Below, piece after piece: positions 1-56,419 of a stretch of DNA of 56,419 nt. Position numbers and translations under genes: made by a program. Numbering within the stretch: position 1 is the first letter of the stretch; the number at the start of each line of letters is the position of its first letter. The stretch comes from a virus (taxonomy: Duplodnaviria > Caudoviricetes): positions 1-56,419 of IMG/VR virus record IMGVR_UViG_3300028708_000002; one strand, given 5' to 3'. The notes beneath the pieces were generated by a model. It ran no database searches. It was not told the DNA's origin and saw only the letters and a program-made list of their open reading frames with translations.

Positions 1-138
1 CGAGGTCACCTTGACCGGCGAGAGGTCGACTGCCATCTGGCGGAGGTAGAAGTCCTCGCAGACGACCTTGGCTGAGGGCCAGGACAGCACAAGCTCGATC
101 ATCTGGTCCACCTGGCTCTCCCAGGGGCCAACGAACTC
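1..138. repeat. Terminal direct repeat, left copy (assembly overlap)
   Basis: 1-138 matches 56282-56419; the first 126 nt are identical, with mismatches at 127 and 130. Confidence 0.95.
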
Positions 139-276
139 GCCCGCCGACCAGTGTGCGACGTTCTCAAGGATCTTGTACTCAGGGTCCTCGATCGCCTCCC
201 GGTAGACCGACATCACCGCCCAGCCGGTCGTCCCTCCGGGGTCGAATGAGGCGCATGAGTAGAAGTCCTCATCCAT
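1..276 (-). CDS. RuvC-like Holliday junction resolvase, N-terminal part (continues at 56281-56051)
   Basis: ATG at 276 gives MDEDFYSCASFDPGGTTGWAV...VVCEDF; the DPGxTTG and E motifs match the RNase H-fold RuvC family. Confidence 0.75.
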   Translation of the reverse strand, partial: MDEDFYSCASFDPGGTTGWAVMSVYREAIEDPEYKILENVAHWSAGEFVGPWESQVDQMIELVLSWPSAKVVCEDFYLRQMAVDLSPVKVTS

Positions 277-508
277 CTTCGCCCCCGTCCGCGTTCACCG
301 TCCACGGTGCCGCGCCGACATTGATGATCATCGCTTCTACCCGTAGCCCGCCCTGCTCCAGCGCCTCCGGTAGCAACTCCTTCAGGCCCTCAATAGGCAG
401 TGGGCCATCGGTGAATCCCGTCAATACAAGCTGGAACGGCTTCCATCCCGTCACGCCCTCGGGCTCCACGACAAAGAAAGACTTGTGGCGGATAGGCTCA
501 GTCGTCAT
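269..508 (-). CDS. Hypothetical protein (79 aa)
   Basis: ATG 508 with GGAGG SD; ATGA coupling to the upstream ORF. Confidence 0.65.
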   Translation of the reverse strand: MTTEPIRHKSFFVVEPEGVTGWKPFQLVLTGFTDGPLPIEGLKELLPEALEQGGLRVEAMIINVGAAPWTVNADGGEDG

Positions 509-651
509 AGCGCCTCCAGGGCTGCGGTGAGTATGGTTGCGCCGATCCCCACTAGGAGAAGGGCAGCGCACACGGCGACCCACCAGCGCCACCCGGAGTC
601 CCAAACACTCTCCGGTGTCTCGTCTGGATTTGGTACCTCTCGCCAGCGCAC
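505..651 (-). CDS. Small membrane protein (48 aa, not in ORF track)
   Basis: GGAGG SD plus GTG; MRWREVPNPDETPESVWDSGWRWWVAVCAALLLVGIGATILTAALEAL, one TM helix. Confidence 0.6.
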   Translation of the reverse strand: MRWREVPNPDETPESVWDSGWRWWVAVCAALLLVGIGATILTAALEAL

Positions 652-684
652 ACTGCCCTCCCATAAAGATCGGCTCCAGACCTG

Positions 685-713
685 AGGCTAGGACTGGAGC
701 CGCGTTGCCGGAA
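685..713 (-). promoter_or_regulatory. Putative promoter TTCCGG-N17-TAGCCT overlapping a hairpin (671-702)
   Basis: 17-bp spacing; same pattern as the promoters at 17174 and 19370. Confidence 0.45.
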
Positions 714-720
714 GTAACCG

Positions 721-1023
721 TTACGGCGATTCGTCACCGAACGCCGAGGCCGGACCCTCTGCCCGCCACACGCCAGCCGCGTCACGGGACACAGGCAGCG
801 TCTCGGCCGCATGGCGTGAGCCAGGCCCCGGCTCAGCCTGCGGCACTGCTACCCGAAGCTCATCGAACGGCACCCCGTGCAGCTTGGCCAGCGACCAGAC
901 GATCCAGTCCCTGTCCTCCGCAGTCGGGCACATGCACACCTCGCGGAGCCCTCCCACGGCGTCCTGTGTGAAGATGGCATTACCCAGCCACCAGATCTTA
1001 GCCAACGGCGTCATCGCAGTCAT
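721..1023 (-). CDS. Hypothetical protein
   Basis: GGAGG SD and ATG; in operon. Confidence 0.6.
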   Translation of the reverse strand: MTAMTPLAKIWWLGNAIFTQDAVGGLREVCMCPTAEDRDWIVWSLAKLHGVPFDELRVAVPQAEPGPGSRHAAETLPVSRDAAGVWRAEGPASAFGDESP

Positions 1024-1085
1024 CTCTTCCTCCCATCAGGCCCATATAGGGCCACAGACTAGCAACACGAACAGAACAGCGAACA

Positions 1086-1373
1086 CTAGGAGCGTGGCGG
1101 ATTCCCAGGACAGCGATGCCGAGCGCGCTGGGCGGTGTACTCCTTTTCGCAGTAGAAGCAACCTGGGCCATCTATGGCTAGCAGGCTCTCGCCATCCAGG
1201 AACGGGGTGTGTCCCAGATCCATCAGCCGGTCGATGTTCGCCCGGTAGACCACTGCCCAGATCCATAGGTGCTCCCCGCCCCGCGCGTCGTACTCCGGTA
1301 TCCGGTCGACCTTCCCCGGCACCTCCACATGAGAGCCGGTGTCCACCCATTCCCGCAACGGCATCTCAGGCAC
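1086..1373 (-). CDS. Hypothetical protein with Cys motif (CFYC...C)
   Basis: Overlaps the upstream stop; phage-like ORF. Confidence 0.6.
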   Translation of the reverse strand: MPEMPLREWVDTGSHVEVPGKVDRIPEYDARGGEHLWIWAVVYRANIDRLMDLGHTPFLDGESLLAIDGPGCFYCEKEYTAQRARHRCPGNPPRS

Positions 1374-1566
1374 GGTCGTCCCATCTCTTCAGCGCGTCCA
1401 CGAACAGTAGCGCGGGCACTTCCTGGTTGCTGAACTGTCCGGTCGTGGCGTGCGACCCAACCCGGATCGCGCACCAGTAGGCGAGCGACCGGGGCAGCCG
1501 GAAAGCGATCCTCCGCCACCAGGTGTCAGCGCGCCGATTCTTCTCCCACCAGTGGATGTACATCAT
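1366..1566 (-). CDS. Hypothetical protein
   Basis: ATGA coupling. Confidence 0.6.
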   Translation of the reverse strand: MMYIHWWEKNRRADTWWRRIAFRLPRSLAYWCAIRVGSHATTGQFSNQEVPALLFVDALKRWDDRA

Positions 1567-1730
1567 GTCACCAACCAGTAGGTCACGAGAGCGATTGCCG
1601 TCACAAGGATCATGACAGCTGTCACAACATCGCTCAACCCGGCGCGAGCGAGCTTGGATAGTCCGACGTCAAGAGCAGCCATCCCTAGTGCCCAGATGAC
1701 GATTGAGACCGTCCACTGCCACCATTCCAT
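1563..1730 (-). CDS. Small two-TM membrane protein
   Basis: TGATG coupling to thyX; hydrophobic MEWWQW...YWLVT. Confidence 0.6.
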   Translation of the reverse strand: MEWWQWTVSIVIWALGMAALDVGLSKLARAGLSDVVTAVMILVTAIALVTYWLVT

Positions 1731-2782
1731 CAGGCACCGATCCGGTACCGAGGAGCCGGGAGGAAGGTCCGGTTGTCTTGCTTGGCCCACGGGAGGTCGC
1801 ACTGCCCCTCGACCGACTCCCACCCCTGGAAGGTGCACTTGTGGATGTCGCCTACGCCGTAGCAGTCCGGGCAGGGTTGATCCTTGCCATTGACCGCAGG
1901 GTAGTAGCCGTGCCCCTCGCAGGTCTCGCAGGGCTTGATGGGCTTCTCACAACTGATCTTGATGTACGGCTCCAGGAACGGGTGTGCCTCGATGACGATC
2001 CGCCGCGCCTCTCGGGCGTACTGCACCATCTCCCAGAGGAACATCGAGCAGCCCCGGTAGGCGAACACCGCAATGAACTCCCGCACGGTGTACTCACACA
2101 GGATGTAGTTGGTAGTCCCCTCCGGGAGGATGTAACGAGCGTCCTGATAGGACACTCCGGCGTCGCACGCGGCCTTGTACGCGGCCCACGACGCGACCAG
2201 CGCCTGCTTCCAGAGATCCGAGACGTTCGACCCCGCCCTGAACACGCTCTCCGGCCAGCGCTGGTTCGGCCGGTCCCCGTACCAGGTAGCCCGTTGGGAC
2301 TGCTGGTGATACGCTGCCTTGCGGGTACGGACAATCTGGTGCGTGAGAGCACGGGACGCGCCGGTCACCTGGAACACGAGCGTCTGGCTCTCAAGCGCCG
2401 CCTGGAGCCCGCCCCGCATCATCTCGTGCGCGTCCTCCTCGGTCTCCGGCTCATCGGGGTGAATGCCGGTCGTGGCCCGGAGCGCTCGCGACAGGACGCG
2501 CTTGAACGATGCCTCATCGATGCCCTGAATGAGTTCAACCTTCAGGTTGTCCACGCCGATGTCCACGCGCCCCTCATCGTACGGAGAGACGTGCGAGCCG
2601 TCGTTGTTGGAGTGGCTGGAGAAGTTCCTGTCAGACAGCAGCGCCGAGGGCCTGGATCCCTCGATGCCTCGCGGGTCGCGGGAGTACATGAGCCCGCTGT
2701 GCCAGGACGACCGGACCGAGGCCGGGTCCCAGTCCCCGTTGTACGGCTGTTGCCCCCTATGGCGCTCCAGCCACGTACTCAT
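1730..2782 (-). CDS. thyX: ThyX-like flavin-dependent thymidylate synthase homolog with C-terminal DnaJ-type zinc finger
   Basis: SRALTHQIVRTRKAAYHQQSQR (RxR-x7-S) and QDARYILP motifs; C-terminal CETCEGHG and CPDCYGVG. Confidence 0.85.
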   Translation of the reverse strand: MSTWLERHRGQQPYNGDWDPASVRSSWHSGLMYSRDPRGIEGSRPSALLSDRNFSSHSNNDGSHVSPYDEGRVDIGVDNLKVELIQGIDEASFKRVLSRALRATTGIHPDEPETEEDAHEMMRGGLQAALESQTLVFQVTGASRALTHQIVRTRKAAYHQQSQRATWYGDRPNQRWPESVFRAGSNVSDLWKQALVASWAAYKAACDAGVSYQDARYILPEGTTNYILCEYTVREFIAVFAYRGCSMFLWEMVQYAREARRIVIEAHPFLEPYIKISCEKPIKPCETCEGHGYYPAVNGKDQPCPDCYGVGDIHKCTFQGWESVEGQCDLPWAKQDNRTFLPAPRYRIGA

Positions 2783-3171
2783 CGGCGCGTCCTCTCCGGA
2801 ATCGGCGCGAACGGCTTGACGACCGGAGGCCCGGCCGGGAGGAGATCCGTGTTTGGGTGGAGGATCAGCTGCGCCTCCGCGATCGTGTGGAGGTACGCCG
2901 TGATCTCCTCCAAGGCGTCCAGGGTGGAGCCGAGCGTTGACTCCATGCTGTCCAGTCGCTCGTTGACGACCCGCATCTGGCGCCGGTCAGTCACGCCGCG
3001 ACGCCGGTACTCCTCGGCGAACTCAGCGAGGACTGCGCCCAGGAGCGCGAGGATCGTCAGCGCCCCGGCCGCAACCGCGAACCACCAGCGGTCCGCCCCG
3101 GCTCCGAGCGCGAACGCCGTTGCGCCGAAGCCCCACAGCGCCAGGAATAGGAACACACCTTTGAGTCTCAT
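2779..3171 (-). CDS. Membrane protein (2 TM plus coiled coil)
   Basis: ATG 3171 follows AAGGGAACTGAG; hydrophobic N-terminus. Confidence 0.7.
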   Translation of the reverse strand: MRLKGVFLFLALWGFGATAFALGAGADRWWFAVAAGALTILALLGAVLAEFAEEYRRRGVTDRRQMRVVNERLDSMESTLGSTLDALEEITAYLHTIAEAQLILHPNTDLLPAGPPVVKPFAPIPERTRR

Positions 3172-3172
3172 C

Positions 3173-3475
3173 TCAGTTCCCTTCATTGCATTCCCCGGTC
3201 CCGAGGAGGGCGGGGCAGTGCTTGCGTAGGTGCGAGAGGAGCCTGTTGCTGTTGTCGATAGCCCGATCCAATCGGCCATCTCCATGGCGCGCCCAGCCAG
3301 CATCAGTGATCTCCCCGGCAAGCGAGATGGTGGGCACCCCTTTGCCATCACGTAGCAGGGTCATGGTTTCGGGCCGGATGAGCCAGGATGATGTTCCATC
3401 CTTCCCGCTTGCAAACCGGACCTCGACAAGCACCAGTCCGGCATCGGGTATCCGTAGCGCATCCTCATTGATCAC
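3173..3475 (-). CDS. Hypothetical protein
   Basis: AGGAG SD and GTG start. Confidence 0.6.
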   Translation of the reverse strand: MINEDALRIPDAGLVLVEVRFASGKDGTSSWLIRPETMTLLRDGKGVPTISLAGEITDAGWARHGDGRLDRAIDNSNRLLSHLRKHCPALLGTGECNEGN

Positions 3476-3498
3476 AACAGGCTCCTCTCACGTCTCCT

Positions 3499-3527
3499 AG
3501 CCTCCCGAGGAGGCGCGGCTGCCGCTA
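3499..3527 (-). promoter_or_regulatory. Putative promoter TAGCGG-N17-GAGGCT
   Basis: Same motif pair at 49496-49525 and 51154-51183. Confidence 0.45.
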
Positions 3528-4106
3528 GGCCTGGGGGTTGTCCTTGATTGGTCTGCCACCCTGGTACAGCGGCTCGCCACCCCACTCCTCGTCGTCACGC
3601 TTCTCCTCGGCCGCGACCATCTCCAGGTCATCGTCGGCGGTGCCTCCCAGGCGCTCAGCCACGCCCTCATCAACAGCCACAGCCTCAGCCTCCGCAGCCT
3701 TGGCAGCCTGTTCCGCAATCACCTGACGCTCGTGCTCGGCGATGGACTCCGCGACCTTCTCCGGCGTCGTGTCGAGATCGCCCAGCTTGTGCATCTCGCC
3801 GGTCTTGCTGTTGAGCCCGTAGATCCCAGGCCCGTCAACCATCCCCTCGGCTGCGGCCTCCCGGATGGCCTCCTTGAGGACCTCCTTGTCGTCATCGTCC
3901 AGGTTCGCTCCGTCGCCGAGGATCGACGCCAGGAGCGCTACCTTGTCAGCCGCCGCGACCTCGCTGCGGAGCTTCTGCGCCGTGGCGTACATGATGGCCG
4001 CAAGCGTCATGGTGTCCTCCAACAAGACATCTGCCACGACGTCAACGCCATCCTCGCCGATCCGTGCCCGCCACAGCTGAAAGCGGTAGCTTGCCTTGGT
4101 GTCCAC
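3525..4106 (-). CDS. Acidic hypothetical protein
   Basis: Starts directly after the dnaE stop with a GGAGGAG SD. Confidence 0.75.
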   Translation of the reverse strand: MDTKASYRFQLWRARIGEDGVDVVADVLLEDTMTLAAIMYATAQKLRSEVAAADKVALLASILGDGANLDDDDKEVLKEAIREAAAEGMVDGPGIYGLNSKTGEMHKLGDLDTTPEKVAESIAEHERQVIAEQAAKAAEAEAVAVDEGVAERLGGTADDDLEMVAAEEKRDDEEWGGEPLYQGGRPIKDNPQA

Positions 4107-6395
4107 TTACTCCTCCTCCGGGTCAATGACCACGATCTCCTCTGCGTACATGCTCGCTCCAAAGCCTCCCTTGGACTTCCGTGCCCGCACATAGATGACA
4201 TCGTGTCCCGGCCTGATCTTTGACAGAGCCCGCTGCAGTCGCGGGTAGTCGAACCGGTTCACGCGGACGTACACATCCTCATCATCCGCGTCATAGCAGT
4301 GCAACACACAGGAGGTCGGGAGGTCGGGACGGCGCATCTCCTTTCTAATGGTCGCCACGTCCTTGCCGCTACGGGCGCGCTCATCTTCAATGAAGTCCTT
4401 GTACTCCTTCAGCTTGACGTAGCCCATCCAGTAGATCCGCGCGTCAGCCGGAGCGTCTAGGATGCCGTCGCTGTTGTGCGTAGGACGGGGCAGCGGGATC
4501 GAGCCGGAAGCGATATCGGCAGCCACAGCGGCCAGCCCGCGCCGCACGCGGAGCAGCCCGAACGGATCGTCAGACTCAAGCTGCTCGCGGAACTTCTCCA
4601 GCACGGCCGGACCGACCCCGTTCACCTCAAGGAGTTGATCAACCGACACCAGCGCCTTGCCCTTCTCCGCCGCGTACCTGTCCAGCTTTCGCCCCAGGAC
4701 CTCGCCCACCCCGTTCAGCTGGGTGTAGCCTGCCAGGACCTCGCCGGAGCGGATCGTCCACGAGCTACCCGACGCGCCGAGGACGACGCCGCGAACCTTG
4801 ATGCCGTGCTTCTCCGCATCCTTGATGAGACGCGCCCACTTCTCCTTCGGGAGCTTCGCCAGCTGCGCCGCATAGAACGCCTCTGGGTAGTGGACCTTCA
4901 TGTACTGCGCCCAGAATCCGATCAGCGTGTAGGAGAGGCTGTGCGCGTACACAAAGGCGTAGGACGCGGAGGTCACGACCCGCGACCAGACCTCCATCGC
5001 TAGCTTCCGCGAGACCCCGTGGAGGTCGGCGCTCCGGTTCATGAAGTCCTCGGCCGATGTGTTGAACTGTGCCTCGCCTAGCTTCTGCGAGATGATGCGC
5101 CGGATGTCGTGGACGCGCCGGAGCGGGAGCCCACCGAACGTCGAGAGCGCCCGCAGGATCTGCTCCTGATAGATGATGGTCCCTTTGGTACCCTTGGTGA
5201 TCTCATCGATGATCGGGTGCAGCGATACCATCTCCCGCTTGCCGTACTTGACGTCGATGTACTCGGCTGTGGTGCCGCTGAACAGAGGACCGGGGCGGGA
5301 CAGCCCGTTGATATCAACACACTCCAGGAAGGAGTCCGGCTTGACGTCTCGGGTCACTAGCCGCGTGGCCCGCCCCTCAAACTGGAAGATGCCGACCACG
5401 TCACAGCGCCGGAACGCCTCCAGCGTCTCGGGATCGTCGGTCGGGATCGCGTACAGATCCTCCAGGCTCATCCCGACCTCGGCGATAGCGCTGGCGAGCA
5501 TCCCCATAGTCTTCAGTCCAAGTAGGTCGATCTTCATCAGCCCGAGGTACTCAGCGTCATACTTGTTCACCGAGACGGCGACGGTCCTCCGCCCCTTCGC
5601 GTCCTCGCGCTCATACTGTGCGCAGACCTCGGCGATGGGTGTGTTGGTGATGATGAGTCCGGCGGAGTGGGTCGACATCCCCCGGTAGTTGCCCTCCAGT
5701 GCCACTGCCATCTTAAGCGCCGGGTGCTTCTCCAGGATCTCCGCCGCTTGCGGGAACATGGCGAGCGTGTCCTCAAGCGTCGCGTCCGCACGGGAGTCTC
5801 CACCCGACCGGTCGATGATCATATCCTTCAGAGCCTCGGCGTCGCTCTTGGGGATGCGGTAGACGCGCGCTACATCATCGATCGTGTTGCGGCCCTTGAA
5901 CTTGGTGAAGGTCCCGACGTTACCGACCCTGTCCTGATTGAACTTCTCTGCCGCGTGCGCCTGAACCTCGTTGCGACGCCCATCGTCAAAGTCGATGTCG
6001 ATGTCTGGTGGGTCCTCCCGGCCGGGCACGATGAACCGGGAGAAGTCCATCAGCGGGTAGAGCAACGGGTCGACCTCGGTGATGCGGAGAAGGAAGCACA
6101 CCAGCGACGCAGCCGAGGAGCCGCGCCCCGGACCGACTGCGATGCCGTGATCCTTGGCGTACCTGACGATGTAGGAGACCACAAGGAAGTAGTCCACGAA
6201 GTCCTGGCCTACGATCAGCCTCATCTCCAGCCTGATCTGGTCGACCGATCCCGGTTGCGGAGTCCAGCCGTGTGCTAGCCGGTACCGCCATCCCTCACGG
6301 AGCCAGTCCCACAGCAACTCTTCGGACGGGATAGGCCTGCCAGTACCAGACCGGTCGCGCTCCTTCACAGGGGCGAGCCGTGAGCTTGTTGCCAA
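4107..6395 (-). CDS. dnaE: DNA polymerase III alpha (DnaE), catalytic part without PHP domain
   Basis: GPGRGSSAASLV, PDIDIDF, KIDLLGL, GIFQFE, RPGP and YQEQ motifs. Confidence 0.93.
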   Translation of the reverse strand: MATSSRLAPVKERDRSGTGRPIPSEELLWDWLREGWRYRLAHGWTPQPGSVDQIRLEMRLIVGQDFVDYFLVVSYIVRYAKDHGIAVGPGRGSSAASLVCFLLRITEVDPLLYPLMDFSRFIVPGREDPPDIDIDFDDGRRNEVQAHAAEKFNQDRVGNVGTFTKFKGRNTIDDVARVYRIPKSDAEALKDMIIDRSGGDSRADATLEDTLAMFPQAAEILEKHPALKMAVALEGNYRGMSTHSAGLIITNTPIAEVCAQYEREDAKGRRTVAVSVNKYDAEYLGLMKIDLLGLKTMGMLASAIAEVGMSLEDLYAIPTDDPETLEAFRRCDVVGIFQFEGRATRLVTRDVKPDSFLECVDINGLSRPGPLFSGTTAEYIDVKYGKREMVSLHPIIDEITKGTKGTIIYQEQILRALSTFGGLPLRRVHDIRRIISQKLGEAQFNTSAEDFMNRSADLHGVSRKLAMEVWSRVVTSASYAFVYAHSLSYTLIGFWAQYMKVHYPEAFYAAQLAKLPKEKWARLIKDAEKHGIKVRGVVLGASGSSWTIRSGEVLAGYTQLNGVGEVLGRKLDRYAAEKGKALVSVDQLLEVNGVGPAVLEKFREQLESDDPFGLLRVRRGLAAVAADIASGSIPLPRPTHNSDGILDAPADARIYWMGYVKLKEYKDFIEDERARSGKDVATIRKEMRRPDLPTSCVLHCYDADDEDVYVRVNRFDYPRLQRALSKIRPGHDVIYVRARKSKGGFGASMYAEEIVVIDPEEE

Positions 6396-6454
6396 TTGCC
6401 CATCCCTTCATCGGTATCTCCCGGTCCAGACGGTAACGGTTGCGCGCGGCGCGC

Positions 6455-6748
6455 TCATTCAGGTGCCTCAATAACGCGCGGCGCTTGTACGGAGGTAGAT
6501 GCTCCAACAGGTAGCCCCGCAGCGGTTCCATCGGAGACCGGTCGATCATCATCACCAACGGTTCCAACACAGTCGCCTTTCCAGTCCTCATGTTCCCACG
6601 GCCACCACACGACCGGGCAACCCCTCTCGCATACCATCACCGGGATCTTCTGCCTCACACCGCCGAACGTCCATCGGTGCGGGAGCGTGACCTCCGGCCT
6701 CGGTGCGGCCGGGCGAGCGAGACTCCCCAGCCACCTACGGATACCCAT
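6455..6748 (-). CDS. Hypothetical protein
   Basis: GAGGAGAGG SD and ATG. Confidence 0.55.
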   Translation of the reverse strand: MGIRRWLGSLARPAAPRPEVTLPHRWTFGGVRQKIPVMVCERGCPVVWWPWEHEDWKGDCVGTVGDDDRPVSDGTAAGLPVGASTSVQAPRVIEAPE

Positions 6749-6818
6749 TTGCCTCTCCTCACATACCTACAGTCCCAGGACCGAAAGCATACGGGACAAG
6801 GCAGGTAGCTTCCCCAGC

Positions 6819-7031
6819 TCACTTCTTTGGTGCGTCGCACGGACCGTGATGAGCGTAGTGGAGCCGACAGGCCAGGTTAGAGCACGGTCCCTTGATGTCG
6901 CGCAGTTCCGTCTCCCGGATCAGGAGGACGTTCACCAGCGCCGACACTTGGCTCTGCAGGCGCTTGATGGTCGCCTCATCCTTCCCGCCCCGGCCAGGCT
7001 CCGATCGCACCGGCTTCATCCTGTTACTCAT
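6819..7031 (-). CDS. Hypothetical protein (coiled coil plus Cys/His tail)
   Basis: Overlaps the PHP gene stop. Confidence 0.6.
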   Translation of the reverse strand: MSNRMKPVRSEPGRGGKDEATIKRLQSQVSALVNVLLIRETELRDIKGPCSNLACRLHYAHHGPCDAPKK

Positions 7032-7974
7032 TCCATCTCCTGTCGGATTCCGTTCCGGCGAACCGGAACCGTGCGGCCTTGGGAAGGGTTACGTTGCAGC
7101 GCCCAGCGATCACACCTGTGTTGCGGAGCGCCTGCCGTGCGCCGTCCTCGCTCAGGCCCGCCCGCAGCGCGCGCTCCCAGATCCCTTCCGTGACAACAGC
7201 TCCGTCGTCATCGAGCACGTTCGTGTCGCTGAGGGGCGGGTAGTCGGGCACGTCGTACTCCCACGAGGACAGTTGCTGAGCGATACTGTTGGTACCGCGA
7301 CCAGCCGCGTGAAGCAGCGCTCTCATCTCGCTCTGGCCGGGCAGGAGGGTATGGACGTCGGAGGTCGCCACGAGCGGAATCCCCAGCTGTCGATGCATTG
7401 ACTCATAGATCGTGTTGATCTCAATCGAGCGCTGAAGCTCCGGGAAGATCTGACACTCCAGATAGAACCGGTCGCCGAGGAGGGCCTGGAAGCGCTCGGC
7501 TAGCTCCAGGGCCTTGAACACACTCGCCTGCTCCACAGGGATCATCTTTCCGCCGAGGAGAGTACAGGCGAGGAGCGAGTCAGAGCATCCTGATAGGACG
7601 ATCAGGCCCTCGTGGTGATCCCGCAGCATCGGCCCGAGGACGGTGGGCCACTTGTGGAAGCCCTCGGCCCACGACCGGGTGCACAGCCGCATCAGGTTGG
7701 CGTAGCCGTCCTGGTTCATCGCCAGCAGGGTAAGATGGCACTTCCGGTCGCTCTTGGGCTCCAGCGCGGTGTACGCCTCCAGCCCGAAGATGGGCTTGAT
7801 GCCTGCCTTCAGCGCAGCCTTCTCCAGGCCTACATGGGAGGAGACATTGCCGTGCTCAGTGAGCGCAAGCGCCGTCATACCTAGCTCGACGGCACGAGCG
7901 ACGTGCTGCGCCGGAGTCCCATAGGCGTCCATGTAGGAGAAGGTCGAGTGGTGATGAAGGCTCACGTACTTCAA
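7024..7974 (-). CDS. dnaE: Stand-alone PHP domain of DnaE (likely proofreading exonuclease)
   Basis: TTG start coupled to the upstream stop; LHHHSTFSYMD, TEHG, GLEAY, HLTLLA, SGC and TSDVH metal ligands. Confidence 0.9.
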   Translation of the reverse strand: MKYVSLHHHSTFSYMDAYGTPAQHVARAVELGMTALALTEHGNVSSHVGLEKAALKAGIKPIFGLEAYTALEPKSDRKCHLTLLAMNQDGYANLMRLCTRSWAEGFHKWPTVLGPMLRDHHEGLIVLSGCSDSLLACTLLGGKMIPVEQASVFKALELAERFQALLGDRFYLECQIFPELQRSIEINTIYESMHRQLGIPLVATSDVHTLLPGQSEMRALLHAAGRGTNSIAQQLSSWEYDVPDYPPLSDTNVLDDDGAVVTEGIWERALRAGLSEDGARQALRNTGVIAGRCNVTLPKAARFRFAGTESDRRWNE

Positions 7975-8078
7975 CGCCGGTGCCCCCGCTGCTGGCAGTG
8001 GTACATCTGTGACAGGCGACCGATCACATACCCGACGATCACCCCTGCGAAAGCAGCGGTGAGGATTGCGTAGCCCAT
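7971..8078 (-). CDS. Small membrane protein (35 aa)
   Basis: TAATG and TTGA coupling; MGYAILTAAFAGVIVGYVIGRL. Confidence 0.55.
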   Translation of the reverse strand: MGYAILTAAFAGVIVGYVIGRLSQMYHCQQRGHRR

Positions 8079-8257
8079 TAGATCCTCCCTCGCATATGGT
8101 CCTCAAGGTGCTTCGCCATCTCGGCGGAGCCCTCCTCGGTCGTGTCCGTCTCCTTCGGACACCGGGCGCACCGGAAGGTACGGCCCCAGTTAGCCATCAG
8201 GACGTTGCGGGCGAAGCTCTCCGGCGTCAACGGTTGCGGTTGCGGGTCCTCGCTCAT
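8078..8257 (-). CDS. Small C2H2-like zinc-finger protein (59 aa)
   Basis: TGATG coupling; CARC...HLEDH. Confidence 0.55.
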   Translation of the reverse strand: MSEDPQPQPLTPESFARNVLMANWGRTFRCARCPKETDTTEEGSAEMAKHLEDHMRGRI

Positions 8258-8469
8258 CAGTCTCCTCCCCAGTCGGGATCGTATGCCTCGCGGTAGGCTG
8301 CGCCTAGCTCATCGGCGTCGTCTTGTTTCCGGCCCCACTTCTGATGGAATATGATCTCGCATTCGCAGGGCACACCCTCCCTCTTCCCCTTGGGGACACG
8401 CCACTGCGGGCACTCCATGTAGTGCTGCTTCTCCATCCTCCTCCGCTTGTGGTCGTCTGTTTGGCTCAT
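8257..8469 (-). CDS. Hypothetical protein (H/C motif)
   Basis: ATGA coupling. Confidence 0.55.
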   Translation of the reverse strand: MSQTDDHKRRRMEKQHYMECPQWRVPKGKREGVPCECEIIFHQKWGRKQDDADELGAAYREAYDPDWGGD

Positions 8470-8666
8470 CGCAGACCTGCCTGGGACTGGAGCCGCTTGA
8501 TGTCCTCCATGCGCGCGAACTGGCATCGCCGACAGCGGAGGTCGAGATACGGGCGCTTGCTCCGGCCCCGGACACGGCGTGGGAAGTCCGTGCCCGGCCG
8601 CAGCTGACCGCAGCCGTTACAGGACGCAGCGAGGAGCGTTCTCTCACCCGCCCGCAGCGGCCACAC
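8466..8666 (-). CDS. Small zinc-ribbon protein
   Basis: CNGC...CRRC. Confidence 0.55.
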   Translation of the reverse strand: MWPLRAGERTLLAASCNGCGQLRPGTDFPRRVRGRSKRPYLDLRCRRCQFARMEDIKRLQSQAGLR

Positions 8667-8937
8667 GGTGAGCCTCCAGTCGCGCGCAACAGGCCGTGAT
8701 GGCGGTGGCGTACATGGTCACTGCTGACATGTGGAAGTCAACAGCCTTGTAGGCGTCGCCCCGGTCCTGATCATCCCGCCGCGCGATCCGGAGCGCTACG
8801 GCATCGCCGTGCGCCTTGTGCTTCAGCCGCATGTCCGCGTGATCCCACTCGGCTGAAGCCCTCTCAAACTCGTGAAGATGGTGGACCAGCCTTTCGGTCA
8901 TGTACTCCACGTCATACTTGTTCGGGTCAGCGTTCAC
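8644..8937 (-). CDS. Hypothetical helical protein
   Basis: In operon, overlapping both neighbours. Confidence 0.6.
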   Translation of the reverse strand: MNADPNKYDVEYMTERLVHHLHEFERASAEWDHADMRLKHKAHGDAVALRIARRDDQDRGDAYKAVDFHMSAVTMYATAITACCARLEAHRVAAAGG

Positions 8938-9526
8938 GGATCCACTCTCCTAGTCGCTCCCAGTGCTCCTCGATGACCGGCCGCAGCCTCTTCTCATACA
9001 GCCCCTTCGCCGGATGGTACATCGGCCAGAAGACGAAGGGTGTCCGGTACATTGCTTGGCCTACCACCTGCCCCATCGGACCAAGCTCCGCCGCGAGGGC
9101 ATTCTTGGCAGTCGCGCCGAGGAGGACGATGGTGTAGGGACCTCCCACCGCCCTCCACTCGCGCCGGAGGTAGTCGCGGGACGCCACTACCTCGGCAAGG
9201 GTCGGAGTCCGGTTGCCCGGAGGCCGGTACTTCACGACGTTGGTAAGCCAGGCGTTGGCGTCCCGCCGTATGCCATCCTGGCCGATCGTCTCGGTGACGC
9301 TGATACCGGCGACGCCCATCAGCTGATCGAGGACCCGCCCGGACGCGCCACAGAACGGCCTGCCCTTGGTATTCTCGGTCGCTCCCGGCGCTTCCCCCAC
9401 AAGGAGGTAAGTTGCCGATTGCGAACCGATCCCAGGGACTAGACGGATATGCGCAGTCCGCAAGTGCTCAAACAGTGGGTCCTCGCGGATGTCCTCATAG
9501 ATGTCAGCCACGCTCTCCGATGGCAT
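8927..9526 (-). CDS. Uracil-DNA glycosylase, family 4-like
   Basis: VGEAPG, GRPFCGASG, NVVKYRPPGNRTP and YHPA motifs. Confidence 0.88.
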   Translation of the reverse strand: MPSESVADIYEDIREDPLFEHLRTAHIRLVPGIGSQSATYLLVGEAPGATENTKGRPFCGASGRVLDQLMGVAGISVTETIGQDGIRRDANAWLTNVVKYRPPGNRTPTLAEVVASRDYLRREWRAVGGPYTIVLLGATAKNALAAELGPMGQVVGQAMYRTPFVFWPMYHPAKGLYEKRLRPVIEEHWERLGEWIRER

Positions 9527-9902
9527 CGATGTTCCCTTCGCGCGGCACACCGTTGTCGATCATCTCGACAGCGAGGAGGCAGTGCCCGATGAGGTCCATC
9601 AGGATCTCGCGTTGGCCCTCTCGCGGGAGGTCAGCACCCTCCCACATCGCGCGCCGGAGCGGCCCGATCTTCCGCCAGATGTCTGCGAACTGCCCCATCG
9701 GTCCGAGCACGTGGTGGTTCCATCGTCCGTACTGCCGTGCGCCGAGGATGACGTTGTCGGCGACTTCGGCCAGGAGCTTGCTCAGGATGTACATATGCGC
9801 CGGGCCCACACTAGGGTCAGGGACCGGGCTGATTGGCGCTCCCTGTGGGCCTAGGGTGTGCTGCAGGCGCAACTCTGCAGTCACGTCGGCTGGGATGTTC
9901 AC
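9504..9902 (-). CDS. Nucleotide modification-associated domain 1 (Nmad1/DUF1599-like)
   Basis: YG...LGPMGQFADIWRK..L...E...EILMDLIGHCLL helical pattern; GAGGAGG SD plus GTG. Confidence 0.65.
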   Translation of the reverse strand: MNIPADVTAELRLQHTLGPQGAPISPVPDPSVGPAHMYILSKLLAEVADNVILGARQYGRWNHHVLGPMGQFADIWRKIGPLRRAMWEGADLPREGQREILMDLIGHCLLAVEMIDNGVPREGNIDAIGERG

Positions 9903-9960
9903 GGGGTCCTCCTCGGTCTCGCCAGGAGACTCAATTGGACCTCCGGAGGAGGGCTTGCCG

Positions 9961-10146
9961 CTAGCGTTGTCCACGGCGCAAGCCCTTCCAGCGACGCGAC
10001 CCGTTCCGGTACCGGTAGCTCCGCGTCCGCTCTGCGGAGCCGCGCGGCCTCGGGTCCTCATGCGTCCCGCACGGGCAGTTCTGACCTGGGATCGGGTTGG
10101 GGTTGAGCAGTCGATAGACCAGGTGCTGTCTAGCGTTGAGCATCAT
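9961..10146 (-). CDS. Basic hypothetical protein
   Basis: ATGA coupling and GGAGG SD. Confidence 0.45.
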   Translation of the reverse strand: MMLNARQHLVYRLLNPNPIPGQNCPCGTHEDPRPRGSAERTRSYRYRNGSRRWKGLRRGQR

Positions 10147-10892
10147 CTTCCTCCGTTCACGGGGATCACAGCGCCGGTCTGCGCCTGCGGCCCGAGGAGC
10201 GTGGACACCACAACCTCGGCGACCTCGACAGGATGGACCATCCGCCCGAGGGTGTTGCTAGCTAGCTCACGGTCCTCGGCCTCCTCAGCGCTCCAACCGC
10301 GTAACTCGGTCACGCGCTTGTCGACGTACTCCGTCATTGAGGTGTCGGAGACCTTGCCCGGTGCGACAGCGTTCACCTTCCAACCGCGCGGAGCTAGCTC
10401 GCGCGCCGCGACCTTGACTGCCATCTCCAGCGCGGCCTTGCTGGCGCAGTAGTTGAGAGAGGTCCGCATCGGTCGCCAGGCCGCGTCGCTCGTGATCGCA
10501 ACGATGGATCGTGGGACCTCGTGTGTTTCGTTCAGCGCCAGCAACCCCTGCATGACGTTGATGAAGCCGTAGACATTGATGTCCATGATCCGCTTGAAGT
10601 CCATGTAGGAGGCGTCGCCTATCCAGTCGAGTGCCGTCACCCCAGCTGAGTACACGACGTAGCGCGGGTTGGCATCCGCGATCACCTCCCAGACCGGACG
10701 CCGGACGCGGACATCAGCGTCAATCTTGTCGACTCCTGTTGCCCGCAGACCGACCATCCGGAGCCGGTCGACACAGGCCGCGCCGATGCCAGAGCGCCCA
10801 CCGAACACTAGGGCCGTTGGCGTCCCAGTGTCACCCCCGAAGCCACCTGCACTGCCCTCCACGATCTCAGGCCGTGTCGGATGTGGTCCCAT
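10143..10892 (-). CDS. Short-chain dehydrogenase/reductase (SDR)
   Basis: GGRSGIG, SAG, YCASK and VNAVAPG motifs. Confidence 0.9.
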   Translation of the reverse strand: MGPHPTRPEIVEGSAGGFGGDTGTPTALVFGGRSGIGAACVDRLRMVGLRATGVDKIDADVRVRRPVWEVIADANPRYVVYSAGVTALDWIGDASYMDFKRIMDINVYGFINVMQGLLALNETHEVPRSIVAITSDAAWRPMRTSLNYCASKAALEMAVKVAARELAPRGWKVNAVAPGKVSDTSMTEYVDKRVTELRGWSAEEAEDRELASNTLGRMVHPVEVAEVVVSTLLGPQAQTGAVIPVNGGR

Positions 10893-11521
10893 GCGTCCTC
10901 CAGTGTTAGCGCGCGGCGTAGTGGGGTGACGTGTTGGTTGTACGGCTGGTCCCGGAGGATGATGGCAGGGCCAGGCTTGAGCGGGATCGGCTCGCCAGTC
11001 TCCTCGATGTAACCTGTCCAGGTCGGGAACAGCCGATTGGCTTCATAGTACATCTCAGGAAGGTCATCCAGGATCGCCGCGACCCGCCCACCGGCCTGTC
11101 GCTTGAGCTCCTTGTACTTGTCCTCGCCAAACAGCACCGCGTCGTACTTGATGTTGTTACGCCGCAGCCACTCCCGCGTGTCTGGGTCGATGTTGTCCAG
11201 CCGGAGGTAGGGGCGGGTGGTGCAGATCCAGACCTCCGCCCCGGCGTGCCGGACGCTTGTGGTTAGCTCGCTCGCGTACGGGTACGCTGGCATCCAGCGC
11301 TTGAAGCCTCCCTGCCGGAACGCGAGCTTGGCTGCCCGGTAGTTGGCGAGCGACACGCCCATGAACCGGTGCAGCCGCTCACCGGGGTTGATCGTCTGGG
11401 CGTCCGGCATCGGCTTGTCCAGGTACTGCTCGGCGAACCAGAGGAAGTGCCGGTGGTAGTCGCCTAGCGTCCCGTCCACATCGAGCGCAACCACCGGCTT
11501 GCCCTCTCCGTTACCCCGCAT
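10808..11521 (-). CDS. HAD-superfamily phosphatase (5'-nucleotidase/PNK phosphatase-like)
   Basis: DVDGTL motif I, TTR motif II, K...LDD motif IV. Confidence 0.85.
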   Translation of the reverse strand: MRGNGEGKPVVALDVDGTLGDYHRHFLWFAEQYLDKPMPDAQTINPGERLHRFMGVSLANYRAAKLAFRQGGFKRWMPAYPYASELTTSVRHAGAEVWICTTRPYLRLDNIDPDTREWLRRNNIKYDAVLFGEDKYKELKRQAGGRVAAILDDLPEMYYEANRLFPTWTGYIEETGEPIPLKPGPAIILRDQPYNQHVTPLRRALTLEDAWDHIRHGLRSWRAVQVASGVTLGRQRP

Positions 11522-11593
11522 CGCGCACGCGGTCCCAGGAGTCCTCGGCGCGCTGGAAGCAGTCGCCGCACTCCCAGTGCATCACATCAGCCG

Positions 11594-12400
11594 TTATGCC
11601 GCCACATACCTCGCAGCGACCTCGGCTGCCGTGTGCGCCAGGACTCCCTTGGTCCACGTCCCGTATCGCCCTACCCGGACGACGCTGGGGAAGCACACAC
11701 ACGTTGACTTGACTGGCTTCGTCACCAGCGCGACGTTGTTCAGGGGCGGCTTGGTCGCCATGGGCCACTCGCAAGTCTTGTACCCCTGAATGTTGCTGGC
11801 TCTGTACCATGATGGGTTCCCTTCTCCGTTGCATACCACGGTGTTCATCGGGACCTGAACCGGGCAGGTCACGCCGCGCTCCGGCGCATCGCCCACGGCC
11901 CAGACCGACTGCGATTGGAACTGGTGCGCCGCCCGGTCGATGCACAGATTCATTGCCGGGATCGAGGAGACGATCAGTGATCCAGTCTCCGTCAGGTGCT
12001 TGACCGCGATGTCATCGATGTGGCGTCGCTCCACGAGAGCCCCGTACCGGCTCCAGGCGTCATAGTACGCGCGCCGGATATCCCACGCCGGATGCGTCCC
12101 CACAAGGCTCTCCGGTGAGACCTCGATGTCTTCCCTCGGCCTCCCGTACACCTTGTCCTTGTAGGAGATCGCGGAGCCCTTCAGCTGGTAGTCGATCGTG
12201 AACGGATCGTCATCTCCATCCAGGCCAAGGATCGGAGCGTGGAGGTACTGCGCGCCAAACATCTCCGAGCGCCGGGCCTCCTTGCTGAATATGGAGACGC
12301 TCCAGCCGTGCCGGATGAACTCGTGCGCGGCGAACAGTCCGGCCGGGCCGCACCCGAGGACAACAGCCGTCGTGATCTTCTTGTGTCGGAATAGCTTCAC
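11594..12400 (-). CDS. FAD-dependent oxidoreductase (UDP-galactopyranose mutase/protoporphyrinogen oxidase-like fold)
   Basis: VLGCGPAGL Rossmann motif, GAQYLH and C-terminal VGRYGTW. Confidence 0.8.
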   Translation of the reverse strand: MKLFRHKKITTAVVLGCGPAGLFAAHEFIRHGWSVSIFSKEARRSEMFGAQYLHAPILGLDGDDDPFTIDYQLKGSAISYKDKVYGRPREDIEVSPESLVGTHPAWDIRRAYYDAWSRYGALVERRHIDDIAVKHLTETGSLIVSSIPAMNLCIDRAAHQFQSQSVWAVGDAPERGVTCPVQVPMNTVVCNGEGNPSWYRASNIQGYKTCEWPMATKPPLNNVALVTKPVKSTCVCFPSVVRVGRYGTWTKGVLAHTAAEVAARYVAA

Positions 12401-12469
12401 AGCGCCTCCAGCGCGAATCTCAGAAGTACCAGGCCAACTACCGCGATGATCATGCCCCAGGCCATGAAG

Positions 12470-12688
12470 TCATTGAAGGTGATCGTGCTCCTGTCCTTCG
12501 CTCCATCGCTCCCAGTCGTGGAGTATGCCGTGATAGATCCGCCAGGTGGTGGGGTTGTTGAGACGGCGCGGCTCCGACTCCCGCCCCGGCAGCGGACGGA
12601 AGTCCATCGCCAGGTCCTCGCTGTGGCGCGCCTGGAGATGCTTAATGAACGTCTCATCGTCCATGTCCTCTGTGTGCGGGACTCTCAT
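12470..12688 (-). CDS. Hypothetical His-rich protein
   Basis: ATGA coupling to the BldC-like gene. Confidence 0.6.
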   Translation of the reverse strand: MRVPHTEDMDDETFIKHLQARHSEDLAMDFRPLPGRESEPRRLNNPTTWRIYHGILHDWERWSEGQEHDHLQ

Positions 12689-12906
12689 CCCTTGTTCAGG
12701 CCTGCCATGTATGCCCGGAACACAACGTCTGCCCGGAACCTGTGGTGCCCGCCCGGCGTGTTCACGACAGAAAGCCTTCCAGCTTGCCCCCACCGCGTGA
12801 CTGTCTTCGGGTCAACACGGAACAGATCAGCCACCTCGCCCGGCTTGATGAGCGCACCGGGATCGTTGACAGCCAACTCTTCCAGTCGAGCTATGGTCAT
12901 GCTCAT
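12685..12906 (-). CDS. BldC-family (MerR-like/excisionase-type wHTH) DNA-binding protein
   Basis: PGEVADLFRVDPKTVTRW..AG.L....TPGGHHRF closely resembles Streptomyces BldC. Confidence 0.85.
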   Translation of the reverse strand: MSMTIARLEELAVNDPGALIKPGEVADLFRVDPKTVTRWGQAGRLSVVNTPGGHHRFRADVVFRAYMAGLNKG

Positions 12907-12929
12907 ATCTATCCTCCCTCCTGCCGAGA

Positions 12930-12968
12930 GGGGCGGGACAAGCGCCGTCCCAACGCCTGCCCCGCCCC
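12930..12968 (-). terminator. GC-rich stem-loop after the SSB gene
   Basis: GGGGCGGGGCAGGCG / CGCTTGTCCCGCCCC with G-U pairs. Confidence 0.45.
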
Positions 12969-12983
12969 GGAGTCAGCTGCGGC

Positions 12984-13517
12984 CTAGAACGGGTCCGGCC
13001 CGTCCTCGGCGCTCTCCGCAGCGTCCTCCTCGGCGTCCTCGGCGTCATCCAGCGGCAGGTACCCACCGCCGTTCAGCCGGAGACGCTTGCCATAATCGGG
13101 GTCATTCTCCTGCTTGACCGCGATGTAGACCTCCAGCCCCTCCTCGATCGTCTGCTTGCCGATCTTGGTCAGGTATCCATCCTCATCAGTCACGGTGTTG
13201 TTGATGATGTCCTTGGCCGAGACACCAAGCGCCGCGCAGATAGCCTTGGCGCGGAACGCCGAGGACGCGGTCATGGGCATCTCATCGAACACCGGGCAGC
13301 CGTCGTACTTCTTGTGCTCCTTCTTCCAGGAGCCGTCCAGGATCCAGACCCACTTGATCTTCGGGTTGCCCTGCGTGGACTTGCCCTGCAAGGCGTGCCG
13401 GAGCGTGAACCGGTACACCCCTGGTGTCGGGATGTCACCGGAGTACGGCGTGAAGCCGCTCTCTGCGCTGTCGATGTCCTCAACGGAGATGTCTCCGCCC
13501 CACTTGACCTTAGGCAC
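12984..13517 (-). CDS. Single-stranded DNA-binding protein (DUF669-like)
   Basis: P.GVY...SxxGNP pattern, acidic tail ending DPF, adjacent to the Sak4-like ATPase. Confidence 0.7.
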   Translation of the reverse strand: MPKVKWGGDISVEDIDSAESGFTPYSGDIPTPGVYRFTLRHALQGKSTQGNPKIKWVWILDGSWKKEHKKYDGCPVFDEMPMTASSAFRAKAICAALGVSAKDIINNTVTDEDGYLTKIGKQTIEEGLEVYIAVKQENDPDYGKRLRLNGGGYLPLDDAEDAEEDAAESAEDGPDPF

Positions 13518-14352
13518 GTGCCCTCCTCCTTGTTGCCTTAACGGGGACCGGCGCTGCTGGTTGCTCCTCGCCAGCGTCGATCGTCTGAAGCACCTCGGTC
13601 ATGTTCGTATCGTCCATCCACCGAGGTAGCATGTTGAACTGGTCCTTGGCGAAATACTTGACGTCCGTCTTCGGGTCGCGCGTCTCCCGCCAAAGGAGCC
13701 TACGGACCTCCTCTGGGGGCTTGCCCTCGGCCTTTCGCATCCTGATGTCGAGGTACCCGACGCAGTGCATGAGACCGCAGATATAGTTGGAAACCTCGCC
13801 ACCCTTGCCCTGAATCCCAGGTAGCACAAGCAGTTCACCGTCGGTGTCCTCGGTCCGCATGGTGTGGGCCGTGATGAGGACGTTACACGGGAGGTCGATC
13901 AGCCGCGCAACCCATCCCTTCATGAAGTTCTGGGTGTTGAAGTAGTCCGGCTTGTCGGGGAGGTTGCGGTGCGCGCGCTTCATCGGGTTGGCATCGAACG
14001 CCTCTGCCGCGTACCCGAGGAGGAACTTGTTGCCCATCGTGGAAGCGCCGTCCACCACCAGCCAGTCGAACTCCTTGGCCGCGCCGTCCTCCAGCCACGC
14101 GACTCCGGCGAGAGCCGATGCGGTGTCTGGGATGAGCCGCCCCTTGCCCTTCCCGCCCAGCCGGATCGCCGAGATGTACCCAGGCTCTCCCGCAAACCAG
14201 AAGTTCTTGCCCGGTAGCGATCCGGCGAGGACCGTCTTGCCCACGCCGGAGTCGCCGTACACCAGAATGTTCTTGTACTCCGAGGAGCCCTCCAGCTCAA
14301 AGATGGCAGCCTCAAAGTCGGCGCTGCTCATCCCCTTCTTTTCGGTTGCCAT
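13510..14352 (-). CDS. AAA/RecA-like ATPase (Sak4/AAA_24-type recombinase)
   Basis: YGDSGVGKT Walker A, LVVDG Walker B, ITAH and AKD motifs. Confidence 0.85.
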   Translation of the reverse strand: MATEKKGMSSADFEAAIFELEGSSEYKNILVYGDSGVGKTVLAGSLPGKNFWFAGEPGYISAIRLGGKGKGRLIPDTASALAGVAWLEDGAAKEFDWLVVDGASTMGNKFLLGYAAEAFDANPMKRAHRNLPDKPDYFNTQNFMKGWVARLIDLPCNVLITAHTMRTEDTDGELLVLPGIQGKGGEVSNYICGLMHCVGYLDIRMRKAEGKPPEEVRRLLWRETRDPKTDVKYFAKDQFNMLPRWMDDTNMTEVLQTIDAGEEQPAAPVPVKATRRRARA

Positions 14353-14355
14353 CCC

Positions 14356-14838
14356 TCACCGTCCCGAGGTCGTGAGCGTGCAGACGGCGCGGCTGTTGGG
14401 ACCGGCGACCTTGACGCGCGGTGAGTCGGCCTGTGGCACCACCTTGTTGTTGTCGAGGATCCGGCAGTAGACCTCGCCTGTCTTCTCCTGCACCGTGTAC
14501 ACGCTGAAGGTGACGGTGGCGACCTCGCCCTTGCGGTAGTGGAGCACCTTGGCAAACGGCGTCGCGTCCACCACGTCGATCGGCAGCGTCGGCTGTCCTT
14601 CGTCGCTCGGGAACTTCCGGCCGTCCGCGAGGTACCCGTCCAGCGCCATGTGCGCCCGGTGGCCTAGCGGCGTGCTACAAGCGATCACCGTGATCGTGTT
14701 CTGACCGGGGATCACAGGCGCTGGTGGGACCTCGCACACAGCCTCGGGCTGCGGCTTGGGATCGGGCTCCGGCCCTTCGGGAGGTCGCGCGCAGGCGAGC
14801 ACAGCCAGCACGAGGAGCGCCGCGAGGACGCGCCTCAC
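14356..14838 (-). CDS. Lipoprotein
   Basis: MRRVLAALLVLAVLA-C signal with lipobox and Pro-rich linker. Confidence 0.75.
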   Translation of the reverse strand: MRRVLAALLVLAVLACARPPEGPEPDPKPQPEAVCEVPPAPVIPGQNTITVIACSTPLGHRAHMALDGYLADGRKFPSDEGQPTLPIDVVDATPFAKVLHYRKGEVATVTFSVYTVQEKTGEVYCRILDNNKVVPQADSPRVKVAGPNSRAVCTLTTSGR

Positions 14839-15014
14839 TCCACGACCTCCACAGACACGTTGATCTGCTGGGCCTCGCGGATTGTGTCAGCCGCACCGGC
14901 CTTGGCGACGTACAGCACCTCTCGTGTTGCCTTGTTCTCGAACACAATGAACGTCTTGGTCTCCCGAGCCCGTTCCATCTTGATCGTCTGGGCAACCTTG
15001 CCGCTGCTAGCCAT
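14835..15014 (-). CDS. Small hypothetical protein (59 aa)
   Basis: GAGGAGGGAAC SD; GTGA coupling. Confidence 0.65.
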   Translation of the reverse strand: MASSGKVAQTIKMERARETKTFIVFENKATREVLYVAKAGAADTIREAQQINVSVEVVE

Positions 15015-15076
15015 GATTGTTCCCTCCTCGATTGATCTGACTCCCGAGAGGCTACCGGGCGGGTACGACTGCCGCG

Positions 15077-16216
15077 CTACTCCTCGGCGGCTGACTTCCG
15101 GTGATCCCCGTACGGGTCCTTGACGCGGTAGTTGAGGCGCTTGAAGTCCTCCCAGTTGCCACCCTCCTCCTTCAACTCGCACATGGTCTTGTGCGGGCAG
15201 AACATGCAGTTCATGCTGGATGGGTTGAGGGTTACCGGGAGGAGCCCATCACGGACCGTCTGCATATGAACGGCCTCATCCTGGATCCGCCTCAGCTGCG
15301 TCGCGCGCTCCTTGGAGGTCCGGTGGACGGTGTGCCGGAGGAACAGCGCCGGAGGCTGGACTTTGGATCGCGCGCCGAGGACCGTCAGCCTGGACTTGAG
15401 TGCGATCTGGGACAGCAGCCCCATCGGGGCCTTGTCGAGATCCGCCCCTCTGTGCCCGGACTCGCGGAGCGCCGCGAGGTAGTCTGCCTTGACCGGGAGG
15501 TTGGTGGCGTACCCCTCGGCGTCGCGGGGCCGATCGTCGGGCAGCCCCTTGCGGAGGAAGTTGTACTCAATCCCGCGCAGGCTTTCCTTGTCCCCCAGCA
15601 CGCCCTCGCGCCGGAGCGACTGGGTGGCAATCGCCCAGTAGCTACCGGCCTGGTTGTCCATCTTCAGGTGGCCAGTCTGGATGGACTTCGCGGTCTTGTG
15701 CTCCCCCAGCATCATCCAGTCGGTCCGGAGGTCGCGGTACACAAGGTCCCATGTCCCGAAGTACTGGACTAGGAGCGCACCCGGCTCGACATCATACACG
15801 CCCTGCCGCTCCTCTGGCCACGGCACGTCGATGCCGAACGTCCTTTCAGGAGCGACCACGTGCATGTAGTCATCCCGGCCATACCGCTCGACGTAGCCGT
15901 TCAGCATCCCCACGCCAAGGTCGATCGCGTCGGTGTACTCCGCCACGTCCTCATCTGTGGCGTCCTTGGTCTTCACAAACGCCAGGCCGCGCTCCTCCTC
16001 CGCCAGGCGCGCGAACGTCTCAGCAGGGTGCGGACCTCGCTTGAGGCCGGGGCCGCAGTACCACTCCGCAAGCGCGACGTGGACCAGGCCACCGAACCAC
16101 AAGCGGAGGTCCGCCCGGCCCTTGGGCACCAACCCTTCCCGCCAAGACCACCACCACTGCTGTGGGCAGCGCCCAAACGTCCCGCGCTCCGAGGTCCTGA
16201 GGATTGGTACCGTCAT
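15077..16216 (-). CDS. Cas4/RecB-like PD-(D/E)XK exonuclease
   Basis: N-terminal RCP, GTWD..EHKT, Q...Y and C-terminal CMFCPHKTMC. Confidence 0.85.
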   Translation of the reverse strand: MTVPILRTSERGTFGRCPQQWWWSWREGLVPKGRADLRLWFGGLVHVALAEWYCGPGLKRGPHPAETFARLAEEERGLAFVKTKDATDEDVAEYTDAIDLGVGMLNGYVERYGRDDYMHVVAPERTFGIDVPWPEERQGVYDVEPGALLVQYFGTWDLVYRDLRTDWMMLGEHKTAKSIQTGHLKMDNQAGSYWAIATQSLRREGVLGDKESLRGIEYNFLRKGLPDDRPRDAEGYATNLPVKADYLAALRESGHRGADLDKAPMGLLSQIALKSRLTVLGARSKVQPPALFLRHTVHRTSKERATQLRRIQDEAVHMQTVRDGLLPVTLNPSSMNCMFCPHKTMCELKEEGGNWEDFKRLNYRVKDPYGDHRKSAAEE

Positions 16217-16648
16217 CTACTTCCCCGTTCGCTTCCAGGTGCCGCAGCCGTCGCTCTTGAAGCCGACATCCTTGGCAGCTATGGTGACTCGCATCCGCGC
16301 TCCTTCGTTCCCGGAGCCGTACTCTATGGCCTCGTTGGGATTGCCGCTAAACCCGCTCAGGCGCTCCCAGAAGCAGAATGCGAAATCCCCGGTTGGGACA
16401 GTGGACGTGTAGGTCCCGGCCTTGATCTCCGCCCCCACCGCCCACGTTCCGTCGCCGAACTCCTCTGCGGCCGGAGCGTCCGGGTTGGTAATGCCACCCG
16501 GTGTGTGATCCTGCGGCTCCTGCTGGCCCGTAGCGGGCTGAACGGCGTTGTTGGTACCTCCGACAGCGGCGAGGAGCACAGCCCCTCCTCCGCACAGCAG
16601 GAGCACCGCGCCAACGCACACCGCGACGATGATGACGACCTTCTTCAT
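16217..16648 (-). CDS. Membrane-anchored secreted protein
   Basis: N-terminal TM (LLLCGGG); C-terminal GDGTW.VG.EI.AGTY..C.WER...GCGTW domain typical of actinobacterial surface proteins. Confidence 0.75.
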   Translation of the reverse strand: MKKVVIIVAVCVGAVLLLCGGGAVLLAAVGGTNNAVQPATGQQEPQDHTPGGITNPDAPAAEEFGDGTWAVGAEIKAGTYTSTVPTGDFAFCFWERLSGFSGNPNEAIEYGSGNEGARMRVTIAAKDVGFKSDGCGTWKRTGK

Positions 16649-16668
16649 TTCTCCTCCATCTAGATAGG

Positions 16669-16706
16669 GCGGTGGCCCCAGACCCACCCAGGTCCAGGGC
16701 CACCGC
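16669..16706 (-). terminator. Stem-loop
   Basis: GCGGTGGCCC...GGGCCACCGC inverted repeat. Confidence 0.5.
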
Positions 16707-16731
16707 AGTGACACGCCGCGCTTCTGCTGGC

Positions 16732-17151
16732 CTAGAAGGGCGTGTCTGCTACACCCGGCGAGGACTTGCGCGGCTGCGCGCGCCGGACGCCAGCCTTGAC
16801 CGGACCCTTGCGGACAGCTGGGGCCTTGGCCGGGGTCTCCTCGACCTCCTCCGGCTCCTCGACCGGTGCGGCCTTGGCCTTGGTCGCCTTGGCTGGCTTC
16901 GCCGGAGCGGCCTTGCGGGCGATGCCGGGCACCTTCACGCCGCTGTCCTTCCACGCGCCGTGGTTCGTGTCACTGCGCTGGAACGTCGGACGGAGGTACG
17001 CGCCGAGTGCGACGCCAGCCCTGAAAGCCTCCTCCTTGGACTTCGCCTTGGCCGGGTCATACCCGGTCTCCTCCAGCAGCCAGTCCGCGAACCGGACCTG
17101 CATGTCAGACGGTGCCTTGGTGGCATAGGCCGACAAGTCGTCTCGTGCCAT
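16732..17151 (-). CDS. Hypothetical protein with Lys/Ala/Pro-rich tail
   Basis: Strong AAAGGAGG SD; C-terminus DTPF. Confidence 0.8.
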   Translation of the reverse strand: MARDDLSAYATKAPSDMQVRFADWLLEETGYDPAKAKSKEEAFRAGVALGAYLRPTFQRSDTNHGAWKDSGVKVPGIARKAAPAKPAKATKAKAAPVEEPEEVEETPAKAPAVRKGPVKAGVRRAQPRKSSPGVADTPF

Positions 17152-17173
17152 GTCTCCTCCTTTGGTCTAGCTG

Positions 17174-17202
17174 AGCGTACTGCTGCAGCTCAATTGCCGA
17201 AA
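17174..17202 (-). promoter_or_regulatory. Promoter TTTCGG-N17-TACGCT with CAATTG in the spacer
   Basis: Spacing and motif shared with 19370-19398. Confidence 0.55.
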
Positions 17203-17203
17203 G

Positions 17204-17362
17204 TCATCGTCTCACACGGAGCGTCCGCAACTTCACGCCGCTCCTCGGCTTTCGCTCCGCGACGATGGCGCGGTATCGGGCATACCGCCCACGCTCGCGC
17301 CGGACCCCCAGGACTATCCCGAGGGCTCCGGACGCGAGCACAGACGCCACCCACACAACCAT
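17204..17362 (-). CDS. Small membrane protein with basic tail (52 aa)
   Basis: TGATG coupling to the helicase; MVVWVASVLASGALGIVLGVRR. Confidence 0.55.
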   Translation of the reverse strand: MVVWVASVLASGALGIVLGVRRERGRYARYRAIVAERKPRSGVKLRTLRVRR

Positions 17363-19338
17363 CAACGCAAGCTCTCCGTCAGTTCAATGACGCGACGGTT
17401 GAACTCTATACCGCGCCGCCCGTCGAGCACCTTGTGCGAGCCTCGCTCCAATTCAGTGTTAGCAAGGGCAATCGCCTCCTCGATGGTGCCGAGTGACCGC
17501 AGGTACCAGTAGAAGACGGGGCGGGGGTTGGAGACTCGGTGGATCCGGTCCTCGGCCTGCGCCTGGTCATCCGGCACCCAGGTCTCATCGAGGAACACCA
17601 TGTGGTCGGCGGAGTCGATCGTCAACGCCACACCGCCTGTCCTGGTCTGCAGAAGGAGCACCTGCGCTCCGCCGTCTGTCCGGTTGAAGTCCCCCAGGAC
17701 CTCCGACCGGTTCGTGGTGTCCCCGGTGATGATTCCCGTGGTAGCGATGGAGGAAAGCGCTTCCCTCACCAACTCCAGCATCTGGGTGTACTGCGACAAG
17801 ACCACGACCTTGCCGGTGGGGTCCTCGGGATAGCCCATCTCTGTCAGCATCTGCACCAGGTAGTCGACCTTGTTGGAAGGCATTGTCGGGATCAGGATCG
17901 TCTTCGTGACCTGGTGCTTGTGGTCCGTCCTGTCCGGGCAGGCGGAGTCCTTGCACTTCTGCCAGACCTGGCGCTGCTCCGGACGGCCAGCCGAGGAGGC
18001 GAACTGCTTGAGCCGCGTCATCTCCGCGAGCGTCCCGATGGCGCTGAGGTCACCTTCGGCCAAGATGGCAACAGAGGTCTCCTCCATCTCCCGATATGCC
18101 TTCTCCTGTGCGGGGTCCAGCGGCAGCCACACGCCGCGACCGAGCGCCACCGGGGTCTCGCTCTCCGGGCCGTCCACGAGGTTGGTCCCCATGTAGCTCT
18201 TGGGCGGGAGGTCCGGCGCGACCTCGGCTTTGGTTCGCCGCAACATGATCCGGTCCAGGTCGCTCCACAGCAGCGCCTCCCGGTCCTCCCGGAGCCCACC
18301 GAGGTTGCGCGATCCGCCGTAGCCGAAGGTCACGTTGAAGTAGGTCTCGACCCACTGCCAGTAGCCCCGGAACTCCTCAGGCCGGAGCCAGTTCAGCGTG
18401 CCCCAGAGCAGCTGCGGCTTGCTCCGCATCGGCGTACCTGAGGAGGCCACGCGCAGCCCGTCCTGGCGCGTACGGAGGAGCATCATCCCGTTGCGTACCT
18501 GGGTGGGAGTACCGCGTCGGCGGATGAGAGCGTTCTGGCTCTCATCGAGCAGGATGGCACCCCACTCGCGCTGGAATAGCTCGGGCCACTCGTGCTCGTG
18601 ACGGGTCTTGGTCCGGCGTGGGTCGTGCTCGCACACCAACTCCTTCTTGTGGCGTACAGGTGTCTCCCGCCCACACTGCCCACAGATCCACCAACTCTTG
18701 GTCGAGACCATCTGGGGGTGGACGACAACCCATGTATTATGGAGCGAGGGCTCAGCCTTGATCTCATCCCAAACGCGCTGCCGGGCCGTCCGTCCGTCTG
18801 GGAAGTTCACCACGATCCCGTCGTCCAGCCAGCGCAGTAGCTCGCGCGCCCACACGGTCTCGGTTGCGGTCTTGGTCGTCACCACGAGGTAGGGACCGGT
18901 CACCCCATCCTCGATCACGCCGCCGATGAGCTCCAGGGTCTTCCCAAGCCCCATCTCGTCTGCGATCAGGACGTTGCGGCCCTTGGCGATGAACCTCGCC
19001 GCCACACGCTGGTAGGTCCGGGCCTCCATCGCCTGCGCGAGGTCCGGCGCGACGTCAGGCACATGCTCCAGGTCCGCGTCCATCAGCTGCCCGAGGTCGC
19101 GCATGGCCTCGCTCGTGGCGCGCCGGTCACTGTACCAGGCGGCAAGCTCGCTGCCCACCTTCATCGTGTCGCCGAAGCGCTCCCGGAGCGCGACGCAGGA
19201 GGCTGCTGTGAGCGGGACCGTCCAGGCCGCGTCGCGCTTGGAGAAGTACGCGCCTGGGATCGACTCACCAAGCCGCGCCACATGATGGTCAGAGCGGATG
19301 CGGATGCGCCGCCCAGCCAGATCTGCTATCACCGTCAT
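17362..19338 (-). CDS. SNF2-family DNA helicase
   Basis: DEMGLGKT, LDESQ, SGTP, MLRRTK and QAEDRIHR motifs. Confidence 0.93.
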   Translation of the reverse strand: MTVIADLAGRRIRIRSDHHVARLGESIPGAYFSKRDAAWTVPLTAASCVALRERFGDTMKVGSELAAWYSDRRATSEAMRDLGQLMDADLEHVPDVAPDLAQAMEARTYQRVAARFIAKGRNVLIADEMGLGKTLELIGGVIEDGVTGPYLVVTTKTATETVWARELLRWLDDGIVVNFPDGRTARQRVWDEIKAEPSLHNTWVVVHPQMVSTKSWWICGQCGRETPVRHKKELVCEHDPRRTKTRHEHEWPELFQREWGAILLDESQNALIRRRGTPTQVRNGMMLLRTRQDGLRVASSGTPMRSKPQLLWGTLNWLRPEEFRGYWQWVETYFNVTFGYGGSRNLGGLREDREALLWSDLDRIMLRRTKAEVAPDLPPKSYMGTNLVDGPESETPVALGRGVWLPLDPAQEKAYREMEETSVAILAEGDLSAIGTLAEMTRLKQFASSAGRPEQRQVWQKCKDSACPDRTDHKHQVTKTILIPTMPSNKVDYLVQMLTEMGYPEDPTGKVVVLSQYTQMLELVREALSSIATTGIITGDTTNRSEVLGDFNRTDGGAQVLLLQTRTGGVALTIDSADHMVFLDETWVPDDQAQAEDRIHRVSNPRPVFYWYLRSLGTIEEAIALANTELERGSHKVLDGRRGIEFNRRVIELTESLR

Positions 19339-19369
19339 CTTCGTTCCCTTCTCTCGCCTATCACCGAGG

Positions 19370-19398
19370 AGCGTACGCCAATTGGCCTGCTAACGGAA
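19370..19398 (-). promoter_or_regulatory. Promoter TTCCGT-N17-TACGCT
   Basis: Directly after a terminator; the leader carries GGCGAGAG-AAGGGAAC. Confidence 0.6.
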
Positions 19399-19432
19399 TG
19401 ATGGCCCGCCCTCCGGAGAGAGCGGGCCATCA
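19399..19432 (-). terminator. Terminator stem-loop
   Basis: TGATGGCCCGC/GCGGGCCATCA 11-bp inverted repeat. Confidence 0.65.
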
Positions 19433-19440
19433 CGGTCCGG

Positions 19441-20148
19441 TCAGACGTTCAGCGGTACGGGGCTCTTGGGGGCCACCGTCTGAAGCTCCAGCGACTTGAT
19501 AACCATCGCCTGGATCTCCGTCTTCTTCAGGCCATCGAACGGGAGGCCCATGTCGGCTGCCTCGTAACGGAGGTCCGCGAGCCGCAGCCCGAGCACCCGG
19601 TTGCGCTCGCGGGTGAGGCGAGCCTTTTCGTTGATCGCGTCCTGCTCGACCTTGCTCCGCTTCGCGCCAACCTCGCGGGCAACCTGGACGTTCGACTCCT
19701 CGGCGAGGATCGCCTTGAAGTCCGGCTTGATGAGGCTCTTGAGGATCTCGGCACCGGCGATGAGGAGGACTACCGCGATGAACGCGAATCCCAGCACCAG
19801 CGTCGCGGAGCCGAGGAAGTTGATCGTGGCACTCACGCCCACCGGGAAGACCAGCAGGATCAGCGCCATCTTCTTGGCCGGTGCGGCCATCCCCGCCGCG
19901 CTCAGGACCTTGACGCAAAGCAGGATGAACATGTCCATCGCCAGCGGGATGATCGCCGCGCTGAACGGGTCGGCCTTGGCAGCGTGACCAAGGAAGTGGA
20001 ACTGGTGCTGGAAGCTAGCAACCATCACCAGCAGGGTGATCGCGAGGCCCAGGCGCTTCGCCCACTTGATCGCGGACAGCATCTCCTCGACGGCCTTGGA
20101 GCCGTACTGCTCGGCGAACTTCTGGCCGGGGGTCTTGGTGGAGTTCAT
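19441..20148 (-). CDS. DUF2637/SpdA-like four-TM protein with C-terminal HeH-like motif
   Basis: SFQH...A..IPLAMD...VSATIN pattern; 4 hydrophobic helices. Confidence 0.7.
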   Translation of the reverse strand: MNSTKTPGQKFAEQYGSKAVEEMLSAIKWAKRLGLAITLLVMVASFQHQFHFLGHAAKADPFSAAIIPLAMDMFILLCVKVLSAAGMAAPAKKMALILLVFPVGVSATINFLGSATLVLGFAFIAVVLLIAGAEILKSLIKPDFKAILAEESNVQVAREVGAKRSKVEQDAINEKARLTRERNRVLGLRLADLRYEAADMGLPFDGLKKTEIQAMVIKSLELQTVAPKSPVPLNV

Positions 20149-20229
20149 CTCGGTTCCCTTCGTTGGAGGAAGACTCGCCATCTTCCCTTGCAACACCAAC
20201 GCTACTCCAACTGCAACGGGATGGCTACA
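20149..20229 (-). promoter_or_regulatory. Promoter TGTAGCCA-N12-TGGAGTAGCGTTG, leader hairpin and AAGGGAACCGAG RBS
   Basis: Motif identical to 23643-23675; its -35 overlaps a 15-bp inverted repeat (20214-20249). Confidence 0.7.
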
Positions 20230-20266
20230 TTTCCGCAGCCATCCCGTTGGTAAATATGAAGATTCT

Positions 20267-21220
20267 TTACGCCTCGATGTCTACCAGCACATTCTCTGAG
20301 GATCTAGTCTGCCCGCCCGTGAACGCCTTGCCCCGTCCCACAGCCACGAGGGCGGAGAGCCGGAACGCCCGGAAGCCAGTCCCAGCCTGGCAGCAGAACA
20401 GCACCACTCGCTCGCCCAGCTGCTCGGTGACGCGGACCGTCCTGGGGTCGCCCACCTTGGCCGTCTCCGTCCCGCCGCTCAGCCGGTTGTGCCACTTCAC
20501 CACATGCCCGGCAATCGCGTCCACCACAACCCGCTCCGGCGCGGTGGCGGGGTCGAACGGGAGGCGTACCACCTTGGGCATGACCTCCGCGTCCCTGCGG
20601 CGGAACGCCTTGTTGGTGGCGACCCTCGCCAACTCCTCGGCTGCCTCGGTCGGCTTGCGCTCCGCGAGCTTCAACGCCGCGCTGACATTCCGCGTCTGCA
20701 CCGTCCGGTCGCCCACCGTGTAGGTCGCTCCAGCGTTGACATACACGCCGCTGTCCCACGCCTGGTGGATCGCCTCGATGACGTCAGCGCCGCGCGTCGC
20801 CACAACCTCGGTCAGTTCACCCTCGGTCCGGTAATGCCCGATCCACCCTAGCGCCTCGATAGCCGTGCAGAACACCCGAGCCTTGGCCTCGCTCTTGGTT
20901 TCCGGTACTGTGGCCTCTCCGTTGGAGCTAGGGGCCTTAGCGGCAGTCTTCTGCACCGGCTCAGCCGGGCGGGTACGCGGCCTGGGACGCTCAGCCTCGG
21001 TCTTGTCGTGGAGCCGCAGCGCGTCCTGGAGCGCCTGCTTGCCCATCGTCCGTGCCTCCAGGACCTCCCGGCGCACGGCCTCGGCACGAAGCTCGGTGAG
21101 CCTCCAGTCGCCGTAGACATCAGCCGTCTCCACGATCGTGTTCGGCATCCGCTGTGCGGCTCGCTCGCGCTTGGCGTCCGCGACCCGCCGGAGCCCTCCC
21201 TTGCGTACTGTGGTCGTCAT
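20267..21220 (-). CDS. Hypothetical protein with Rho-N/HeH-like motif
   Basis: WRLTELRAEA......RTMGKQALQDAL; RBS AAGGGGACTGAG. Confidence 0.75.
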   Translation of the reverse strand: MTTTVRKGGLRRVADAKRERAAQRMPNTIVETADVYGDWRLTELRAEAVRREVLEARTMGKQALQDALRLHDKTEAERPRPRTRPAEPVQKTAAKAPSSNGEATVPETKSEAKARVFCTAIEALGWIGHYRTEGELTEVVATRGADVIEAIHQAWDSGVYVNAGATYTVGDRTVQTRNVSAALKLAERKPTEAAEELARVATNKAFRRRDAEVMPKVVRLPFDPATAPERVVVDAIAGHVVKWHNRLSGGTETAKVGDPRTVRVTEQLGERVVLFCCQAGTGFRAFRLSALVAVGRGKAFTGGQTRSSENVLVDIEA

Positions 21221-21402
21221 CTCAGTCCCCTTCTCTTCTCTCGCCTGATCTTGTTCCTGCGGCGGTCGACCTTCCGCAGTACCCTCTCGGGTATTCCCTG
21301 TGCTATGAACGGCTTCTGGGTGATCCGCTCCGCCCACTTGAACCATCCCCGTTGGTACGGATCGACGTTGCCGACCGGATAGCCTCCGGCCTCACTCGGC
21401 AC
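21217..21402 (-). CDS. Small arginine-rich protein
   Basis: Overlaps both neighbours; RKVDRRRNKIRREKRR. Confidence 0.5.
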   Translation of the reverse strand: MPSEAGGYPVGNVDPYQRGWFKWAERITQKPFIAQGIPERVLRKVDRRRNKIRREKRRGLR

Positions 21403-21673
21403 GGCGGCACACCTCCAACTTCTCCTCCGGCCATCCTGGAACCGCCCACCCGCTCTCCATCTCGATGAAGTTGAGGCTGTGGGGCAGGGTCCCGCCCGTC
21501 ACCCGGCGCACAACCGCGTCGCCGCCATACCCCTGGAGCGTGTCGCCCTGCACGAGGCGACGGACCTCCACCAACCGCGTCTCGCCGGACGCAAGCCGCG
21601 CCATCCGCTCGCGCTGCTCCTTGGTAACCCGAACGGTCTTGCTTGGCCTGGTGGCTACTGCCTTGCTGACCAT
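21392..21673 (-). CDS. Hypothetical protein
   Basis: AAGGGAAC RBS; -10 TAAGCT upstream. Confidence 0.7.
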   Translation of the reverse strand: MVSKAVATRPSKTVRVTKEQRERMARLASGETRLVEVRRLVQGDTLQGYGGDAVVRRVTGGTLPHSLNFIEMESGWAVPGWPEEKLEVCRRAE

Positions 21674-21726
21674 CTTCTTGTTCCCTTCTCTGGAGTTTCG
21701 TCCCGAGCTTACTCCTGGAGGCTGCA

Positions 21727-21762
21727 GGCCGCGCGCCGGAGGACGTGTCTCGGCGCGCGGCC
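21727..21762 (-). terminator. Stem-loop
   Basis: GGCCGCGCGCCG/CGGCGCGCGGCC. Confidence 0.55.
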
Positions 21763-21772
21763 GCAACGGGCA

Positions 21773-22774
21773 CTAGCTGGTGAGCTCACCGCTGGGAGTC
21801 CGAGTGCCTGCCTCCTCCACGCGCTGGGCGCGTGAAGACCTATCAACCTCGACCTCGCTCGCAGCGTCCCGCCCGAGAGCAGCACCGGCGCGAGCCTCAG
21901 CCGAGTAGTGGTAACGCTGGTACCGCGCCTCATCGGCTTGCGTCCAGCCCTTCTTGCGGGACTTCTTGGCGGGGGTGGTCTCCTGAACCTCGATCTCGAC
22001 CGGCCGCAGCTGCGGGAAGAATCCATAGAACGCCTCCAGCACCCGCTCCTCGCGCCCGTGCAGCTGGACCGCGCCGCCGAGGCTGTCCGCGCCGTCCCGC
22101 GCCTCCCGCAGCTGGGACTGGAGACCGTTGCTGAATCCGTTGGCGAAGCCGTAGCGGAAGGTCTTGACGTTGACGCCGCGACCGGCCACCATCTCTTCGA
22201 CGCCGCGACGCTCGCACTCCGCACGGTACATCTTCGTGGCCCGCGTGGTGTGGGTGGCGTCGCGGTTGCCCCAGAGCGCGTCCGCGATCTCATAGCGGTT
22301 CCATCCTGCCGACCGGAGCCGGAACACATTCACCGCGTCGCTGAGGCTGGGGTCCGGGTTGACGTCGATCCGGTTGATGAAGACGAGACGCGCGGCGTTG
22401 AACAGGTACTCCGCATACCGCACGTCACCCTCGTAGCCGACCAGCGCGGCCTGTGCCATCCAGCCGTCGACCGGGTGGAAGTAGTTCTTGATATGGACGT
22501 TAACGCCGCAGTGATCGGCGATCCGGCGGATGAAGATGGAGTACCAGCTGGAGTACCGCGTGGTGTTGAGTCGGCAGAGGTCGATGATGGAGAGGATCGG
22601 CTCAACGGCGGTGGCGTCCTGCGCCAGCAGATGCTCCTGCTCGATCCGGTACTTGCGCATAAGCTCCTCGGCCTTGGCCCGGTAGGTCGCTGCGGCCTCA
22701 GGCGGGGTAGCGGGATCCTCGGCCACGTTCAGCAGTCCGCTGATCTTGTTGAGGATCACATCCAGGTTAGCCAT
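21773..22774 (-). CDS. DUF2786 domain protein
   Basis: ILNKISGLLNVAE...PEAATYRAKAEELMRKY N-terminus; F..GF and A.AGA..GR motifs. Confidence 0.8.
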   Translation of the reverse strand: MANLDVILNKISGLLNVAEDPATPPEAAATYRAKAEELMRKYRIEQEHLLAQDATAVEPILSIIDLCRLNTTRYSSWYSIFIRRIADHCGVNVHIKNYFHPVDGWMAQAALVGYEGDVRYAEYLFNAARLVFINRIDVNPDPSLSDAVNVFRLRSAGWNRYEIADALWGNRDATHTTRATKMYRAECERRGVEEMVAGRGVNVKTFRYGFANGFSNGLQSQLREARDGADSLGGAVQLHGREERVLEAFYGFFPQLRPVEIEVQETTPAKKSRKKGWTQADEARYQRYHYSAEARAGAALGRDAASEVEVDRSSRAQRVEEAGTRTPSGELTS

Positions 22775-22866
22775 CTCGGTTCCCTTCTAAGAGCCCTCTC
22801 GCTGGGCTAGGACTGAGCGTCCTGGGCGAGGAGCGAGGCGCTGGGCCTCGCTCCCACCCGATGGGC

Positions 22867-23598
22867 TCAGGCCAGCTTCTGCAGGATCTCGCTGACGTTC
22901 CGGACGTTCTTGCCGTTGACCTGGGTGACGATCCGGCGACCGGAGTCCGACCACACGCAGACGATACCGGCCTTGCTAAGCTCCAGCATCACGCCGCCGT
23001 CCGTCTCGGTGATCTTCGCGCCGGAGAGGCCGCGAGCCTTGAGGAGCGCCTTGACCTCGGTGGCCTTGGTCGCGCCGTAGGCCTTGATCGTGACGTTGAA
23101 CGTCATGCCGAGTCGCGGGGTGCCTACCCGGACCTTCGCGCCGCTGGCCTTGTTGAGGTTCGGCTGGCAGATCCAGCAGGACTCCATCTCCTGCTTGGTC
23201 TCCGCGATGTAAGCGTCAACCTCGGCCTGCTCGGTGAAGTGGGTGTTCTCCAGCGAGTAGGTGTCGATGTCGTCGTGGCCGTGGTCGCTGTGGGCGTTTT
23301 CCCATCCAGCCTCTTCGTAGCAAAGCTCGCAGGTCATGCCCTCGGCGGTGAGGGGGCTGGCCGGGCGGATCTCGCAGACCGCGCAACGCTTCTTGCCGGT
23401 GGCCTTGGCGGGCTTGGACTCCGGGGTGACGACTGCCTGCCGCTGGTTGTCAATCTCAACCTTCATCGCGTAGAGCTTGTCCAGGAGGTCAGCCTTGCGG
23501 CCGCTCGACATCCCCTTGACCCCAACCTGGCCAGCCAGCTTGCGAAGCTCGACGGTGGTCATGTTCTCCAGGTTAACCTGCATCAGGTCGATGTTCAT
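22867..23598 (-). CDS. Rho termination factor N-terminal (HeH) domain protein with Cys/His clusters
   Basis: ENMTTVELRKLA...GVKG.S..RKADLL; CAVC, CELC, H..H.H and CWIC. Confidence 0.75.
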   Translation of the reverse strand: MNIDLMQVNLENMTTVELRKLAGQVGVKGMSSGRKADLLDKLYAMKVEIDNQRQAVVTPESKPAKATGKKRCAVCEIRPASPLTAEGMTCELCYEEAGWENAHSDHGHDDIDTYSLENTHFTEQAEVDAYIAETKQEMESCWICQPNLNKASGAKVRVGTPRLGMTFNVTIKAYGATKATEVKALLKARGLSGAKITETDGGVMLELSKAGIVCVWSDSGRRIVTQVNGKNVRNVSEILQKLA

Positions 23599-23675
23599 TT
23601 CAGTTCCCTTCGTTTCGGGGCTCTCGCCGCCCCTTTCAAGGACAACGCTACTCCATCTTATTGCAATTGGCTACA
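23599..23675 (-). promoter_or_regulatory. Promoter TGTAGCCA-N12-TGGAGTAGCGTTG, GGCGAGA hairpin and AAGGGAACTGAA RBS
   Basis: Repeat of the 20149-20229 architecture. Confidence 0.7.
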
Positions 23676-23676
23676 A

Positions 23677-24198
23677 TTACACTCTACCTGCGCAAACAGG
23701 TCCAATGCCGGCCTCGATCGAAATCTCATCGGTGAGCGTCCGGCCGCACACGCAGCAGACGCCATAGAGCTTCCCGAACTGCTGCGCCTCCTCCAGCGTC
23801 ATCCGGTCCTCCGGGCGGAGCTTGAGGATGCCGCCTGGGACGTACTCAAAGTGCCACTCTCCTCTGGGCTCATCGGTCAGGACCTTGGCGTAAAGCCTGC
23901 GGCCGTCGCCACCGGCGCGGTTCCACTGGACCTTCCAGATCTCCCCGGTCGTGCCCTCGTTGTGCGGGTCCTCGATGATGGCCCGGTACATGCCATCCTG
24001 CGTCACCAGCGCCCGGTCAAATCGGAGATCCGTCCCGCTGGATGGGGGAGACGTCCGGATGATCTCAGAGCCATAATCCGTGCGCATCCAATCCGGCTCG
24101 CTCGGACGGGTAGGGGGCCGGTGGGACTCGAAAGCCTGGCACTCGCGCACCTGCGCCACAGTCTCGTGGCGTCCCTCGCAATGTCCGCACTTGATCAT
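23677..24198 (-). CDS. DUF6011-like zinc-binding protein
   Basis: C-terminal CCVCGRTLTD..SI.AGIGPVC; N-terminal CGHC...H......REC. Confidence 0.75.
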   Translation of the reverse strand: MIKCGHCEGRHETVAQVRECQAFESHRPPTRPSEPDWMRTDYGSEIIRTSPPSSGTDLRFDRALVTQDGMYRAIIEDPHNEGTTGEIWKVQWNRAGGDGRRLYAKVLTDEPRGEWHFEYVPGGILKLRPEDRMTLEEAQQFGKLYGVCCVCGRTLTDEISIEAGIGPVCAGRV

Positions 24199-24359
24199 CT
24201 CACGCCTCCCCGGATTTCGTACTTGGCTAGGCAGCGATCGCAATCGCACTCCACGACGCTCCCGTTAGCGTTAAGCGCGTTACCCTGCGCATCCATCCAC
24301 GGATAGGTCTTCTCTTCGGTCTCCGGGTTGGTTTCCGGCCGAGTCTCTTCGTGCTCCAT
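24195..24359 (-). CDS. Small protein (54 aa, CDCDRC; not in ORF track)
   Basis: AAGGGAATCAAG RBS; ATGA coupling. Confidence 0.65.
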   Translation of the reverse strand: MEHEETRPETNPETEEKTYPWMDAQGNALNANGSVVECDCDRCLAKYEIRGGVR

Positions 24360-24420
24360 CTTGATTCCCTTCTACGGGGAGGTCTCTCGCTCCTCCCTTT
24401 ACGACGCCAATCCTACTCCA
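24360..24420 (-). promoter_or_regulatory. Promoter (TGGAG-TAGGAT), GCGAGA hairpin and RBS
   Basis: Same leader architecture; hairpin at 24377-24397. Confidence 0.65.
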
Positions 24421-24481
24421 AGTTTTGACGGGAGGAAAGTCGAGAGCGTTGGATCTACCAGGGGTAACGAAGATTCTTTTG

Positions 24482-24524
24482 CAAAGAGAAGGGGACCGGT
24501 CGGGGCGAGAGTCCGACCGGTCCC
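24482..24524 (-). terminator. Intrinsic terminator at the end of the late operon/sRNA
   Basis: 12-bp stem GGGACCGGTCGG/CCGACCGGTCCC followed by CTTCTCTTT. Confidence 0.8.
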
Positions 24525-24606
24525 AGAGGAGTCCGCACGTCACGCGAGGAAGGGAACCGCAATCTCAAACGAGACGCTAAGCGTTGTCCTCCACCATCTT
24601 CTCCTG
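24482..24606 (-). ncRNA. Candidate trans-acting antisense small RNA
   Basis: Promoter TAGCCG-N18-TACTCT (24642-24613); terminator 24492-24524 with pyrimidine tail; CGGUUCCCUUC and loop CUCUCGCC complement the repeated leaders. Confidence 0.55.
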
Positions 24607-24639
24607 GTTACAAGAGTACGCCGTGCCAGAAAGTTGCGG

Positions 24640-24993
24640 CTAGCGCCTGGCGTAGGCCGGGCGTTTGTCGTTGACCAAGATGTCCTGCGCCGTGTCGGTC
24701 GCGCCGGTGGGCCTCCAGAGCCCGAAATGGACCGCCACTGCGAGGACGAAGTTCACGACCACGTTGTACGCCACCACCGTCCACACGAACGGAGCCCCGG
24801 CCTGGAGCGCCGCGACCCACGCCTGCAGGAACGTCGAGATGGCAGCGAAGAGCAGTAGCAGCACCGCTTTCATGGCCGCTGGCTGGGATCTTTTCGTGAT
24901 CAGCGACACCGCAAGTGGTAGCAGGACCGTGATCACGAGCGACAGGAGCCCGCCCAGGTCCGGCTGGAAGACATAGAACTCAGGTGCGTTCAT
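24640..24993 (-). CDS. Holin
   Basis: Three hydrophobic helices, directly after the endolysin. Confidence 0.8.
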   Translation of the reverse strand: MNAPEFYVFQPDLGGLLSLVITVLLPLAVSLITKRSQPAAMKAVLLLLFAAISTFLQAWVAALQAGAPFVWTVVAYNVVVNFVLAVAVHFGLWRPTGATDTAQDILVNDKRPAYARR

Positions 24994-24995
24994 CT

Positions 24996-25943
24996 TCAGA
25001 CCTCAGGCTTCGGGTAGACCGGAGGCTTGCCAAGAGCCTCCATGATTGCGTTCGCGTGCTCCCGCCCGTCGCGCCAGACCTCGCGGAGCGCGTTCTCAAG
25101 CGCGTACGTCGTGTTGGGCTTCGGCCCAAGGTAGTCCGCGTTGTTGATGGGCGGCTGCGGCACCGGCACCCGGTCGCACGTCAGCACAGACTTGCCGACT
25201 GCGGCCTGGAAAGCCTTGTCGGCCGTGAGCTTCTTGCACACCGCGTCCGCGATTGCCGTGATATCACTGGGCTTCACGTCATCTCCTTCCGTCATGTCGA
25301 GCAGCTGAGCCTTGGTCATCTTGGTAGCGTTGAGATCGACGTTGTTACCGATCCCTCCGGCGTCGCCCTTGGACGTGAACTGGAGGATCGCTGCCGTCTT
25401 CCACCCTCCGTAGTTCGGTGCCCACCATGCAGACGGGATGGTCGCCGCGAGGCTCGCGGGGTTGTCGGCGACGGTGTTGGTGTCGGGCTGCTTCATGTAA
25501 TGCGAGTCCCAGAGGTACGGCGTCACGGCTCCGCCGTCCCACTTCCGCCCCGGTGCGTCCCACCACCACTTGCCCGTGTAGATAGCGAACGGGTGGGCGT
25601 CCGTCCTCGACTCCCAGCGAGCCGCCCACGCCTTCACGTCCGCGTAGGTCGCGGTGTCCTCGCAGTCCAGCTGGATCAGCAGACCGTTCGGGCCGCCCAC
25701 CTTCTCCAGGTTCTTGAGGAACCAGTCGCACTGCGCCGCGCCGGAGCCCTTCTCAATCCAGTGATACGCGCCGGGAATCATCCCGGCCTTGCGGATACGA
25801 CCGATCCACTCCGCAAACCCTGTGGCGTAGAAGGAGGTCCCCTGGGTGCACTTCACGACCGCGAAGGTGTACCCCTGCTTGGGCAGATCCTCGATCTTCA
25901 GGCCCTTCTGGTACTGCGGATGGACATCGACTCCGTATAGCAT
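24996..25943 (-). CDS. Endolysin, GH25 muramidase
   Basis: GVDV..YQ, VKCTQG, GAYH, LDCE, IYTG, QFTS and VDLN motifs. Confidence 0.9.
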   Translation of the reverse strand: MLYGVDVHPQYQKGLKIEDLPKQGYTFAVVKCTQGTSFYATGFAEWIGRIRKAGMIPGAYHWIEKGSGAAQCDWFLKNLEKVGGPNGLLIQLDCEDTATYADVKAWAARWESRTDAHPFAIYTGKWWWDAPGRKWDGGAVTPYLWDSHYMKQPDTNTVADNPASLAATIPSAWWAPNYGGWKTAAILQFTSKGDAGGIGNNVDLNATKMTKAQLLDMTEGDDVKPSDITAIADAVCKKLTADKAFQAAVGKSVLTCDRVPVPQPPINNADYLGPKPNTTYALENALREVWRDGREHANAIMEALGKPPVYPKPEV

Positions 25944-25952
25944 CGAGCCTCC

Positions 25953-26258
25953 TTACGGGAGCACATAGTACTGCTGGGCGAACAGCACCGGATTCAGGAT
26001 CTCGCCCAGCCCGGTGTTGTCCTGACCGGTAATCAGGATGTCGTTGGTGTTGATGACATAGTTGAACGACTCAGGTGCCACCTTGTCCTGGATGGTACGC
26101 CGGACCGTGAGCACACCTGCGATCTCAGAGAACACGCTCCAGACCGTCCCGCCGTTCGCGGTCACGTTCAGACCGTTGATGATCTGGGCGCTGTTCGTCC
26201 CGTTGTACTTCAGGCTCCGCATCTTCGGGACAACCTGAATGACTGGCTCGTTGGCCAT
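25953..26258 (-). CDS. Hypothetical virion-associated protein
   Basis: TAATG coupling at 26258. Confidence 0.65.
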   Translation of the reverse strand: MANEPVIQVVPKMRSLKYNGTNSAQIINGLNVTANGGTVWSVFSEIAGVLTVRRTIQDKVAPESFNYVINTNDILITGQDNTGLGEILNPVLFAQQYYVLP

Positions 26259-27307
26259 TACGCGACCCTCTCTGCAGCGACGATGTATGCGGTCAGGGTA
26301 TTCGCAGCGTTCGACGTTCCCCATTGGGCAGTTATCACGAGGTCCCGAGACGCTGTGGTGTCAACGGTAATCGCTGCCGATCCACCGTCCATAATCGTTT
26401 GGGTCGCTGCAGACGGGGCTGCGCCTGCGATCGTCAGGGTCTGCGTCACCATCTGCACACCCCGGATCGTACCTGCCGCACCGATTGTGATACACGAGAC
26501 GAGCAGGTCAACCTCAAAGTTCTTGTTGGTAACACCAGAGGATGAGGTGAGCGTTCCGCTGGATGCGATGGCGGTACCGGCGACGCCGGAGATCCGCGAC
26601 CGGAAGGTCATTGTGGGGGTGGTGGCCGTGAGAACGCCCGCCGTGCCCCTGATACGGATCCGATAGATCGCGCCCACTGCCATGTCGTTCGCGGGGATCG
26701 TGAGCGTTCCGATCACCGTCTCTGCAGCTGTTCCGGCCACAGTCGTGACAGCACTGAACTGGTTGTTGTAGCGCCGCGTCCCGAGGAAGAGTCGGCCGTT
26801 GATGGTGTGGTCAGTCTGGACGATTAGCGCCGTGTCCGTCTTCAGTGTGCCGACCGCACTCCGGTAGAACGCTGTGTCAGTCGCCGCAGCCCCGCCCGGT
26901 CCCCACTCGATCCGACCGTCAATCCTCATGAGGGAACTCACCTGCGCGTCGCCGGTCTTGTAGAACTCCAGCGCGTTCACCGTCGCCGGAGTCCGGTTCA
27001 TGGTGATGCGGTCGCGCATGATCGTCTGTGCACCGAGGTCCTGGATGGCACCGAACTGTGCGGTCCCAACAAGAGCCTGGATCCAGGCCGCCCCGTTCCA
27101 GATGTAATACTTGCTGGTGTCGGTCTCGCGGATACCCTGCCCGTTGTACGGGCTGCCTGGTCGTGTGCCCGAGGTACAAGCGACCCAGCCCACCTTGGCG
27201 TCTAGGTTGTCGGCGTTGTTGTTGATGTCAGTGACAACGCTGACATTGTCAATGCCAGTGGCGTCTGGCTTATAGAGCGCCAACCTTGTGGTCGTAGTCC
27301 CTGGCAT
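26258..27307 (-). CDS. Minor tail/fiber protein
   Basis: TTTTRLAL.KP N-terminus, RPGSPYNGQ.I.ETDT, beta-rich and T/A/G-rich. Confidence 0.75.
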   Translation of the reverse strand: MPGTTTTRLALYKPDATGIDNVSVVTDINNNADNLDAKVGWVACTSGTRPGSPYNGQGIRETDTSKYYIWNGAAWIQALVGTAQFGAIQDLGAQTIMRDRITMNRTPATVNALEFYKTGDAQVSSLMRIDGRIEWGPGGAAATDTAFYRSAVGTLKTDTALIVQTDHTINGRLFLGTRRYNNQFSAVTTVAGTAAETVIGTLTIPANDMAVGAIYRIRIRGTAGVLTATTPTMTFRSRISGVAGTAIASSGTLTSSSGVTNKNFEVDLLVSCITIGAAGTIRGVQMVTQTLTIAGAAPSAATQTIMDGGSAAITVDTTASRDLVITAQWGTSNAANTLTAYIVAAERVA

Positions 27308-27316
27308 TGTTGCTCC

Positions 27317-30300
27317 TTACGAATATGAGAAGGTGAGCTTTATGTAGGCGAACTCAGCGCTGGCGATTCCGGCGTACACATTCGCTCCGGTCGGAGCGGG
27401 GCCAACAGCGATCCCCTTTGACACCCCTGATTTGAACTCATTGCCGATCGTCGTGCCTAGCTCGACGGAGCGCGTTGCCCCCTCCGGCCAACTGGGGCTC
27501 TGCACGCGGTTCTGGTTGACACGGGCATCGTCCCAGGTATCAGTGAAGGGTCCGTAGTCATGCGTCCCAAGCACAGCCGTGCCGCTGTTGCCATACCAGT
27601 TCCAGTAGTTCAGGGTGAGCTTGCAAGATAGCAGGGTCTTCCCAGCAAGATCCGACTGAATCCTGTTGTAGTCGAATCCAGCCAGTCCGGCGTACTGCGC
27701 GCCGTCCGACTGCCCGAGGTTGCCGCTGTCCGAGGACTGCCCAGCAGAGTTGTATGAGTACGCCCAGATTGCGTTGTACGTCAACGTGTTCCCGTACACC
27801 GGATCGATCGGCGTTCCGCTGCCATCATTGATGATCCCGGTATTCAGGAAGAGATCGAGTGGCCCCATGTCCTCGACCCAGAAGAACGAAGGTCCGGATG
27901 GTCCATCTAGCTTGCCGGTCCCGATTACCGCAAAGAAGGTCCAGAGGAGTCTGTGTAGCCCCACCGTGAAGTCCGACTTCAGCCAGGTGCCCGTGAGGGT
28001 TGAGTTGACACCGGCACTCTGTGTGGCCGGGAAAGCGTTGGTGCCGATAGAAGTGCTGGATACCGTGGGCTGCGACGCACCGCCGTCGCGGAGACGGAAG
28101 GTGTACCGCTCGTTAACCGCCGCGCTCGTGGAGTCCATGTCGCCGAAGCAGACCACGCGATACATCCGATTGGCCTCGGCAACGAACGCCAGCTCCATAT
28201 ACCCCAGCTCAACGTTCGGGGCAGAGTTTAGCACCAACACACTGCTCTGCCCCCATGCGATGATCCCTTTAGGACGTTTGTTGATAACGTCCGCGACAAT
28301 GTCGACGCCACCGATGAAGGATCTGTCTACATAGGAGTCCTTGGCGACGACAACGCCCGTGGAGTCGATCCGGGCCAAGGTGTGCAGCCCGTCGCCGAAC
28401 GCCACGAAGTCCCCGGAGGAGAGCGGGTCGGCGCTGATGGCAACCGTCTGTAGGCCAGCAGCGTTGTAAGCCTGGATCCCCAGAGAGTTGAGCTCAACGC
28501 GCTGGCCCATCGCTGCGGTTTTGATGGCCGCCGCAACGATCCAGTCTGAGGTGATCGTTCCGGCAGTAACCTTGCTGACCGAGAGGTCGCTCACGTGCTG
28601 ATTGTCGATCAGCAGGATGCTGGCCTGCACAGCCGTGCTCGCTCCGGACTTGTTGCCCTGCCTGTCGACAGCGATGACCTTGACCCAGACGTCGGCAGTG
28701 TTCTCCAGCTGGAATGTTGCCACGACTGGGATCCGGCCGATCAGGTTGCTCTCGTTGGCAGGTATCCGCCCCACGAGGCTGGTGCTGTCAGGGAAGAAGA
28801 ATGTGGAGCCTACATGCACCTCAAGGTGGTTAAGGTCCGGCTCCAGGTTGAACGTGCCGCCCGAGGACTTGCCGAGGAGGTGAACGACCTGGATCCCGAG
28901 CCGCGACGCGGCAACGGTAGGCGCAGCCGGGACGCTCGGAGCGAGCACGTCTCCCGTGGTCGTTATCGTCAGGATAGACGACCAGGCTCCGACATTGGGC
29001 GGGTTGGCGGTGTCGACGGCACGGATGCGGAACTCATACTCAACCGCAACAGATAGCTCCTGGATCAGTGCCACCGTCTGGTCGAACGGGACCATGACGG
29101 TGTTCCAGTTGTCGCCGGTGTTGGCGTCGTTGGAGAGCGGACGGCCCCACGTCTGCAACTGGTTCCAGTGAAACAGGCTCGCCTGGTTCCAGGTGATGGG
29201 ATAGGAGTACGCCTGTGTGACACGGTACTGGATCTCATAGTGGTCTCCGTCGACGATGGTGGATGCGTCGACGTTGAGCGGCTGCGTCCATGTAAGCTGG
29301 ACGGCCGCCTTGAGGTCATTGATCGCCGAGGACTGGTAGGCCGCTGTGGAGTACGCGCCGAACACGACCTGTGCTGGCACCGTCGCATCCGCCCCGGCGC
29401 TAGGAGCGTTGACGCGAACACCGATCGGCTCGCCTGCGATGCCGGTGAGGTTGCGGGAGAAGTCCCCCACCACAACCGTCGTGTCCCCGCCCTCCGGCTC
29501 ATAGTAGCGCGACAGGTCCGTCCAGACGCCGTTCACGTCGCGGTAGGCGACCGTCCAGCCGGGCGGGATCGGGTAGCTCAGCTCAATACACCGGAGCGCG
29601 ATCGGGTTGATTGGCTCGCCACGCCACGGGATCTCATTGGCGACGTCAAAAAAACCGCTTTCCTTGTCCCAGATGTACAGGTAGTCGCCTACCACGAGGT
29701 CGCCCTTGACGTCATAGGCGTCGGTCGACAGCGTGACGTTCGCTCGGGCGGCCTGGAACCGGTTCAGCTGCAGCTGCGCGCGGGCAGTCGCGTTCGTGGG
29801 GTCCGTCTCGGACTCCGAGACGAGACGGGTCAGCTTGACGGTGTTGTTGTGGATGTCCTTGTACGGCACCACAGCCGCGTTGGCCGCGCCGGTCGAGATC
29901 GAGACGCCTTCGCCCTCGGCGAGGACGACCACGCGGGTGGTGTAGTCCTCGACATCAGACGCCAGCCGCATCTGGCCGGGCAGCGCCCGCATCCCCATCT
30001 CCCTGCCATCCTGCCGACGGACAAGGAGCGTCTGCGGAACGGTCCGGTACAGCTGCGCGACTGTGCCGGCATCTAGCTTCCCGTCACCCGTCACCCGCCA
30101 CTCGCCGGTGAACAGCGAGGTCACATAGTCCAGCGCGTCCCGAGGGCTCTGCCACTGGAACGTTTGCGTGATGGTCCCGGCAATCGCGTTGATAGTCCCG
30201 GCCGTCACGGAGCCGCTGGGCGGGAGGAGCGCCGCGACCGAGGCAGCGAACGTCTGGGCCGTCAGCACCACCGCCGTCTCGAATACATCCCCCTTGCCAT

Positions 30301-30553
30301 CCTCATCGCCAAGCCAGAACGCCATCCCGCAGCCGCCGATGGTGTAGTCCTCGCTCAGGTCCCGGACCCTCAGCACGCCAACGTATCGAGCGACCGGCAG
30401 CGCCGCGTCGGTGAGACCCTCGGCGATGACCTCGCCCGGCCACATGGCAACGTGGCCGAAGTATGAGAGCGTGTCCAGCACAACCTGCGGGGTCTCCTTC
30501 TTGAGCCGGAGACCCCAGGAGCCCAGTGCCTGCTTGACTTCATTAACGCTCAA
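27317..30553 (-). CDS. Large minor tail protein (hub/Tal-like with Fn3 repeats)
   Basis: Position; YEFRIRAVD and VKVIAVDRQGNKS Fn3 motifs. Confidence 0.8.
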   Translation of the reverse strand: MSVNEVKQALGSWGLRLKKETPQVVLDTLSYFGHVAMWPGEVIAEGLTDAALPVARYVGVLRVRDLSEDYTIGGCGMAFWLGDEDGKGDVFETAVVLTAQTFAASVAALLPPSGSVTAGTINAIAGTITQTFQWQSPRDALDYVTSLFTGEWRVTGDGKLDAGTVAQLYRTVPQTLLVRRQDGREMGMRALPGQMRLASDVEDYTTRVVVLAEGEGVSISTGAANAAVVPYKDIHNNTVKLTRLVSESETDPTNATARAQLQLNRFQAARANVTLSTDAYDVKGDLVVGDYLYIWDKESGFFDVANEIPWRGEPINPIALRCIELSYPIPPGWTVAYRDVNGVWTDLSRYYEPEGGDTTVVVGDFSRNLTGIAGEPIGVRVNAPSAGADATVPAQVVFGAYSTAAYQSSAINDLKAAVQLTWTQPLNVDASTIVDGDHYEIQYRVTQAYSYPITWNQASLFHWNQLQTWGRPLSNDANTGDNWNTVMVPFDQTVALIQELSVAVEYEFRIRAVDTANPPNVGAWSSILTITTTGDVLAPSVPAAPTVAASRLGIQVVHLLGKSSGGTFNLEPDLNHLEVHVGSTFFFPDSTSLVGRIPANESNLIGRIPVVATFQLENTADVWVKVIAVDRQGNKSGASTAVQASILLIDNQHVSDLSVSKVTAGTITSDWIVAAAIKTAAMGQRVELNSLGIQAYNAAGLQTVAISADPLSSGDFVAFGDGLHTLARIDSTGVVVAKDSYVDRSFIGGVDIVADVINKRPKGIIAWGQSSVLVLNSAPNVELGYMELAFVAEANRMYRVVCFGDMDSTSAAVNERYTFRLRDGGASQPTVSSTSIGTNAFPATQSAGVNSTLTGTWLKSDFTVGLHRLLWTFFAVIGTGKLDGPSGPSFFWVEDMGPLDLFLNTGIINDGSGTPIDPVYGNTLTYNAIWAYSYNSAGQSSDSGNLGQSDGAQYAGLAGFDYNRIQSDLAGKTLLSCKLTLNYWNWYGNSGTAVLGTHDYGPFTDTWDDARVNQNRVQSPSWPEGATRSVELGTTIGNEFKSGVSKGIAVGPAPTGANVYAGIASAEFAYIKLTFSYS

Positions 30554-31776
30554 CGTCTGACCCCTGCTTCTTTGGCGGACATCGTCCCTATGTACTGGTC
30601 CCTGATGTTAGTCGCCTGATCCCCGGAGATCGCTGCACCACCGTTGTATACAACGCCGATGTAGAAATCCAGCGACGTCACCGCCGTCTTCTGCACCCCT
30701 CCTCCGGCGACCGCAGTCACGCTGGCCTTGGAGGACCCTGCGATGTACCGATCGCCAAATCCATCGTCACCAGTCGCGACAACGTATCCCGAGGCCGTGT
30801 TGTCCGTCTGCGTCTCGCTGCTCTGGAGCGTGACCCCAAGCGTCGCCGAGGAGTCCGTCTGAACAAGCACCTCCACGAAGCGCGAGCCGCGCCGGAGCGT
30901 CAGATCCACGGTGTCCCGCCCCGGCGCGCGGTCCCGGACTAGCCGGAGCGTGACGGCCTCAACGTCGTTGCGGAGCACAGTCGCCGCACTGAAGGTGGAG
31001 AGCGCGATGCTAGCCCCGGCGCGCTGGACGTTCCAGGCCTTGCTGTCGTACGCTGCGCCGTTCCACACACCGATGCTCAGCAGGCCCGAGGCAGCCAGCG
31101 GGGACACCCGGACGATCCCGTTGTCAAGCACCCAGGTTGTGGTGGGGACGTTGATCCCGGAGGCCGCGCGAGCTATGCCCGCCGACACGAGCGTGACCCG
31201 CCCCAGGAGCGCCGAGGAGACCGGGCAGCCCCAGCGAGGGTTGATGCCGGAGGGCACGCTCAGGAACACGGTCATGTTCCCGTAGGCAGTCGGCCGGACG
31301 ACCGTGCCGGAGGGCGGGGTGGTGCCGGTGTAGTAGGCATAGTGTCCGATCGGTGGCGCGTGCCAGCGCGTGCCGCCTAGCGCGAAGCCGTTGGCGCGGA
31401 CAACGTGGCTGAACCGCGCCTCCACATCGATCGCCGCGTCAGGACCTTGGTATGTAAGATCCATCTGCCAGACCGCAGCCTGCGCCTCGCCCGCCCACCG
31501 CGTGTGTTCGACGCCGGAGTCTGTAACGATGTAATAACCATTGTTGCCGGACTTGCTGGAGAAGGAGATGGGAACGAACTTGTCCTTGAGCCCCAGGATG
31601 TCCTCGGCGACAGCCGCCACATCGGCCTCAGAGAGGAGCCGAGGAGAGCCGGGCCAGTACTCCGTACCACCAACCGTGATACTCCTGGTACCGATGGTCT
31701 CGTGCTGTCGGCGAGACACAAGGTGGGCCTCGGCAAGGAGTACCTTGCCAACCTGCATCTGTCCCCACGCGGTCAC
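30550..31776 (-). CDS. Minor tail protein (distal-tail position)
   Basis: Directly after the tape measure gene; ATGA coupling. Confidence 0.7.
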   Translation of the reverse strand: MTAWGQMQVGKVLLAEAHLVSRRQHETIGTRSITVGGTEYWPGSPRLLSEADVAAVAEDILGLKDKFVPISFSSKSGNNGYYIVTDSGVEHTRWAGEAQAAVWQMDLTYQGPDAAIDVEARFSHVVRANGFALGGTRWHAPPIGHYAYYTGTTPPSGTVVRPTAYGNMTVFLSVPSGINPRWGCPVSSALLGRVTLVSAGIARAASGINVPTTTWVLDNGIVRVSPLAASGLLSIGVWNGAAYDSKAWNVQRAGASIALSTFSAATVLRNDVEAVTLRLVRDRAPGRDTVDLTLRRGSRFVEVLVQTDSSATLGVTLQSSETQTDNTASGYVVATGDDGFGDRYIAGSSKASVTAVAGGGVQKTAVTSLDFYIGVVYNGGAAISGDQATNIRDQYIGTMSAKEAGVRR

Positions 31777-34739
31777 TTGTGCTCCCTCTCATACCGGTCA
31801 ATCTCTTCGGCCAGCATAGCGATGATCTTCCGGGCAGCGCTCGGGTCGGTGAAGTCCCAGACTCCTCGGATGACTATCTGCTGGATGGTGGTCTGCTTGC
31901 TGGGCGCAGTCGGGACCATCGGTCCCGTGTTGCCGAAGCGAACGGCTCCGGCCGTAGCGGTCGTGAGCGCAGCCTCGACTACGTTGGGCTGAGACACAAG
32001 AGCGGTCACGTCCCCGAGCTTCTGGCGCAGCATCGGGATCACCTTGTCGATCCCTCGCAGCAAGCCCTCCATGATCCACTGGCCCGAGGGCGTGAGGATC
32101 TTCTTGTCCCGCTCCTCCGGACCCTTCCAGGATGGCAGGAGATTGGTGATGGAAGAAAGCTTGGAGGCGAGCGATCCGATCATCGAGGAGATGCCGTTGA
32201 TCAGGCCCTGGATGATGCTCTTGCCAGCGTTCACCAGGAGGCCACCGAGGTTCCCCACCGCACTGAGGATCTTCCCAGGGATGCCCTTGACGAACGCAAT
32301 CAGGCTGCCCGTCCCGCCCTCGGCGGCCTTCTTGAGGTCGTTGAAGAATCCCCGGATCTTGTCCACGAAAGCCTTGACGCCATTGGCGATCGAGACAATG
32401 TTAGCGATCGCACCCTTGACGATCCCGCTGATCGCGCTCCAGACGGATGACACGACCGACCGGACAGCGTTCATCACCGTCGTCACGACGGTCTTGACGA
32501 TGTTCCATCCTGTGGAGACGACCGACGAGACGGCGCTTACAGCGCTGGAGACTGCTGAGCGGATCGTGTTCCAGATGGCCGAGAGGTACGGCGCGAGGAA
32601 GCCCATCACTGCCGTGATGATCGCCTTGATGGCGTTGAACGCAGGCCCCACCGTCGCCTTGACAGCCTCGACTCCGGCCATGAACACGGCCTTGATTAGC
32701 GTCCAGGCCACCTGGATGATCGCGGAGATCGCTGTCATCACCGTCGACACAACGGCCTTGATGGCGTTGAATACCGCCATCACCGGAGGGCCGATCGTCG
32801 CCCAGATCGCGCTCCAAGCCGTCGCTAGCGCCTGTGCTCCGGCCTTGATGGCGTTGAACACAAACTTGGCGGCCTCCCAGACCGCCATCAGCGGAACAAT
32901 CACCACCGCCGCGAGGACGGTCCCAATTGTCTTCATGATGCCGAGGAAGGTCTGGAACGCTGACACAATCTGGGGGATGTGGGCGATCAGGAAGGAGATC
33001 GCGCTGATGAGGAGGCTGAAGACCGGGCCTGCGAGCTTGAGGACAATGGGGACTACGGTCCCGATGATCTTGCCCATGATCTCAAAGCTGGTCGCTAGCA
33101 CACCAGCGATGAACTTGGCGATCTTCTCCAGCGTAGGCCGGGCAGTCTCGAAAGCGTCCTTGAGCTTGTTGAAGGCCGGAAGCGCGCGGGTCTCGATCCA
33201 GTTCTTGATAGCAGCGAACGCCGGACCGAGGTTGTCGATTGCCTTCTTGAGCCCTGACTGGATGATCGGGATGATCTGCGTCCGAACGAAGTCCACGAGG
33301 CGCTTGAATCCCTCGATCGCGGAGGCCACGACCGTCTTGATGAATCCAAACGCTGTCTGGACTGCGCTACGGAACGCTGCCGAGCGCTTCCAGAGTGCCG
33401 TGAAGGCTGCGATCAGAAGACCAACCGCAACCACTATCGCGCCGATGATGGCAGCAATCTTCACAGCCACAAGCGAGGCCGCGACTCCGGCGATGACCGC
33501 CCCCACCGCCGCTAGCGCTGCGATCACGCCGAGGAGCGCCGCAGCTGCGGCCGCGCCGAACGCGATAAGCTTCTGCCACTTCGGGTCCAGGCTGCTGAAC
33601 TTGTTGGCTAGCATGGTGATGAACTCAGCAACCTTGCGGATCACCGGAAGGAACGCTGTGCCGATCACGATGGCCGCAGTCTCCAGCGACCCCTTCAGCT
33701 GCTCGATAGCTCCGGCAACGTTGTCGAGACGCTTGGCTGCCACGTCCTGGGCGGAGACCTTGCCCATGGCCGTAGCCATCTCGTCAAAGCCCTTCGCCCC
33801 CTCCTTGGTGAAGACGGCAGCTGCCCGGATCGCGTCGGATCCGAAGATGGTCTCAAGAGTCGCCAGCTGCTGCGCCTTGGTCTGGCCCTTGAGAGCGTCC
33901 TGGAGAATCTGGGAGACCTGACCAAAACTCTTCAGCTTTCCCTTGGCGTCAAAGAACTTGTTCGCTCCATCCTCGGTGATGATACCGAGGTCCTTCATCA
34001 ACTCCTTCTGCTTCTGGGTGGCCGGGTTGAGGTTCAGGAGCATCGTCTTGAGCGAGGTACCGGCGTCGGAGCCCTTCACCCCGGCCTTGCCCATGAGCGC
34101 GATGGCGACCGAGAGGTCATCGAACGACAGGCCCACAAGGTTCGCCACCGCGCCGGACTGCGCCAGCGACATCCCGAAGTCGTGCACGTCGATCGCGGAG
34201 GAGTTGGCCGCGCCCGCGATGAGGTCAGCGACGTGCGCCATATCCTTGCCAGCAAGGTTGAACACGTTCATCGCGTTGGCCGCGATCGATGCGGCCTGCG
34301 GAAGGTCGATCCCGCCCGCAGCGGCTAGGTTGACCGTCGCGTCGGCTGCGCCGTTCAGCACTTCCTCGACGGTCAGGCCAGCCTTGACCAACTCCTCCAT
34401 GGCCTGCGCGGACTCGCTGGCCGAGAATGCTGTGTCTGCTCCAAGCTGGAGTGCCTTCTGGCGAAGCTGGTCCATCTCCTTGGCGCTAGCGCCGGACACC
34501 GCGCCGATCGCAGAGATCTGCTTCTCAAAGTCGATGGCCTTGTTGACCGAGACGGCAAGCGCCGCCGTGATGAGCCCCGCCCCGGCTCCGGTGATAGCGG
34601 CAACCTTGGTGAACCCAGATGCCATCTTCTGGGCGCTGTTCTGGAAAGTCTGCAGGCCCTTCTGCGCCTTGCCAACACCAGCGCCGTCGTACTGGACCTC
34701 AATCTTTCCTCGGGCCGTTCCAAGGTTGTAATCGGCCAC
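31773..34739 (-). CDS. Tape measure protein (TP901 core type)
   Basis: Ala-rich; GVKGSDAGTSLK and IFGSDAIRAA; aromatic-periodic repeats. Confidence 0.93.
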   Translation of the reverse strand: MADYNLGTARGKIEVQYDGAGVGKAQKGLQTFQNSAQKMASGFTKVAAITGAGAGLITAALAVSVNKAIDFEKQISAIGAVSGASAKEMDQLRQKALQLGADTAFSASESAQAMEELVKAGLTVEEVLNGAADATVNLAAAGGIDLPQAASIAANAMNVFNLAGKDMAHVADLIAGAANSSAIDVHDFGMSLAQSGAVANLVGLSFDDLSVAIALMGKAGVKGSDAGTSLKTMLLNLNPATQKQKELMKDLGIITEDGANKFFDAKGKLKSFGQVSQILQDALKGQTKAQQLATLETIFGSDAIRAAAVFTKEGAKGFDEMATAMGKVSAQDVAAKRLDNVAGAIEQLKGSLETAAIVIGTAFLPVIRKVAEFITMLANKFSSLDPKWQKLIAFGAAAAAALLGVIAALAAVGAVIAGVAASLVAVKIAAIIGAIVVAVGLLIAAFTALWKRSAAFRSAVQTAFGFIKTVVASAIEGFKRLVDFVRTQIIPIIQSGLKKAIDNLGPAFAAIKNWIETRALPAFNKLKDAFETARPTLEKIAKFIAGVLATSFEIMGKIIGTVVPIVLKLAGPVFSLLISAISFLIAHIPQIVSAFQTFLGIMKTIGTVLAAVVIVPLMAVWEAAKFVFNAIKAGAQALATAWSAIWATIGPPVMAVFNAIKAVVSTVMTAISAIIQVAWTLIKAVFMAGVEAVKATVGPAFNAIKAIITAVMGFLAPYLSAIWNTIRSAVSSAVSAVSSVVSTGWNIVKTVVTTVMNAVRSVVSSVWSAISGIVKGAIANIVSIANGVKAFVDKIRGFFNDLKKAAEGGTGSLIAFVKGIPGKILSAVGNLGGLLVNAGKSIIQGLINGISSMIGSLASKLSSITNLLPSWKGPEERDKKILTPSGQWIMEGLLRGIDKVIPMLRQKLGDVTALVSQPNVVEAALTTATAGAVRFGNTGPMVPTAPSKQTTIQQIVIRGVWDFTDPSAARKIIAMLAEEIDRYEREHK

Positions 34740-34742
34740 GGC

Positions 34743-35003
34743 TTACCCCTTCGGCGTGTTGAATCCTCCTCGGTCAAGCCACCTATGGAGGACCATGCTT
34801 CGGGCCATCGCCTGCCGCTTCTGGCTCTTGCCTTTCCCTGCTGTCTCTAGCTCATTGTCCAGCGACCGTCCGAAGAGGAACACCGCTCGATCGAGGAAAT
34901 ACGCCGTTGTCTCGTGCTCAACTGCCAGCAGCTGGCTCGGTCGCGTCCGGTACGCCTGGGCCATCTGCCACATCGCCCACAAAGTCCTCGGTTGACTGAC
35001 GAA
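34743..35003 (-). CDS. Tail assembly chaperone, frameshifted C-terminal part
   Basis: +1 frame relative to the upstream chaperone from TTT-CGT; W..AQAYRTRPS.LL...FLDRAV. Confidence 0.6.
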   Translation of the reverse strand, partial: FVSQPRTLWAMWQMAQAYRTRPSQLLAVEHETTAYFLDRAVFLFGRSLDNELETAGKGKSQKRQAMARSMVLHRWLDRGGFNTPKG

Positions 35004-35499
35004 ACGCCCGGTAATCCGCCGACCCGCCGATCGTCCAGTCCATGATGAACATCTTGTCATCGAGGTCCACGTCATCCGCGTACAGCAGTTCCGGATCGCG
35101 CGGCTCAGCCGGTAGCAACATCGTGTTGCCCGCCGCGTCGGTGACCTGTGTGGGCTTGGGGATCGGGTAGACCCTCGGCTCGACAACCGCTGCGATCACG
35201 ATGGAGTCGATGAGGCCCATGGCCTCGTCCATCTTGTCGGCCACCCCAGCCATCTTGGCCGCGTCGGCGGCCGTGATCTTCCCGCTGATCTCAGTGATCC
35301 CGGTAGCCACCAGCGAGGTCAGCGTGTCCATGCTGTCGAGGATGCCGAGCTTGATGAGTCCTTGGACTCCGAGACGGCGCGCCCGGCAGACGTTGGGGTC
35401 GCCGTCATCATCGAGGCTTGGAAGTTCAAGATCAAAGACCTTGCCCTGACCGCCCATGCCGTACTTCTTCTTGTCCTTGCGAGGCTTGCTGACTGGCAT
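34918..35499 (-). CDS. Tail assembly chaperone
   Basis: Between major tail and tape measure; VVEPRV and DVDLDDKMFI. Confidence 0.75.
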   Translation of the reverse strand: MPVSKPRKDKKKYGMGGQGKVFDLELPSLDDDGDPNVCRARRLGVQGLIKLGILDSMDTLTSLVATGITEISGKITAADAAKMAGVADKMDEAMGLIDSIVIAAVVEPRVYPIPKPTQVTDAAGNTMLLPAEPRDPELLYADDVDLDDKMFIMDWTIGGSADYRAFRQSTEDFVGDVADGPGVPDATEPAAGS

Positions 35500-35523
35500 C
35501 CTAGTGCTCCTTGTCAGAATGGT

Positions 35524-35898
35524 TTAGAACGGCCCGAAGATACCCACCGTTACGGTCGTGAGGGTACCCGTGGCCGTCAGGTTGACTCGGCCGTTCGCGT
35601 CACGGAACCGCGAGGAGTTGTCGATCCACGCGATCAGTTCCGTCGTGGCCGTCATGCCTGCTCCCTGGACCTGTGCGTCCGCGAAGCCTGCCACGGCCGT
35701 CGATCCAACAGGGACCTGAGTGCTCGGGTCGGTGACCTTGAAGGCACCCGCCCCGGTCGGTGTCACGCCACACTTGTAGTGCAGCATGTACCGCGCGTTG
35801 GGCTGCGCGGTGAAGAAGTCCGCTGCCGTCACCTGCGTGTACGTCGGTGCGACGCCAACCAGAGCTGGCTTCTGGACAAATGCCGTCATGTCTGTCAT
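35524..35898 (-). CDS. Putative tail-associated structural protein
   Basis: Strong SD; beta-rich; follows the major tail gene. Confidence 0.6.
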   Translation of the reverse strand: MTDMTAFVQKPALVGVAPTYTQVTAADFFTAQPNARYMLHYKCGVTPTGAGAFKVTDPSTQVPVGSTAVAGFADAQVQGAGMTATTELIAWIDNSSRFRDANGRVNLTATGTLTTVTVGIFGPF

Positions 35899-35910
35899 GT
35901 CGTCGCCTCC

Positions 35911-36465
35911 TTACGGGATAGCAGCAGCAGTTTCGTTCTGGACGAAGTCCCACACCCGGTCCAGTGCGGCCGGGAGAAGAGACTTCAGGCCGACGCCGGA
36001 GGCACCGGTCAGGAAGAATGACCCATCGGTGAGCTCACCGGTGAGGTTGTCGGTCGCCTTGGCGCGGTAGATGACGATGTGGAAGTCGCCACCGGAGTCG
36101 CTGATGGACTGGCCCTCAATCTTGAAGTAGGGCCGTACGTCCGTCACGAGCTTGCGGAGCGTCTTCACCTGGTTGGGGGTGGAGCCGGTGGTGCTGACCG
36201 TGCCGCCATACATCGCGGCCACGGCCTCAAACGAGACACCGCCACCCTCAAGTTCCCACTCGACCTGTGGGCCGCTGCCGTGCGTCGCCACGAGGCTGTC
36301 GTCACCCCGAAGCTCCTCAAACTCCTCGGCCTCGGCGAACGTCAGCGTGCGGGAGTTCGGCAGGTCGACCGAGGCACCCGCAAGCACCGTCGCAGTCGCG
36401 TCAGTGTAGGGGGTGATCTTGAGATCGCGCAGACCGAATGGCAGCGAAATCGTGTTCAGAGGCAT
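35911..36465 (-). CDS. Major tail protein
   Basis: LPFGLRDLKI, EELRGDD and RPYFKIEG; position. Confidence 0.82.
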   Translation of the reverse strand: MPLNTISLPFGLRDLKITPYTDATATVLAGASVDLPNSRTLTFAEAEEFEELRGDDSLVATHGSGPQVEWELEGGGVSFEAVAAMYGGTVSTTGSTPNQVKTLRKLVTDVRPYFKIEGQSISDSGGDFHIVIYRAKATDNLTGELTDGSFFLTGASGVGLKSLLPAALDRVWDFVQNETAAAIP

Positions 36466-36661
36466 TGTCCCTCCCTTCTAGATCCCTGAACCTCAGTGTA
36501 TCCAACAGTTTTCCCTCGGTGTTGAAGCGGTGGAGGACCACCCGCCCCGGTCCGGCCCCGCAGAAGCGCGAGGAGCACTTGATCTCGATGATGGGCTCAG
36601 CCTCATCCTCGGCCAGTAGCTCTCCGTGCTTCTTGGAGTCGCACCGAAGCTCAATCCTCAA
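36401..36661 (-). CDS. Small Cys/His protein
   Basis: ELRCDSKKHG...IKCSSRFCG...VVLHRF; TTG start. Confidence 0.55.
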   Translation of the reverse strand: MRIELRCDSKKHGELLAEDEAEPIIEIKCSSRFCGAGPGRVVLHRFNTEGKLLDTLRFRDLEGRDNASEHDFAAIRSARSQDHPLH

Positions 36662-36974
36662 CCTCGACAACCTCCAAGTCTTGTTCGTTCGTGAGGAAGC
36701 GAACCTGCTCCTCCTCCGTGAGGAAGCCCAGCGCGTCGAGCGGCTGAACCCAGTTGTTCCCCTTGTTCCAACGCAGGAACATGGGGACCTCACGCGGCTC
36801 CTCGCCCTCGGGCGGTGGGCCGATGAGACGGCGGAAGTCCATCGCTGTGAACTCCCGCTCATCGAACGGGTACAGGTGGCCCTTCCACACGATCTCTCTG
36901 CGTGTCTTCGGCGCGGCCTCGGGATCGCCCTCTGCCGTCACGTTGGCCTCGCCGTTGCGTGCCTTGCCTGTCAT
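36651..36974 (-). CDS. Hypothetical protein
   Basis: TAATG coupling. Confidence 0.65.
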   Translation of the reverse strand: MTGKARNGEANVTAEGDPEAAPKTRREIVWKGHLYPFDEREFTAMDFRRLIGPPPEGEEPREVPMFLRWNKGNNWVQPLDALGFLTEEEQVRFLTNEQDLEVVEVED

Positions 36975-37387
36975 TACCATCCTCCCGTCGCCGCAATCCG
37001 GTACGCGCTGTTGCGGGTCCACGCCTTGTAGCCGTCATCGAACAGATCCGTGCTGTCGCCGTTCCAGTTCAGCCCAATGATCCAGCCCGGATTGATCGGA
37101 GTCCCGGCCAGTCCCAGCAGGACGCTGCGCGCCGCCCGGAGTATCCCTGTGATGGGAGTGTAGTTGCCAGCCCGGTTGTAGGCCCACAAGTTCATGTTCT
37201 CCACGCGAGCGTCGCTGTCGTTGCCCGGTCCTACCTCGGTTACGCCCCAACGCATCACAGCGAAAGTCTCTGCCTGGATGGTGTCGGTCCCGGCCGGATA
37301 CAACGTATCCGTGGTGAGCCCGAGCGCGATCAGCGTGGGGTCGGACGTCAGCACGTCGTACACCCGGTCACGAAGGTTGGTGGTCAT
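36974..37387 (-). CDS. Tail terminator
   Basis: Size and position; DLFDDGY. Confidence 0.65.
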   Translation of the reverse strand: MTTNLRDRVYDVLTSDPTLIALGLTTDTLYPAGTDTIQAETFAVMRWGVTEVGPGNDSDARVENMNLWAYNRAGNYTPITGILRAARSVLLGLAGTPINPGWIIGLNWNGDSTDLFDDGYKAWTRNSAYRIAATGGW

Positions 37388-37767
37388 GCTCCACCCAACC
37401 TTCGGAAGATTCTGTTGAGCGTCCCCATGAGCTTCGGTCCCTGGTCGATCAGCGCCGGGACGATCACGGCGTACCGACCGGCGAACCGGACCTCAAGCCA
37501 GATGTTGTAAGGCATCCGGCCGAACAGATGGAGCGTGTGGCGCTTCCGCGCCTCGTGCTCGGTCACCGTCGAGAGACCCTGCCGCGCGTTACCAGTGCGG
37601 TCGGTCCACGGCGCGTTGTCCTTCATCCAGCCCTGTGCGATGGTCGCCTGCCGATCGAACGTGGTGGCCACAAACCCATCGAGCCGGTCATCCAGGACCT
37701 TGACGCCGTGCAGCAGTGGCGTCATGTCCATCTCGATGTTGAGGTTGGCTCCGTTACGACTCGCCAC
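37384..37767 (-). CDS. Neck/tail completion protein (HK97 gp10-like)
   Basis: NAPWTDRTGNARQGL...Y.IWLE...GRYAVI.P. Confidence 0.75.
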   Translation of the reverse strand: MASRNGANLNIEMDMTPLLHGVKVLDDRLDGFVATTFDRQATIAQGWMKDNAPWTDRTGNARQGLSTVTEHEARKRHTLHLFGRMPYNIWLEVRFAGRYAVIVPALIDQGPKLMGTLNRIFRRLGGA

Positions 37768-38140
37768 GGCGCACCACCTGTGCCCGGCGCTCATAGCCGT
37801 TGTCGGGCAGTAGCTCCGCGATCTCCCAGCGGAGCCCGTTCGCGTCAACCCAGGTGTCGTACAGCCCGATGGCCGCCTGGTAGCTGCCAAGCAGCTGGTA
37901 CTCGACCCTCCGCTCAACCCCATCGGCAGTGTGTACGGAGCCCTGGACTGGGCCGCGCGTACTGCTCTGGTCGATCACCCGGAGGACCTGCGGAGCGCGT
38001 GGTGGTCCCTCGACCCACTGGAAGCCCGAGCCACGCTTGATGCGGCTCCTCGGGATCAGCGTGAGCGTGGTCGGGTTTGAGTCTATGAATGCCTGTGTGT
38101 TACGGCGCTGTAGCTCCAATTCTCCGGCCAGAAGGGTCAT
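37754..38140 (-). CDS. Head-to-tail stopper
   Basis: Position and size. Confidence 0.6.
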   Translation of the reverse strand: MTLLAGELELQRRNTQAFIDSNPTTLTLIPRSRIKRGSGFQWVEGPPRAPQVLRVIDQSSTRGPVQGSVHTADGVERRVEYQLLGSYQAAIGLYDTWVDANGLRWEIAELLPDNGYERRAQVVRRGES

Positions 38141-38144
38141 TGCC

Positions 38145-38456
38145 CTACCTCCGGAGCCGGGAGACGCGGGTGCCTCGCCCAGAGGCCAAGCTAGGGCTCT
38201 GCCCGCCGAACTGCGCTGCCATCCTTAGGAACTGCTCCTGGAGATCGCCCATCTTGCGGCTGGACCCGCCCTCGGAGATGTCCACGAGCGAGGAGGCGCT
38301 AGCGGCCTTGTTGGTCCAGACGTTGTACGCCACGAGGTCGAGATCACCCGAGGCCGCGTCGATCGCCGCGCCGAGGACAGCGTCCGTGTAGGGATCGGCG
38401 TTGAGCGGCTGGTCAATCTTCAGCCGCAGCAAGGCAATCTGGTCAGCGGTTGCCAT
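38145..38456 (-). CDS. Head-to-tail adaptor
   Basis: W..KAA....LVDISEGGSSRK motif; position. Confidence 0.7.
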   Translation of the reverse strand: MATADQIALLRLKIDQPLNADPYTDAVLGAAIDAASGDLDLVAYNVWTNKAASASSLVDISEGGSSRKMGDLQEQFLRMAAQFGGQSPSLASGRGTRVSRLRR

Positions 38457-38478
38457 GCCTCCTCCTCCCTAGGCGAGT

Positions 38479-38521
38479 CCCGGACGCGCGACGCCACCGC
38501 AGGCGACGTCGCGCGTCCGGG
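38479..38521 (-). terminator. Stem-loop after the capsid genes
   Basis: 15-bp inverted repeat CCCGGACGCGCGACG/CGTCGCGCGTCCGGG. Confidence 0.65.
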
Positions 38522-38527
38522 GGTCGG

Positions 38528-38830
38528 TCACTCGTCGGCTGGCTCGGCGTCGGCCAGTGACTCGTCGTGTGCCTCCAGGCGTGCGGCCAGTTCGGCCTTG
38601 GTCCCGGACGCGCTCATCTGCAGCGTCGGGTCCTGCTGGTTGCGCTTATCCACCTCGGCCAAGAGATCGGCCTTGCCCCACAGCGTGTAGTCGGGGGCCT
38701 CCTCGGCCTCATCCTCGTCCACGCCATTCTCCTCATCCAGTCGTGCGATGAGGTCCTCCCGCCCACGGTCGCTGAGGTACTTGCGATCCTCGCGCGTGAG
38801 CGGCTCATCCATCGGAATGTTCCGTGCCAT
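38528..38830 (-). CDS. Small SAP/HeH-like protein
   Basis: GKADLLAEV..R......SGTKAELAARL. Confidence 0.7.
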   Translation of the reverse strand: MARNIPMDEPLTREDRKYLSDRGREDLIARLDEENGVDEDEAEEAPDYTLWGKADLLAEVDKRNQQDPTLQMSASGTKAELAARLEAHDESLADAEPADE

Positions 38831-38846
38831 CTTCGCCTCCTCCCCG

Positions 38847-39983
38847 TTACCAGACGAATGCGGCTGGAACCGCGTAGGCGGATGCGGACACGCGGACGAT
38901 TGCCGCCGCGCCGCGCTGGGCCACACCCGATCCCAGACCCCGGATGAAGAAGGAGTCAATGAGCGGGTAGTTGGAGTTGTTGCCGGGACGGAGCACGAGA
39001 CCCCGAAGCGCGGCATTCTCCGACTCGCGGAGACCGACGATGTTCAGGTTGCTGGACCGGCCCTGCGACGCTGCCGCGACGAAGTACCCGGCAGGGATCT
39101 GCGGGTCCTCCACGATCAGGTACGGCCCGTAGGAGCCGACCACCGACAGACCGGCGAACGTGTTCGCAGGCTGCGATCCCGCCGCGACCTCCCAGCCGAC
39201 GGGCAGCTGGAAGCCAGTCCCCTGAGCCGGGATGAAGTCGTACACGGCCGTCTGCGCGTTGTTGTTCGCCACGCCGCGCCGGAACGTCTTGACAACGTCC
39301 GACTCCGCCTTGTTCATGAGGAGGATGACGGTGTACCCGTTCTGCCGGGTGAAACCGTGCTCCTCCACCAGGAACGCCGCGTCAGTCAGGTCCGTGCTGT
39401 CGATCGCTGCCGCACCGGTGTTGATGTAGTGCGTGTGCGAGCCAGGCGTGAACGTCAGGCCCTTGTAGGGCGGGATGTAGGAGCCGTCCGCGTTGTACAG
39501 CGCCGTGACCGTGTACGGCGTAGTGCCGATGGTCGCGGTCCTGTTGACGTTGTTGAACAGCGCCTTCATCACGAGGTCGAACTGGAGTGCGTTGTCGGCC
39601 TCCATCACCTGCTGGAGGATCGCGTCCAGCTGCTGCGTCGACGCGCCGCCAAGCTGGTTGGGGCCTCCGGCGAGGAACTGGAAGGTGTAGGACGCGCGGA
39701 TGTCGTACCACTTGAACGGGAATGCCCGCTGGGTAACGACAGGCTGCGGCCGGATCGAGACCGGGATGCCGAACTCTGTGGCCTCCTCGAATCGCTCCGT
39801 ACCCGGCTGGACGATGTCCTCGATGACGTTCGTGACACCGAAGGACAGGAGATCCGCGAGCGGAGTGCGCGCGCTGTTGAAGTCCTGCAGCGCCTGCTGG
39901 TAGCTGTCCCACACCGCGTTGAGATCCTGCCCATCCCGCGTACGGGTGAGGATGTCAGCACTGGTGGCGTAACCCTTAGCCAT
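38847..39983 (-). CDS. Major capsid protein
   Basis: 378 aa after scaffold and decoration genes; FEEATEFGIP; strong SD. Confidence 0.85.
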   Translation of the reverse strand: MAKGYATSADILTRTRDGQDLNAVWDSYQQALQDFNSARTPLADLLSFGVTNVIEDIVQPGTERFEEATEFGIPVSIRPQPVVTQRAFPFKWYDIRASYTFQFLAGGPNQLGGASTQQLDAILQQVMEADNALQFDLVMKALFNNVNRTATIGTTPYTVTALYNADGSYIPPYKGLTFTPGSHTHYINTGAAAIDSTDLTDAAFLVEEHGFTRQNGYTVILLMNKAESDVVKTFRRGVANNNAQTAVYDFIPAQGTGFQLPVGWEVAAGSQPANTFAGLSVVGSYGPYLIVEDPQIPAGYFVAAASQGRSSNLNIVGLRESENAALRGLVLRPGNNSNYPLIDSFFIRGLGSGVAQRGAAAIVRVSASAYAVPAAFVW

Positions 39984-39997
39984 CTGTCATCCCTCCC

Positions 39998-40396
39998 TTA
40001 CGTGGTAGACATGGGGCAGCGGACGATCATGCGTGTGGTGCTGACCATCTTGCCGATGATCTTGCTGGTCGCGGCCACAGCGTCAACGACGCCGACACCG
40101 CCAGCTGTTCCGTGCGCGTAGACGATGTCACCAGCGGCCCATGCGGTACCACCGGTCTTGGTCGCCTCCACGATCTCGCCATCAGTCATGACGTCGATCG
40201 GCTCTGCGGCCGACATCGGCCGGACCGCGATGATGACCCCGATGATGGCAGTCTCAGCGGCTCCGCCAATCACGACCTGTCCAGACGTGTTGATGCTCAC
40301 CGCCTGGATCTTGCCGACGTCTGTGCTGGTGATGGCAGCCAGAAGCGGAGCGCGGAATCCGCCCACTCGTGGCTCATACTTGTCGTACCTAGACAC
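39998..40396 (-). CDS. Capsid decoration/cement protein
   Basis: SRYDKYEP..GGFRAPL, IDVMTDGEIVE; between scaffold and capsid genes. Confidence 0.65.
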   Translation of the reverse strand: MSRYDKYEPRVGGFRAPLLAAITSTDVGKIQAVSINTSGQVVIGGAAETAIIGVIIAVRPMSAAEPIDVMTDGEIVEATKTGGTAWAAGDIVYAHGTAGGVGVVDAVAATSKIIGKMVSTTRMIVRCPMSTT

Positions 40397-40416
40397 CCTT
40401 CACCACCCTTCTCCTC

Positions 40417-41085
40417 CTAGCCTCCCAGGCGGGAGCGCAATGCCGGCAAACGCTTGGACATCTCGGACTTGTCAGGCTTCCCGGCCTGACCAGCCTTGCC
40501 CTGGTTCATCGGCGGAACACCCGTCTGTTGCTGACCGCCGTCCCCTTCGGACTTCGGCTTGAGCATCCACGGGTACTGCTTGGCCAGGCCTTCAATGATG
40601 GCCTTGAGCCCCACGACCTGGCCTTGATCGTCTATTTCAAGCTTGCTGATATCGACCATCCCGAGCGCGACAGCGGGGTCTTGCCAGTCGTACGTGTTGT
40701 CACTGAGGAATCCGTTTCGGACGCGCTCACGCCGCAGGTCCTGATCGGCCTGCGCGAGCTTCGCCTTGAACTCCTCGGCGTCACGCTTGAGCTTGTCCAT
40801 CTCCGGGAGGTCCTTGTCACGGATCTCTCGCAGCTGTGTCTCCAACTGTGCTGCCCGCTGGTCTGCCGCGCGCGTCCTCGCCTGCTGGGCCGCCATCTCC
40901 TCAGCCGTGTGAACCGCTGTCGGAGTCGCCGGAGCGCCGCCCTGTGCGTCCGCTGTCTGGCCCTGCTGGCCGGTGGCACCGCTCTGTGTGCCCGCGCCGC
41001 TGGTGCTCGTATCCGCCCCTGCACCGGCGCTCTGTCCGGTGTCTCCAGCGCCGCTCTGTGCGCCGGGGTCGAGTGGTGCCGTCAT
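40417..41085 (-). CDS. Scaffolding protein
   Basis: Low-complexity N-terminus, coiled coil, LAKQYPW.LK. Confidence 0.75.
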   Translation of the reverse strand: MTAPLDPGAQSGAGDTGQSAGAGADTSTSGAGTQSGATGQQGQTADAQGGAPATPTAVHTAEEMAAQQARTRAADQRAAQLETQLREIRDKDLPEMDKLKRDAEEFKAKLAQADQDLRRERVRNGFLSDNTYDWQDPAVALGMVDISKLEIDDQGQVVGLKAIIEGLAKQYPWMLKPKSEGDGGQQQTGVPPMNQGKAGQAGKPDKSEMSKRLPALRSRLGG

Positions 41086-41130
41086 CTTGCTGCCTCCGGA
41101 TGATAGTTCCTCTGTACGCTGGAAGTCGAA

Positions 41131-41382
41131 TCAGCTGGCAAGCCAATCCTCGAATGCCTTCCGTGCCTCCTCGGTTGGCCTCTGCCTGAACTGTAGTCCA
41201 CCGTCCCCGGTAAACGGCTTACGGTGGTCCGCACCCTCAAGGCCAATAGCCATAGGGATTCCGGCAGGGAACGCATCGCACGTCCGGACAGTTCGCCCTC
41301 CGGGGTCGATCGCGGTGGCAGGCCTCGGCTCGCCCTGTAGGCGCTCACATGCCAGGCATTGCACTGGGCGTCGGCTTGTCAT
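41131..41382 (-). CDS. Small CxAFPxGIP protein (putative MuF-toxin partner/immunity)
   Basis: CLAC...TCDAFPAGIP...DH..PF.GDGG..F; ATGA-coupled to the MuF gene. Confidence 0.7.
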   Translation of the reverse strand: MTSRRPVQCLACERLQGEPRPATAIDPGGRTVRTCDAFPAGIPMAIGLEGADHRKPFTGDGGLQFRQRPTEEARKAFEDWLAS

Positions 41383-43082
41383 GGTCTTGTTGCCTCCTCG
41401 GCCATCCGCTGCATAACCCTGCCTATCTTGAGGATCCAGGGTCGCGGGCGACCTGATGTTGTGTACTCCGACCAGATCTCAGCGAACATCTCCGCCTGCG
41501 AGTGCGCGCCGTACTTGGAGACGCTGAACTCAATGACGGTCTTGTTCTGGGCCACCCAGGCATCGGCCTCGGTCCAAGTCAGCCCGATATCCCTGTGCCG
41601 TCCCTTGGTGATGACCGGCTTGCGCAGCCCAAGCTCCTTCGCCACCACACTGAAGATGCGCTCGGCTTGGTCAACCGTGTAGTTCCCGAATCCATCGTTG
41701 AACCGGAAGTTGACGTGGTGGCCATACTCGTGTGCCACCGTCGCCTCTAGCCCCGGCCGGTCGGAGTGCGAGTGCCATCCAGAGCCGTGGTCTTTCCGCG
41801 ACAGCGCCGTCATCCTGTCCAGGTCATCGAAGTGCCCAGGACTGATGCTGATGTCGCGCTCTGCCAACCGGTAGTAGGCGAGCGTGTTCTCTCCCTGGGA
41901 GTTGATGAACTCCCTGCCATACATCGTGGAGGAGCCCTCACCACGGACTCTGTTCAGCTTCATCATCGTATACGGCGTCTTGGTGGCCTGCGTCCGTAGC
42001 TCGCGCCCCGCTGCGGTCCGGGCCTTGCCGGATGCCATCAGGTTTATGGTCTTGGCGTGCTCCTTGGCCGTCCGTACGGTCTGCGCGCGGATCTGTGCGG
42101 GTGTTGGACCGAGGAGCCGGAGCGGAGCGGATGCGGTGACCCGCCCAGCGCCGGGCAGGCTCGGGCCGATCCTCTGACCGGGCAACGCGCCGTGACCACC
42201 GAGGTAATTGTCATACTTCCCAGCAAATAGCCCATCGATGAACGCGTCATCGTCAACGACTACAGGGGTTGCGTAGCACAGGCACTGCGGGTGCGGCTTG
42301 CGGGGTACGTCCCGGACCGGGAACACTCCAGGCCCCATCTTGAACTGGTCGTCGTGAGCGAGGGTGTCGCAGTCGTCTGCCTTTGGGTGGGAGCGCGAGA
42401 GGTTCCAGCGCATCCCGAGCACCCAGGGCTTGTCAGCGGCCTCAACCGACATAGCGTGGAACGCATTGTTGATCTCGGTCCGCGCCAGTCGCATCGCCGC
42501 GTACCGCATCCCGCCCGGCGTGCTGGGGTCAAAGAAGTTCAAAGCCTCCGCCGCGAACTCCCGCGCGCTCAAGCCCCGTGCCAGAGCGCTGTTGATCATC
42601 CGGTCGATCTGCCCGCCCGTCCGGACCGTGTTGTTATAGATCCTCTGGCTGAGCGGGATCGAGGACTGCGTGATGCGCGCCGTCGCCACGTCGATCGTCC
42701 TGAGTAGACTCTGCTCAAGGCTGTCCGCGAGAGCCTTAGCTGTCGCCGAGTCGCCCACCATCCCGAACAACGCCGCGTCGAGCCGCGCGCTGAGATGGTC
42801 GGCGGCCAGAGCGGCTCGCGCGCGGCCCTGACTGATGACATCGCCGATCCGGCCGAACACCTTGACCTGCTGCCGAAGCATCTCCTTGCGGATCTCCCGC
42901 AGCTGGCTGACCCGCACGAAGTCGCTGATGCTTCCCTTGCTACGCGCCAGGATGCGCTTGATCTGAGCGTCCAGATCCTTCTGTGCCTCTAGCAGGACGC
43001 CCAGCAGCTGATGGTCAGCAAGCTTCTGGACCCCCGCATAGGCGCGGATCCACTCTTGCGGGTCAGGAGCCGTAGCTGGCAT
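41379..43082 (-). CDS. MuF-like minor head protein with C-terminal zincin metallopeptidase
   Basis: RLARTE, CD.L and PHPQCLC MuF motifs; HEYGH plus SKYG....EMFAE. Confidence 0.85.
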   Translation of the reverse strand: MPATAPDPQEWIRAYAGVQKLADHQLLGVLLEAQKDLDAQIKRILARSKGSISDFVRVSQLREIRKEMLRQQVKVFGRIGDVISQGRARAALAADHLSARLDAALFGMVGDSATAKALADSLEQSLLRTIDVATARITQSSIPLSQRIYNNTVRTGGQIDRMINSALARGLSAREFAAEALNFFDPSTPGGMRYAAMRLARTEINNAFHAMSVEAADKPWVLGMRWNLSRSHPKADDCDTLAHDDQFKMGPGVFPVRDVPRKPHPQCLCYATPVVVDDDAFIDGLFAGKYDNYLGGHGALPGQRIGPSLPGAGRVTASAPLRLLGPTPAQIRAQTVRTAKEHAKTINLMASGKARTAAGRELRTQATKTPYTMMKLNRVRGEGSSTMYGREFINSQGENTLAYYRLAERDISISPGHFDDLDRMTALSRKDHGSGWHSHSDRPGLEATVAHEYGHHVNFRFNDGFGNYTVDQAERIFSVVAKELGLRKPVITKGRHRDIGLTWTEADAWVAQNKTVIEFSVSKYGAHSQAEMFAEIWSEYTTSGRPRPWILKIGRVMQRMAEEATRP

Positions 43083-44656
43083 TACGCCTCCGGAGGCGCG
43101 GCCTCGGTGTCGAGCCGTCCGCCAACCACGTCAAGGGCAGCAGCCTGCTCGTCAAGGATCTGCTGGAGCATATCGTCCGGGAAGTTGAGCCCCAGCGTCT
43201 TGGCGAGGTAGCTCAGCGCCCACTCCCGAGACACCAGCCCTGCCTGGACTAGCGCCGTAACCTCGGCCACTACCTCCTTGCGGTTCAACGGGAGCATCGG
43301 CCCGAAGGAGGACACCGCCTCCAGCCGCTCATCCGGCGTCAGCCCCTCATACGCTGGGATCCAACCGTGGATGAGGTCATGCATGAACTGGTCGAGCTTG
43401 CCGCCTAGCTCGGTCTGCTTTTCGCTGTTCTTGGAGGTCAGTGGAGCGAACCGGATGGCCAGCGCGATCCCGGACTCAGCAGCTGTGACCTCAATCGTCC
43501 CAACCGCTACCTCAGGCGTGCCAGTCGTCTCCAGCGCCGCGCTCCGCAGCGCGCCGTAGTGCCCGAGTCCAGGCTCCACCGTCGTAACGCCTTCAACCCG
43601 ACCGAACTTCTTGCCATCCTGTAGCTCGACCATCCCGGCCGGACTGATAACCCAGTCCTGCGTCACCCCGTTAGCGTCAACAGGAGGCGCACTGTCGGTC
43701 CAGTAGACGCCCAGGCTCTGCAACGCTAGCGCGAGGTCCTGGTCACTCATCGTGGTCGTCATGCCGCCGAGGACTGTCTCAACGCCCTGGATCTCCGACA
43801 CGCCGAACACGCCCGGTGCGCCGCCGCGCCGATTGCGGAAGTGATACACGGGGATCGCTGTGATCTGGCTCGGCAGTGGCATCCCGGCCATGAGGAGTTG
43901 GTTGCCGGGTGTGTCTAGGCGCGTCGGTACCTCCGCACCCTCCAGATCCTCCTCGGTCAGCGGGTAGCGGTCATCCCACTTGGCGAGGGCATAGAAGCCC
44001 ATCTGCACCGCGACAGTCCCGATCGGCGAGCCGAACGCAGCCGCGTCCTCCTCATCCATCACGCGCCGGTACATGAGTCGCTGGGCGATCTGCGTCGTGC
44101 CATCGTCAGCGAGGACGATGTTCACGATGTAGCAGCCGATCACGCGCTCTTCATCAACCGGGTCAACAATCGGGAAGTACTGCGCCGGATCTAGCTCGGT
44201 GATCCGGATGCGGGTGCCCTCGGCCTTGAGCGGGTCGGCGGTCACATGGATCATGCCGTCGCCGCGTGCGAGCGTCCATCGCTTGACCGAGCCGAACTTG
44301 GACAGGAACTCCTCACGCCGGAACAGCGCGTCCACGAAGCTCTGCGTCACTAGCCGCTGCGCGTCCTCTGCTGGCTCTCCGGTGTCGCTCATGATCCAGG
44401 TCCAGGCGAGGTCCCGAGCGAGGTAGGAGTTGGTGGACTCGATGATGGTGCGGGCGCCAGGGATGTACCTCCGGCTAATCTCATCCCCATCGTCCCGGAG
44501 GAGCGCCTGGAACGCCGAGGGTGCGTTGTTGTAGATGTCTGTGTATGCCCAGTAGGCCTGCACACGCTGCTGGTCGTCCACCTGCTTGGTGTTGACGAAC
44601 GTCGGCGGTGCGCCTCCCAGTGCAACCGCAGTCGCGTATGGGGATTCCGCAACCAT
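43082..44656 (-). CDS. Portal protein
   Basis: After terL; IPVYHF, FGVSEI and AESGIALAIRFAP. Confidence 0.85.
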   Translation of the reverse strand: MVAESPYATAVALGGAPPTFVNTKQVDDQQRVQAYWAYTDIYNNAPSAFQALLRDDGDEISRRYIPGARTIIESTNSYLARDLAWTWIMSDTGEPAEDAQRLVTQSFVDALFRREEFLSKFGSVKRWTLARGDGMIHVTADPLKAEGTRIRITELDPAQYFPIVDPVDEERVIGCYIVNIVLADDGTTQIAQRLMYRRVMDEEDAAAFGSPIGTVAVQMGFYALAKWDDRYPLTEEDLEGAEVPTRLDTPGNQLLMAGMPLPSQITAIPVYHFRNRRGGAPGVFGVSEIQGVETVLGGMTTTMSDQDLALALQSLGVYWTDSAPPVDANGVTQDWVISPAGMVELQDGKKFGRVEGVTTVEPGLGHYGALRSAALETTGTPEVAVGTIEVTAAESGIALAIRFAPLTSKNSEKQTELGGKLDQFMHDLIHGWIPAYEGLTPDERLEAVSSFGPMLPLNRKEVVAEVTALVQAGLVSREWALSYLAKTLGLNFPDDMLQQILDEQAAALDVVGGRLDTEAAPPEA

Positions 44657-46194
44657 TACTTCCTCCTACTCGTGACATTCGTGCGGTTGCTCTGCGCGGG
44701 CACGCGGAACGGGTTACCGAACAGTCCTGAGAGGAGCCGTCCCAGTGCCTCAGGGCAGTGGTTGTCCTTGGACATCGGCTCCTCAGGCGCTGCCCGCCCC
44801 CGGTCGCCTGCCTTCTGCGAGTCCGGATAGCGCCATTCGTTGAACTCGCGGATCGTGTTGACGCACTTGCGGCTGATGGTGAGGCCAGGCTTGCGCTCAG
44901 GGTGGCCCAAGTCTAGGTGCTCCGGGGTCATCTTGAGGAATCGGCGCATCCACTCGATCCGCCCCTGCAGCAGGATCGACCCCCCACGGTAGGCCGGAAC
45001 CTGGAGCGCCTCCGAGATGGCGCGCGTACGGTCCGGCTCCGCTGGGTCCGGATAGAACATCCGCGTCTGGGCGGGACACAGGCCGCGCGAGCGGATGTCC
45101 TTGATGGCCTCCTCGGTCGTCACGCCGGTCTTGTAATACTCATCCAGGATGTGAATGCGCTTGCGGTCCGGCGAGACCTGTACCAGCAGCCAGGCGAACG
45201 GGTTGGTGAAGCCGTAGTCCACCGCCGCGTAGGTCGCCCACGCAGAGTTGAAGTCGTGGTCGGTGACGTGTAGCTCTTCATCGAAGTCCTTGAGCACGCG
45301 CCCAACGAACTCTGTGAACTGCGCGGCCTCCTCCTGGTTGAACATCTCCATGCTCATGTCGAGGAACAGCGCCCAGATCTCTGGGTGGATACCGGTCGGT
45401 GCGGCCGCGCCGTGCGTCGCGCTGAAGAGCATCTTGAGCGTCGGTATCAGCCGGTCCATCCGGCCGTACCGGCGCGCCTCCGTCAGCCGCGACAGCAACT
45501 CCTCATCGACTCCTCCGGGGAACAGGTGCGGGTTCACCCAGGCTGGGGCGCGCCAACTCTGCCAGTCGGTCCGCTGTGGGTCCAGTCCGGCCATGTACAG
45601 GTCATAGAACCAGTTCTTGCCCTCGGGGGTGGAGAGGAATGCCGTCCAGCCGGTAAAGTCCGCTAGCGTTGGACGTAGGTACTTGATCCACACACTCGGC
45701 TTGAGCTTGGCGGCCTCGGAGAAGATAGCTCCACTCAGGCCCTCGCCAACCAGCGTCCCCGGATACTTCGCGCTCTTGGCATGCACGATGAATCGCCGGT
45801 CGAACAGGCTGGCAACCATCTCGCCGGACTCTGGGTTGTAGTAGCTCCCAGGATGGTCGAGCCGCATCCCGATCCGGGTGATGGAGTCCCAGAAGACACG
45901 GAACTCCTTCTCAGAGTCGCTGTACTCAGGCCCGACAATCCAGTACTCCCGGCGCTTCCCTTCGCGCTTGAGATCATCCAGCTCATACCATGCGCGATAC
46001 GCCTCCGGCACCAGTAAATGCCCACCAGTCTGGCTCTTGCCAGCGCGCCGCCCGAACGCCACGACCTTGTTGCGCGCTCGGCTCGTGATGACCTCGCGCT
46101 GGAGCGGGTACGGCTGCCAGTTCGTACGATCCCATGTCATCTTGTGGATCTGCAACGGGATCGGTGGCGTCCGCCACATAGTCGGTGTCGTCAT
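44656..46194 (-). CDS. terL: Terminase large subunit
   Basis: GRRAGKS, SEAA, STPEG, VDYGFTNP and DPA motifs. Confidence 0.92.
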   Translation of the reverse strand: MTTPTMWRTPPIPLQIHKMTWDRTNWQPYPLQREVITSRARNKVVAFGRRAGKSQTGGHLLVPEAYRAWYELDDLKREGKRREYWIVGPEYSDSEKEFRVFWDSITRIGMRLDHPGSYYNPESGEMVASLFDRRFIVHAKSAKYPGTLVGEGLSGAIFSEAAKLKPSVWIKYLRPTLADFTGWTAFLSTPEGKNWFYDLYMAGLDPQRTDWQSWRAPAWVNPHLFPGGVDEELLSRLTEARRYGRMDRLIPTLKMLFSATHGAAAPTGIHPEIWALFLDMSMEMFNQEEAAQFTEFVGRVLKDFDEELHVTDHDFNSAWATYAAVDYGFTNPFAWLLVQVSPDRKRIHILDEYYKTGVTTEEAIKDIRSRGLCPAQTRMFYPDPAEPDRTRAISEALQVPAYRGGSILLQGRIEWMRRFLKMTPEHLDLGHPERKPGLTISRKCVNTIREFNEWRYPDSQKAGDRGRAAPEEPMSKDNHCPEALGRLLSGLFGNPFRVPAQSNRTNVTSRRK

Positions 46195-46415
46195 GCAGGC
46201 TCCCCGGCTGGCGGGGCCACGTCAAACGTGAAGGGGCGCTCAAAGCTGCTGCCAACTGAGGTGATTCCGAACCCAAAACGTATCTGTGACGCCGCAACCC
46301 TGGTCTCCTCGATCAGCCCCAACGCTCGGGCTGCCAGGTCCTCCATCGTGTCCTCGGTCGCGTCGCTCTCGACCTCAACAATGTGACCGGCGATCTCAAG
46401 ATGGACCTTGCGCAT
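46191..46415 (-). CDS. Hypothetical protein
   Basis: GAGGAG SD and ATG. Confidence 0.6.
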   Translation of the reverse strand: MRKVHLEIAGHIVEVESDATEDTMEDLAARALGLIEETRVAASQIRFGFGITSVGSSFERPFTFDVAPPAGEPA

Positions 46416-47049
46416 TGGGCTCCTCGGTGTCGGCGTACTCACCCTCAAAGAGCTTGCGGAGCCCTTCCTGCCATCCAGGCATCGAGACGTCAACCTCAAA
46501 GCCGCCCTTGATACCCGCCCGGTCTAGCAGGCTGTTGCACGCCGCAATCACGTCCTTCTCCGGCGTCATGGGGTTGAAGGCTATGGCCAGCAGCCGGGCC
46601 GCTACGGCGTCGCTCGCTCCGGCGATCCGCATACGCGCGGCCTGCCGTACCGCTGGGTTGTAACCGCCATGCGTGACGCAGACCTCGGCTCCGGGGATCG
46701 AGGCGCGGAGGCAGGGGCGGGTGAGAGCGTCGTTGTCCGCGTCGACCACATAGCGCCCCTCCTTGTCGCGGAGGTAGCTCCGGGCCTTACAGGGGTTTGC
46801 CATCCTGGAGACGAACTCGCCTGCCTCGTCCAGGTCCTCCTGCAGCCCGTTCCAGCGCCACTGCGCGCCGAACGGTACGTTGGTCTCTTCGTCGCCGATG
46901 CGCTCGATGTCTTCCCAGTGCGCCATCAGCCATTCGAGGTCTGCCTTGGTATTGCCGCGAGAGGCCGTGGGGACCTTGACATCTGTCCGCCCATCGTCCC
47001 CTCGCGGCATACCGCGCTTGGTGCTTACGCCCTTCTGTCCACCTGCCAT
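46396..47049 (-). CDS. terS: Terminase small subunit
   Basis: C....I.G..VC..HGG and LLDRAG; upstream of terL. Confidence 0.7.
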   Translation of the reverse strand: MAGGQKGVSTKRGMPRGDDGRTDVKVPTASRGNTKADLEWLMAHWEDIERIGDEETNVPFGAQWRWNGLQEDLDEAGEFVSRMANPCKARSYLRDKEGRYVVDADNDALTRPCLRASIPGAEVCVTHGGYNPAVRQAARMRIAGASDAVAARLLAIAFNPMTPEKDVIAACNSLLDRAGIKGGFEVDVSMPGWQEGLRKLFEGEYADTEEPNAQGPS

Positions 47050-47062
47050 GAGGAGGAGTGTA
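47050..47062 (-). promoter_or_regulatory. -10 box TACACT 7 nt before the terS ATG (leaderless start)
   Basis: TACACT-CCTCCTC-ATG with no SD. Confidence 0.5.
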
Positions 47063-47067
47063 GCTGG

Positions 47068-47478
47068 CTACTCCCAGATCTCCGTGTCGTACCACGCCAT
47101 CCAGCCATCGTCGGCCCGGACGATCCCCATAACATGGAGGAGCGCGAACAGTCGGTGCTGGCTGATGTGGGCGCTCTCAAACAGCACCGTCTCGGGCACC
47201 GGCGTCTCGTTAGCCTCTTCCAGGTCCTCGCCCATAACCAGTGCAACTCGCACGCTGACCCAGTTGCCGAGGTCGCGCACCGTCACGTGCGTCTCGCGGT
47301 CCGAGGCCTGGTACACGAACTCGCGGTCATCCCGCAGAACGTCGTCAATCTCCAGGCGCTGTTGGTGTTTATCCGCCCAGCCCGACGACAGGAGCTTGGC
47401 CCACAAGGCTTCCATCTCCGGCGTCTTGAGGATCGGGGTGAACGGGTCCGGCGCGCCGGACGTGCCGTGTACGGTCAT
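47068..47478 (-). CDS. Hypothetical protein
   Basis: TGATG coupling. Confidence 0.7.
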   Translation of the reverse strand: MTVHGTSGAPDPFTPILKTPEMEALWAKLLSSGWADKHQQRLEIDDVLRDDREFVYQASDRETHVTVRDLGNWVSVRVALVMGEDLEEANETPVPETVLFESAHISQHRLFALLHVMGIVRADDGWMAWYDTEIWE

Positions 47479-47936
47479 CAGGCGCTCCATGGTCGCGGGG
47501 CAGGGGTCCTGCCTGGGGTATACATTGGTGTTCCTGGGTACGGCGTCGGCGCGCGACCCGTGACACGGCCGCCCATCCTCGCCACGTTCTTGTTCAGGTC
47601 ATCAATCTCCCGTCGCTGCCGGGTTACCTCGGCCACAAGCCAGTCCACTGTGGGGTCGGAACGTTGGGCCTGGCCGGGTTGTACGTAGTCCGGTTGGCCC
47701 GGCACAGGCTCGGTGAAGAATCCATTGTCAGCCAACAGCGTCTGGTCTTGCTGGTCGCCCTCCCAGACGATGTGCACGATGAAAAATCCCTCCGTGTCGG
47801 TCGCGCTGGCGTACTGCTTCCACCAACCGTCGTACCGCCAGCCGTTCTTGCTGCCCTGAGCCTTGAGGCTGGCGATGTACTCCTCGGCCTGCGCCTGCGT
47901 CTTGAACTGCTCGAAATGCTCTCGCGTCCTGCTCAC
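47478..47936 (-). CDS. Hypothetical protein
   Basis: GTGA coupling. Confidence 0.7.
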   Translation of the reverse strand: MSRTREHFEQFKTQAQAEEYIASLKAQGSKNGWRYDGWWKQYASATDTEGFFIVHIVWEGDQQDQTLLADNGFFTEPVPGQPDYVQPGQAQRSDPTVDWLVAEVTRQRREIDDLNKNVARMGGRVTGRAPTPYPGTPMYTPGRTPAPRPWSA

Positions 47937-48187
47937 CCCGGACTCCCTGCTGCTTGCGTAGGCGCTGCCTCGGCCGGATCGTTGAGCCGGGCCTCGACCT
48001 CGGCCAGCAGCGCCACCAGTCCTCGCGTGTCGTCGTACGGCCCTGCGTAGTCCACAGTGATCAGCTGTGTGATCAGAACGTGGAACTTGTTGAGGGTGTC
48101 GACCCGCCCAGCGAGGACTCCAGCCTGCCACGCCGCGTCGTGAACAGCATCCACCTGCTCCTTGGCGTACCTCACTGTGTCACTCAT
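47933..48187 (-). CDS. Hypothetical protein
   Basis: GAGG SD and ATG. Confidence 0.65.
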   Translation of the reverse strand: MSDTVRYAKEQVDAVHDAAWQAGVLAGRVDTLNKFHVLITQLITVDYAGPYDDTRGLVALLAEVEARLNDPAEAAPTQAAGSPG

Positions 48188-48232
48188 AGCCCGATCCTCT
48201 CCCGAGCGCCACGACTGCGGCGAGTGCAGACG

Positions 48233-48270
48233 CAGAGACACCCCGCCGGATCGGTGGCGGGGTGTCTCTG
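48233..48270 (-). terminator. Stem-loop
   Basis: 15-bp inverted repeat CAGAGACACCCCGCC/GGCGGGGTGTCTCTG. Confidence 0.65.
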
Positions 48271-48417
48271 GCCCGGGTAGGCGGAATTCAGACCTTGGCG
48301 GAGTCGGCGTCGTCCTCGGTGCCGCTCTCCACAGTGTCGCCGTCAGGCGAGGTTCTGAGCTTGTGCATGCGATCTCCCGTCATCGATGGTTCCCCGGTCC
48401 GGAGGATCGTACCGCGC

Positions 48418-48455
48418 GACGCGACCCCCGACACGGGGGCACCGGGGGTCGCGTC
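48418..48455. terminator. Stem-loop
   Basis: 13-bp inverted repeat GACGCGACCCCCG/CGGGGGTCGCGTC. Confidence 0.5.
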
Positions 48456-48566
48456 TGGGGAGTGAGATTTTGTTGCGGCTTGGATCCTGTGAGGAGGAGT
48501 GGCTACCGCATCCAGTCTCCCATCGTCGGCCCTGTGCCTGACGGTACGCCCAAGGAGGCCGTGCCG

Positions 48567-48695
48567 CTACCGCCCGTGCCCGGCGTGGATCCATTGACGG
48601 TCCACAATCCTGCACTCGTCGCCCGGAACAATGGGACGTTCGCAGTACTCACACCAGTCCTCGAATGCGACCACGACAATCTGATCAGGCGGCAT
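48567..48695 (-). CDS. Small zinc-binding protein (42 aa)
   Basis: CEYCERPIVPGD...WIH..H. Confidence 0.5.
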   Translation of the reverse strand: MPPDQIVVVAFEDWCEYCERPIVPGDECRIVDRQWIHAGHGR

Positions 48696-48885
48696 GTTCT
48701 CGTGCAGCTGATCGCTTGGCACGCTCTCCATCGGCTACCTCCTGGTTGAACTCCTCGGTGATGTCCTCGCCGGATAGCTCGACGCACTTGCGGTGGTTGT
48801 GCCGCCGTACGACCCGTACCAACTCCTGATTGATGAAGTGGGCGAGCGGGTACGGCTTACACCAGCGGCATCTGGTCTTCTGCAT
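48685..48885 (-). CDS. Hypothetical protein
   Basis: CRWC and HNH.KC. Confidence 0.5.
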   Translation of the reverse strand: MQKTRCRWCKPYPLAHFINQELVRVVRRHNHRKCVELSGEDITEEFNQEVADGERAKRSAAREHAA

Positions 48886-49051
48886 GGACTTCGCCCTTCT
48901 TGAGGTAGATCAGGCCGCTGGCGTCGCTTCCATCCTCGGCCGGATACGTGAAGCTGATGGCGAACTCATCCGCCGCGCTCCACTTGATCCGCCCTCGGTG
49001 CTCGCCTAGGGACTTGGGGAGGAGGACGCGATCTCCCGGATTCAATGACAT
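48857..49051 (-). CDS. Hypothetical protein
   Basis: MSLNPGDRV... Confidence 0.5.
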   Translation of the reverse strand: MSLNPGDRVLLPKSLGEHRGRIKWSAADEFAISFTYPAEDGSDASGLIYLKKGEVHAEDQMPLV

Positions 49052-49167
49052 GCTGACCTGACTTCCTGCACCGTGTGCCATACGTACCATCCGGCGAGGA
49101 TCGTTACAACGATGCTCAGCGCGAGGACGGTAACCGCGAACCAGGGGCTGGGCCTGCGCCAACTCAT
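49042..49167 (-). CDS. Small membrane protein (41 aa)
   Basis: TGATG coupling; one TM helix. Confidence 0.55.
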   Translation of the reverse strand: MSWRRPSPWFAVTVLALSIVVTILAGWYVWHTVQEVRSACH

Positions 49168-49469
49168 CAGACGATCGTCCGGAAGTTCAGCGGGATCTCC
49201 AGATGGTTGATGACGATCCCAGGCTCAGGCACAACAGTCTGGGCCTCGCGTAGCTCCTCGCCCTCCCAGAACCAGACGTTGACGCTCTGCCCGATCTCCA
49301 TCCATTGCAACATGACTTCGTCTCGGTTGCCCTTGTACGTCACCGAACACTTCCGGAGCTTCACCAGCGCGCCGAACGGTGCCCTCACCCGACCAGCCGA
49401 CAACTCCACATCGCTATCCGCGTCCGCCAGATCCTTCACGGCCACTACGTAGGCCTGCTGCGCGCTCAT
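49167..49469 (-). CDS. Hypothetical protein
   Basis: RBS CGAGGAAGGGAAACGG. Confidence 0.7.
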   Translation of the reverse strand: MSAQQAYVVAVKDLADADSDVELSAGRVRAPFGALVKLRKCSVTYKGNRDEVMLQWMEIGQSVNVWFWEGEELREAQTVVPEPGIVINHLEIPLNFRTIV

Positions 49470-49600
49470 CCCGTTTCCCTTCCTCGGAAGCGCCTAGCCT
49501 CGCGCGTCCGGAGGCGCTGCCGCTAGCCAGCAGCTGTCCGACTGGCCTCAACATAGTGGTGAACGCCTTACAGACGATGGCGACCGAGACGTTGTCGTTG

Positions 49601-50128
49601 TCAGGAACGCTTGCCACCATGCCGGACCTCTCGCGTCTCGTTGAACTCCATCTTGGACTCGACAGCCGCGTCGATGTCGACCCCATACGCCCCACAGATG
49701 TCGAGCACGCGGATGATGATGTCGGCTAGCTCGCTGGGAATTCCGATCGGCTTGGTGTACCAGCCCTCATCCCGCAACGCCTCCCGGTCCAGGGCTCTGT
49801 TGAGGTCTATGAACTGCTTGTGGCCGTCCGGGAACCGCAACCTCATCTCCTGGCCATGCGCCTCCAGATTCGCGGTAGGGGCCTCTGGCGTCCGGGAGGT
49901 CACCTGCCAGCGCGGCTTGTCGACCTCATAGCCGTTGCGCCAGTCCTCCAGGGCCTCGGCGCACTCGCTCACCACGAGCATCAGTAGCTCCGCGAAGGAG
50001 CGCTGGTCTAGTGCCCAAACGCCAATGCCTGCACCGTTGACGGTGACCTCTTCGCCCTCGCGCCCGTCCCACCAGCCCTTAGCGCGCGCCGTCTCGTGTA
50101 CCGCGTCGCGTAGCTCATTCAGGCTCAT
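49601..50128 (-). CDS. MazG-like nucleotide pyrophosphohydrolase
   Basis: KGWW, LVVSECAEALE and SELADIIIRVLD...K..FN..R..RHG. Confidence 0.85.
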   Translation of the reverse strand: MSLNELRDAVHETARAKGWWDGREGEEVTVNGAGIGVWALDQRSFAELLMLVVSECAEALEDWRNGYEVDKPRWQVTSRTPEAPTANLEAHGQEMRLRFPDGHKQFIDLNRALDREALRDEGWYTKPIGIPSELADIIIRVLDICGAYGVDIDAAVESKMEFNETREVRHGGKRS

Positions 50129-50348
50129 TGATCCTGATCCCTTTCCAGGTCTCATCGAGGACGGGCAGCTTGGCCGCGTCCTCTTCCTGCACGAATGTGA
50201 TGCGCCGCATCGTGAGCGGAGCGAGGTCCTGCAGCATTTGCACCGGGATCGCCACGGCCTTCTGTGTACTGGTGGCTTCGTCGGCGGTGAGCGCTGGCAC
50301 CATCCACTCAGTCCCATCCGGCTCCATGAGTACCAACAGTATCCTCAT
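50115..50348 (-). CDS. Hypothetical protein
   Basis: GGAGG SD; ATGA coupling. Confidence 0.6.
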   Translation of the reverse strand: MRILLVLMEPDGTEWMVPALTADEATSTQKAVAIPVQMLQDLAPLTMRRITFVQEEDAAKLPVLDETWKGIRINEPE

Positions 50349-50695
50349 GGGTGCCTCCCGTCCTGACCGCCATCGATGAAACCAGCCGCATATCCCGCCG
50401 CGTAACCGCGTCTTGGCGGCTCCGCCGGAGAGGTCTGGTTGAAGTGGATGTTGACCGGCTCCGAGGACGCGCCGCGTAGGAAGCGAAGCATCGCCAGCGC
50501 TCCCTGGCACATCTCCTCGCTCGGCACCAGCGAGTCCTCCGGTATGGGCTTGACGGCCTCGGCCCTGAGGGCCGCACAGCGCAGGATGACCGGTCCGGAG
50601 GTCTCGGTGAGTACCAGCGCGACGCCGCGTGAGATGTACAGGCCTACTTCGCCGTTTGGTAGCGTCCGCACCCGTTGCCCGAACTCCATACTCAT
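50345..50695 (-). CDS. Hypothetical protein
   Basis: ATGA coupling. Confidence 0.6.
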   Translation of the reverse strand: MSMEFGQRVRTLPNGEVGLYISRGVALVLTETSGPVILRCAALRAEAVKPIPEDSLVPSEEMCQGALAMLRFLRGASSEPVNIHFNQTSPAEPPRRGYAAGYAAGFIDGGQDGRHP

Positions 50696-51147
50696 GCCTG
50701 GTCCTCCAGCTGACGATGGGGATCGAGGACACCGGTCTGCTTGGTGTCCCGCTGAAGCAGCATCATCGATAGGTTGTCGAGGACGCCCAACAGATGATCC
50801 GCGATCATCCAGTCCATCGTCCTAAGTCGACCGTCATAGTTGAACCGGTTGAGGAGCTGAGCAAGGTGCGACCTGAAGTTCAGGGCAGGGTCGAACCTCT
50901 GCTGCTCCATCTTCTCCTGCTCCTCCATCTTCTCCTTGCGCCAGCGCTCCTGCTCTGCCTCCTCATAGGCGCGGACCAGCTGCCTGACCTCGCAGGGCCA
51001 AGGATCGGTGCACTGGACACAGATCACGTACGACTTCAGGCTGGTGGACAGACGCTCCTCCGGCCTGTGGTTGCTGCGTAGCACTTCCCGCACGTCGATG
51101 TCGTCAAGATGGGCGGTGACCCACGTTCGGTAGTCCGTATCACTCAT
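50692..51147 (-). CDS. Hypothetical protein (H...CVQC..PWPC zinc motif)
   Basis: GGAGG SD. Confidence 0.65.
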   Translation of the reverse strand: MSDTDYRTWVTAHLDDIDVREVLRSNHRPEERLSTSLKSYVICVQCTDPWPCEVRQLVRAYEEAEQERWRKEKMEEQEKMEQQRFDPALNFRSHLAQLLNRFNYDGRLRTMDWMIADHLLGVLDNLSMMLLQRDTKQTGVLDPHRQLEDQA

Positions 51148-51180
51148 CCGTCGAGCCTCCCCGCCCCGGCGTGCCTGCCG

Positions 51181-51924
51181 CTAGCGACGGAGAGTGAGAG
51201 CCAGGACAACAGACAGCACGATCCCTATGATGGTCATCGATGCCGTCTGCACGAACCGGTTGTCAGTCTTACCCTCCACGCGCGCCTCAGTGCGTGCTGT
51301 CATTGTGGTGATGGCCTGTGCCAACGCAGTCTCCAGCTTTCCCTGCCGGTCCTTGAGGTCCGAGACCTGACCCTGTAGCGCCAGGTTCTCTGCCCTGGAG
51401 GTAGCGGCCTGCTGATCGAGGAGCTTCTGGAATGCGACCTCCTGCTTGTTGGAGGCCGTGGCGTTGGCGAGGTTCTGCTGCGCCACGCTGGCGCTGGCTG
51501 CTGACATAGCCGCGTCGAGCGAGGTCTTGGCCTCAGTCGCGGCCTGCTTGACGCGCTCATCCCGCTCCGCGAGCTTTGCCTCAAGGCCAACAATCTTCTC
51601 GGTGGCGACATCGGCCACGTGCGAGATCCGCTCCAGACAGTACTCCCGGAGAGCTGCCATCTGACGCTCGACGTCAGCTGCCGCCTTGGTTCGCTCTGCC
51701 TCGGCACGGTCCGCGTTCTGCTCAACCTTGGTGGCGTTGAGCGCAGTAGCCTTCTCCATTCCTGATAGCCGGGTGTCGACGTACTCCCGGAAGTGCCCGA
51801 CAGCGCGGTCTACCGCCTGTTGGGTGAGGATGGTGGGGTCCGGAACCGGTACCCAGTCTTTCCTGAAATCTCTTCCCACAGTCGCGTAGTCCGGCTCCGC
51901 CTCCCGTAACCCCTCTGCTGTCAT
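51181..51924 (-). CDS. Coiled-coil protein with C-terminal TM anchor
   Basis: Ala/Gln-rich heptads; hydrophobic C-terminus. Confidence 0.75.
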   Translation of the reverse strand: MTAEGLREAEPDYATVGRDFRKDWVPVPDPTILTQQAVDRAVGHFREYVDTRLSGMEKATALNATKVEQNADRAEAERTKAAADVERQMAALREYCLERISHVADVATEKIVGLEAKLAERDERVKQAATEAKTSLDAAMSAASASVAQQNLANATASNKQEVAFQKLLDQQAATSRAENLALQGQVSDLKDRQGKLETALAQAITTMTARTEARVEGKTDNRFVQTASMTIIGIVLSVVLALTLRR

Positions 51925-52241
51925 GTACCACCCTCCCTAACAAGGAACCCAATCTCTAGACCAGTCTCCTCGGTGACGCACGTACCGGCCTCGGGGAACC
52001 ACCAGGAGTAGGGCACGTTACACGCGGAGCCGAACTCGTGGAACTCCTTGACCTTCGCCCATCCCAGCGCCCGCCCCAGGTGAGCCTCGCACGCCTGCGT
52101 CATGTTGTTGGTGTCCTCATACCAGATGTGCCACACCGCGTCCTTCCAGCACTGGTTCGCCGGATCGACGTTGTCCGGCCAGCCCTCCATGAAGAGGCAC
52201 AGCGTGGTGTCCTCGCAGCTGAGGTTGGAATCACCCTCCAC
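51921..52241 (-). CDS. Hypothetical Cys/His protein
   Basis: Coupled ORF. Confidence 0.6.
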   Translation of the reverse strand: MEGDSNLSCEDTTLCLFMEGWPDNVDPANQCWKDAVWHIWYEDTNNMTQACEAHLGRALGWAKVKEFHEFGSACNVPYSWWFPEAGTCVTEETGLEIGFLVREGGT

Positions 52242-52470
52242 TTCGTGCCGCCCAGTTGATCTCCACCTCGGGAGGCTCGGGCCGCCTCTCGCCTGCCCTC
52301 GGGGGACGGGACGTCACAGCGTAGATCGGCTCTCCTCCATGGTCCGTCCCGATCCTCTGGCCGTTGGTAAGGAACAGGTTGCCCGTTGAGTACCCATCCG
52401 GGCATCCAAGGCAGTGATCAATCGAATGCCGCCCATGCTCGCACCTGTCGAGGTCGCTGAGGCTACTCAT
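52231..52470 (-). CDS. Hypothetical protein (CEHGRH...C..C)
   Basis: ATGA coupling. Confidence 0.6.
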   Translation of the reverse strand: MSSLSDLDRCEHGRHSIDHCLGCPDGYSTGNLFLTNGQRIGTDHGGEPIYAVTSRPPRAGERRPEPPEVEINWAARSGG

Positions 52471-52706
52471 TCAGCGCTCTCCGCGTAGTCAGCCGCGATA
52501 GCCTGGCGTACATGCATCGGCGGATCGAGATTGTCGTTGTGGGCGTCCACCACGTCCTGGGCTATGTCCTTGGTCTCCATCAAGCCGAGGAACACATCGC
52601 AGTTGCCCTCGGTGCCGTCCTCCCGCTCTCCGTCGCCAAGCACAGCCCAGATTGTCCGGCCATGCTTCGATCCCACGCGCCAGACGCAGTCAGCGTAGTC
52701 ACCCAC
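52467..52706 (-). CDS. Hypothetical protein
   Basis: WRVG...GRTIW...VV.AHN. Confidence 0.6.
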   Translation of the reverse strand: MGDYADCVWRVGSKHGRTIWAVLGDGEREDGTEGNCDVFLGLMETKDIAQDVVDAHNDNLDPPMHVRQAIAADYAESAE

Positions 52707-52923
52707 GGGACTTCACCGCCTCGACCTCTGCTCGGTGTACCGCCTCAGCGAGCGTCATCGACTCCGCATCCTCCTTGTCGTACTTCGCCGCAAACCCAAC
52801 GTGCGGCGTATGCGGCATACGGTGCCCAGGCTTCCGCTCGCAGCGGAACGTCACTGTGTGGTTCAGCCGCGCCTCAAAATGCGGCACCTCGACCTCCATC
52901 GTCTCACCGCAGGCTTCGCTCAT
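52699..52923 (-). CDS. Hypothetical protein
   Basis: ATGA coupling. Confidence 0.55.
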   Translation of the reverse strand: MSEACGETMEVEVPHFEARLNHTVTFRCERKPGHRMPHTPHVGFAAKYDKEDAESMTLAEAVHRAEVEAVKSRG

Positions 52924-53120
52924 CGATTCGTCCTCGGCATCGCGTCAACGTCAGCCGTCTCCGGCGTTGAAGTCGCGTCGGTCGGGTTGGTTGCATAGAT
53001 CTCCCACAGTTGCTCTTCAGGCCGCAGATCACGGTCCATCCTACGTTGTGCATCTATCATTGTGCCATCGTCCGCACCAATAAACTCAGTGTGGTCAGAT
53101 GGCACCTTCTTGTACGCCAT
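52920..53120 (-). CDS. Hypothetical protein
   Basis: GGAGG SD before ATG 53120. Confidence 0.55.
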   Translation of the reverse strand: MAYKKVPSDHTEFIGADDGTMIDAQRRMDRDLRPEEQLWEIYATNPTDATSTPETADVDAMPRTNR

Positions 53121-53134
53121 TACATCCTCCAATC

Positions 53135-53405
53135 GTGGCGGGCCCATATTAGGTCGCCGAACAGCTGTGCCTATAGGGGACACACGAACGTATTATCTAC
53201 TCATAAGTAAGTACTGAATAGTCCGTTTGCGTAAGAGCCTCTTAACTATTACCTATTAATTAAAAAGAAGTAAGTTATTAGGCCCGGAACCCACGTTTTC
53301 GCAGGCCAATGCCCGGTCCCATAGTGGTTTCATATTGGGCCCGGATTGGTACCCTTGGGCCCGGTGCAAAGCGATTGTCCCGGGCCCATTACGGGCCCAT
53401 ATCTG
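53135..53405. other. Putative replication origin (AT-rich core plus GGGCCC iterons)
   Basis: The only long AT-rich tract (~53190-53280), flanked by CGGGCCCA(T/A) repeats, directly after the primase-helicase. Confidence 0.55.
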
Positions 53406-55851
53406 AAGGGTCGACCGGCGTCCCGCCGACCCGCAGCGACCATCCATTGCGGAGCTTCAGCCCAACCCTCACCCATATCTTCTCCCGACCGTCCTCAGAG
53501 GACTCCCCCACGCGGAGCCGTACCCGGTCCAGCCCTCGCTTGCTCAGCTGTCGGCCGAACATCTGCGCCGTCTCGGGACGACTGCCGTTGTCTGTGCACC
53601 ACTCCTTGTACGCCTGGTAGATATCCGCAGCGCGTACCGCAGCCTCGGCCTCGGTTACACAGGCCTCCTTGAGGAATCCGTCCAGGTCCGATAGCTCCTC
53701 GCGGGTCTGTAGAGTGGCCTCAACGATCGCCGCAGGCACGTCCAGGAGCTTCTCCTGGCAGTACATCCTCCAGCCCTCCACGAGCCAGGAGAGGATGGCA
53801 GAGGCGCACGCCTCAGAGGCCAGCTGGTCCGGCAGCGTCACGTCCTCCTCAGAAGGGTCAAGAGTCCCGTCCATTCGGATCGTGTAGAGACGCCGGTATA
53901 GCGCCAGGTCTGCCCCGTTGATCGTGGGCGGATCGTTGGAGACGATCCATGGCGTGAACGATGGCTTAGCCACCACCATCTCGTTGGCGAAGTTCAGTCG
54001 CGCCGAGAGGGTGTCGCCGCCGGTGATCCGCTTGATCTCATCCGCGTGCAGGAACCAGTCTGACGATGCCTCGCTGGCGACAATGAAGCGTCGCCTCAGT
54101 AGCCGCACCAGTTGTACGTTCGCCCCCTGATCCTTGGTAGCGCGGAACAGCGACAAGTTGAACGGCGCGGCGTAGTCCCCCAGGACGTACTCCACGGCCT
54201 CTGCGAGAGTGGTCTTGCCCGAGGAGGTCTTGCCCTGTATGAGAAACAGCAGCCGCGCCGAGTTACGCCCGTACATGGAGTAGCCCATTGCCTTCTGTAG
54301 CCAGTGCCGGGTAGGCGCGTCCGGGACCAGGCGTGTGATGAACTTGTCCCATAGCTCCGAGGTCGCACCCTCTACATAGGACGCTGCGGTCACGAGCGTG
54401 ATACGGTCCTCGCGCTCGACTGGGCGGAAGGAGGCCCCATCAGCCTCCAGCTCCAGCACCCCGTTCGGGCACAGCAGCCGCGCCGGATTCGCGTCTAGCT
54501 CCTGGGCCTCCCAGGTCATCCCGCGCATCGACCTAGCCAGGTCCACCATCGCCTTGAGCCGTCCGGCGTTGCCCGAGGAGCGGATCCAGGCGATGAACGC
54601 CGCACGCGCCTTGGGCTCCTCGATGAACTCTGCTTCGCGCTCCATGCTACGCACCATTTCAAAGGCCCACCGCTGAACCTGGCCGGAGCGGTCCAGCACC
54701 CAGCGCCCCCGCTCCCAGATGTGCCATCCTCCGAGGCCATCGACGTAGCGGATGTCGTCGCCTACCCAGTTCACGAGCCGCTGCGCGTTCCCGATGTCAT
54801 CGCGTGCGTAGTCGAACGCTCCCGACCCAGTGCGCGCCGCCCGGGTAGGGCTCCACTCCGACGTCAACAGCTCACAGGGGTCATCCTCGGCCACGTCCCC
54901 CTCGGCGGAGACCTTCTGGACTCCCCGGATGAGCATCCGTGCCCACTCGCCACGCGCCTGTCGCTCACCACGCCGCCCCTTGACTGCCTCCAGGAACGTG
55001 TTGCGGAGCTTCCCCAGTCCCGAGAGGACTCCCCCGTGTCCGGCAGCCGCATCGCCGATCAGGGCCCACGCCCCGTTACGTGCTACGTCGTGCGCGCCGC
55101 CGTCATCTCCAGCCTCCCGTACCTGCCGCTGGTACTGGGCGAGCGTCCGCGACATCACGGCACAGGCCTCGCCGGAGCCCCGGTCCGCGAGCCAGGCGCG
55201 GATGTCGTCCTGGGATAGCTCCTCGGTCGCCCGAGCCGCCCAGGTCTTCCCGGAGGTCAACCCCTCCACCCATGAGGATGGCAACTCAGGTAGATCGGAG
55301 GGCTCCGGGACCTCGTCAGCGACCCACTGGCCGTCCGGCCGTCCCCAGACGTACTGCGCGCCGTTCGGATGCATCGAGGGGCACACGACGGCATAGCGAT
55401 GGTCCCAGCGGATCAGGTCCACTCCGCCACCGTGGAACTTCCGCAGGCTCTCTGGCCACGAGAGCCCTTCGGGGACGCGGTACAGCCGGATACCGCTACC
55501 CGTACCCGGTCGGGACGTAGCGACCCACGTAGCGGGCAGCGCGCCCCATGCCTTCTCCGCCGCAGCGAGCGTCTTGCTCCCCGCCCGGTCGTCATAGGCG
55601 TCCACGTCGATCCCCAGCACGCCACGAGGTAGCCGGAGGGCAACGTTGCCGCACGGGAACGACACCTTGCCGTCGCCAACCTGATACCGGGCGCGAGGCT
55701 TCGCCCACTCACGGGACTGGATGTCCCCTACCCAGACGCCATCGGCTCCTGTGTAACCGTCTGGGGGCGGGTGCTTGTCGCCGGTAGGCAGAGGGATAGG
55801 GCTCCAACCAAAGCCAGCGTAGTCAACAGCTGCCAGTTGGTACGGGGTCAT
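53389..55851 (-). CDS. Bifunctional prim-pol / D5-like SF3 helicase (P4-family primase)
   Basis: N-terminal IDVD prim-pol domain, DIGNAQRL, CPNGVL, GKTSSGKT Walker A, IKRITGGD and C-terminal wHTH. Confidence 0.92.
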   Translation of the reverse strand: MTPYQLAAVDYAGFGWSPIPLPTGDKHPPPDGYTGADGVWVGDIQSREWAKPRARYQVGDGKVSFPCGNVALRLPRGVLGIDVDAYDDRAGSKTLAAAEKAWGALPATWVATSRPGTGSGIRLYRVPEGLSWPESLRKFHGGGVDLIRWDHRYAVVCPSMHPNGAQYVWGRPDGQWVADEVPEPSDLPELPSSWVEGLTSGKTWAARATEELSQDDIRAWLADRGSGEACAVMSRTLAQYQRQVREAGDDGGAHDVARNGAWALIGDAAAGHGGVLSGLGKLRNTFLEAVKGRRGERQARGEWARMLIRGVQKVSAEGDVAEDDPCELLTSEWSPTRAARTGSGAFDYARDDIGNAQRLVNWVGDDIRYVDGLGGWHIWERGRWVLDRSGQVQRWAFEMVRSMEREAEFIEEPKARAAFIAWIRSSGNAGRLKAMVDLARSMRGMTWEAQELDANPARLLCPNGVLELEADGASFRPVEREDRITLVTAASYVEGATSELWDKFITRLVPDAPTRHWLQKAMGYSMYGRNSARLLFLIQGKTSSGKTTLAEAVEYVLGDYAAPFNLSLFRATKDQGANVQLVRLLRRRFIVASEASSDWFLHADEIKRITGGDTLSARLNFANEMVVAKPSFTPWIVSNDPPTINGADLALYRRLYTIRMDGTLDPSEEDVTLPDQLASEACASAILSWLVEGWRMYCQEKLLDVPAAIVEATLQTREELSDLDGFLKEACVTEAEAAVRAADIYQAYKEWCTDNGSRPETAQMFGRQLSKRGLDRVRLRVGESSEDGREKIWVRVGLKLRNGWSLRVGGTPVDPSDMGP

Positions 55852-56024
55852 ACGGCGTCCTCTAGCTCATCGAGGTACTTGTCCAGCGCCTCACGCATGA
55901 TGCCGCTCATCGGGACGCCGTACCGTCTCGATGCCCGGCGTAACCGCTCCTTTGTGTCCTCAGGTAGGTGGAAGTCAAAGGCAGGGCCGATCTTTGGCCT
56001 GCCAATCTGGGGCAGCGTTTCCAT
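55848..56024 (-). CDS. Ribbon-helix-helix DNA-binding protein (58 aa, not in ORF track)
   Basis: GRPKIG.AFDFHLPEDTKERL...S...GVPMSGIMREALDKYL; GGAGG SD; ATGA-coupled to the primase. Confidence 0.8.
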   Translation of the reverse strand: METLPQIGRPKIGPAFDFHLPEDTKERLRRASRRYGVPMSGIMREALDKYLDELEDAV

Positions 56025-56050
56025 CTATTTCCTCCCGTGGAATAGGGAGG

Positions 56051-56419
56051 CTACGTTACCCGATGCGCGCCGAGGATCTCTTTGGCTCGACGGAGCCAGG
56101 TTAGGTTGTGCTTCAAGGCATCCCGCGCATGCGGCTGTCCGGTCAGGGAGGCGTAGTAACCCCACGCCCGGAGCCGGTCGTCAGTGATAGCCATAGCTAG
56201 CGCGGGCATCTGCTTGATGACGGGGCGGACAGGACCACCCTTGTACTTGCGGGAGATCCGTCGCATCTCATACTCAAACGCCGAGGTCACCTTGACCGGC
56301 GAGAGGTCGACTGCCATCTGGCGGAGGTAGAAGTCCTCGCAGACGACCTTGGCTGAGGGCCAGGACAGCACAAGCTCGATCATCTGGTCCACCTGGCTCT
56401 CCCAGGGACCCACGAACTC
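56051..56419 (-). CDS. RuvC-like resolvase, C-terminal part
   Basis: VVCEDF, TDDRL..WG and HARDA; in frame with 1-276 across the junction. Confidence 0.75.
   Translation of the reverse strand, partial: EFVGPWESQVDQMIELVLSWPSAKVVCEDFYLRQMAVDLSPVKVTSAFEYEMRRISRKYKGGPVRPVIKQMPALAMAITDDRLRAWGYYASLTGQPHARDALKHNLTWLRRAKEILGAHRVT
56282..56419. repeat. Terminal direct repeat, right copy
   Basis: Matches 1-138. Confidence 0.95.

Follow-up and report, generated by a model that had tools for sequence, protein, structure and literature searches.

Recurrent hairpin leaders of phage early genes and a neighbouring candidate antisense RNA complementary to their loop and SD word

Conserved words directly in front of actinophage start codons, called SAS, were described in 2011, and their role is still called unknown in the available text of papers from 2024 and 2025. 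In Cluster K mycobacteriophages, the SAS is an asymmetric word located 3-9 nt ahead of start codons, mostly ATG, and the genes concerned are non-structural and preceded by an intergenic gap. Its orientation is uniform except for one reverse copy in K1 phages, and the extended elements (ESAS) contain SigA-like promoters; whether the reader is an RNA or a protein was left undecided (available portions of PMC3203893 and PMC11373665). SAS and ESAS are also present in the Cluster EF Microbacterium phages AnnaSerena and Krampus (PMC7302621, in its available part).

We analysed a stretch of 56,419 nt (the window) from an uncultured actinobacterial phage, probably its complete genome, in which the minus strand carries all genes (hereafter the gene strand). 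Its early genes start directly downstream of the lysis genes, and the first of them are preceded by leader cassettes, which by sequence comparison are a new variant of the SAS/ESAS leader kind known from actinophages of Clusters K and EF, not the same sequence family. AnnaSerena resembles the window in size (56.7 kb), in having all genes on one strand with lysis followed by early genes, in its capsid (42% identical), and in a promoter-like GTAGC at -35 and GGAGTAnnnT at -10; Cluster EF also shares a conserved word that occupies the RBS position, a few nt upstream of the ATG. The leader order in AnnaSerena is GTAGCG-N-GGAGTAnnnT, a hairpin in some copies (4 of the 9 displayed), SAS and ATG. By contrast, the Cluster EF SAS word is GGGAAAGGACCCC in the available text and not GAAGGGAAC as in the window, and the hairpin loops of AnnaSerena are unrelated to one another. 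Cluster K, as far as the accessible descriptions go, shares the SAS-type position, the single orientation, the non-structural genes located after intergenic gaps, the mostly ATG starts and a promoter in the extended element, but its word is GGGATAGGAGCCC instead of GAAGGGAAC, and its ESAS repeats are conserved in sequence without covariation and viewed as DNA sites, whereas the stems in the window covary around a fixed loop.

We are confident that the cassettes before the first early genes combine a sigma-A-like promoter, a hairpin with variable stem and fixed loop, and a fixed SD-like word (Table 1). The promoter consensus consists of a -35 TAGCCA or TTTCCT, 17 nt and GG(A/C)GTAnnnT. The hairpin of 5-7 bp begins 7-12 nt after the -10 and exposes the constant loop (N)GCGAGA (total loop lengths 7, 7, 7 and 9 nt), the SD-like word GAAGGGAAC lies 4-6 nt past the hairpin, and the ATG follows after another 4-6 nt; downstream of each of the four hairpins, 4-6 nt are followed by GAAGGGAA(C/T), 4 nt and the ATG. 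The original prediction had listed these hairpins, two unstemmed GGCGAGAG copies, GAAGGGAA(C/T) before ATG codons and AAAGAATCTTC ahead of two cassettes, and all were located at their minus-strand positions, AAAGAATCTTC as exact copies at both sites. Its remark that structural genes mostly use GGAGG-type SDs also held, using crude start calls.

Table 1. Positions of leader elements and of the candidate anti-leader RNA unit in the window.
Feature	Position	Strand	Elements	R1 score
Cassette 1 (54-aa gene)	24357..24479	minus	AAAGAATCTTC 24479-24469; -35 TTTCCT 24438-24433; -10 TAGGAT 24415-24410; loop AGCGAGAGA; SD GAAGGGAAT 24372-24364; ATG 24359	35.3 bits, outside R1 training set
Hairpin 1	24397-24377	minus	GGGAGG-AGCGAGAGA-CCTCCC	
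Cassette 2 (Rho_N/SAP-domain protein gene)	23596..23673	minus	-35 TAGCCA 23673-23668; -10 TAGCGT 23650-23645; loop GGCGAGA; SD 23611-23603; ATG 23598	
Hairpin 2	23633-23617	minus	GGGGC-GGCGAGA-GCCCC	
Cassette 3 (DUF2786 protein gene)	22772..22811	minus	loop AGCGAGA; SD 22787-22779; ATG 22774	
Hairpin 3	22808-22792	minus	AGCCC-AGCGAGA-GGGCT	
Leader without GCGAGA hairpin, SD only	21671..21715	minus	GGAGTAAGCT with -10 TAAGCT 21711-21706; SD GAAGGGAAC 21688-21680; ATG 21673	13.4 bits
Unstemmed GGCGAGAG leader	21218..21245	minus	GGCGAGAG 21245-21238; variant SD GAAGGGGAC 21233-21225; ATG 21220	18.7 bits
Cassette 4 (235-aa membrane protein gene)	20146..20268	minus	AAAGAATCTTC 20268-20258; -35 TAGCCA 20227-20222; -10 TAGCGT 20204-20199; hairpin 20187-20167, loop TGGCGAG; SD 20161-20153; ATG 20148	29 bits, outside training set
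Hairpin 4	20187/6-20168/7	minus	GG(G)AAGA-TGGCGAG-TCTTCC	
SNF2 helicase leader	19336..19379	minus	GGCGTACGCT with -10 TACGCT 19375-19370; unstemmed GGCGAGAG 19358-19351 abutting/overlapping SD GAAGGGAAC 19351-19343; ATG 19338	22.1 bits
Candidate anti-leader RNA unit, ~125 nt, between holin gene and cassette 1	24481..24642	minus	-35-like TAGCCG 24642-24637 (overlaps holin stop); 18-nt spacer; -10-like TACTCT 24618-24613	
Candidate unit, anti-SD	24558-24548	minus	GGTTCCCTTCC	
Candidate unit, terminator	24524-24492	minus	GGGACCGGTCGG / loop ACTCTCGCC / CCGACCGGTCCC; T-rich tail to 24481	

Counting the motifs in the window yielded 12 matches of GAAGGGAA versus 1.27 expected, a number reached in 0 of 100 shuffles. 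Eleven copies lie on the gene strand and one on the opposite strand. Ten of these eleven are 5-7 nt upstream of an ATG, with the start at 9539 being only probable, and the copy at 45963 lies inside a gene. All start-linked copies precede ATG (10/10); nine fall into the early/replication part, and the tenth (49482) lies upstream of structural genes. GCGAGAG by itself is not enriched in the window (22 versus 20.9 expected); on the minus strand, 5 of its 13 copies are followed by the SD motif within 25 nt. GGAGTAG(C/G)(G/A)TTG matched three times (0.63 expected), and AAAGAATCTTC is present in two exact copies and one with a single mismatch (0.24 expected), both exact copies beginning 64 nt upstream of the -10 hexamer by our own count.

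For the promoter, TAG(C/T)C(A/G)-N16-18-TANNNT has three matches on the gene strand of the window and none on the other (100 shuffles: mean 0.3, maximum 2), and the three belong to cassette 2, cassette 4 and the candidate anti-leader RNA unit. A scan for an E. coli-type promoter consensus gave no match, and no motif of the cassette promoter class was found upstream of cassette 3, which is placed after a terminator-like hairpin. Transcription starts were predicted by the position of the -10 hexamers. RNA-library contigs, which cannot show RNA ends, terminate at 20179 and 24389, in the loop of hairpin 4 and of hairpin 1, respectively, and 13-14 nt past the predicted starts (contig 19435-20179 falls at cassette 4). 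These contig ends are a weak hint that fits leader promoters.

The comparison was based on two independent, diverged genomes, the window and a related complete phage (G001, 65-75% nucleotide identity), together with a near-identical contig fragment (L009, 96-98% identity). G001 contains four cassettes with identical (N)GCGAGA loop (7-8 nt) and SD, and its stems GGGG/CCCC, GGGGAGG/CCTCCCC, GGCCC/GGGCC and GGAGG/CCTCC are unlike those of the window. A relative in run X4 shows a third stem at cassette 4, with the loop TAGCGAG. A covariance model (R1) built from five copies and searched with filters off recovered exactly four full cassettes in the window and, in the related phage as the original prediction had proposed, four in G001 (E 1e-9 to 3e-12; three outside training), and its best match in 80 unrelated phage loci (1.05 Mb in total) had an E of 0.072. 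Twelve hits, giving 10 distinct rows, were aligned by fitting to the model. In this alignment, the stem pairs in 50 of 50 cells (100%), both sides changed in 4 of 5 pairs, and the score was matched by 0 of 500 shuffles. Ortholog leaders retain the -35-like hexamer, the 17-nt spacer and the TANNNT -10 amid diverging surroundings, and the G001 ortholog of the 21220 leader, which in the window sits within the 3' end of the preceding ORF, keeps GGCGAG and GAAGGGGAC. G001 cassettes, covariation and ortholog promoters thus uphold the predicted repeated leader with an RNA hairpin of kept loop and variable stem. Single-sequence folding energies of the four hairpin leaders were unremarkable (z = 0.14, -1.94, 0.10 and -0.88), so the case for structure is based on comparison and not on energy.

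Since the stem covaries while the loop is fixed, at least the hairpin part acts as RNA. It is very improbable that the elements work as DNA, be it as an operator or cruciform for a regulator reading GAAGGGAAC either way or as linkers for module exchange. The one SD-word copy in opposite orientation and AAAGAATCTTC at a fixed distance from two promoters would suit such a role, and for the Cluster K ESAS repeats DNA-binding proteins were preferred in the available text of Pope et al. On the other side, the motif is bound to the gene strand and to a spacing of 4-6 nt from the ATG, the loop is asymmetric, and covarying stem arms are the opposite of operator half-sites.

The position of the hairpins, 7-12 nt after the -10 and hence only a few nt from the predicted 5' end, would also fit a passive leader: a 5'-proximal hairpin would guard the mRNA from 5'-end-dependent decay and insulate a strong SD, the copies would be alike through spread by recombination, and the complementary unit would be a coincidence. 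Several observations agree with this. The leader hairpins of AnnaSerena have unrelated loops, two large actinophage contigs (L033, L040) combine a consensus promoter, a 5' hairpin and GAGAAGGGAAC, and the cassettes coincide with mosaic joints, the L009 contig having a different gene after cassette 1 and G001 a different gene order. We nevertheless consider it unlikely, as the stems are fully diverged, yet 6 loop and 9 SD letters are fixed at 65-75% genome identity, and cassette 3 lacks a promoter of its own. Furthermore, 15 of 18 copies retain the AC at the end of the SD word, two letters that are presumably not needed for pairing with the 3' end of 16S rRNA, and the longest conserved blocks in an otherwise diverged spacer are complements of the leader words, as detailed below.

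This spacer, between the holin gene and cassette 1, holds a candidate anti-leader RNA unit, newly described here on sequence grounds, which lies beside the leaders and carries the complements of both hairpin loop and SD word. GTTCCCTTC has one exact gene-strand copy in the window (24557-24549), ~37 nt upstream of a terminator loop containing CTCTCGC. The predicted fold (MFE -57.3 kcal/mol, z -2.87) displays the SD-motif complement GGUUCCCUUCC in the apical loop of the unit's own first hairpin and the hairpin-loop complement CUCUCGC in the 9-nt loop of the terminator, which is strong (12-bp stem, T-rich tail) and kept in G001. The stretch complementary to the SD word is 9-11 nt long and that complementary to the hairpin loop 6-8 nt, and both stretches are predicted to be unpaired: in the window with a probability of 0.76 for the anti-SD and 0.98 for the anti-loop (mean 0.35), and over both units with 0.61-0.76 and 0.97-0.98 versus a mean of 0.34-0.35. 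BLAST of the window against G001 gave no alignment across the gap holding the unit. In G001, the matching order of GTTCCCTTCCCCTCC and then a 9-nt terminator loop ATCTCGCAA is present with -35 and -10 kept, and the anti-motifs are the longest conserved blocks between the two spacers. Neither genome has a conserved ORF in the unit. By our rough arithmetic, the chance of both complements within 60 nt and in this order is ~2 in 1000 per genome.

The element order in the candidate RNA is compatible with antiparallel pairing to the loop-then-SD order of the leaders, and the 8-nt GGCGAGAG persists in the copies that lack a stem, as would suit a reader of sequence and not of shape. At the loop edge, the RNA reads ...GCC in the window, with G before GCGAG in 4 of 6 targets, and ...GCAA in G001, with U at that position in 2 of 5 targets, numbers too small for a test. 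In places the complementarity is short, with G001 cassettes G1 and G4 matching the G001 loop by 6 nt and W4 in the window likewise by 6 nt. The duplex-energy scan was not specific, the cassettes scoring z of about -3.2 to -3.4 and several coding sites being equal or better. Alifold on the MAFFT alignment folded the RNA differently, pairing the anti-SD with a GGUGGAGGA block upstream of it, and the anti-SD may therefore be partly closed. RNA-library contigs of runs X1-X3 did not cover 24442-24658, and an X4 contig (24531-24899) links the unit to the holin gene, which could be DNA or a 3' UTR.

Trans-acting antisense RNAs that cover the SD from a C/U-rich loop are known from phages and Gram-positive bacteria, among them the P1/P7 c4 RNA and UCCC-loop sRNAs. 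The candidate unit would be like them in being short and structured with its own predicted terminator, in its pyrimidine-rich exposed loops complementary to the SD region, and in having two pairing patches and several targets. It would differ in that its targets belong to one family of near-identical leaders and one patch would make a loop-loop contact with a 5' hairpin, and it is a prediction from sequence. Leader cassettes combined with a candidate trans-acting antisense RNA that masks them is the reading we favour, with a probability of roughly 40%. A single trans-acting factor that reads both loop and SD word would account for their conservation, and the ~125-nt RNA is the best candidate for it. 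It would dock through a loop-loop kiss with the leader hairpin and then cover the SD, whereby ribosome binding would be blocked, or the leader marked for cleavage, on every early mRNA bearing a cassette. Late in infection, read-through from the late/lysis operon into the candidate unit would reinforce this shut-off.

RNA hairpins that are bound by proteins classically combine a variable stem with a fixed, asymmetric loop. Alternatively, a protein of the phage or the host could read the loop as a translational operator, with a repressor or activator ~5 nt before the SD, or load there as an antiterminator at a nut-like site, in which case transcription would pass the terminator-like hairpins that stand between the early genes. 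In addition, small early proteins without assigned function adjoin the cassettes, one of them with a Rho_N/SAP domain (Pfam/PHROG scan). The hairpin of cassette 3 had been likened to lambda boxB, which has a 5-bp stem and a 5-nt GNRA-like loop. In both systems a short hairpin with a conserved purine-rich loop follows soon after early promoters with terminators downstream, but this likeness proved superficial: the loops are 7-9 nt instead of 5, and the cassette hairpin stands directly before the SD of each gene. We identified no boxA-like element, and no N-like or known RNA-binding family was detected among 10 scanned neighbouring proteins, a search that short arginine-rich peptides can escape. 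As the unstemmed copies retain GGCGAGAG without a stem, and a protein would leave unexplained why one neighbouring unit holds both complements in both genomes, we regard a protein reader as rather doubtful.

The antisense reading can be extended to the K1 mycobacteriophages. In Adephagia (K1), the reverse SAS, carried in the apical loop of a hairpin of very high stability, lies, according to the available text, in the gap of a reported late transcription start. Scans for reverse copies of the 9-mer GGATAGGAG found none in Pixie and Unicorn, which belong to other Cluster K subclusters; the reverse copy in ZoeJ is the normal SAS of a leftward gene, and that in Kratio lies inside a gene. In AnnaSerena, allowing up to 2 mismatches, we counted 10 forward and 0 reverse SAS copies. 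The antisense partner is therefore not a general SAS trait. That a two-loop phage RNA kisses the hairpin loop and masks the SD word as one translational shut-off switch of early genes, with the K1 reverse SAS as the same device, is a tentative proposal with the odds against it.

The covarying stem with its fixed loop, together with a neighbouring unit holding both complements, turns the question of the SAS reader into a testable one, and the candidate unit is a concrete proposed reader of loop and SD word. If the K1 reverse SAS is indeed the same device, the missing reader of the SAS motifs would be supplied. If the antisense reading is right, one small RNA would time the translation of a whole class of phage genes in a compact way, and promoter, stabilising hairpin, SD and matching antisense would be available as portable actinobacterial parts.

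In this IMG/VR virus record (56,419 bases, GC 63.9%), the minus strand carries every ORF backed by third-position GC. Bases 1-138 are repeated at 56282-56419 (136/138 identical), and because the first 138 bases recur at its end, the genome is probably complete. IMG/VR classes the record as linear and 86% complete despite the end repeat, inside which lies a plus-strand hairpin, TTGACC-GGCGAGA-GGTCGA, with the loop word of the cassettes. The non-structural region starts with genes for a 54-aa protein, a DUF6011 protein, a Rho_N/SAP-domain protein and a DUF2786 protein, followed by two proteins of unknown function, a membrane protein and an SNF2 helicase. The closest cultured phages are actinophages of Arthrobacter, Gordonia, Mycobacterium and Microbacterium, with capsid identities of 37-45% among the matches listed (below 60% in all 161 matching records) and helicase identities below 40% to the nearest ones. 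In GenBank phages, neither megablast of the region nor tblastn with the membrane protein gave a match.

Features of the window and of the candidate RNA unit
Feature	Position	Strand	Description
Weaker cassette-like leader	49521-49467	minus	6-bp stem, 20-nt loop with GCGCGAGG, then GGAAGGGAA and ATG of a 100-aa ORF
Structural genes	~46200 to 27300	minus	
GH25 endolysin	25943-24996	minus	
Holin	24993-24640	minus	
Non-structural region	after holin, reading minus strand		
Predicted promoter of unit		gene strand	TAGCCG, 18-nt spacer, TACTCT; pattern as in cassettes 2 and 4
Anti-SD block of unit	between promoter and terminator	gene strand	GGTTCCCTTCC
Terminator of unit		gene strand	12 bp, 9-nt loop ACTCTCGCC, T-rich tail
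Upstream element, cassette 1	24479-24469	minus	AAAGAATCTTC
Upstream element, cassette 4	20268-20258	minus	AAAGAATCTTC

Three relative searches yielded only two cassette-bearing relatives: the contig behind L009 (96-98% nucleotide identity to the window) and G001, a complete genome of 56,391 bases with terminal repeats, which is syntenic with the window and 64-88% identical over aligned pieces. These two were the only real relatives among 37 stretches, about the chance expectation, found by scanning IMG/VR for the exact pattern of loop, SD and ATG; two other loci (L013, L018) had one cassette-like site each, close to a contig end, and no more copies. A helicase alignment scan returned 80 unrelated loci (identity ≤31%), which served solely as negative control. 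Alignments of the membrane protein gave no new relative among viruses, one match among metagenome contigs that resembles the source of G001 and, among species genomes, one Micromonosporaceae MAG contig (L160) with 50% identity and without cassettes, which hints at the Micromonosporaceae as host group of the wider lineage. The homolog there is preceded by the SD AGGAGGGGAAC without a GCGAGA hairpin and by a terminator with the loop TCTCGTA (L160 9857-9889 and 9970-9990). Cassettes were also absent from two further distant contigs found with the Rho_N protein.

The original prediction described a repeated leader of promoter, GCGAGA-loop hairpin and ribosome-binding word, and all its listed items were found in place in the window. 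The SD word GAAGGGAA occurs 12 times in the window (1.27 expected), with 11 copies on the gene strand, ten of which have an ATG 5-7 nt downstream; the start at 9539 is merely probable, and the copy at 45963 lies within a gene. GCGAGAG by itself is not enriched (22 vs 20.9 expected in the window), yet the SD word follows closely behind 5 of its 13 copies on the gene strand. A loose pattern, G(G/A)NGTANNNT, was rejected: it is not enriched, and its backwards control gives more matches. Taken singly, the hairpin-leader folds are ordinary (z +0.14 to -1.94), and an Rfam search with E up to 1 returned nothing relevant. The gene at 21673 has promoter and SD word without the GCGAGA hairpin, and the leaders of the helicase gene and the 21220 gene carry an unstemmed GGCGAGAG. 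A further leader, ahead of the structural genes, resembles the cassettes more weakly. With what we take to be the actinobacterial 16S rRNA 3' end, GAAGGGA gives seven pairs, one of them G-U, and the following AC is unpairable; of the 18 start-linked copies in window and G001, 15 retain AAC. Duplex energies computed with this assumed tail (-9.3 to -10.1 kcal/mol) fall in the lower part of the range for other genes, as far as crude start calls define it.

In G001 there are four full cassettes; they have GAAGGGAAC as SD word, the loops CGCGAGA, TGCGAGA, TGCGAGA and TAGCGAGA, and the stems GGGG/CCCC, GGGGAGG/CCTCCCC, GGCCC/GGGCC and GGAGG/CCTCC. A covariance model was built on five cassette copies and run with filters off. 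It found exactly four full cassettes in the window and four in G001, the three outside the model-building set at 29-35 bits; in the 80 unrelated phage loci (1.05 Mb) its best match reached only E 0.072. In the stem alignment (12 hits, 10 distinct rows), 50 of 50 cells pair, both sides have changed in four of five pairs, the covariation score was matched by none of 500 shuffles and sliding the partner destroys pairing, figures that overstate independence, the copies being paralogs and their alignment having been fitted to the model. The pattern is evident in the raw sequences, too. This model and relative search, which the original prediction had proposed, thus recovered cassettes with fixed loop and varied stems in G001, and the repeated leader with an RNA hairpin is upheld, its stems covarying under a fixed loop in both genomes. 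Action of the cassette elements at the DNA level would fit the two AAAGAATCTTC elements and the one SD word in reverse orientation; it is at odds with the stem covariation and the strict tie to ATG, and we regard it as highly improbable. In a relative from RNA-library run X4 (95-99% identity), cassette 4 has a third stem, GGACCGG/CCGATCC, with one mismatch and the loop TAGCGAG. The L009 contig (7976-8932 against window 24354-23829) keeps cassette 1 with a different gene directly behind its ATG, the mosaic joint falling at the SD/ATG; its DUF6011 gene has diverged from that of the window. The order of cassette-headed genes in G001 differs from the window's.

GGAGTAG(G/C)(A/G)T precedes hairpins 1, 2 and 4 by 11-12 nt. 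Between window and G001, orthologous leaders have in common a -35-like hexamer (TTTCCT or GTAGCCA/GTAGTCA) and, after 17 nt, TANNNT; the rest has diverged. The pattern TAG(C/T)C(A/G)-N16-18-TANNNT occurs three times on the gene strand of the window and never on the other strand (shuffle mean 0.3), and cassette 3 is without a promoter of this class. An E. coli-type promoter scan gave 0 sites; with promoters of this kind that is no surprise and carries no weight. The predicted occurrence of AAAGAATCTTC before two cassettes was borne out by exact copies, which start 64 nt before the -10 hexamers, right behind the preceding terminator or stop. A DNA-binding regulator might bind this element, which was not seen at the orthologous places of G001.

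RNA-library contigs from soil samples carry the cassette region at 99% identity. One of them (X1) reaches at a depth of 27 from 20179, in the loop of hairpin 4, to 19435, the terminator behind the membrane-protein gene, and a second stops at 24389, within the loop of hairpin 1. Relative to the starts predicted from the -10 hexamers, either end is 13-14 nt downstream; as contigs show neither ends, strand nor level, this is at most a weak hint. The X1 contig matches the extent of the membrane-protein gene exactly, hairpin 4 to terminator (neighbouring contigs have depths of 2-7) and would fit a strong monocistronic transcript, contig depth being a poor measure. The X1-X3 contigs do not cover 24442-24658, which says nothing either way.

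A likeness to lambda boxB had been suggested; the cassettes are not boxB relatives but belong to the SAS/ESAS kind (start-associated sequences and extended elements) of actinophages, in a variant new with this lineage. The Cluster K SAS is described as a 13-nt word that sits, in one orientation, 3-7 bp before mostly ATG starts of non-structural genes preceded by gaps; it is conserved beyond the needs of 16S pairing, and in the passage concerned the authors leave open an RNA or protein reader (PMC3203893). In later work, the extended elements are interpreted as SigA-like promoters that contain an inverted repeat, and the SAS role is still called unknown (PMC11373665). A comparable word is described for Cluster EF Microbacterium phages; the element upstream of it has GTAGAG at its centre (PMC7302621). 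In AnnaSerena (EF; 56.7-kb genome, one-strand genes, capsid 42% identical to the window's), leaders consist of GTAGCG, ~16 nt, GGAGTAnnnT, a hairpin in four of the nine copies shown, SAS and ATG. The promoter type is common to both phages, whereas the SAS word is not, nor is the fixed loop, since the loops of AnnaSerena are unrelated among themselves. L040 (464, 2608) and L033 (35, 1152), two large viral contigs rich in GC, have TTGACA-N17-TATAGT-type promoters, then a hairpin with GCGAG in its 5' arm, then GAGAAGGGAAC or a similar SD and ATG, a similar design with the GCGAG word in the stem, not the loop. The unrelated hairpins of AnnaSerena, L033 and L040, together with the geometry, would suit a passive stabiliser hairpin plus strong SD, an explanation we consider rather unlikely, as it does not account for six fixed loop letters above fully diverged stems.

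Holin stop and cassette 1 are separated by 160 nt, and this gap holds the sole copy of the SD word on the opposite strand (24549-24557). On the gene strand, a candidate RNA from this gap would carry the anti-SD word GUUCCCUUC and the anti-loop word CUCUCGC, the counterparts of GAAGGGAAC and GCGAGA in the leaders. G001 has the same layout, with TAGCCG, a 17-nt spacer, TACGAT, then GTTCCCTTCCCCTCC and a 12-bp terminator with the loop ATCTCGCAA. BLAST of window against G001 aligned nothing across this gap, and in a MAFFT alignment of the two units the anti-SD block is the longest identity run. A pattern scan with the sRNA blocks found only the L009 contig and G001. Both units are predicted to fold into two hairpins (MFE -57.3 kcal/mol, z -2.87 in the window; -60.4 kcal/mol, z -2.00 in G001), with the anti-SD in the first apical loop and the anti-loop in the terminator loop. 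The predicted unpaired probability in both genomes is 0.61-0.76 for the anti-SD and 0.97-0.98 for the anti-loop, compared with 0.34-0.35 for the entire RNA; in six of nine leaders, GCGAG is predicted to be unpaired at ≥0.8. From 5' to 3', anti-SD precedes anti-loop, an order that suits antiparallel pairing with loop and then SD of the targets. A point against an exposed anti-SD is an alternative fold from alifold, in which it pairs with a conserved upstream GGUGGAGGA block; alifold on the two units was set aside as uninformative, the terminators being misaligned by MAFFT. The window unit contains a 6-codon mini-ORF, MVEDNA, behind AGGAG (24597-24577, minus), and is read as non-coding because this has no counterpart in G001.

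The complements in the gap unit, the G001 layout, the exposed predicted loops and the motif order lead us to propose, with a probability of about 40%, that the unit is a trans-acting antisense RNA against the cassette leaders. It would make a kissing contact with the hairpin loop and mask the SD word; the late/lysis transcript may be a second source of it, through its 3' end. The comparison behind this reading comprises two diverged genomes only. In a sliding duplex-energy scan the cassettes rank high (z ~ -3.3), yet no higher than several coding sites, so that energy alone gives no specificity. The loop edges of RNA and targets match suggestively in the two genomes, though at no more than 4/6 sites in the window and 2/5 in G001. 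A protein that reads the hairpin loop, as a translational operator or nut-like site, would likewise fit a variable stem with a fixed loop; it leaves both the unstemmed copies and the complementary unit unexplained and seems doubtful to us.

The proposed antisense layout has a partial parallel in other SAS systems. The K1 phages Adephagia and Anaya have 16 forward and one reverse SAS each. In Adephagia, the reverse copy lies in a 432-bp gap between genes 92 and 93 (L149 955-1020 = Adephagia 58654-58719) and sits within CCUCCUAUCC, the 10-nt loop at the apex of a hairpin (z -6.1; -9.1 for a 116-nt stretch including an upstream hairpin). Late transcription appears to begin in this gap, according to PMC11373665. 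The hairpin could possibly be an anti-SAS RNA of Cluster K1. With a 9-mer core, the sole reverse copy in ZoeJ is the ordinary SAS of a leftward gene, that of Kratio lies inside a gene, and Pixie and Unicorn have none; AnnaSerena has none at ≤2 mismatches. A literature search found no antisense reader of SAS, and supplements outside it may list reverse SAS sites. The candidate antisense partner is an addition to the leader repeat as originally observed; it is the interesting part of the finding and is open to a clean test.

Follow-up and report, generated by a model that had tools for sequence, protein, structure and literature searches.

A predicted structured RNA at the end of the late operon of a soil actinophage was found to carry, in its apical loop, the sequence CGGUUCCCUUC, which is the exact 11-nt antisense of the early-gene RBS motif GAAGGGAACCG of the same phage. 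We suggest that this element is an antisense regulator that would reside on the late transcript and occlude early RBSs; we assign this reading, which is based on the sequence and on modelled folds, a probability of about 0.5. The window, that is, the whole stretch of DNA that was analysed (56,419 nt), represents a phage genome of 56 kb with 64% GC, and the element adjoins its lysis genes. Evidence on the habitat was taken from sequencing runs, with small shares left out.

Locus and predicted fold of the element

The element follows the holin stop codon (TAG at 24642-24640). The features of the locus are listed below.

24996-25943, minus strand: GH25 endolysin, a lysis gene 5' of the element
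24640-24993, minus strand: holin (phrog_8269, E 6.1e-16), 5' of the element
24637-24642, minus strand: -35-like box TAGCCG, overlapping the holin stop TAG
24613-24618, minus strand: -10-like box TACTCT, of TANNNT type, followed after 7 nt by the first paired RNA base
24598-24605, minus strand: 5' strand of P1, AGGAGAAG, paired with the post-terminator tail in the MFE and centroid folds
24577-24597, minus strand: mini-ORF MVEDNA, not conserved
24525-24592, minus strand: P2, a long stem with interruptions, topped by the apical loop
24549-24563, minus strand: 15-nt apical loop AUUGCGGUUCCCUUC, with 24549-24559 exactly antisense to the early RBS motif
24492-24524, minus strand: P3, the putative terminator hairpin, with a 12-bp stem and the 9-nt loop ACUCUCGCC at 24504-24512
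24484-24491, minus strand: tail CUUCUCUU, comprising the terminator U/C tract and the 3' strand of P1
24467-24477, no strand assigned: near-palindrome AAAGAATCTTC at the end of the conserved block, with a second copy at 20258-20268

The gene (minus) strand from 24484 to 24605 was predicted to form a three-way junction, and the P1 pairing survived the addition of upstream or downstream sequence to the fold. The fold of the whole element showed a z-score of -3.25, with none of 200 shuffles equal or better, and the unpaired probability of the apical loop was approximately 0.5-0.9. A terminator had been described after the mini-ORF; we found a candidate for it in the 12-bp hairpin at 24524-24492, with a stem energy of -26.4 kcal/mol and the tail CUUCUCUUU; the consensus terminator scan did not list P3, the 9-nt loop of which exceeds the 8-nt maximum of that scan. 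The mini-ORF MVEDNA likewise exists at 24597-24577, but it is not conserved: its stop codon TAG is changed to CAG in L116, L117, L118 and L003, and the stop is lost in three of four related contigs. The variable base (24579) sits inside an internal loop of the predicted fold. The Rfam scan gave no match at the gathering score, and ARAGORN listed no tRNA. The element is supported as a non-coding, structured RNA of the gene strand, and in the folding models this strand folded better than the opposite strand in all three cases.

The promoter-like pattern TAGCCG-N18-TACTCT, which had been noted after the holin stop, was found at 24642-24613 with a spacer of 18 nt. Matches to TAGCC-N17-19-TANNNT numbered five in the window against 0.63 expected, and none of 100 shuffles reached five; the minus-strand matches were the element itself, 20199-20227 and 23645-23673, the last two of which lie upstream of early genes. 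The -35-like box is kept as TAGCCG or TAGGCG in L115-L119 and L137, the -10-like position reads TAGCGT in L119 and TACCGT in L137, and a TANNNT located 7 nt 5' of the closing stem is kept in three lineages. The promoter-like region of L119 and L137 can alternatively fold as a hairpin of its own, which competes with the promoter reading.

Located after the holin stop and ahead of the predicted terminator, the element is necessarily also present as the 3' end of late-operon transcripts. This origin, as proposed in the preliminary description, agrees with the positions of the holin stop (24640) and the putative terminator (24524-24492) on the gene strand. Contigs from unstranded RNA libraries of two studies, which may be DNA, extend from the holin across its stop codon into the element:

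24531-24899: X20, unstranded RNA-library contig, possibly DNA
24554-24704: X22, unstranded RNA-library contig, possibly DNA

Positions 24392-24530 were uncovered in all four RNA-library runs, where coverage was patchy everywhere and the gap is therefore uninformative.

Complementarity to early-gene start regions

The start regions that match the element are given below.

24362-24390, minus strand: leader of gene 24359, with the hairpin loop AGCGAGAGA and the RBS GAAGGGAAU
23601-23627, minus strand: leader of gene 23598, with the loop GGCGAGA and the RBS GAAGGGAACUG
22777-22802, minus strand: leader of gene 22774, with the loop AGCGAGA and the exact RBS motif
21678-21688, minus strand: RBS motif of gene 21673
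21223-21244, minus strand: leader of gene 21220, with GGCGAGAG and the variant RBS GAAGGGGAC
20151-20161, minus strand: RBS motif of gene 20148, exact, the top-ranked predicted site for the loop
19341-19357, minus strand: leader of the SNF2 helicase gene 19338, with a copy of the RBS motif
9529-9539, minus strand: RBS motif of the UDG-family gene 9526
3174-3184, minus strand: RBS motif of gene 3171
49472-49482, minus strand: RBS motif of gene 49469, 14/15 with its flank

Exact copies of GAAGGGAACCG occur three times in the window, at 20151 and 22777 on the minus strand, directly before ATG, and at 24549-24559 on the plus strand, where the copy is the antisense within the apical loop. Copies with one mismatch, which becomes a G-U when paired, are located at 23601 and 3174, copies of 9 nt at 24362, 21678, 19341 and 9529, and the copy at 49472 matches at 14 of 15 positions with its flank. 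The exact, G-U, 9-nt and 14/15 targets that had been predicted for this loop were thus all present at the genes named. Ten copies are associated with starts, all of them with ATG, and the gap to the ATG is 2 nt in nine of the ten. Only non-structural genes carry the extended motif; no copy precedes late genes, which have ordinary GGAGG-type SDs that match the apical loop poorly.

The second loop, ACUCUCGCC of P3, is antisense to the leader sequence GGCGAGAG over 8 nt. GCGAGAG is located at 24505-24511 on the plus strand; its minus-strand copies at 19351, 21238, 22796, 23621 and 24384 immediately precede the RBS. The terminator loop is therefore antisense to the leader GCGAGAG, as had been claimed, and does lie in a predicted single-stranded apical loop; the antiparallel order of the two modules relative to the leader elements was also confirmed. 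The spacing between the two antisense elements is 37 nt in the element and 0-16 nt in the leaders. The leader hairpins are weak (z-scores of -0.2 to -1.7); GCGAGAG forms a hairpin loop in 3-4 leaders, and an apical loop in 3 of the 7 folded.

Two further pairings fared less well. The complementarity of the 3' arm to the 21220 RBS is present, but its functional reading is not supported: this leader has two uncompensated changes in the close relative, and the arm is buried within the predicted terminator stem. The GGACAACGCU/AGCGTTGTCC promoter match is also present, over 10 nt, but is likewise unsupported: by our estimate it is at chance level, and most of it precedes the probable site of transcription initiation. 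We also rejected a cis model in which read-through transcription would let the loop pair with the RBS of gene 24359, as folding predicts no such pairing. The CUCCUCCU stretch at 48499 gave no clean loop in the fold.

Specificity of the two loops

The complementarities of both loops to the leaders exceed chance. GTTCCCTTC at 24557 is the only 9-mer of the gene strand that is complementary to at least 4 of 70 start regions, and it matches 8. When the genome was scanned for duplexes with the 15-nt loop, early-gene start regions took ranks 1, 3, 10, 11 and 14 among the top 14 sites. Only 3 of 400 loop shuffles reached at least 7 start regions at -17 kcal/mol or better, whereas 37 of 600 random genomic 15-mers equalled the loop, so that the loop stands out only moderately by energy. 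Duplex energies computed without constraints for a 29-nt query revealed no target enrichment, a scan judged uninformative because the genome has 64% GC. Genome-wide, the heptamer GCGAGAG shows no enrichment (22 matches, with 20.9 expected).

One further copy of the motif, at 11814, lies inside the ORF 11594-12400, and the out-of-frame ORF behind it has a GC3 of 0.64. This copy was rejected as a start region, yet it is among the 70 start regions of the uniqueness, loop-shuffle and random-15-mer counts.

Conservation and alternative explanations

Upon comparison of the window with L117 and L118, the 125-nt RNA body was 99.2% identical, as compared with 85.7% for the holin ORF, 88.9% for the promoter spacer and 90-91% for the next intergenic stretch, which indicates strong purifying conservation. 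The sole change in the RNA body of these two contigs falls in an internal loop. In relatives with the same leader type the RNA was identical throughout; the L119 and L137 contigs are short and without leaders.

The holins of L119 and L137 are 58% and 49% identical to that of the window. The sequences of their elements have diverged, while the predicted layout is kept: a TANNNT located 7 nt ahead of a closing stem that includes the tail, then a long stem and a terminator. The loops are CU-rich and of 11-12 nt on the long stem and of 10 nt on the terminator, and the fold z-scores are -5.90 and -4.74, respectively. A MAFFT/RNAalifold alignment of the window type with these two elements was poor. 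The covariance model R1, built from L119 and L137 with a consensus that missed the apical hairpin, did not find the window element, and the shared architecture accordingly rests on separate MFE folds. The R1 scan gave 13 matches at E <= 10 in 27 sources; a single match among 151 Micromonosporaceae genomes was rejected as an ordinary host terminator, and neither of two Actinoplanes genomes matched.

More distant sequences were less informative. A near DNA search of the phage collection gave no relative, and a distant search of the same collection gave nine records with short coding matches only, none of them informative. The pattern GAAGGGAACYGARATG occurred in 109 stretches of viral contigs; among the 80 listed, more than one match was found only in a near-identical relative, and the remaining matches look like chance. 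L004, with an endolysin 48% identical, was set aside as an unrelated phage of 42% GC.

Relatives at approximately 50% holin identity bear on the alternative that the element is a generic late-operon 3' terminator or stabiliser. Its CU-rich loops would then be general anti-SD or protein-binding sites with no role in an early regulon, with effects in cis or on SDs generally, such as translation damping or mRNA-end protection. These relatives have terminators only, with generic anti-SD loops: six different terminators keep a CCUCCUC loop, with compensatory changes in 8 of 13 stem pairs, an observation that also counts in favour of the antisense reading, and the loops showed no preference for early over late pairing. 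None of the nine loci examined contained an inverted copy of its own RBS CAAGGGGA. The CU-rich loops of L199, L200 and the Amginevirus phages likewise do not match their own RBS motif. Against this, a generic anti-SD needs no match to the five non-SD bases AACCG, the late GGAGG SDs of the phage match the loop poorly, and the GCGAGAG match of the second loop is left unexplained. We consider this explanation unlikely.

The same alternative draws on a weak resemblance to the ar14/NfeR1 sRNAs of alpha-proteobacteria, which have unpaired, ultraconserved CU-rich anti-SD motifs on varying stems and silence several mRNAs via RBS occlusion (PMC10746234, in part). Over 24300-24700, the ar14/cuckoo family RF02344 scored 19.1 bits (E 0.17) against a gathering score of 58.8. 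The fixed CCUCCUC loops on varying stems in the relatives resemble the ar14 pattern. The ar14 motif CCUCCUCCC is not in the loops of the element (AUUGCGGUUCCCUUC and ACUCUCGCC), and the terminators of the relatives carry CCUCCUC. In addition, ar14 repeats one generic motif three times, while the element has two different loops for two leader parts; the element is phage-encoded, and the phylum differs from that of ar14.

The shared motifs could also be read as duplex-DNA sites, with GAAGGGAACCG and GCGAGAG bound by a phage regulator, as for stoperators or ESAS repeats, and the element serving as an operator at the boundary of late and early genes. The plus strand does read as the hairpin GGCGAGAG and then GAAGGGAACCG, colinear with the leader, and other shared DNA motifs, namely AAAGAATCTTC and TAGCC-N18-TANNNT, cluster at the element; DNA-binding proteins are favoured for ESAS repeats in part of the original account (PMC3203893). 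The fixed 2-nt gap (9/10) to an invariable ATG (10/10) points instead to translation, and the spacing of 37 nt in the element departs from the 0-16 nt of the leaders. Both sequences are also located exactly in apical loops, the stems of which are conserved here and undergo compensatory changes in the analogues of Cluster K and of the relatives at approximately 50% holin identity, and conservation spans the whole 125 nt, beyond the two sites. Operator sites thus appear quite improbable.

Still less probable is a relic, in which the element would be an inverted, degenerate early leader with its start codon decayed to ATC and functionless beyond the terminator. On the plus strand, the ATC follows the motif by 2 nt, exactly at the position of the leader ATG, and a 22-nt inverted repeat (77%) links the element to the 22774 leader. 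Decay fits poorly with 99.2% identity over 125 nt between flanks of 86-91%, with a 12-bp stem where leaders have 4-6 bp, and with L119 and L137, which keep the architecture with different loops and without the start codon. A plus-strand leader copy, which would be the identical sequence viewed from the opposite strand, is disfavoured.

A plus-strand product opposite the holin gene, either an ATC-initiated ORF (24562-24858) or an antisense RNA, is very improbable: despite a 99-codon open frame that follows a perfect RBS motif at 2-nt spacing, the third positions of this frame are the first positions of the holin, with no GC3 signal and a failed GC3 filter, no plus-strand promoter was found, TAAGCGT is changed to TGAGCGT on the plus strand of relatives, neither L119 nor L137 has a start codon at this place, and every other gene of the window is on the minus strand.

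Proposed mechanism

In the preferred reading, that of an antisense regulator, the element would be a structured non-coding RNA of approximately 120-140 nt, located on the gene strand after the holin stop and ahead of the first early-gene promoter. It would be made as the 3' trailer of the late structural and lysis operon and perhaps also from its own TANNNT promoter. Its 5' end and post-terminator tail would be paired, with a long stem bearing the 15-nt loop and a terminator hairpin bearing the 9-nt loop, and each of these loops would be antisense to one conserved part of the leaders, namely the SAS-like extended RBS GAAGGGAACCG and the upstream GCGAGAG, respectively. Loop-loop contact together with pairing at the SD region may block ribosome binding on approximately 10 early and replication mRNAs, so that rising late transcription would shut down early translation. 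We infer the ends of the transcript, its pairing with the leaders in vivo, and both the repressive direction and the timing of the effect. If correct, this mechanism would mean that the early-to-late switch is timed by one small RNA reading a tag common to the early messages, which would constitute a compact, programmable, multi-target translational switch, and that anti-SD-type loops at late-operon ends recur in soil actinophages.

Comparison with known systems

The proposed regulator is best read as a new form of the known antisense and anti-SD RNAs. In the c4 RNA of P1/P7 and the CI RNA of P4, two short exposed segments pair with two target sites, one of which covers the RBS, and the RNAs are produced from the transcription unit that they help control; one operon is controlled, in the immunity of temperate phages. 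The element is similar in having two predicted single-stranded segments, for the RBS motif and GCGAGAG, in antiparallel order. It differs in that it would target approximately 10 dispersed early leaders from the 3' end of a late operon. The c4 RNA constitutes Rfam family RF01695 (PMC2864571, in part), for which the window gave no match at the gathering score, nor at E <= 10 over 24300-24700.

We also compared the RBS motif with the SAS and ESAS motifs of Cluster K mycobacteriophages. The SAS motif is an asymmetric sequence of 11-13 nt that extends beyond the SD, is located a few nt before the ATG of non-structural genes only and in one orientation, and is accompanied in a subset by an upstream promoter and an inverted repeat (parts of PMC3203893 and PMC11373665). 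The window motif is likewise asymmetric, located before ATG within the 2-9 nt range of SAS, restricted to non-structural genes and found in one orientation, although its consensus GAAGGGAACCG differs from the Cluster K SAS GGGATAGGAGCCC. The motifs were described in 2011, when a role through 'RNA or protein' was left open (PMC3203893, in part), and the role of SAS is still called unknown in sections of papers from 2024-2025 (PMC11373665, PMC12699233).

It is possible, although we advance this only tentatively, that SAS-type RBS motifs are address labels and that an antisense hairpin loop on the late transcript silences the early regulon. Such a system would be an RNA counterpart of T4 RegA and RegB. 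These T4 proteins act at the SD or start region of many early messages and end their translation; the early shut-off is alike, and the proposed effector in the window phage is an RNA. The address-label reading would also account, for the first time, for what SAS motifs and their lone inverted copy do, and the function of SAS, a question of approximately 15 years, would become directly testable.

A single inverted copy away from gene starts is present in the window (24549-24559) and once each in Anaya and Adephagia; we found no published link between inverted SAS and an RNA. The 18 SAS sites of Amgine are all on the plus strand and unchanged in sequence, yet its homologous loop reads GCUUCCCUUCCCU, which counts against the antisense reading. 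The Adephagia copy lies between genes 92 and 93, a gap reported as the start of late transcription (PMC11373665, in part), and the inverted copy would belong to the late-transcript leader in K1, as opposed to the trailer in the window phage. In Anaya, the single inverted SAS is located in a 10-nt hairpin loop within a non-coding gap (z-score of -4.29), an independent parallel that speaks for the antisense reading. This Cluster K1 hairpin is kept in nine sampled phages with 96.8% of cells paired, and none of 500 shuffles reached its covariation score.

Genome organization and early-gene leaders

The window is a complete virus record of 56,419 nt, which was rated 86% complete and has a GC content of 64%. 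ORF calling over the whole window placed all credible ORFs on the minus strand. In gene direction, the terminase, portal, tail and lysis genes end at a holin (24640-24993, minus strand; phrog_8269, E 6.1e-16), which is directly preceded by a GH25 endolysin on the same strand (PF01183, E 3.1e-19). A 280-nt gap separates the holin from the non-structural genes, which include those for a Rho_N/SAP-domain protein, DUF2786, an SNF2 helicase, UDG, a PD-(D/E)XK nuclease, PHP and Pol III alpha domains, and a primase/D5 helicase. Records of Micromonospora and Actinoplanes contain relatives of the holin, so the host probably belongs to the Micromonosporaceae.

Directly 5' of the ATG, ten non-structural genes carry a GAAGGGAAC(C/T)G-like motif, with a gap of 2 nt in nine of them, whereas the late genes have ordinary Shine-Dalgarno (SD) sequences (GGAGG, AAGGAGG or GGGAGG).

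Starts of the motif-bearing genes (minus strand)
24359, 23598, 22774, 21673, 21220, 20148, 19338, 9526, 3171, 49469

GCGAGAG lies just 5' of this ribosome-binding site (RBS) motif in several early leaders. In three of the seven leaders folded it lies in the loop at the tip of a hairpin of 5-6 bp, and a fourth has a related loop; none of these small hairpins was individually significant. Two leaders share GGAGTAGCGTTG and TAGCC-N17-18-TAGCGT. A mosaic breakpoint was found exactly 3' of the ATG of gene 24359 (window 24354-23829 compared with the related locus L005). In L005 the same promoter, leader and RBS are followed by a different gene, so that the leaders act as recombination-portable cassettes. 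Inside ORF 11594-12400 there is another copy of the motif, with one mismatch (11814-11824) and followed by an ATG; a gene start there is unlikely, since the 99-codon out-of-frame ORF that follows has a GC3 of only 0.64. We also observed two minus-strand copies of GTAGCC followed, a few bases on, by ACTCCTCCTCA. The copy at 47050-47070 directly precedes the ATG at 47049, at the expected SD position, and that at 48490-48510 falls in a non-coding gap of 300 nt (near 48.4 kb) that could contain the late promoter; the CU stretch there is partly paired in the predicted fold of the gap.

A structured element downstream of the holin

Between the holin stop and the first early-gene leader lies a real, non-random element that is structured and strongly constrained. 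The preliminary description had proposed that it is a candidate multi-target antisense RNA, and the sequence features on which this was based are all present at the coordinates given. The minus-strand RNA (about 24605-24484) was predicted to fold into a three-way junction at -57.3 kcal/mol (z -3.25), and none of 200 shuffles folded as well. The fold persisted when holin sequence or the next leader was added, and the opposite strand folded slightly worse (-53.6 kcal/mol).

Parts of the predicted fold (minus strand)
24605-24598 with 24491-24484: closing stem, AGGAGAAG pairing with the tail CUUCUCUU
24592-24525: interrupted stem ending in the loop AUUGCGGUUCCCUUC (24563-24549)
24524-24492: terminator of 12 bp with the loop ACUCUCGCC

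Both loops are unpaired in this model, so the RBS-antisense and GCGAGAG-antisense segments would be displayed single-stranded. RNA-library contigs from two studies cross the holin stop into the element (24531-24899 and 24554-24704), although they are strandless and could be DNA.

Exactly three copies of GAAGGGAACCG were found in the window, two preceding early genes and one inverted at 24549-24559; allowing up to two mismatches, there were 31 matches compared with 19.7 expected, a number reached by 0 of 100 shuffles. GCGAGAG was not enriched genome-wide (22 matches compared with 20.9 expected); its copies cluster in early leaders, with one inverted copy at 24505-24511. The sole gene-sense 9-mer complementary to at least four of 70 start regions (including 11811, probably not real) sits in the element's loop and matches eight. 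When targets of the 15-nt loop were ranked genome-wide by duplex energy, five of the 14 best sites were early start regions (ranks 1, 3, 10, 11 and 14). Of the loop shuffles, only 3 of 400 reached the observed seven start regions at -17 kcal/mol or below, but 37 of 600 random genomic 15-mers performed as well, and a longer query gave nothing. What supports the antisense reading is therefore exact contiguous complementarity, together with placement, rather than energy ranking.

Other proposed parts failed. The terminator 3' arm and tail had been matched to the 21220 leader over 13 nt, but two pairs are lost in the close relative with no compensation, and the matching arm is buried in the terminator stem. 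The 10-nt match to AGCGTTGTCC involves paired RNA and is estimated to be within chance; most of the bases that it matches lie 5' of the probable transcription start. The mini-ORF is present but not conserved: in the close relative L003/L005 (96-98% identical) the element differs only by T to C at 24579, a substitution that removes the stop.

Conservation in relatives

Alignment of the holin gathered 80 metagenome, 2 genome and 7 viral loci. In two of these, L117 and L118, the RNA body was more conserved than its surroundings.

Nucleotide identity of L117 and L118 to the window
Holin ORF: 85.7%
Spacer from stop to -10: 88.9%
RNA body, 125 nt: 99.2%
Terminator to next ATG: 90-91%

The single change in the RNA body falls in an internal loop of the predicted fold, and we estimated the binomial probability of at most one change in 125 nt at the flanking rate to be about 3e-5. 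Selection or a module-sized exchange could have caused this, and either would indicate a functional unit.

In two more distant loci, L119 and L137, whose holins are 58% and 49% identical, the RNA bodies could not be aligned but, folded separately, showed the same layout (-72.6 and -72.9 kcal/mol; z -5.90 and -4.74). TAGCGT or TACCGT is followed, after 7 nt, by a 5' end paired to the tail beyond the terminator; the long stem bears an 11-12-nt CU-rich loop, UUCUCCUUUCUC or UUUUCCUUCUC, and the terminator loop is AACCUCUCAC. Compensatory changes distinguish their stems. Two results qualify the likeness: a model built from both did not detect the window element, and their promoter-like bases form a hairpin once upstream sequence is included. 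This 10-bp hairpin, which also spans the holin stop (L119 2180-2225; L137 2488-2533), may be what these bases form instead of a promoter, or may serve as a processing site.

Where holin identity is about 40-55%, relatives have only a terminator, 10-20 nt past the stop. Six different stems occur, with compensatory changes at 8 of 13 pairs, and all six keep a CCUCCUC loop. The early genes of the ~50% relatives have their own leader system, which resembles the start-associated sequences of Cluster K phages and their extended form (SAS/ESAS); a hairpin whose stems covary around a conserved UGAAGUU loop (L122 3500-4600; L125 3500-4160; L134 3460-5130; L140 3450-4400) precedes ACAAGGGGA and the ATG. 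Their terminator loop is not antisense to ACAAGGGGA, no inverted copy was present in nine loci, and its pairing showed no early-over-late bias, as would suit a generic anti-SD or terminator module, the strongest rival for the window element.

Proposed function of the element

We preferred an antisense regulator that would occlude the tagged early RBSs, because this reading best explains both loop matches; the regulator would be carried on the late transcript and might also be made separately. We put the probability of this reading at about one half. Its working would resemble that of P1 c4, P4 CI and anti-SD sRNAs such as NfeR1, although it is not a member of these families. Full-text searches (subscription journals, e.g. 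the ZoeJ study, lay outside their scope) returned no paper proposing a late-transcript anti-RBS RNA in phages or an antisense RNA for the start-associated sequence (SAS) of Cluster K mycobacteriophages.

The inverted copies might instead be DNA operator sites, a reading that accounts less well for both loops. Separately, a near-palindrome, AAAGAATCTTC, lies 3' of the terminator (24467-24477) and again at 20258-20268, where gene 20267-21220 stops; the holin-downstream gaps of relatives (L122, L125, L133) contain AAGAATCTT or, inverted, AAGATTCTT. This sequence is a candidate for an operator or a site associated with promoters. A relic leader copy would also carry inverted motifs, but the constraint on the RNA body points to a functional unit. 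As for a plus-strand product, the 99-codon frame antisense to the holin (24562-24858), opened by an ATC at the leader-ATG position, is without coding signature.

A parallel in Cluster K phages

PMC3203893 leaves open whether the SAS is bound by RNA or protein, and the words "orientation" and "RNA" are absent from a 2025 survey of 188 Cluster K genomes. Anaya has a single inverted SAS (record 59870-59882, between gp96 and gp97), which on the transcribed strand forms the 10-nt loop CCUCCUAUCC at the tip of a hairpin (z -4.29).

Inverted-SAS hairpin region
L205 34850-34905: Anaya (record 59849-59904)
L214 2160-2215: Adephagia

The region is common to 133 Cluster K records. In nine sampled phages, a two-hairpin structure is kept, with 96.8% of cells paired, five pairs changed on both sides and a covariation score reached by 0 of 500 shuffles; its G-U pairs fit the plus strand. 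CCUCCUAUCCC is kept in six of the nine, including Amelie at 76.6% identity. The inverted SAS of Adephagia lies between genes 92 and 93, a gap in which late transcription is reported to initiate (PMC11373665). Three Amginevirus phages carry other CU-rich loops while the Amgine SAS is unchanged (18 sites, all on the plus strand), which counts against a strict anti-SAS reading.

In the Cluster K phage Nanz197 (record 59999-61336), the anti-SAS hairpin region directly follows a gene annotated as an RNA-directed DNA polymerase. In Amgine gp95 (L211 75-420) and several other records, the two-hairpin non-coding element is annotated inside a protein-coding gene, which is likely an over-annotation.
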